A stretch of 7,824 bases of DNA. It comes from a virus (lineage: Duplodnaviria > Heunggongvirae > Uroviricota > Caudoviricetes). The stretch lies in the IMG/VR virus record IMGVR_UViG_2671180680_000001. One strand, 5' to 3'. This document shows, in pieces, positions 1 to 7,824 of this stretch. The notes under the pieces were generated by a model. It saw only the letters and a program-made list of their open reading frames with translations, made no database searches and was not told where the DNA came from. The first letter of the stretch is position 1; each line of letters opens with the position of its first letter. The translations under genes were made by a program, and so were the position numbers.

Positions 1-98
1 AGGGACAGCTGATAGAAACAGAAGCCACTGGAGCACCTCAAAAACACCATCATACACTAAATCAGTAAGTTGGCAGCATCACCTCATTCGTCTGTTCC

Positions 99-605
99 TT
101 AAATCTTCCAGGAAATTTCTGCATTGCCGTCAGCATCACCGGCACCTGTGAATTCAGCGTTGGTCAGCACCACGTTTTTGCCACTGACTGACGTGGACAT
201 GAATCCACCCAGCGGCACTTTGATGGATTCATCAGTGGAGACGACAACGTATACCGGATCGCCTTTTTTGATAGTGCTGGCATCAAAATCAGAACCGAGA
301 TTAACGGTCACGTAGCCACGCTTCATGGCGTCGCCCGGGAAGTTCTTGCCTGTTCCCACCTGGCGAACCATGTCCGGCTGCGACGTGGTCGGATAAGGGC
401 GCACGTAGATCCCCTTCACCTTGTCTGCGGTATCACCATCTGCCAGCGGCACGAAAAAACCGTCATCATCGTATTTACCAGCCAGGCCATAGGCAGCGAA
501 GGCGTTATCGGATTTAAGGACCACCGGTTCGACGGTTAAGTCCTGCGGGCGAGAGACAGCCCCGGCAATGCCAACAGGCATCCGGTACAGAAATACATTA
601 TTCAT
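99..605 (-). CDS. Phage head-module protein of unknown function (168 aa); possible capsid accessory/decoration protein
   Basis: Uninterrupted 168-codon ORF. Its ATG (605..603) lies 3 nt after the stop of the upstream 406-aa gene, so it is translationally coupled within the head operon. Function is inferred only from position after portal/minor-head/scaffold-like genes; no motif recognised. Confidence 0.45.
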   Translation of the reverse strand: MNNVFLYRMPVGIAGAVSRPQDLTVEPVVLKSDNAFAAYGLAGKYDDDGFFVPLADGDTADKVKGIYVRPYPTTSQPDMVRQVGTGKNFPGDAMKRGYVTVNLGSDFDASTIKKGDPVYVVVSTDESIKVPLGGFMSTSVSGKNVVLTNAEFTGAGDADGNAEISWKI

Positions 606-608
606 TTT

Positions 609-1829
609 TTACCCTTTACGGTTTGCCCAGAATTCAGCGTTTTGTTTGTTCAGGGAAGCGATACTGGTCATGCCCATGTTTAGGCGCTGTGCATCGCCGG
701 TGGTGGCGCGGGTGTTTCGCCCTTTGGCAACCTCAGACACGGCATTAAACGCCATGTCGACCGATTGTTTCGGTAATTTGCGGATATCCGCATCACCGAC
801 TATCTGGCGAACCAGCGTTTTGTCAGCAGAAGCCAGAACCTCGCGTTTGAACGCGGTCGGTTTCATCTTACGGCTCAGATCGATACCCGGAACGATAACT
901 TCGGCACGCCAGGCTGAGTCACCAGTAATCGTGGTTTCCTCTTCATCGTCCTCGCCGTCACCGGTCGGATTATCGTCAGGCTTATTATCGTTATCGCCCG
1001 TGGCATTTCTTTCCAGCTTAGCCAGCAGGGCTTTCAGTAATGTTTTGAGGTCATCATCACTGTCGCCGGTTGGATCTCCGCCCATCTCTGGTGCTTTGTC
1101 CGGTAGTGGTTGCTGCGGGGACAGGTTGATGTTGAGATTAACGCCCTGCGGCAAATCCCCCTCATCTCCTGTAACCGATGCGGGAGCCGACTCCACCAGT
1201 TCGTTCATGGTGTCGGCATCTCCTGTCTTGATGGCCGCACGCATGCGGTTCCACCAGTTTTTCTTTTGATTTGCCATTGTGTCTCTGTCTCCAATTGCAC
1301 AACGATTTCCGGCTCTGCCTTTAGGGACAAGAGCCACATGGTTTCCGGTAATATCGACCTGCTCGGCTTTACCTGGCTCGGTCTGCTCGTACTCCGCGTC
1401 ATAGCCGCACGACACTTCGCGCAGGCCATCTTCGATAAGCTGAATGGCGCTTTCGTCTTTGACGATAAGGTCAGCCAGCATCAAATCAGACTGCTCACCC
1501 GTCCCGCGCCGGACATTCTGGAGGTGCCCGACAGCAAGCTCTTTCCAGTTCTCGGGATTTACCAGCCGCACATTCCCGTTTTCATCTTCAGGATGCAGGA
1601 TCGTGATGCTCATCCCTTCGAATGAGGCAAGCGTGGCCGGATGGAATACCTGCTCAGGAGAACGCGTGACGACTATTTCACCGAACTTATCGGGTTTCAG
1701 TTTTGGCAGGTCATCAGCACCATAGAGCTGCTTACCTGTTCGTCCTATCGGCACGTCTTTGCACAGCAACGAGCCGTCAGCCAGGCGGTATCGGGTTTCC
1801 CCGAGCCTGGTCTCAAAAAAGTATTTCAT
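609..1829 (-). CDS. Putative capsid scaffolding / prohead-core protein (406 aa) with acidic low-complexity linker
   Basis: 406-codon ORF tightly packed between the minor-head gene (3-nt gap) and the 168-aa gene (3-nt gap). N-terminal ~190 aa looks globular; the centre is an Asp/Glu/Gly/Thr-rich tract with repeated (P)TGD motifs (SVTGDEGD, DPTGDSDDD, NATGDNDNK, NPTGDGEDDEEE, TITGDS); the C-terminal ~100 aa is basic. Composition and position fit a scaffold/prohead protein; assignment is inference. Confidence 0.5.
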   Translation of the reverse strand: MKYFFETRLGETRYRLADGSLLCKDVPIGRTGKQLYGADDLPKLKPDKFGEIVVTRSPEQVFHPATLASFEGMSITILHPEDENGNVRLVNPENWKELAVGHLQNVRRGTGEQSDLMLADLIVKDESAIQLIEDGLREVSCGYDAEYEQTEPGKAEQVDITGNHVALVPKGRAGNRCAIGDRDTMANQKKNWWNRMRAAIKTGDADTMNELVESAPASVTGDEGDLPQGVNLNINLSPQQPLPDKAPEMGGDPTGDSDDDLKTLLKALLAKLERNATGDNDNKPDDNPTGDGEDDEEETTITGDSAWRAEVIVPGIDLSRKMKPTAFKREVLASADKTLVRQIVGDADIRKLPKQSVDMAFNAVSEVAKGRNTRATTGDAQRLNMGMTSIASLNKQNAEFWANRKG

Positions 1830-1832
1830 GGG

Positions 1833-2615
1833 TTATGCTGCCCTTTTCATTGCGAATGGAACGCGAACAAACACGATCTCTTTATAGCAGCGGCAGTTTG
1901 GCAGCTCGCCCGCGTGGCCGGTCATGCCGTCCAAAGTTGGAGGTGAATCCCAGCGGACGAATTTACCTTTCATGTGATCGTGGGAATCTCGGACATCGCC
2001 ATCATCGGCTGTACGCCAAATATAACCATCCGAGCCAATAGCTATCGCTCGGGCCATATCCAGCGCGCCCGTTGCTCTTCCCAGTTCCGTTCGGGCAATC
2101 AGATCGGCCCTAGACTTAGCAACATCGCCGGTAGATGCAATCTCTTTAGCAAACTGCTCCGCCCGACCACCGGTGACAACAGCCTCTATCGCTTTGTTCT
2201 GGATGTCGTACACCCTGTCTGCGGCCTCGAGAGGCAGAGATTTGATGTACTTGACCTGTTCGGCGATGATGGATTGCATCACCTGGCCCACAGGAGCGCT
2301 TTCCACAAGATTGCGGAGCTCGCGACTGATGTTCTTGCTGTGTTGCCGCCAAACTTTCTCGTTCTGCCGGGTTAGGTCCGCAGTAAAGTTTTCCGCGACC
2401 TTTGTCGCCCAGGGGGTGATGATTTCACTGTAACGCTCCAGCGCCGCAATAATTTCCGTGATACTGTCATTTGAACCATCGTAGCGACCATTTACGATGT
2501 CTCCGACCGCCCTCGCTATCCTGCGTAGGCTGGTTCGATACCGGATTTCCGCCTGACGGCTCCTGCGGTTCGTCATCAGGTTCGCCGATGCCGGGCGGCG
2601 CTTCATCTTCGGCAT
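1833..2615 (-). CDS. Phage minor head / head-morphogenesis protein (Mu gpF / SPP1 gp7-like), 260 aa
   Basis: 260-codon ORF immediately downstream of the portal gene, the usual position for Mu F-like minor head proteins. ATG at 2615..2613 is preceded by GAGGA about 9 nt upstream. Basic N-terminus; ends with a Cys-containing tail (LPNCRCYKE). The 5' end overlaps the portal 3' end by 149 nt in another frame. Family assignment is from recalled similarity and synteny, not a search. Confidence 0.55.
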   Translation of the reverse strand: MPKMKRRPASANLMTNRRSRQAEIRYRTSLRRIARAVGDIVNGRYDGSNDSITEIIAALERYSEIITPWATKVAENFTADLTRQNEKVWRQHSKNISRELRNLVESAPVGQVMQSIIAEQVKYIKSLPLEAADRVYDIQNKAIEAVVTGGRAEQFAKEIASTGDVAKSRADLIARTELGRATGALDMARAIAIGSDGYIWRTADDGDVRDSHDHMKGKFVRWDSPPTLDGMTGHAGELPNCRCYKEIVFVRVPFAMKRAA

Positions 2616-3860
2616 TCTCGATGTCCTCGTCGGTAATGGATGCCCCGATGCCGGTTACGTCAGAATTTTCTCGCAAATCAGTCATAGCGGCTTTCAGTGT
2701 CATCAGACCATCACCCAGCGCCGTACTGATTGCGTTGGTGGTGTTTAACGCCACCGTTGAGCGATCGACATCAGACATTTGCCAGAGCGGGTTAAACTCA
2801 AACGTGAAATCGTCCGGCAGCGGCTTGCCAAGTTCCGAACGATGCATGATGTCCAGTATCCGCCGCACCGGAAGACGTAAACGCCTCTCCTGCAACGAAC
2901 TGATGCGATCGTAATAGTTGGCAAGGTCTGCATCACCGGTAGAAAATCCTTTCGGGGACTGTCCGAACAACCGCACCAGTGGGATACCAACAGCGCCACT
3001 AATCTGTTCTACAAACTGCGAAAGGATGTCATCCAGACCACTGAAGCTGTACTGATGGGTTTCAAACTTATCCCGCGAGTCCATGAGCGTCATGCCTTCA
3101 TTACTCTGGAACTGTCGAATCAGGTCGATATTCTTCAGCAACGCTTCATACGCAGGACCACCAAGTGCGATAAGCTCGCGTAGCTTCTCCACGCTGTAGG
3201 TACGCAAATGCGCCTTGTAGACCAGCTGCGCCGCGCCGACAGTAGCGCTGTCGAACGCGGTAAGACGATCCCAGATACGCTCTACAACCGACATTCCCCA
3301 TTCGTTCTCGGTCATCTTCTGCTGAAATGGCAACGTGACGCCATCAAAGCGAATCAGGCGACTGTGATGAATGCGCCAGGCAGGAATTCCCGTTGCTGTG
3401 GTCACCACATCGTAAAACTCAGGTTTACCCAGGTCCGGCCCCATATCTTTAATGCGGCGGGTCAGTGCCGGGTCGACCGTGCCTACCCCTCAATCATGAT
3501 GAAACCCACCGCGCCGCCGTAGAGGCGCGACCATTTCAGCACGTCATTCAGCGCATCCCAGATTTGCAACTCATCCAGTTGTGATTCGAGAATGCCACGA
3601 TCTTTTGCATCAATTTCCGAAGTGATGCGAATGCCTTTGCGGGTCATATCATCCGGGATAGCATCGACTGCTTCGCCGATGATCTAGGATGAACGATAGG
3701 ACCATTCCACCAGCATGCGGTTACGACTGGTGAAATTAGCCCGGTAGGTGGATGCTGAGTGCTGGTTAGGTGTCTGCATCCCTACGCGGGCAATAAAATT
3801 CTCATAACCATCAGCTGTGGCCTGCACAGTTCGCCGCAGGGCTTGTTTGTTTCGTGCCAT
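2467..3860 (-). pseudogene. Portal protein gene, disrupted (in-frame amber plus 1-nt deletion in a homopolymer)
   Basis: ATG at 3860..3858 overlaps the terminase large-subunit stop (ATGA overlap). Frame A reads MARNKQALRR...VEWSYRSS, then TAG (plus 3684-3686), then IIGEAVDAIPDDMTRKG...GFIMIEG, then TAG (plus 3483-3485). The downstream 325-aa ORF (3444..2467, portal-like) is in a different frame that opens at 3489. Adding one G to the GGGG run (plus-strand CCCC 3486-3489) joins the two frames into a ~464-aa protein (IEG-VGTVDPALTRRIKDMGPDLGKPEF...). Length 1394 nt is not a multiple of 3. Confidence 0.75.
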
Positions 3861-5263
3861 CAGGCCTGTCTCCCCAGCTGTTCCCAGATATCCAGCGATG
3901 TATCGATTGGCGCGAAGGCCATAATGAATGCATCAGCAACGTTTGGTGACGGTATCTCGCGTTTTGCGAGGTCTTTTTTACTTTCGACCATCACACGTCC
4001 GTTACGGTCGAAATCACGATGAGGTGTTGTCAGTTCCAGTTTCAGCTTTTCAAGCAACGGACAACGAGAATCTATGCTGATCAGCTCATCCACAGGATAC
4101 TGTTCTCCGTTGTTAATGGCGTTAAACGTATTTCTGAAACGGTCAGCCACCAGCCACCATGCCTGAGCCTTAAGATTTGCGAAAAAGTCTTTGTTGGGGA
4201 TGCCGTTGTACTCGTCATCTGGCTCATGCACACCAGCACCGGCGTTAAACCTCTGGTAATTCACACGTCGCGCGTATGCGTTCTCGCTCTTCCGGTCAGC
4301 GTTAATTTCAGAGAATTTAGCACCGGCAGACGCACCAACACCGATAGAGTCGTAAACAATATCTGCTTCACGCTCCAGCGCCGCCTGATAAGTACGCTGG
4401 CAGCTCTTCAGTAATTCATCTTCTTTGGCCTTCCATTCGTCGGCCCAGAAAACAACGGATCCGTGACGGTAAACGTTAGCGCACTTATCTGTACCACTGT
4501 CAGCCACGTCAAAGCCAATACGCTTTCTTCCACTGGGTTCGAAATTTAACGTTTTGTGCGCATCCACTGCGGCTTCTATCCAAGACAGTTTGATGATTGC
4601 CGCATCATCATCAGACTCCGGAACGCCCTCATACACATGTTTAAAACCATCCGGATCACGGCGTCGCGCCGCGTCGATAACCTTAAGCATGGTGTCAGAC
4701 AGAAACGGATTTTCGTCATAGTTAATTTTGCGGATGAGAGTGCCTTCGGGCGGATCAACAACGAAGTTGCGCCAGACGAAATCAGTAACAAGTCCGGGGT
4801 TGAATATGAACCAGCATTCCGAACCCTCTTTACGGATCGTTGGCTCCAGAATTTTCCACTGGTATTCCGTCAGTGCGTGGGCTTCTTCCAGCCACAACAC
4901 ATCGATCCCCTCCAGTGACTTAATTTCTTCGATGTTGCGCCATAATCCATAAAAAACAAATTCCGAGCCAGTAACCCGGTTAATGATTTTGTTGTTCAGA
5001 ATACGGAAACGGTGCCGCAGACCAAACCTGTCTATCTGAATTTTGAGCAGGGTATACACCGACTCTTCGATTTTATTCTGGATCTGACGGGCACAACAAA
5101 AACGCAGGGTGTATTTATTCGACAGAAATATGGCAATGCCAGCGGCATCCCATGATTTTGACGATGACCGACCACCATAAAGCACTTTGTTACGTGCCCG
5201 CATAGTCCAGAAACTACGTAAAGCCGGATTCAGCGTCGGTTTGGATGTCAGAGTAGAAGTCAT
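3860..5263 (-). CDS. Terminase large subunit (PBSX/Terminase_3-like ATPase-nuclease)
   Basis: Long uninterrupted ORF with a Walker-A-like P-loop YGGRSSSKSWD near the N-terminus, preceded by an NPALRSFW segment typical of this family, and a long C-terminal nuclease-sized region. Sits directly after the terminase small-subunit gene. Start is ambiguous: in-frame ATGs at 5302, 5290, 5287, 5281, 5263 and 5203; 5263 is chosen (GGAG about 12 nt upstream, 50-nt overlap with TerS). The 5371 start in the ORF track is rejected as a read-through extension. Confidence 0.85.
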   Translation of the reverse strand: MTSTLTSKPTLNPALRSFWTMRARNKVLYGGRSSSKSWDAAGIAIFLSNKYTLRFCCARQIQNKIEESVYTLLKIQIDRFGLRHRFRILNNKIINRVTGSEFVFYGLWRNIEEIKSLEGIDVLWLEEAHALTEYQWKILEPTIRKEGSECWFIFNPGLVTDFVWRNFVVDPPEGTLIRKINYDENPFLSDTMLKVIDAARRRDPDGFKHVYEGVPESDDDAAIIKLSWIEAAVDAHKTLNFEPSGRKRIGFDVADSGTDKCANVYRHGSVVFWADEWKAKEDELLKSCQRTYQAALEREADIVYDSIGVGASAGAKFSEINADRKSENAYARRVNYQRFNAGAGVHEPDDEYNGIPNKDFFANLKAQAWWLVADRFRNTFNAINNGEQYPVDELISIDSRCPLLEKLKLELTTPHRDFDRNGRVMVESKKDLAKREIPSPNVADAFIMAFAPIDTSLDIWEQLGRQA

Positions 5264-5978
5264 TGAGGTCACGCTCTCCATTGCCATCATCAATACCTGC
5301 ATCACGGCGAAGACGATCAGCCTCCAGAGACACCTTATCAGTGGCGGCCTTGCGGTAGGCTGTATCAGCAAATATTTTTCCTACCGTCGCAAGCGTGCCA
5401 ACGATGGACTCAATACGAACTGTATTGCGCATCATTGCTTTCTCGGCGGCGCTGATATTTTCAATCAGCATCTTCCTTTCCTGGTCCCCATTAGCATCTT
5501 CCAGCGACACCAACCACCGACCAATATTCTCTGCAGCGACAAGGTTGTTAGCACGAAGGCGAAATAATTCGTCCTCGAGCGTCAACGCTTTAGCGTCCTC
5601 TATCACCTCATCTTTGAGCAGAAGGCGACGGGCATAACCACCGTGTTTTAATGCCTGCTGGTTACCGGGTTGGAATGGGTTAGTCGGGGGATCGGTACGC
5701 ATTCCGCGTATCGGTTTCGTATCCGGTGTAGATTCTGTTTTTAGTTGCGTACTTTTTTGTGTAAGGCCAGTAATGGCAGGCTTTCTGCTGGTACGCACTT
5801 TCCTTTTTTGCGTACCATTTTTGCAAACCTGCGTACCGCCACTGCGTGCCCAACCAAGCTTTTTGGCCCTCTTCCTGATAGCCCCTTCTGTAACGCCGTA
5901 TTTCTCGCCTATATCACGGAGGCTAAGGACTCCGGCCCGGTATGCCGATTCGATGGCCTCCCAGTCCGGTTTTGCCAT
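5214..5978 (-). CDS. Terminase small subunit (N-terminal HTH DNA-binding domain)
   Basis: 254-codon ORF immediately upstream of TerL. ATG 5978..5976 is preceded by AGGAAG about 8 nt upstream. N-terminus (LSLRDIGEKYGVTEGAIRKRAKKLGW) looks like a helix-turn-helix, followed by a basic low-complexity linker (GTQ/K/R repeats) and a helical C-terminal region, the usual TerS architecture. Confidence 0.65.
   Translation of the reverse strand: MAKPDWEAIESAYRAGVLSLRDIGEKYGVTEGAIRKRAKKLGWARSGGTQVCKNGTQKRKVRTSRKPAITGLTQKSTQLKTESTPDTKPIRGMRTDPPTNPFQPGNQQALKHGGYARRLLLKDEVIEDAKALTLEDELFRLRANNLVAAENIGRWLVSLEDANGDQERKMLIENISAAEKAMMRNTVRIESIVGTLATVGKIFADTAYRKAATDKVSLEADRLRRDAGIDDGNGERDLNDFYSDIQTDAESGFT
5745..5850. 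repeat. Cluster of GGTACGCA(A/G)-type 8-9-mers with flanking A/T tracts inside the TerS ORF; candidate pac / terminase recognition elements
   Basis: Plus-strand copies: TTGCGTACT 5745-5753, TTGCGTACC 5808-5816, CTGCGTACC 5829-5837, degenerate CTGCGTGCC 5842-5850, and an inverted copy GGTACGCAC 5790-5798. Spacings of 63 and 21 bp between same-orientation copies; T6 runs at 5753-5758 and 5804-5809. The repeats lie in the TerS linker region and encode GTQ/KVRT repeats. Confidence 0.4.
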
Positions 5979-6062
5979 GATTATGCTTCCTGTGATTTAC
6001 TGTTATCGCTGCCTGTCACAATAGGTTGCTTTAATTCTTCCTCATCACTCACTCCTGCGACG

Positions 6063-6088
6063 CTCCGTGGCAGGGCCCCCCACAGGAG
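6063..6088. other. Imperfect inverted repeat / hairpin with C-rich loop in the TerS-DedA divergent intergenic region
   Basis: CTCCGTGG (6063-6070), 9-nt loop cagggcccc, then CCAC-A-GGAG (6080-6088): 8 bp of pairing with one bulged A. No U-tract on either strand, so not a canonical intrinsic terminator. Confidence 0.3.
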
Positions 6089-6092
6089 TACC

Positions 6093-6123
6093 TTGTAAAT
6101 GTAAGGTGTTTAAGCCTAAATTA
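6093..6123 (+). promoter_or_regulatory. Weak candidate sigma70-like promoter for the DedA-like gene
   Basis: TTGTAA (6093-6098), 19-bp spacer, TAAATT (6118-6123); each hexamer matches consensus at 4 of 6 positions, about 50 nt upstream of the ATG at 6176. Poor match; listed only because the plus-strand gene needs its own promoter. Confidence 0.15.
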
Positions 6124-6175
6124 AGTCGTATCACGGTTAAATAGCAAAGAAAAATTCACAGAAGGAAAGACATTG

Positions 6176-6685
6176 ATGGAGTGGATAAATGCTTTGATGA
6201 ACTATTTTGTACTTCATCCATATCGCCTATGGGGGCTTCTTTTTATAATAGCGTTCACAAAATCCACTTTACTCATTTCGGCGATATTGCCACCAGCATC
6301 AATTATGATGGCCACTGTAATTACAGTCAGCAAGACGACTCTTTCACCATGGGAAGCTGGAATCACGGTCATGAGTGGCGCATGGTGCGGTACTATCGTT
6401 AATTACCATCTTGGTATAATAATTGGGCATATCCCTCAACTTGCATGTATAATATCAAGCCGTTCCAATACAATAGAACGGGTTCGCCTTCAGTTGCAAA
6501 ATAACTCTGTGTCAATACTTTTCACTTCGCGCTTTATCGCCGTGCTGCGTTATATTGCTCCTTTGGTGGCAGGAATGTTGCAACTTCATCCAGTGAAAGT
6601 GTATACAGTGAGTCTGATTTCAGCTGCTAGCTGGTCAGCACTTTATGTTGGTAGTTTTAGCTTCGTGTTGCCTTTTTTTAGCTAA
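6176..6685 (+). CDS. DedA/YqaA-family (VTT-domain-like) small inner-membrane protein; moron-like cargo gene
   Basis: 169-codon ORF from ATG 6176 (GAAGGA SD 6161-6166; the in-frame TTG at 6173 is less likely). Very hydrophobic, with about four predicted TM segments. Recalled resemblance to E. coli YqaA / DedA family: ILPPASIMMATV, SPWEAGITVMSGAWCGTIVNYHLG, and FTSRFIAVLRYIAPLVAGM resembling the family's R-x-(I/V)-P-x-x-G signature. Clearly more AT-rich than flanking phage genes and transcribed opposite to the late operon. Confidence 0.65.
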   Translation: MEWINALMNYFVLHPYRLWGLLFIIAFTKSTLLISAILPPASIMMATVITVSKTTLSPWEAGITVMSGAWCGTIVNYHLGIIIGHIPQLACIISSRSNTIERVRLQLQNNSVSILFTSRFIAVLRYIAPLVAGMLQLHPVKVYTVSLISAASWSALYVGSFSFVLPFFS

Positions 6686-6773
6686 ACTGCCCATAAAAAG
6701 CTCTTGCGAATCCAGCTTCCCCCATTCCTCTGACAACAGAATCTGATTTGAAGGATAATGAGTAAAATTACCG

Positions 6774-7244
6774 CTACCCCCCAAGGCATTGGATCCTGAT
6801 GTACTCCTGAAGCATTCTCAATGCTGTCTGGTCGCTGATGATTCCGTCCCGGATACCGAGAACGTTTCGTCCAGCAACTGGAGAGAGTTCGACGGTGGCA
6901 TCATTGCCCATGCCGGAGGCGCTGGAGGTTTCGGCTGAGGATGGCACAGGGCATTTTCCTTTGACGAGCACCCGACCACCATTATCAAGCTTGCGCCGAA
7001 GAGCATCATTTTCAGCTTTCGCATCAGCTAACTCCTTCGTGTATTTAGCATCGAGTGCATCAGCATCACGCTGGCGCTGCTGCATGTCAGTAATGGTTGC
7101 GTTCGCCAGCTTCAGTTCTCTTGCGTTTTTGTCGCGCTGCTCTTTGTAGGTAATGGCGTTATCACGGTAATGATTAACAGCCCATGACAGGCGGACGATG
7201 ATGCAGATAACCAGAGCGGAGATAATCGCGGTGACTCTGCTCAT
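6774..7244 (-). CDS. Rz: Rz i-spanin (inner-membrane spanin subunit)
   Basis: Translation [77 protein letters not shown] matches recalled lambda Rz over about the first 85 residues; the C-terminal half is divergent but retains the conserved Cys. ATG 7244..7242 overlaps the R stop (ATGA). The GTG at 7256 in the ORF track is probably not the start. Confidence 0.88.
6818..7024 (-). CDS. Rz1: Rz1 o-spanin (outer-membrane lipoprotein), embedded in the +1 frame of Rz
   Basis: 68-codon ORF entirely inside Rz. MRKLKMML...LIMVVGC has a lipobox-like VVGC followed by the proline-rich KPPAPPAW motif, matching recalled lambda Rz1 (MLKLKMML...VVVGC...KPPPPPAW). AAGGAG SD lies 7 nt upstream of ATG 7024. 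Confidence 0.8.
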
Positions 7245-7738
7245 TGCTGCCCCCACAAACAGACTTCACGCTCAATCTCACGACGGGTCATCAGCCCTTT
7301 CCATTGCTTACCGCCAGCATATGTCCAGCGACATAGCTGGTCACATGCGCCTTTGATATAGCCCTGGTTTATTTTGCGAAGAAGCGTCGATGTTCTGAAA
7401 TTGCCAGCGCCCACGTTGTAAACGAACGAGTAAAGAGCGCCGCGCGTTGTTTCCGGTATATCGACTTTGATGTACGGGTTAATTTGTCTGGCGACAGTGG
7501 CAAGGTCTTTATTCAGGAGAGCTTTGCATTCTGCTTCGGTATACGTTTTACCAGGCATGATGTCTTTTCCGGTGTGTCCGTGACATACAGTCCATACACC
7601 AATGATATCTTTGTATAGTATGTAGCTGACACCTTCCAGACCATCGTTACCACCTGGGCCAGTGATTAACACAGATGCTATAGCAACAGCCCCGCCACCA
7701 ATAGCAACTGCAACAGCCTTGCGTAATGATGGCGACAT
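7241..7738 (-). CDS. R: SAR endolysin (P21 R-type lysozyme with N-terminal signal-arrest-release domain)
   Basis: 165-aa product. N-terminal Gly/Ala-rich weakly hydrophobic SAR segment ([23 protein letters not shown]) followed by lysozyme core ([10 protein letters not shown]...[10 protein letters not shown]...[19 protein letters not shown]); near-identical to P21 R as I recall it. SD GAGGTGA precedes ATG 7738..7736, which overlaps the upstream ORF stop (TAATG). Confidence 0.9.
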
Positions 7739-7824
7739 TATTCACCTCTCGCAGCCTTACTAGACTGGCCCCCTGAATCTCCAGACAACCAGTATCACTT
7801 AAATAAGTGATAGTCTTAATACTA
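7738..7824 (-). CDS. 3' end of putative (pin)holin gene, partial at window edge, apparently frameshifted
   Basis: The frame ending in TAA overlapping the R start codon (TAATG) encodes ...[10 protein letters not shown], resembling the recalled C-terminus of S21 pinholin (...RRKAARGE), but is closed by TGA only 18 codons upstream. The only frame open to the window edge encodes ...[20 protein letters not shown]... (TYL also fits S21) and runs into R. One extra G in the GGGGG run (plus-strand CCCCC 7769-7773) would join them as ...[25 protein letters not shown]. Confidence 0.3.

Follow-up and report, generated by a model that had tools for sequence, protein, structure and literature searches.

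Why is the portal gene on this stretch of Shigella sonnei DNA no longer a single reading frame, and by what events did it come apart? The window, meaning the whole stretch of DNA that was analysed, is the entire 7,824-bp draft contig CWUQ01000179.1 (assembly GCA_001258355.1) of S. sonnei. Translation on its minus strand from the ATG at 3860 gives 58 residues before a TAG at 3684-3686, and after 66 further codons in the same frame there is another TAG at 3483-3485. Past the junction of a deletion just downstream of it, some 338 codons lie in another frame, among them those of a 325-aa ORF at 2467-3444 (ATG at 3444) whose product is deposited with the source record as CSG72728.1, 'putative bacteriophage protein [Shigella sonnei]'. 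The first-pass annotation recognized a portal gene with an amber at codon 59, several independent inactivating lesions and roughly 340 out-of-frame codons, and in all of this it has stood up. It also derived the second TAG and the change of frame from loss of one nucleotide in a G/C homopolymer, and on that point the comparisons described here lead elsewhere.

The portal gene and the borders of its prophage

All phage genes of the window are on the minus strand, and a DedA / VTT-domain moron (6173-6685), which is context outside the lesion, is on the plus strand. Read from high coordinates to low, the window begins with the terminal 64 nt of IS2 (7761-7824), identical to the end of an annotated IS2 in E. 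coli FDAARGOS_943, adjoined by the last 22 nt of a class II holin gene (7739-7760) whose remainder has been split off by the IS2. There follow an intact RrrD-like lysozyme gene (7241-7738), an Rz-type spanin gene (6774-7244) with an Rz1 lipoprotein ORF embedded at 6818-7024 (a PF06085 Rz1 match was called at the corresponding ORF in the S. sonnei locus L024) and, beyond the moron, an intact gene in the small-terminase position for a 254-aa protein without a Pfam match (5214-5978). The gene for the large terminase subunit, TerL (3860-5263), is intact with 467 aa, and its stop codon overlaps the portal ATG by 1 nt as TGATG, rather than by the ATGA initially reported. The portal pseudogene itself (2467-3860) has 1,394 nt compared with 1,467 nt (488 codons) in intact relatives, and its 3′ end overlaps by 110 nt an intact Mu F-like head morphogenesis gene (1833-2576). 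Intact genes for a DUF2213 head protein (609-1829) and a capsid cement or minor capsid protein (99-605) come next, then only the first four bases, ATGA, of a DUF2184 gene (84-87), and finally the terminal 83 nt of IS1 (1-83), identical to the end of the IS1A annotated in FDAARGOS_943. IS1 ORFs are also present at the counterpart of this last position in complete S. sonnei genomes. The contig evidently breaks at the IS1 and IS2 repeats as a product of short-read assembly.

Homology of the window to intact prophages is confined to positions 84-7760, with IS1 abutting the start codon of the DUF2184 gene, which is putatively the major capsid gene, given its family and position. The 20-kb locus of S. 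sonnei 53G (HE616528.1, 780,385-800,561) has, past IS1, genes whose Pfam domains are those of a lactonase, a LysR-type regulator and the aconitase family, and nothing in the approximately 5.6 kb read past IS1 in that genome is homologous to the capsid or tail region of the intact prophage. At the other border IS2 is inserted in the 3′ end of the holin gene, about 20 nt before its stop codon, and in 53G it is flanked by a 5-bp target duplication and so is a simple insertion into that gene; more IS elements are present upstream of IS2 in complete S. sonnei genomes. With capsid and tail genes gone on the IS1 side and the holin gene split by IS2, the prophage would be unable to form particles whatever the state of its portal, and the initial view, in which the portal was the sole block and the lysis and terminase genes were intact, is misleading. 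IS-driven pseudogenization is a recognized feature of Shigella genomes (PMC8072062).

That the gene is a portal gene is supported from several sides. In a profile search the repaired 488-aa sequence matches PF06381 (Phage_portal_3, formerly DUF1073) with an E value of 3.3e-106 and 355 bits, for which the cut-off is 33.8 bits, and the match covers residues 55-402 and profile positions 7-355 of 357; for the 54-aa and 325-aa fragments, PF06381 matches were precomputed for both. Among solved structures the repaired protein matches the portal of phage Pam3 (8HDS, E value 2.2e-37, with homology over residues 15-413) and gp19 of E217 (8FVH, E value 1e-14, residues 58-367), as well as the portal proteins 9JLF and 9L01, and W59 is aligned with a conserved tryptophan of the Pam3 portal. 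The portals of Pam3 and E217 are functional dodecamers of Pseudomonas phages, in contrast to the window copy which is truncated at residue 58; the neighboring genes of the window also match head proteins of the Pam3/E217/XM1 type. The order TerL, portal, Mu F, DUF2213 and cement is found in the window and in all its relatives. Some RefSeq records carry the label 'anti-CBASS protein Acb1 family', which was rejected since the profile, the homologs of solved structure and the gene position all indicate a portal. The full-length ORF is interrupted, by stops at codon 59 and codon 126 and by a 73-nt deletion that shifts the frame, and, judged by sequence, the gene at 2467-3860 belongs to the PF06381 portal family as a disrupted member.

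Intact versions are available at several distances. Closest is WP_000113499.1, a 'DUF1073 domain-containing protein' of E. coli FDAARGOS_944, FDAARGOS_943 and VL40, where the surrounding DNA is 99.8% identical and the prophage genes are in the same order as in the window (lysozyme, Rz, DedA, TerS-like, TerL, portal, Mu F, DUF2213, cement). Unlike the window copy, its gene is an uninterrupted 488 codons, with TGG at codon 59, CAG at codon 126, GCA at codon 308 and the 73 nt kept. The E. coli phages vB_EcoM-689R2, -611R5, -683R1 and -606R2 have approximately 98% nucleotide identity with TerL adjoining, and Salmonella phage SEN34 (KT630649 / NC_028699) has 85% nucleotide identity with the gene next to TerL and annotated as a putative portal protein; in the SEN34 and vB_EcoM records the nucleotide alignment runs over essentially the whole gene and, unlike in the window, the 73 nt are retained. 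Intact homologs are thus single 488-codon ORFs, which replaces the 464 aa first estimated for the repaired protein and does away with the thought that intact portals of this kind might end near residue 58.

Amber codons and a deletion

Reference for the lesions was provided by intact prophages at 99.8% identity (E. coli FDAARGOS_944, FDAARGOS_943 and VL40), together with a 97.9% relative, P4. Compared with its closest relatives the portal gene has exactly four differences, three of them substitutions. W59* is a TGG to TAG change at 3684-3686 (coding-strand G to A at 3685), Q126* a CAG to TAG change at 3483-3485 (coding-strand C to T at 3485) and A308V an S. sonnei-specific missense change of GCA to GTA (coding-strand C to T at 3011), so that all three are G:C to A:T. 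The fourth is the 73-nt gap. Alignment to intact homologs confirms that the first amber was originally TGG, as had been suggested: this is the codon in 108 of 112 homologous IMG/VR loci, the other 4 having TAG. At codon 126, 113 of 117 loci have CAG and 4 have TAG; at codon 308 there are 112 with GCN and 4 with GTA. The four loci with TAG are sequences identical to S. sonnei 53G. No internal stop is present in 83 of the 88 IMG/VR loci that span the full gene. Neither amber was found in any of 5,426 complete E. coli genomes, where the best matches to short queries have exactly one mismatch per site. A 60-mer across the W59* site has no 100% match among the complete E. coli genomes, and of the 42 nt flanking Q126*, 41 are matched in 270 E. 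coli genomes with none at 100%.

The situation within S. sonnei is very different. The 58-aa and 54-aa fragments that the ambers define recur in about 2,700 index blocks and at least 1,000 contigs, complete chromosomes included, and all S. sonnei genomes that were read agree in both ambers and in A308V. Of twenty S. sonnei loci (L005-L024), ten match window positions 84-7760 exactly apart from the 73-nt gap, and the remaining ten have one substitution and/or a few 1-nt indels, all away from the lesion sites. The ten exact matches, in which the ambers, A308V and the IS1 and IS2 borders are all the same as in the window, are 53G (HE616528.1, lineage II), 75/02 (CP019689, lineage III, IIIc) and eight other loci, with an interval of 7,750 bp between IS2 and IS1. 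These genomes retain nucleotides 383-455 of the gene and have its three pieces in one frame, in contrast to the window whose third piece is 325 aa in another frame. In published S. sonnei genomes the gene is correspondingly annotated in three pieces (58, 54 and 360 aa), each a 'putative bacteriophage protein' (the Ss046 protein is Q3Z426), and the third of these begins 7 nt past the second TAG with the frame unchanged. In its standard form the S. sonnei allele thus keeps all 1,467 nt, carries two in-frame ambers and A308V, and has no frameshift. As the ambers are identical across independent S. sonnei assemblies and missing from the E. coli and IMG/VR homologs, they are genuine mutations of the lineage instead of sequencing errors, and by the genomes compared W59*, Q126* and A308V are real and fixed in the S. 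sonnei lineage. The alternative of sequencing error, allowed for from the outset, is refuted for both ambers by their recurrence in at least 1,000 contigs and may apply now to the 73-nt deletion only.

The second TAG is accordingly real, but it was not made by a shift of frame: it is codon 126 of the original frame, altered from CAG. Nor is the adjacent CCCC (3486-3489, GGGG on the coding strand) one base short, as had been supposed. Its length is that of the wild type, with GAGGGG equal in two intact homologs (L001 and L002), and the window reads ATTGAGGGGTAGGCAC where the intact sequence is ATTGAGGGGCAGGCAC. With the second TAG in the original frame and the GGGG run normal, a frame shift is not the source of the TAG, nor is the homopolymer the source of the shift. 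What was read as one single-nucleotide deletion is instead two separate events, the CAG to TAG substitution and a deletion of 73 nt. The deletion junction, GGCAC|GGTCG, lies between 3479 and 3478, four bases downstream of the second TAG and 6 nt from the C to T change at 3485, and what is missing is gene nucleotides 383-455, both ends falling on the second base of a codon (128 and 152), with 25 codons hit. All the full-length E. coli matches listed cover 1,574 nt where the window query has 1,501, a difference of 73 nt. Since 73 is 3 x 24 + 1, one added G happens to rejoin the frames on paper.

How the 73 nt were lost is not indicated by the sequence around them. Microhomology is lacking at the deletion junction, the breakpoints do not fit an imperfect repeat nearby (GGCAC...TGACCC), and shuffled sequence folds as well as the region of the deletion does (z 0.28). 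A palindrome of 6-7 bp adjoins the right breakpoint and explains nothing. A single complex event that yielded both the change at 3485 and the deletion, or an error at a contig end, was considered for the pair and rejected, as the T is in all S. sonnei without the deletion.

The deletion, in contrast to the ambers, is confined to a single contig. In a search of assembly collections the 325-aa deletion product occurs on 1 contig only, the junction is not spanned by any of the 5,426 complete E. coli genomes, and a 31-mer across it was not found in GTDB representative genomes, JGI metagenomes or IMG/VR. It may be a variant private to the isolate, or else the deposited assembly is flawed. If it were an artefact of the draft assembly, the isolate would carry the standard allele with two ambers and no frameshift, and we give this somewhat less than an even chance. 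Pointing to it are the single contig set against the at least 1,000 with the undeleted allele, the absence of the junction from all other collections scanned, and the lack of junction microhomology which is unusual for a slippage deletion. A further weak hint is that the 325-aa product is listed from NCBI only, while the S. sonnei variants P0014 and P0042, each from a single isolate, are in both NCBI and the independent Logan assemblies; against that, the run might simply be missing from the Logan collection. A false join by an overlap-based assembler would, however, itself require sequence common to both sides, which is lacking here, the contig is base-perfect with respect to 53G outside the gap, and it is entirely plausible for a pseudogene to have a deletion that is private and neutral.

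Another Shigella has the same portal gene, likewise dead. The S. dysenteriae Sd197 copy (ABB62211.1) is represented in IMG/VR by the locus L136, which is 100% identical to the Sd197 fragment and where the end of an IS1 truncates the portal at gene nucleotide 307/308. As both species have a 360-aa fragment starting at M129, a Q126* common to S. dysenteriae and S. sonnei was a candidate, but it was discarded on finding that codon 126 of L136 is CAG. Codon 308 there is Ala, and there are four other missense changes. The truncation by IS1 and the CAG at codon 126 show the lesions of the two species to be independent.

Probable decay of a remnant and its alternatives

The gene is very probably a non-functional portal relic in an IS-bounded 7.7-kb prophage remnant of S. 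sonnei. IS1 has taken the place of the major capsid gene and all that lay downstream, whether by removal or by displacement, and IS2 has split the holin gene. Three G:C to A:T transitions have become fixed in the S. sonnei clone, most simply under relaxed selection on the remnant, the lesions presumably piling up without selection once particle production was impossible. The 73-nt loss, which shifts the frame, would have appeared later and be private to the isolate or to its assembly. As translation would end at residue 58, too early for the PF06381 domain to be built, the allele should be null; presumably no full-length portal is made and the downstream pieces are without function.

Two accounts in which the prophage would be in better condition, or the gene still expressed, have to be set against decay. 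The original proposal was of an otherwise competent prophage with one amber and with a second TAG produced by loss of 1 nt from the G/C homopolymer, and it draws on the fact that one G inserted in GGGG joins both frames on paper. It is refuted by the alignments, however, and extremely improbable, given that the run is equal in intact homologs, that the TAG is an in-frame CAG to TAG substitution with 73 nt missing just downstream, that S. sonnei genomes without the deletion still carry this TAG, and that capsid and tail genes are gone and the holin gene is split. Programmed recoding, with the ambers read through or suppressed, the frame change programmed and a functional portal still made, might be entertained as both stops are UAG. 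UAG is the stop codon most prone to readthrough. But the stops are not conserved, all homologs other than those of S. sonnei having sense codons at these positions; a tRNA gene that would be a suppressor candidate was sought in the window and none found; the frame change is a deletion of 73 nt that affects 25 codons, and not a slippery site; and the capsid genes with which a portal would be partnered are absent. Stops that are not conserved, no tRNA gene in the window and a frame change of this kind together exclude recoding for practical purposes, and hardly any likelihood is left to it.

A different type of alternative accepts that the gene is dead and asks if its death was advantageous. When P4 is used as outgroup, window positions 84-5980 (5.9 kb) contain no S. 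sonnei-derived substitution other than the three in the portal gene, of which two are nonsense and none is synonymous. Of the substitutions possible in the gene 3.6% create a stop, and of the possible G:C to A:T changes 6.2% do so. The local probability, approximately 0.015 for placement multiplied by 0.004-0.011 for type, is roughly 1e-4, a post hoc figure for a window that was selected on account of these lesions. The local pattern is not what simple neutral decay predicts and, with the test being post hoc, is mildly curious; on a rough estimate, two nonsense changes in some dead gene genome-wide are not very surprising. Inactivation of the portal could have been positively selected in S. 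sonnei if the portal protein of the remnant were toxic, or if it triggered a portal-sensing defense of the Avs4 type; an Avs4-type defense system is said, in work of Gao et al. from 2022, to sense portal proteins. The fall of all three lineage-specific substitutions of the 5.9 kb in the portal gene, and the second Shigella lineage in which the same portal was truncated independently by IS1, are in its favor, and selection for portal loss, if true, would explain both. Several considerations nevertheless make such selection unlikely. The statistic was obtained after the fact on a window picked for its lesions, one stop is enough, which leaves the second stop and the deletion necessarily neutral, IS1 is ubiquitous in S. 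dysenteriae, and internal stops are missing from 83 of the 88 full-gene IMG/VR copies. Decay under relaxed selection continues to be the preferred account.

The double-amber portal allele is already present in published S. sonnei genomes and is a case of ordinary, known gene decay. Its biological weight is small, being that of one more decayed prophage gene in an IS-rich pathogen with a degrading genome. From the perspective of reading frames there is a lesson in it, that an apparent 1-nt homopolymer slip can be a larger deletion, of length 1 modulo 3, beside an independent nonsense substitution. Among the E. coli and Shigella prophage carriers examined here, the two ambers together with A308V could serve to mark S. 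sonnei.

Substitutions and naming of the portal gene

With the 97.9%-identical E. coli prophage P4 as outgroup, only three substitutions can be assigned to the S. sonnei lineage across the 5.9 kb of window positions 84-5980, and all of them fall in the portal gene (2467-3860, minus strand). Two are nonsense (W59* and Q126*), one is missense (A308V) and none is synonymous, and in all three cases the change is from G:C to A:T. Such a pattern is locally improbable under neutral decay, on a test that was post hoc.

As annotated in relatives, the 3′ end of the portal gene and the start of the Mu F-like gene share 110 nt (2467-2576) in different frames, an overlap that is unusually long and may have its source in a mis-called Mu F start. 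In some E. coli RefSeq records (for example NZ_CP148474.1 and NZ_CP029371.1) the portal gene goes under the name ‘anti-CBASS protein Acb1 family protein’, a label that is probably misleading because profile evidence and that from solved structures indicate a portal.

Contig ends and the lysis-side segment

The window spans its draft contig entirely, and the insertion sequence copies at its ends are the break points: the terminal 83 nt of an IS1 at 1-83 and the terminal 64 nt of an IS2 at 7761-7824. In complete S. sonnei genomes chromosomal genes come after the IS1, and the holin gene is interrupted by a simple IS2 insertion.

Between Rz and the gene at the small-terminase position, and on the opposite (plus) strand, a DedA/VTT-domain gene (6173-6685) is placed in the manner of a moron. 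When 5,426 complete genomes from E. coli are compared, only three show coverage of at least 80% of the window, with the DedA-to-lysozyme part (5981-7760) included; in most other relatives the match is confined to 84-5980. Within the Rz gene, in another frame of the minus strand, is a 68-aa ORF (6818-7024) whose lipoprotein-type signal and proline-rich body fit the pattern expected of an embedded Rz1, and in one S. sonnei locus PF06085 (Rz1) is called at the matching position.

Portal genes and prophage decay in other copies

The first-pass annotation proposed a 1-nt deletion in a G/C homopolymer of the window's portal gene, and lesions of this type occur in the portal homolog of another IMG/VR locus, L068: nine 1-nt deletions of G or C, dispersed along the gene and suggestive of homopolymer sequencing error in that assembly. 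A further IMG/VR locus (L136:4061-5249) is 100% identical to S. dysenteriae Sd197 ABB62211.1. Its copy of the portal gene is cut off by an IS1 end at gene nt 307/308, retains CAG at codon 126 and carries four substitutions, all missense; this S. dysenteriae-type portal was inactivated independently, in a separate Shigella lineage. The prophage of E. coli FDAARGOS_943 is a 99.8%-identical sister with an intact portal gene; there TerL carries an IS2 insertion and the Mu F-like gene has an internal stop. It represents decay of the same prophage in a different host, through other lesions.

Follow-up and report, generated by a model that had tools for sequence, protein, structure and literature searches.

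The GGTACGCA repeats in the small-terminase gene (terS) of this prophage probably represent cognate sites for the HTH of the TerS protein encoded by the same gene, and the recognition part of a headful pac site. The array is very probably a packaging signal read by TerS, because the repeat changes in step with the DNA-reading helix across phages. In the window (the whole 7,824-nucleotide stretch of viral DNA analysed), the array contains four exact copies of GGTACGCA, two per strand, two copies with one mismatch and two decayed relics (Table 1). Five exact copies were observed in the window, versus 0.18 expected, and none of 200 dinucleotide shuffles reached this number. The intergenic region at 5979-6175 lacks the motif, even with one mismatch allowed, and its short repeats occur at chance level.

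Table 1. Coordinates of the terminase genes, the HTH-coding DNA and the sites of the repeat array in the window
Feature	Positions	Strand	Sequence, encoded residues and remarks
terL	3860-5263	-	Terminase_3/PBSX family, Sf6 gp2-like (Pfam 4.5e-38); overlaps the end of terS
terS	5214-5978	-	254 aa; HTH at the N terminus, then a predicted disordered linker and a helical C-terminal part of oligomerisation type (ORF and profile)
Three-helix HTH, coding DNA	5856-5963	-	aa 6-41 (AF2 secondary structure)
Recognition helix, coding DNA	5856-5888	-	EGAIRKRAKKL, aa 31-41 (AF2); E31, G32 and R35 co-vary with the 8-mer
Whole GGTACGCA array	5694-5850	both	Candidate pac recognition element, in the linker-coding part of terS
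Site 1, decayed	5843-5850	-	GGCACGCA, one mismatch, W-A-R; GGTACGCA (W-V-R) in almost all relatives
Site 2, exact	5830-5837	-	GGTACGCA, G-T-Q
Site 3, decayed	5822-5829	-	GGTTTGCA, Q-V-C; found by codon alignment with relatives; GGTACGCA (Q-V-R, other reading frame) in Klebsiella, Raoultella, Rouxiella and Aeromonas relatives
Site 4, exact	5809-5816	-	GGTACGCA, G-T-Q, followed by A6
Site 5, exact inverted	5790-5797	+	TGCGTACC on the coding strand, V-R-T
Relic of direct copy	5758-5765	-	CTTACACA; CGTACGCA in the Klebsiella clade (codon alignment)
Site 6, one mismatch	5746-5753	-	AGTACGCA, S-T-Q; GGTACGCA (G-T-Q) in E. coli relatives 97-98% identical
Site 7, exact inverted	5694-5701	+	M-R-T, in the conserved TKPIRGxRTDPP segment

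An earlier note on this DNA had described four same-orientation copies and one inverted copy. This description was correct in outline, but exact matches account for just two of the four copies in the same orientation, and a second exact inverted copy (site 7) lies just outside the range given for the repeats (5745-5850). A repeat search recovered the direct family, the inverted family and spacings of 21 and 63 nt, with sites 4 and 5 forming a 9-bp inverted repeat with arms 11 nt apart. The spacings are real here, but the two-turn phasing read into them is not conserved: orthologous arrays in relatives contain five to nine intact copies, with neighbouring direct copies 12, 13, 15 or 8 bp apart (12-15 bp being the family spacing), and the longer intervals in the window arose because middle copies were lost or decayed. 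The T6/A6 tracts were also found as described (T6 at 5753-5758 and 5804-5809, together with T5 at 5818-5822), whereas conservation of A-tracts that might bend the DNA was not borne out, the flanks of the sites being only weakly A-rich across the family, because of Lys and Gln codons.

The identification of the host gene as a small terminase was confirmed by a profile search, in which TerS residues 1-252 matched phrog_370, a family of terminase small subunits (E=7.5e-95); the first 67 aa matched phrog_1206 as well (E=1.4e-22), one of several families with which the N-terminal HTH is shared. Homologs numbered 2217. No NCBIfam model matches TerS, and RefSeq names the protein of an identical region "hypothetical protein". 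Pfam HTH matches were weak (aa 17-41) and did not include Nu1, a PDB sequence search returned nothing relevant, and a Foldseek comparison of the AF2 model with the PDB yielded coiled-coil noise alone (best E = 0.38). The AF2 model contains helices at residues 6-15, 20-27 and 31-41 (pLDDT 80-88), a predicted disordered linker at residues 48-102 (pLDDT about 30) and long helices at residues 114-198. The array sits in the DNA for this predicted linker, just after the N-terminal HTH, and is thus within terS and directly upstream of terL, as is usual for a pac site. TerL, for which the start codon differs by annotation (5185, 5263 or 5302), matches PDB entry 4IDH, the Sf6 gene 2 protein, over residues 3-423 (E=1.7e-76). 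Sf6 is a headful packager (PMC9611059), and the previous assignment of a PBSX-like TerL of headful type, the partner expected for a pac site, was upheld.

The 8-mer co-varies with the recognition helix. Helix/motif pairs emerged when the top 7-mer was sought without bias in 112 + 85 distinct genes. Helices EGAIR, DTAIR, HGAIN and HTAIN pair with GGTACGCA, GGTTCGCA, GGTATCCA and GGTTTCCA, respectively, forming a 2x2 factorial of helix and 8-mer. Helix HATIL pairs with GGTAACCA, HQAIS with GGTTGCCA and HV(T/N/S)I(S/N/A) with GGTTAAC. There are at least seven classes in which the recognition-helix residues and the site change together, and the co-varying positions of the helix are 1, 2 and 5. This code is common to TerS proteins with unrelated C-terminal domains. 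Phages infecting Aeromonas, Pseudomonas or Acidovorax keep it too, as does HK639, a phage of E. coli. In the family to which the TerS of the window belongs, a protein 69% identical (L008) with the helix SHTAIN carries GGTTTCCA instead. The phrog_1206 family has a fourth core, in inverted orientation within the sequence encoding SER-x-LIEA, which also switches in five of six classes, so that x is V, I, E or Q. At least four copies of the top 7-mer were present in 75 of 112 test segments, versus none of 101 segments taken as controls from these genes; a count of three was reached by 16 of the 101 controls and is not rare, so the argument rests on counts of at least four, on motif identity and on covariation. 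Some family members have no clear array (Orisa03, PdC23 and a few further genes). The suggestion that a short repeated element in terS is the TerS recognition (pac) signal is thus supported by its covariation with the helix, as read from the sequences compared.

The association was also recovered in reverse, from the arrays alone. An [ST]EGxxR helix was found in frame upstream of 134 of the 150 distinct arrays with three copies of GGTACGCA, and an [ST]H[GS]AxN helix accompanied 95 of 113 such arrays of GGTATCCA, with no cross-class cases in either set. The reverse scan also returned GC-rich non-coding GGTACGCA arrays (L353, L364, L409, L439 and L373) and pentapeptide-repeat genes (L354 and L379); these have other architectures, with no TerS HTH nearby, and were not considered further, being either unrelated or unexplained. 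Only about 40-250 bp separate the helix-coding DNA from the sites, and part of the helix-motif correlation could therefore be due to linkage, the two being inherited as a single module. Linkage is made less probable by the factorial pattern, by the occurrence of copies in several reading frames and by the repetition of the association in distant hosts. A more general code in the TerS superfamily of Proteobacterial phages, with helix positions 1, 2 and 5 specifying bases 4-6 of GGT-N-NN-CA and arrays taken up by other integrative elements as non-coding cassettes, is advanced tentatively, at somewhat less than even confidence.

The sites might be bound for a purpose other than packaging, as in TerS autoregulation or a late-operon roadblock, or by another regulator travelling with the module, but we consider this unlikely. 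For SPP1-like phages, a transcription/packaging switch has been proposed in which TerS binds over the promoter and gene of TerS itself (PMC4737164), and our analysis locates no cut site. However, the established role of TerS is to recognise phage DNA so that it is packaged (PMC9611059), and the sites of its HTH are therefore by definition pac- or cosB-type elements, whereas a separate regulator would require a three-way linkage. The distribution of the motif is also that expected of a packaging signal, which should be nearly unique in its genome: in phage Mulock (43.7 kb), all four exact 8-mers and 7 of the 11 GTACGCA cores are in terS, and the array occurs nowhere else. The window contains a single stray exact copy outside terS, at 3199 (+), unrelated to the array.

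It is very improbable that the array, instead of being a headful pac element, serves a cos-type terminase with fixed ends as a cosB-like anchor. Covariation of helix and repeated site is best documented in the cos phages lambda, 21 and N15 (PMC4669245), and three repeated sites, one of them inverted, recall R3/R2/R1; the TerL of the window is nevertheless the Sf6 gp2 homolog described above, of the Terminase_3/PBSX family and not of the lambda type. We attach a similarly low probability to the pairing of sites 4 and 5 in a late-mRNA stem-loop or in a cruciform that would control translation, stability or termination. The two sites do constitute a perfect inverted repeat, the minus-strand RNA of positions 5680-5860 folds with z = -2.15 (3 of 200 shuffles being as stable), and other motif classes keep a direct/inverted pair with both arms changed. 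Such a structure would nonetheless account for two copies only, leaving three to seven further direct copies, and the inverted element of the phrog_1206 family is a mere 6-nt core about 28 nt away. Moreover, a promoter/terminator scan gave no signal at the array, and an RNA model does not explain the correlation with the TerS recognition helix.

Constraint on the sites as DNA is visible at the level of the codons. The repeats encode the peptides GTQ, STQ, VRT and MRT, and the same 8-mer is read as G-T-Q in frame 0, as xV-R in another frame and, when inverted, as V/A/M-R-T. In 41 distinct homologs, linker G-T-Q is encoded by GGT-ACG-CAR in 105 of 105 cases, whereas elsewhere only ~32% of the codons for Gly and Thr are GGT and ACG. 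In TerS proteins of the phrog_1206 family, V-R is GTA-CGC in 135 of 135 cases, GTA being used for 8% of Val codons elsewhere. Codon tests consisted of pairwise comparisons of distant pairs and codon-usage counts; per-codon synonymous diversity over close homologs alone was dropped, as it did not discriminate, because the homolog set is dominated by two shallow clades. In all 10 homolog pairs, the same codon was used more frequently at motif codons than at other codons (82 of 95 identical when pooled, versus 27-79% per pair for other codons), with Fisher test p values between 0.0011 and 0.069 for nine pairs and of 0.26 for the pair formed by the window and L006. The comparisons show selection acting on the DNA rather than on the protein. 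They also bear out the suggestion of the earlier note that the DNA site and the protein linker may be co-constrained. Free variation of the nucleotide repeats in homologs that keep the GTQ peptides, which the note had named as a refuting outcome, was not observed: the nucleotides encoding G-T-Q never vary. A homologous array with intact 8-mers also persists, out of frame, in apparently non-coding DNA without a TerS HTH (L357 and L435). The contrary view, that the repeats are the footprint of a G/S-T-Q-K low-complexity peptide generated by replication slippage and have no function in the DNA, draws on the predicted disorder of the linker and on changes in copy number by 12-nt units (four additional ACGCAAAAAAGT units in L112, one in L110 and fewer in L119), but it is the least credible of all and is already largely refuted by the frozen codons. 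It is also opposed by the different peptides encoded in two sense frames and on inversion, by the joint switching of all copies with the HTH helix, even of the copy in a structured helix, by the non-coding arrays and by the detection of no tandem repeat in the window with TRF.

For the reading of the array as the recognition part of a headful pac site, the following mechanism may be envisaged. TerS is predicted to consist of an N-terminal three-helix HTH, a flexible linker of ~55 residues and a helical oligomerisation part. The linker DNA bears several direct copies of GGTACGCA, 12-15 bp apart in the family, and one or two inverted copies. From the covariation, helix positions 1, 2 and 5 (E31, G32 and R35) would recognise bases 4-6 within the 8-mer. 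A single TerS oligomer would bind adjacent sites cooperatively through several of its HTHs, marking concatemeric phage DNA, and the Sf6-like TerL would then be recruited, with a first cut somewhere near and headful packaging thereafter, as in P22/Sf6-type systems. By analogy with P22 and Sf6, packaging would proceed towards terL and the head genes, leftwards in window coordinates. Since the sites are located in coding sequence, the DNA signal would give rise to the G-T-Q, V-R and V-R-T of the linker as by-products. In the literature searched, no virion DNA ends were found for any relative; within its incomplete coverage, which took in the 8-mer, the relatives Mulock and HK639 and covariation of the TerS helix with pac, there was also no account of this array. 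The ends of records RCIP0034 and RCIP0098 were considered as packaging termini and rejected: both records break inside terS, exactly at the terL start codon, indicating re-orientation rather than a pac end. For the window itself, an element of this kind is to be expected in a prophage that has partly decayed. Mutations affect two or three of the ancestral copies, and a 73-bp deletion shifts the reading frame of the portal gene, so the site in this prophage copy may be weakened or idle. Relatives that are intact include Klebsiella phage GZ7, phage Mulock and the E. coli FDAARGOS_944 prophage, in which the portal gene is undamaged.

The way in which pac-type TerS proteins choose viral DNA has been called both unclear and controversial in recent reviews (PMC9611059, PMC4737164), and the TerS proteins of P22, Sf6 and SF6/SPP1 show weak and non-specific DNA binding in vitro (PMC9611059, PMC4737164), so that sequence-specific reading is not the default expectation. 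The family described here would provide a clean sequence-specific case, with several natural specificity classes and a factorial pattern of helix and site. If this interpretation is correct, some TerS residues are fixed by selection at the DNA level rather than the protein level. Genome sequences would also allow pac sites and packaging compatibility to be predicted in many prophages of Enterobacteria, Aeromonas and Pseudomonas, among them widespread prophages of Klebsiella and E. coli, and this would help to predict the start points of lateral and generalized transduction and to design packageable plasmids. Under the more general code, an 8-mer would be written three to nine times into terS, and parts of the protein would be dictated by its own DNA target; packaging specificity could then be read off the sequence and re-programmed with two or three substitutions. 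Arrays of the L357/L435 type would represent satellites mimicking pac, possibly that of more than one class of helper.

Among known packaging systems, the cosB sites of lambda, 21 and N15 contain R-sequences bound by the winged HTH of the TerS protein gpNu1, with the helix residues and the site setting packaging specificity (PMC4669245). The array resembles cosB in having several short repeated TerS sites, one of them inverted, and in the joint difference of helix residues and site between phages, a resemblance that is functional only; in N15, terS itself even contains an accessory inverted copy (rR2). In contrast, lambda-type systems have a cos terminase that makes fixed cosN nicks, and their sites lie upstream of terS, beside cosN, with an IHF bend. 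The sites here are 8-mers, 12-15 bp apart and inside coding sequence, and the HTH belongs to another family.

The hexamers of P1 contain GATC, are controlled by Dam methylation and form two clusters flanking the cut, whereas GGTACGCA contains no GATC and is organised as a direct array with an inverted copy. P1 pac, with seven hexanucleotide repeats (PMC11260489), is nevertheless similar in being a headful signal of multiple short copies embedded in the small-terminase gene (pacA). P22 and Sf6 likewise have pac inside terS and package by the headful mechanism, and the TerL of the window is a close homolog of Sf6 gp2. However, P22 pac, the subject of a "pac-wobble" recoding experiment (PMC11260489), is a single asymmetric 22-bp sequence (PMC9611059) rather than a multi-copy array in both orientations, and the TerS proteins of P22 and Sf6 are unrelated in sequence to that of the window. 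In SPP1/SF6 (pacL-pacC-pacR, with boxes A, B and C), direct repeats are found where terS begins, and the N-terminal HTH of TerS is displayed on the oligomer (PMC4737164), as would be the case here. The SPP1/SF6 boxes are poorly conserved, the DNA-binding domain has little specificity and recognition has been attributed to intrinsically bent DNA; here, by contrast, the exact conservation of the 8-mer and its agreement with the helix sequence argue that TerS reads the bases specifically.

The window is part of an E. coli / Shigella flexneri prophage, and a terS identical to that of the window was found in CP182556 and CP178302. The genes of the late operon lie on the minus strand (see table). 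The operon is interrupted, between the lysis genes and terS, by a DedA/VTT gene that looks like a moron inserted into the operon. The annotated start of terL varies between records: the equivalent window position is 5185 for Mulock, 5263 for the E. coli RefSeq annotation and about 5302 for both GZ7 and the start of the RCIP record.

Late-operon genes and copies of the 8-mer GGTACGCA in the window
Feature	Position	Strand	Remark
Lysozyme and Rz genes	7738-6774	minus	late operon
DedA/VTT-domain membrane protein gene	6173-6685	+	opposite to late operon; RefSeq 'DedA family protein'
terS	5978-5214	minus	
terS/terL overlap	5185-5302	minus	different frames
terL	about 5263-3860	minus	
Portal, Mu-F-like protein, DUF2213 protein and cement-like protein genes	after terL	minus	late operon
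Portal gene (DUF1073 / Phage_portal_3)	about 2473-3821	minus	
Exact copy	5694	+	inverted
Exact copy	5790	+	inverted; site 5
Exact copy	5809	-	site 4
Exact copy	5830	-	
One-mismatch copy	5746	-	
One-mismatch copy	5843	-	
Decayed copy	5758-5765		from alignment with relatives
Decayed copy	5822-5829		from alignment with relatives
Lone exact copy	3199-3206	+	inside portal gene; probably a chance occurrence

The terS product is a small terminase of 254 aa (phrog_370 match, E=7.5e-95), for which NCBIfam has no model and which RefSeq labels 'hypothetical protein'. The AlphaFold model comprises a three-helix HTH (helices 6-15, 20-27 and 31-41, pLDDT 80-88), a segment predicted to be disordered (residues 48-102, pLDDT about 30) and long helices thereafter. 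The N-terminal 45 residues are common to small terminases that are otherwise unrelated (170-220-aa families, phrog_1206), and the disordered linker is encoded by the DNA of the array. The repeats noted earlier within terS were located there as exact and one-mismatch copies, together with a second inverted copy, at 5694, just beyond the segment originally delimited. The window contains five exact copies, against 0.18 expected, a number reached in none of 200 shuffles. In the whole genome of the Klebsiella phage Mulock (43.7 kb), terS contains every one of the four exact 8-mers and 7 of the 11 cores; the cluster is unique in the phage genome.

Among 65 distinct homologs aligned by codon, the 8-mer was read in three coding contexts: as G-T-Q (GGT ACG CAR), in another frame as x-V-R (xxG GTA CGC Axx), and on the opposite strand as V/A/M-R-T (GyG CGT ACC). 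The earlier note had regarded retention of the G-T-Q repeats with freely varying nucleotides as evidence against a DNA site. All 105 G-T-Q triplets in the linkers of 41 distinct genes were instead encoded by GGT-ACG-CA(A/G), whereas GGT and ACG account for 32% of Gly codons and 31% of Thr codons, respectively, in the rest of those genes. Likewise, V-R at three sites in a second TerS family was GTA-CGC in 135 of 135 cases, GTA being the rarest Val codon in that family (8%). Motif codons were more identical than other codons in all 10 pairwise comparisons of distant relatives, including HK639 versus a Xenorhabdus prophage (11/13 versus 43/118, p=0.0011) and an enterobacterial gene versus a Pseudomonas phage (7/7 versus 38/76, p=0.011); the excess between the window and its homolog L006 was not significant alone (p=0.26). 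The three coding contexts and the codon usage show that the repeats are a feature of the DNA, not a protein repeat.

Genes sharing the TerS N-terminus also carry three or four copies of an 8-mer directly after the HTH-coding DNA, and which 8-mer is present varies with the residues that begin helix 3, the recognition helix. Helix xEGAIRK is paired with GGTACGCA, xDTAIRK with GGTTCGCA, xHGAINK with GGTATCCA, xHTAINK with GGTTTCCA, xHATILK with GGTAACCA, xHVSINK with GGTTAAC and xHQAISK with GGTTGCCA. The classes EGAIR, DTAIR, HGAIN and HTAIN form a 2x2 factorial, in which G or T at helix position 2 corresponds to A or T at base 4, and R or N at helix position 5 to CG or TC at bases 5-6. Positions 1, 2 and 5 of an HTH recognition helix are generally expected to face the major groove. 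The same helix assignment emerged when the commonest 7-mer was sought without bias in 112 distinct genes (nt 111-330), and again in an independent sample of 85 genes from environmental viral contigs, whose N-terminus is conserved differently (DWERIELDY). The top 7-mer reached at least four copies in 75 of 112 test segments, but in 0 of 101 control segments taken from these genes. The code is kept in Aeromonas phage pAEv1818, Acidovorax phage AP1, E. coli phage HK639 and Pseudomonas phages PseuP_222, FBPa19 and 8P. Within the TerS family of the window itself, the homolog L008 (69% identical, helix SHTAINK) has GGTTTCCA / TGGAAAC where the window has GGTACGCA; its copies overlap, at terS nt 130-170. 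A fourth core, in inverted orientation, is present within the conserved 'SER-x-LIEA' segment of the phrog_1206 family and varies with class: in five of the six classes, the encoded residue x becomes V, I, E or Q.

A reverse test was started from DNA arrays alone in IMG/VR. An [ST]EGxxR helix was encoded in frame upstream of 134 of 150 distinct arrays of three GGTACGCA copies, and an [ST]H[GS]AxN helix accompanied 95 of 113 such GGTATCCA arrays; the helix of the other class was found with none of these 150 and 113 arrays, and several arrays scored as helix-less were near-misses of the search pattern. Pseudomonas phage Orisa03 (L247, helix SHVSIHK) and Pantoea phage PdC23 (L248, helix TEGAIRKQ) have an N-terminal HTH of the same type with no obvious 8-mer array downstream, and are either exceptions to the rule or have their sites elsewhere. 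The more distant terS homologs L009 and L012 have a different helix (LNYATAKRYIK) and two copies of the palindrome TGCGAATTCGCA at terS nt 140-190.

The evidence is explained most economically if the 8-mers are read by the TerS HTH and the array forms the recognition element of pac. Neighbouring sites would be occupied cooperatively by a TerS oligomer; TerL would be recruited and would make the first cut nearby, with packaging predicted to run towards terL. TerL is a clear homolog of the Sf6 headful terminase (4IDH, E=1.7e-76), which supports pac over cos. We consider it probable, from comparative sequence evidence, that the array is the cognate TerS-binding element, serving in pac recognition. 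TerS may instead bind the array in a non-packaging role, or another protein may bind it. An RNA hairpin at sites 4 and 5 is plausible, given a 9-bp stem (region z = -2.15), but leaves the other copies and the correlation with the helix unexplained. Linkage could inflate that correlation, as the helix-coding DNA and the sites are 40-250 bp apart; the factorial pattern and the recurrence in distant hosts argue against linkage alone. A pure protein repeat evolving by slippage would account for the variable copy number of a 12-nt unit (in L110, L112 and L119), but cannot explain the multiple frames, inverted copies, frozen codons and concerted class switches. In Klebsiella-type terS genes that are otherwise almost identical, the number of these units (ACGCAAAAAAGT, encoding T-Q-K-S) differs: L112 has four more, L110 one more and L119 one fewer, which indicates that the array grows and shrinks by slippage or recombination.

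In the conserved layout, a series of direct copies at 12-15 bp spacing precedes a single inverted one. Class-A sites give the logo G(0.86)-G-T-A-C-G-C-A(0.99), and their 3' flank is weakly A-rich. Direct copies in relatives are spaced by 12 (87 cases), 13 (60), 15 (56) or 8 bp (24). The 21- and 63-bp spacings to which the earlier note attributed helical phasing are confined to the E. coli clade, and arose because its middle copies mutated. The A/T runs proposed to bend the DNA are present in the window, but are weakly conserved and derive from Gln-Lys codons. The phasing-and-bending part of that account is thus not supported; its core, a pac signal formed by repeats within terS, gains strong comparative support from the frozen codons and the covariation with the helix.

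E. coli FDAARGOS_944 has an uninterrupted portal CDS (1,467 nt, about 488 aa); by comparison, the window is missing 73 bp between positions 3478 and 3479. The portal gene is thereby broken into two reading frames, and hence the prophage probably cannot produce particles unaided. The site at 5843-5850 has decayed (GTA to GCA) specifically in the sub-lineage of the window, and that at 5822-5829 (GTACGC to GTTTGC) throughout the E. coli clade. Together, the broken portal gene and decayed sites suggest that the prophage is becoming cryptic.

Arrays were also found outside terS. An array clearly homologous to Klebsiella-type terS linker DNA is present at 7400-7520 (minus strand) of L357 and at 5008-5076 of L435, two elements that are related and bear integrases. 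It lies out of frame in apparently non-coding DNA, with the 8-mers intact and in the order AGTACGCA, three GGTACGCA, inverted TGCGTACC, GGTACGCA, AGTACGCA. No TerS HTH was found within 2.5 kb of it. Each element has a baseplate-hub-like gene and also a Panacea toxin-antitoxin pair, and L357 additionally has an Abi_2 gene and a tyrosine integrase. After the array, L357 has GGTTTCC...TGGAAAG...CTGGAAAC, which is the motif that goes with another TerS class. The array may represent a pac signal that was captured, as in satellite-like mimicry, or may be a relic. Non-coding GGTACGCA arrays were also observed in the GC-rich viral contigs L353, L364, L409 and L439 (about 70% GC) and L373 (63% GC), in another layout: two inverted copies and about 55 nt precede three or four direct copies spaced by 11 nt. 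The numbers in L373 are 10 direct and two inverted copies. No TerS HTH of the window's type was found near these arrays.

A pac signal of short repeats within terS is a kind of element already known from P1, SPP1 and P22, and helix and site are documented to covary in the cos phages lambda, 21 and N15 (PMC4669245). Our incomplete literature search returned no description of this array, of sites of this TerS HTH family or of the code. In the prevailing picture, pac-type TerS binds DNA weakly and sequence-independently (PMC9611059, PMC4737164). By contrast, the array described here, of exactly conserved 8-mers in linker-coding DNA with several natural specificity classes, is a distinct variant.

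Follow-up and report, generated by a model that had tools for sequence, protein, structure and literature searches.

A short DedA-superfamily membrane protein as probable moron cargo of a decaying lambdoid prophage in Shigella and E. coli

DedA proteins are now viewed as lipid-carrier flippases that act in cell-wall synthesis and polymyxin resistance, and their mechanism is debated. An UndP transporter is defined functionally by binding or translocating C55-P, its loss making cells sensitive to amphomycin/MX2401. Members of the COG0586 lineage (YqjA, YghB, DedA, YabI and YohD of E. coli, UptA of B. subtilis, PA4029 of P. aeruginosa) have been tied both to the recycling of UndP and to resistance against polymyxin (PMC12893004). 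Two acidic residues of the first re-entrant helix, E39 and D51 in the YqjA numbering, have been assigned to proton binding, and two arginines, R130 and R136, to the UndP phosphate; the acidic pair is reported to be essential both in YqjA/YghB and in UptA (10.1101/2023.01.04.522824). In UptA, C55-P binding is influenced by E32 and by its pairing partners, R118 and W146 (PMC11474028). The C-terminal helices are named dimerization helices, the UptA dimer being the better C55-P binder (10.1101/2023.01.04.522824; PMC11474028). In another group, COG1238, acidic residues are present in the first re-entrant helix, and the second one has no arginines.

The closest described system in terms of genome position is bor of phage lambda (NC_001416), an opposite-strand gene (46459-46752, complement) located directly after Rz (45966-46427). 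The window considered here, that is, the whole analyzed stretch of 7,824 nt, belongs to a decaying lambdoid prophage of Shigella/E. coli with a myovirus-type tail, and a gene for a short DedA-superfamily protein (hereinafter mini-DedA) occupies the same slot in it, as had been noticed from the sequence alone. The gene is on the plus strand between Rz and the small terminase subunit gene, both on the minus strand, and thus its 3' end faces the lysis genes (tail-to-tail) and its 5' end the terminase gene (head-to-head); the ORF map thereby bears out the sequence-only reading, according to which the gene was antisense between Rz and the packaging genes and convergent with the lysis operon. The interval assigned to it in that reading, 6093-6720, brackets the ORF and agrees with the segment shared with Citrobacter copies (Table 1). 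Other flanking genes encode an endolysin (Pfam Phage_lysozyme) and the large terminase subunit TerL (Terminase_3).

Table 1. Features of the mini-DedA locus (positions in the window).
Feature	Positions	Strand	Basis or remark
Small terminase subunit (TerS)	5214..5978	-	phrog_370 'terminase small subunit', 7.5e-95; divergent from the mini-DedA gene
Whole insert of ~800 bp relative to relatives without the gene	5986..6783	.	includes junction DNA 5986-6100 and 6697-6783
Mobile cassette common to Citrobacter copies (promoter-like element, RBS, ORF, ~10 nt)	6101..6696	+	blastn
Direct repeat TGTTTA-agcct-AAATTA, degenerate PhoP-box-like (or PmrA-like TTTAAG-N5-ATTAAG)	6107..6123	+	homology to the upstream block of the family
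-10-like hexamer TTAAAT of a putative cassette promoter	6137..6142	+	block conserved in 31 distinct upstream regions of the family
Shine-Dalgarno-like AAGGA, 9 nt 5' of ATG	6162..6166	+	read from sequence
mini-DedA (VTT-domain) CDS, 169 aa, stop included	6176..6685	+	ORF; Pfam VTT_dom; AlphaFold; dN/dS
Rz i-spanin	6774..7256	-	Pfam Phage_lysis, 1.1e-29; convergent with the mini-DedA gene
Rz1 o-spanin, embedded in Rz	6818-7024		phrog_3198, 1.7e-26

The mini-DedA gene shares with bor and other lambdoid morons the slot that directly follows Rz and precedes the packaging genes, the opposite strand, the deviating base composition, the absence from sister phages and the expected expression in the prophage. 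The gene products differ: Bor is an outer-membrane lipoprotein, while mini-DedA is a predicted polytopic inner-membrane VTT protein with no sequence or structural relation to it. Moreover, unlike in lambdoid morons, no terminator has been found at mini-DedA. The composition is indeed lower in GC than that of the phage neighbours, as had been noted previously: GC of the gene is 41.8% and GC3 is 38.2%, compared with 48.8-55.2% and 46-61%, respectively, in the neighbours. Among the 64 analyzed family loci, the one in the window has the largest deficit of GC relative to the flanks (-8.5 points).

The ORF encodes 169 amino acids if translated from ATG at 6176, and 170 if translated from TTG at 6173, the start used by PGAP. 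The VTT_dom profile (PF09335) matches residues 41-161 (E=9.2e-14) with 52.4 bits, exceeding the curated gathering cutoff of 33.9 bits, and is the sole match in Pfam, where no homology to Bor has been observed. Hence the protein belongs to the DedA superfamily. Hydropathy analysis and AlphaFold modelling both show an all-helical polytopic membrane protein, in agreement with the first description of the gene product as a 169-aa polytopic protein of this superfamily.

The position of mini-DedA within the superfamily differs from the initial one, YqaA-like. The HMM of the mini-DedA subfamily scores COG0586 proteins at 44-61 bits (YabI 60.8, DedA 58.7, YqjA 57.8, YohD 44.5, YghB 43.7), but only 11.6 bits are obtained for YdjX, 8.8 for YqaA, and -1.3 for YdjZ. 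YqaA (COG1238, 142 aa) resembles mini-DedA in being a short DedA-superfamily protein with no long C-terminal extension; the charge pattern of mini-DedA is opposite, as it has lysine and alanine (K29/A41) in the first re-entrant helix and retains the arginines (R119/R125) that COG1238 lacks. The low score and the opposite charges led to rejection of the assignment to YqaA/COG1238. Neither do the models of known COG0586 groups cover the protein: with the NCBIfam UptA equivalogs NF052604 and NF052605 it scores 19.9 and 16.3 bits, where 250 and 300 are required, and with PRK10847, a generic DedA model, 31 of the required 236 bits; the identity to any K-12 paralogue is 17-23%. By these profile comparisons, mini-DedA is a member of a distinct, uncharacterised Enterobacterales subfamily within the COG0586 lineage (YqjA/YghB/DedA/UptA).

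The gap-free alignment shows which of the functional positions are retained. In the YqjA numbering, K29 corresponds to E39, P39 to P49, A41 to D51, R119 to R130, and R125 to R136. The R-x5-R arginines, R119 and R125, are invariant in the alignment of 20 subfamily sequences, and the tryptophan partner is also present (W153, corresponding to W146 of UptA). The acidic pair of the first re-entrant helix is absent. In position 29, Lys is found in all subfamily members and only there, while nearly all outgroup DedAs have Glu; position 41 is Ala in every subfamily member, while the corresponding D51 column is variable in the outgroup. LPGD of the COG0586 proteins is replaced by LPPAS, and across the subfamily the motifs KST, LPPAS and LFTSRFxAVLRY show little or no variation. 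The C-terminal transmembrane (dimerization) helices are absent, YqjA, YghB and DedA running about 50 residues further.

The AlphaFold model (pLDDT 85.4, pTM 0.80) was built on an alignment of 59 sequences, whereas the alignment of 20 subfamily sequences yielded pLDDT of only 54.6. It contains two helix-break-helix re-entrant units in residues 15-52 and 111-134. The first one comprises helices 15-30 and 32-35, a break at 36-40 (ILPPA) and helix 41-52; the second one is formed by helix 111-118, a break at 119-121 and helix 122-134. The final helix spans residues 139-168, and the protein ends at 169. Prolines at or near the re-entrant tips are conserved in the alignments, P39 being invariant and P129 nearly invariant. 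As in the COG0586 proteins, the predicted structure thus has the DedA core of transmembrane helices and two re-entrant helix-turn-helix units with tip prolines. Searches of PDB provided no solved DedA structure for comparison, and neither they nor the BFVD fold search yielded a significant match to mini-DedA. The best viral matches in BFVD are weak, to giant-virus models annotated as 'SNARE associated Golgi protein'.

The gene is part of a mobile cassette. The 595-bp segment is 82% identical to a segment of a C. youngae prophage (L002, 9927-10520) and 77% identical to a chromosomal segment of C. meridianamericanus (blastn). The C. youngae prophage is unrelated to the one in the window, and still it holds the cassette in the same slot, beside the lysis cassette. 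Two relatives, an E. coli prophage (L016) and Klebsiella phage ST16-OXA48phi5.2 (L017), have the same terminase and lysis genes without mini-DedA. They align to positions 5807-5985 and 6784-6900 of the window, and the aligned blocks are separated by 57 and 208 bp, respectively, compared to approximately 800 bp in the window. The left junction, 5979-6105, is confined to cassette-bearing genomes. No convincing target-site duplications or terminal inverted repeats have been identified around the cassette.

The absence of the gene at the same junction in close relatives, together with the composition (GC and GC3) deviating from the surrounding phage genes, agrees with the early view of the gene as cargo rather than a core phage gene, as does its presence in only 6 of the 5426 complete E. 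coli genomes. Sequence comparison indicates that the cassette is a horizontally acquired moron, inserted antisense in the late operon between Rz/Rz1 and the small terminase gene. DedA proteins are indeed unusual as phage cargo, as had also been supposed, and no close homologue of mini-DedA is found in 50,697 phage genome records. The only PHROG match is weak, to a family of unknown function, and we found no literature on phage-encoded DedA proteins or on WP_011069285.

Most members of the subfamily, which ranges from Enterobacteriaceae to Morganellaceae, are not associated with phages: in 61 of the 64 species-level family loci the gene is an ordinary chromosomal one, its GC matches that of the host, and no phage lies close by. 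The gene order mgtE, mini-DedA, SDR is shared by about 21-30 species of Enterobacter and Lelliottia; in Hafnia mini-DedA is within approximately 3 kb of mgtE, and in several Arsenophonus genomes it is directly upstream of mgtE. The phage-borne and Kosakonia copies are without mgtE. The Enterobacter orthologues are preceded by a candidate regulatory signal. Perfect PhoP boxes occur 22 times in 1.28 Mb of the family loci, and all 22 are located 99-122 nt upstream of the mini-DedA gene, on its strand, in 22 Enterobacter orthologues. In a colistin-resistant mgrB-deletion mutant of E. hormaechei, the DedA gene between mgtE and SDR is up-regulated 23.1-fold, and mgtE 19.6-fold (RNA-seq; PMC10434160 supplement). 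This gene, N5F16_08430 (corresponding to L033/L043), is considered an orthologue by synteny within the species, not by its own sequence; the Enterobacter proteins of this locus (167 aa) belong to the same subfamily, have 49-50% identity to mini-DedA and identical KST, LPPAS and RFxAVLRY motifs. Homology extends to the proximal repeat and the -10-like block upstream of the gene. In contrast to the copy in the window, which is phage-borne and AT-rich, with neither mgtE nor a distal PhoP box, the Enterobacter gene lies on the chromosome between mgtE and SDR, matches its host in GC, and has a perfect PhoP box at about -103.

The homology of the window and Citrobacter cassettes starts at the direct repeat (Table 1), which is homologous to a conserved proximal block, GTTGAgGgTT-TATTTAa, found ahead of the genes of Enterobacter, Lelliottia and Citrobacter. 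The distal, perfect PhoP box has been lost from the phage cassette. Compared with the PhoP box (T/G)GTTTA-N5-(T/G)GTTTA, with at most two mismatches allowed as in PMC5775216, the repeat has three mismatches, and there are 26 such sites in the window while 14 are expected. As a statistical claim, a PhoP box in the window was rejected, being at chance level; the repeat remains a lead based on homology only. The main text of a microarray study of phoPQ in S. flexneri names no DedA or phage gene, and lists several unnamed SF-numbered genes (PMC5775216).

The -10-like hexamer begins 13 nt past the end of the repeat, and its consensus over the 31 distinct upstream regions is TtaAAT. Lacking a -35 hexamer, it was not reported by the strict sigma-70 scan; the only sites found by the scan for canonical sigma-70 promoters and terminators are inside the mini-DedA ORF, at chance frequency. 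A purine-rich stretch equivalent to AAGGA is also present upstream of the homologues. Downstream of the gene, neither an intrinsic terminator nor a significant hairpin has been identified. The region past the stop codon and, upstream of the gene, the GC-rich hairpin at 6063-6088 are no more stably folded than shuffled sequences, and no riboswitch or leader RNA is matched in Rfam at this locus.

The gene is well preserved. The dN/dS values are 0.11-0.25 overall, 0.15-0.24 for the gene in the window against homologues and 0.24 between phage copies, which indicates that mini-DedA is under purifying selection. At least 1000 contigs carry the identical protein; they come from S. flexneri, S. sonnei, S. 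dysenteriae and some E. coli. In all complete genomes examined the ORF is intact, with 99-100% identity. The 90% cluster also contains many partial copies at contig ends, and these could include IS-disrupted genes. The prophage in the window is bounded by IS1 and IS2 and has a 73-bp deletion in the portal gene; mini-DedA is intact in this and three other differently decayed Shigella/EIEC remnants (FDAARGOS_943, SFBU1023 and an O121 strain). An intact gene in a decaying prophage, nearly fixed in Shigella flexneri, suggests a benefit for the host.

Judging by the conserved residues and the genomic contexts, the most likely role of mini-DedA is to handle anionic or carrier lipids in the inner membrane to the benefit of the host, with no proton coupling, and this explanation as a whole is proposed with moderate confidence. 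The protein would serve the lysogen rather than the phage, acting as a facilitator (scramblase or flippase) or a binder of an anionic lipid, the most plausible substrates being undecaprenyl phosphate, a related phosphorylated carrier, or a phospholipid. The earlier assumption of transport dependent on the proton motive force is at odds with the replacement of both proton-binding acids by K29/A41 in every subfamily member. Handling of such lipids would help to remodel the envelope under stresses of the PhoPQ type (low Mg2+, acid pH, cationic peptides). The putative link to envelope stress and antimicrobial peptides, proposed already in the sequence-only reading, is supported indirectly by the Enterobacter orthologue, with its PhoP box and its induction in the mgrB-deletion mutant. 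In the prophage state, the gene would be transcribed from the promoter of the cassette itself, while during lytic growth it would be overridden, in the way supposed for bor, by the opposing Q-dependent late transcription.

The frequent proximity to mgtE makes one consider a role in Mg2+ homeostasis, in which the protein would act with or like MgtE on Mg2+ supply or on membrane charge under Mg2+ limitation, the phage copy being an additional low-Mg2+ fitness factor for Shigella. Tight adjacency in Enterobacter and Lelliottia, the proximity in Hafnia, the position directly upstream in several Arsenophonus genomes, and joint induction with mgtE in E. hormaechei agree with this; furthermore, the Xanthomonas DedA protein XdfA is required for growth at low Mg2+ and for Mg uptake (PMC10470534), and the phenotypes of K. 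pneumoniae yqjA yghB mutants are rescued by Mg2+ or Ca2+ (PMC10846249). Still, Mg2+ phenotypes of other DedA mutants can follow from envelope defects, PhoP co-regulation suits envelope remodelling equally, and the basic core of K29, R119 and R125 with no conserved membrane acid would be a poor cation site. Moreover, mgtE is missing beside the phage-borne and Kosakonia copies, and E. coli and Shigella are not known to carry mgtE, so any link with MgtE in Enterobacter would not be reproduced in Shigella. We consider this role unlikely.

Prophage inner-membrane proteins often mediate exclusion, and mini-DedA adjoins the lysis cassette in two unrelated prophages, in an orientation that implies expression in the lysogen; thus, a function directed at phages (superinfection exclusion, a block of DNA injection, or the timing of holin and spanin action) has to be weighed. 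It is very unlikely, given that the 61 chromosomal species-level loci have no phage nearby, that the gene is retained in remnants no longer able to make phage, that its sole PHROG match is uninformative, and that none of the PADLOC defence models matches the protein at E<=1. Superinfection exclusion and modulation of the holin, both suggested by the sequence-only reading, thereby remain without support. On the other hand, a protein lacking E39 and D51 may perform no transport at all, or have a different activity. Replacement of both residues, the loss of the C-terminal helices, the absence of a terminator and a canonical promoter, and the partial copies at contig ends, possibly IS-disrupted, are all compatible with mini-DedA being no longer a transporter, but an inactive or tolerated passenger, or else a dominant-negative partner that poisons dimers of host DedAs. 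However, the substitutions are invariant hallmarks of the family from Enterobacteriaceae to Morganellaceae and not a random decay, dN/dS is low even between phage copies, the expression of the orthologue is strongly regulated, and the ORF is intact in all complete genomes examined, which renders this reading improbable.

If the protein is indeed a proton-independent handler of anionic lipids, a more specific proposal may be formulated, although in its entirety it is a rather doubtful one. K29/A41 mini-DedAs would form a distinct mechanistic class, translocators of undecaprenyl phosphate/pyrophosphate or another anionic lipid that belong to the PhoPQ envelope programme and supply carrier lipid for L-Ara4N/O-antigen modification; having been captured by a phage together with a stress-responsive promoter, such a gene would have spread to Shigella/EIEC, aiding resistance to cationic peptides or intracellular fitness. 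If true, a phage-spread determinant of polymyxin tolerance or virulence is concealed under the label 'DedA family protein', whereas with no phenotype the finding shrinks to an ordinary moron of unknown function.

A conserved natural subfamily that has kept the phosphate-binding arginines, with the proton-binding Glu changed to Lys, offers a ready test of the proton-coupling model. In the colistin-resistant mgrB-deletion strain, few membrane proteins are induced as strongly as the Enterobacter member of the subfamily, which has never received attention of its own. The occurrence of the same gene as phage cargo shows how functions in envelope remodelling may spread between Enterobacterales. As for plasmids, a C. 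freundii copy recorded on a 'plasmid' was rejected as such, since the record contains the core chromosomal genes icd, purB and phoPQ, and a chromosomal prophage remnant at icd is the better reading of this copy.

The only sizeable plus-strand gene of the window encodes a conserved, membrane-embedded DedA-core protein (here mini-DedA, the name also used for its subfamily), which is under selection, has an unusually basic putative substrate site and has been mobilised as a moron. The window itself is a piece of a lambdoid prophage that has become defective, in an orientation that puts the phage genes on the minus strand.

Features of the window (nucleotide positions)
Feature	Position	Strand	Remark
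IS1 end	1-84		100% identical to the IS copy in E. coli FDAARGOS_943
Head-morphogenesis protein, DUF2213 protein, cement protein		-
Portal gene (DUF1073) region	2467-3860	-	split into three ORFs
Large terminase (TerL)	3860-5371	-	longest ORF, TTG start
Small terminase (TerS)	5214-5978	-
TTAAAT	6137-6142	+	downstream of the direct repeat
AAGGA ribosome-binding site	6162-6166	+	between TTAAAT and ATG
mini-DedA ORF	6176-6685	+	169 aa
Rz	6774-7256	-
Rz1	6818-7024	-	embedded in Rz
Endolysin	7241-7738	-
IS2/IS3-family end (IS2-type)	7761-7824		100% identical to the IS copy in E. coli FDAARGOS_943

The IS ends at both termini make the prophage piece an IS-bounded remnant. Relative to FDAARGOS_943 (positions 16171-16243 of its locus L001), 73 bp are deleted from the portal gene at window position 3478/3479; the resulting split leaves this prophage unable to make heads. 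In other prophage copies the breakage differs (IS2 sits in TerL, IS911 in TerS, or an internal stop interrupts the head-morphogenesis gene), and the mini-DedA gene is intact in at least four remnants, each decayed independently. As the longest TerL ORF overlaps the small-terminase gene by 158 nt, and the related TerL of an E. coli prophage without mini-DedA (L016) is annotated at 1401 nt, the true TerL start is probably an internal ATG.

The sequence-only reading had described a polytopic, DedA/YqaA-like membrane protein of low GC content, antisense to its neighbours. Most of this description holds: the protein matches the Pfam VTT_dom (52.4 bits, cutoff 33.9), hydropathy and an AlphaFold model (59-sequence input alignment, pLDDT 85.4, pTM 0.80) are both all-helical, the GC content is 41.8% (GC3 38%) against 49-55% in flanking genes, and the ORF is convergent with Rz and divergent from the terminase gene. 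In the model, helix-break-helix units at residues 15-52 and 111-134 correspond to the re-entrant helices typical of the family; PDB searches returned no solved DedA structure for comparison.

The YqaA likeness, on the other hand, is not borne out. Among the eight K-12 paralogues scored with the subfamily HMM, YqaA reaches only 8.8 bits, compared to 60.8 for YabI, 58.7 for DedA, 57.8 for YqjA, 44.5 for YohD and 43.7 for YghB (YdjX and YdjZ score 11.6 and -1.3), which places mini-DedA in the COG0586 lineage. The hallmarks of COG0586 are two proton-binding acids in the first re-entrant helix, E39 and D51, and two arginines in the second, R130 and R136, that bind the UndP phosphate (Todor, Herrera and Gross, 10.1101/2023.01.04.522824). 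In an alignment with YqjA that is gap-free across both motifs, the arginines are retained as R119 and R125 and P49 as P39, whereas E39 and D51 are replaced by K29 and A41, which speaks against the suggested link to the proton-motive force. No conserved membrane acid compensates for K29 in the subfamily. Lys in the E39 column is confined to the subfamily (171 proteins aligned to the HMM), while the nearest outgroup proteins have Glu; many of these have 630-740 residues, the DedA domain being N-terminal, and are presumably the DedA-PAP2 or DedA-rhodanese fusions known from the literature. The counterpart of this Glu in UptA is E32, which forms hydrogen bonds with R118 and W146; these residues influence the binding of C55-P (PMC11474028). 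The corresponding triad here is K29/R125/W153. The motifs KST, LPPAS and LFTSRF(I/L)AVLRY show little or no variation in a 20-member subfamily alignment. Unlike YqjA, YghB and DedA, the window protein ends about 50 residues earlier and so lacks their C-terminal helices, and its scores fall far short of the NCBIfam equivalog cutoffs for UptA and DedA.

The gene is cargo and not a core phage gene. It is absent from L016 and from Klebsiella phage ST16-OXA48phi5.2, two relatives whose terminase and lysis genes are the same; there, window positions 5985 and 6784 are joined with only 57 or 208 bp between them, so that about 800 bp of the window (5986-6783) are an insert. Morons in the slot between Rz and terminase are well known, and lambda bor has the same position and orientation. 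A cassette comprising window positions 6101-6696 has an 82% identical counterpart in a Citrobacter youngae lambdoid prophage that is otherwise unrelated (GpA-type terminase, GH19 endolysin, different holins), where the homologue is likewise antisense between the lysis genes and terminase. With a DUF6694 protein and two unannotated ORFs besides the homologue, this slot of the C. youngae prophage (8311-10510 of L002) has the look of a hotspot for several cargo genes; farther on, the prophage carries an ars operon and dinI. A chromosomal locus of C. meridianamericanus adjoining dinI shares the cassette at 77% identity. In a C. freundii record the order is ars operon, dinI, VTT gene, icd, suggesting the remains of such a prophage at the icd attachment site. 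That record (NZ_CP056259.1, 82 kb, labelled plasmid) carries the core genes icd, rluE, mnmA, hflD, purB and phoPQ, with an Ail/Lom gene also beside icd (1-18507), and looks like a chromosomal segment.

Consistent with the earlier remark that DedA proteins are not standard phage cargo, none of 50,697 phage records holds a close homologue. IMG/VR copies comprise 14 of Shigella type, the C. youngae prophage and one more beside dinI. The gene occurs in 6 of 5426 complete E. coli genomes, always between Rz and terminase, and at least two carriers have Shigella/EIEC-like features (FDAARGOS_943 is IS-rich, an O121 strain has ipaH). The exact protein is found on at least 1000 contigs, mainly of S. flexneri, also of S. 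sonnei, S. dysenteriae and E. coli. A scan with one genome per species yielded 64 loci, covering about 30 Enterobacter species, Lelliottia, Kosakonia, Citrobacter, Hafnia, Morganella and Arsenophonus; only three are in prophages. In chromosomal lineages the GC content of the gene is in line with that of its flanks, and the Shigella copy deviates most (-8.5 points). The dN/dS ratio is 0.11-0.25 throughout the family and 0.24 between two phage-borne copies.

In about 21-30 Enterobacter and Lelliottia genomes the order is mgtE (-), mini-DedA (+), SDR (-), and in Arsenophonus mgtE lies just downstream of mini-DedA. Perfect PhoP boxes, (T/G)GTTTA-N5-(T/G)GTTTA (consensus as cited in PMC5775216), occur exactly 22 times in 1.28 Mb of family loci, all 22 being in the mgtE/mini-DedA intergenic region of Enterobacter, on the mini-DedA strand and 99-122 nt upstream of its start codon. 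RNA-seq is available for E. hormaechei 4236, whose colistin-resistant derivative lacks mgrB, the repressor of PhoPQ (PMC10434160). There, N5F16_08425 (MgtE), N5F16_08430 (DedA family protein) and N5F16_08435 (SDR) rise 19.6-, 23.1- and 3.1-fold, respectively, and 7.7-, 11.9- and 2.4-fold in a CSA-13-resistant derivative; the authors did not set N5F16_08430 apart from other DedAs (PMC10434160). By synteny with two E. hormaechei loci of the same gene order (the product of one, L033, has 167 aa with KST/LPPAS), N5F16_08430 is a subfamily member. We infer that the Enterobacter orthologue belongs to the PhoPQ regulon, and the mgtE-DedA-SDR unit appears to be an undescribed module of it.

As for the window copy, the Citrobacter homology begins within a few bases of a direct repeat, TGTTTA-agcct-AAATTA (6107-6123). 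The upstream blocks of the window align with the conserved proximal repeat GTTGAgGgTT-TATTTAa and the TtaAAT block (31 distinct upstream regions), and thus the cassette seems to come with a promoter of its own, of the activator type and lacking a -35 hexamer. It does not include the perfect PhoP box that lies distally in Enterobacter. The repeat that it retains departs from the PhoP consensus at three positions, no better than chance, and also resembles the PmrA-type repeat YTTAAK-N5-YTTAAK. Searches of this copy for a canonical sigma-70 promoter, a terminator, a stable hairpin or an Rfam element were negative. In the S. flexneri 301 phoPQ microarray study, the main text names no DedA or phage gene (PMC5775216; by name, the locus tag being unmapped).

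Judging from sequence, we give about an even chance to mini-DedA being a handler of an anionic lipid that serves the lysogen, would act without proton coupling and would belong to an envelope-stress programme; a UndP-type carrier lipid is the best guess because of the lineage and the retained arginines. During lytic growth, antisense late phage transcription through the gene should silence it. The main weakness of this reading is that E39 and D51 are reported to be essential in characterised members (10.1101/2023.01.04.522824). The replacement of both could also fit an inactive or dominant-negative passenger, which we consider unlikely; the dN/dS values and the intact ORF in all complete genomes examined speak against it. 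An accessory role in Mg2+ homeostasis, to which the neighbouring mgtE and its joint induction in E. hormaechei would be relevant, is likewise improbable. A phage-directed exclusion or lysis function, as the position beside the lysis genes might suggest, is very unlikely.

The PGAP label is already "DedA family protein"; new, as far as literature searches show, are the recognition of the Lys-variant subfamily, the connection of this subfamily with PhoP and mgtE in Enterobacter, the fact that temperate phages have taken it up repeatedly, and its persistence in decaying Shigella prophages. In the E. coli O121 strain 201805972 the mini-DedA prophage also carries a T3SS effector gene, ipaHa, at its tail-fibre end (L102, 7813-9576); this prophage lineage thus has at least two cargo genes, in a host that resembles EIEC/Shigella. 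A 73%-identical copy in IMG/VR (UViG_2847583173_000003, 3145-14316) follows dinI, immediately beyond the left end of a Mu-like prophage (MuA, MuB, repressor); after it come SRAP, SMEK, Macro and DarT-HD genes, a cluster that looks like a defence island.
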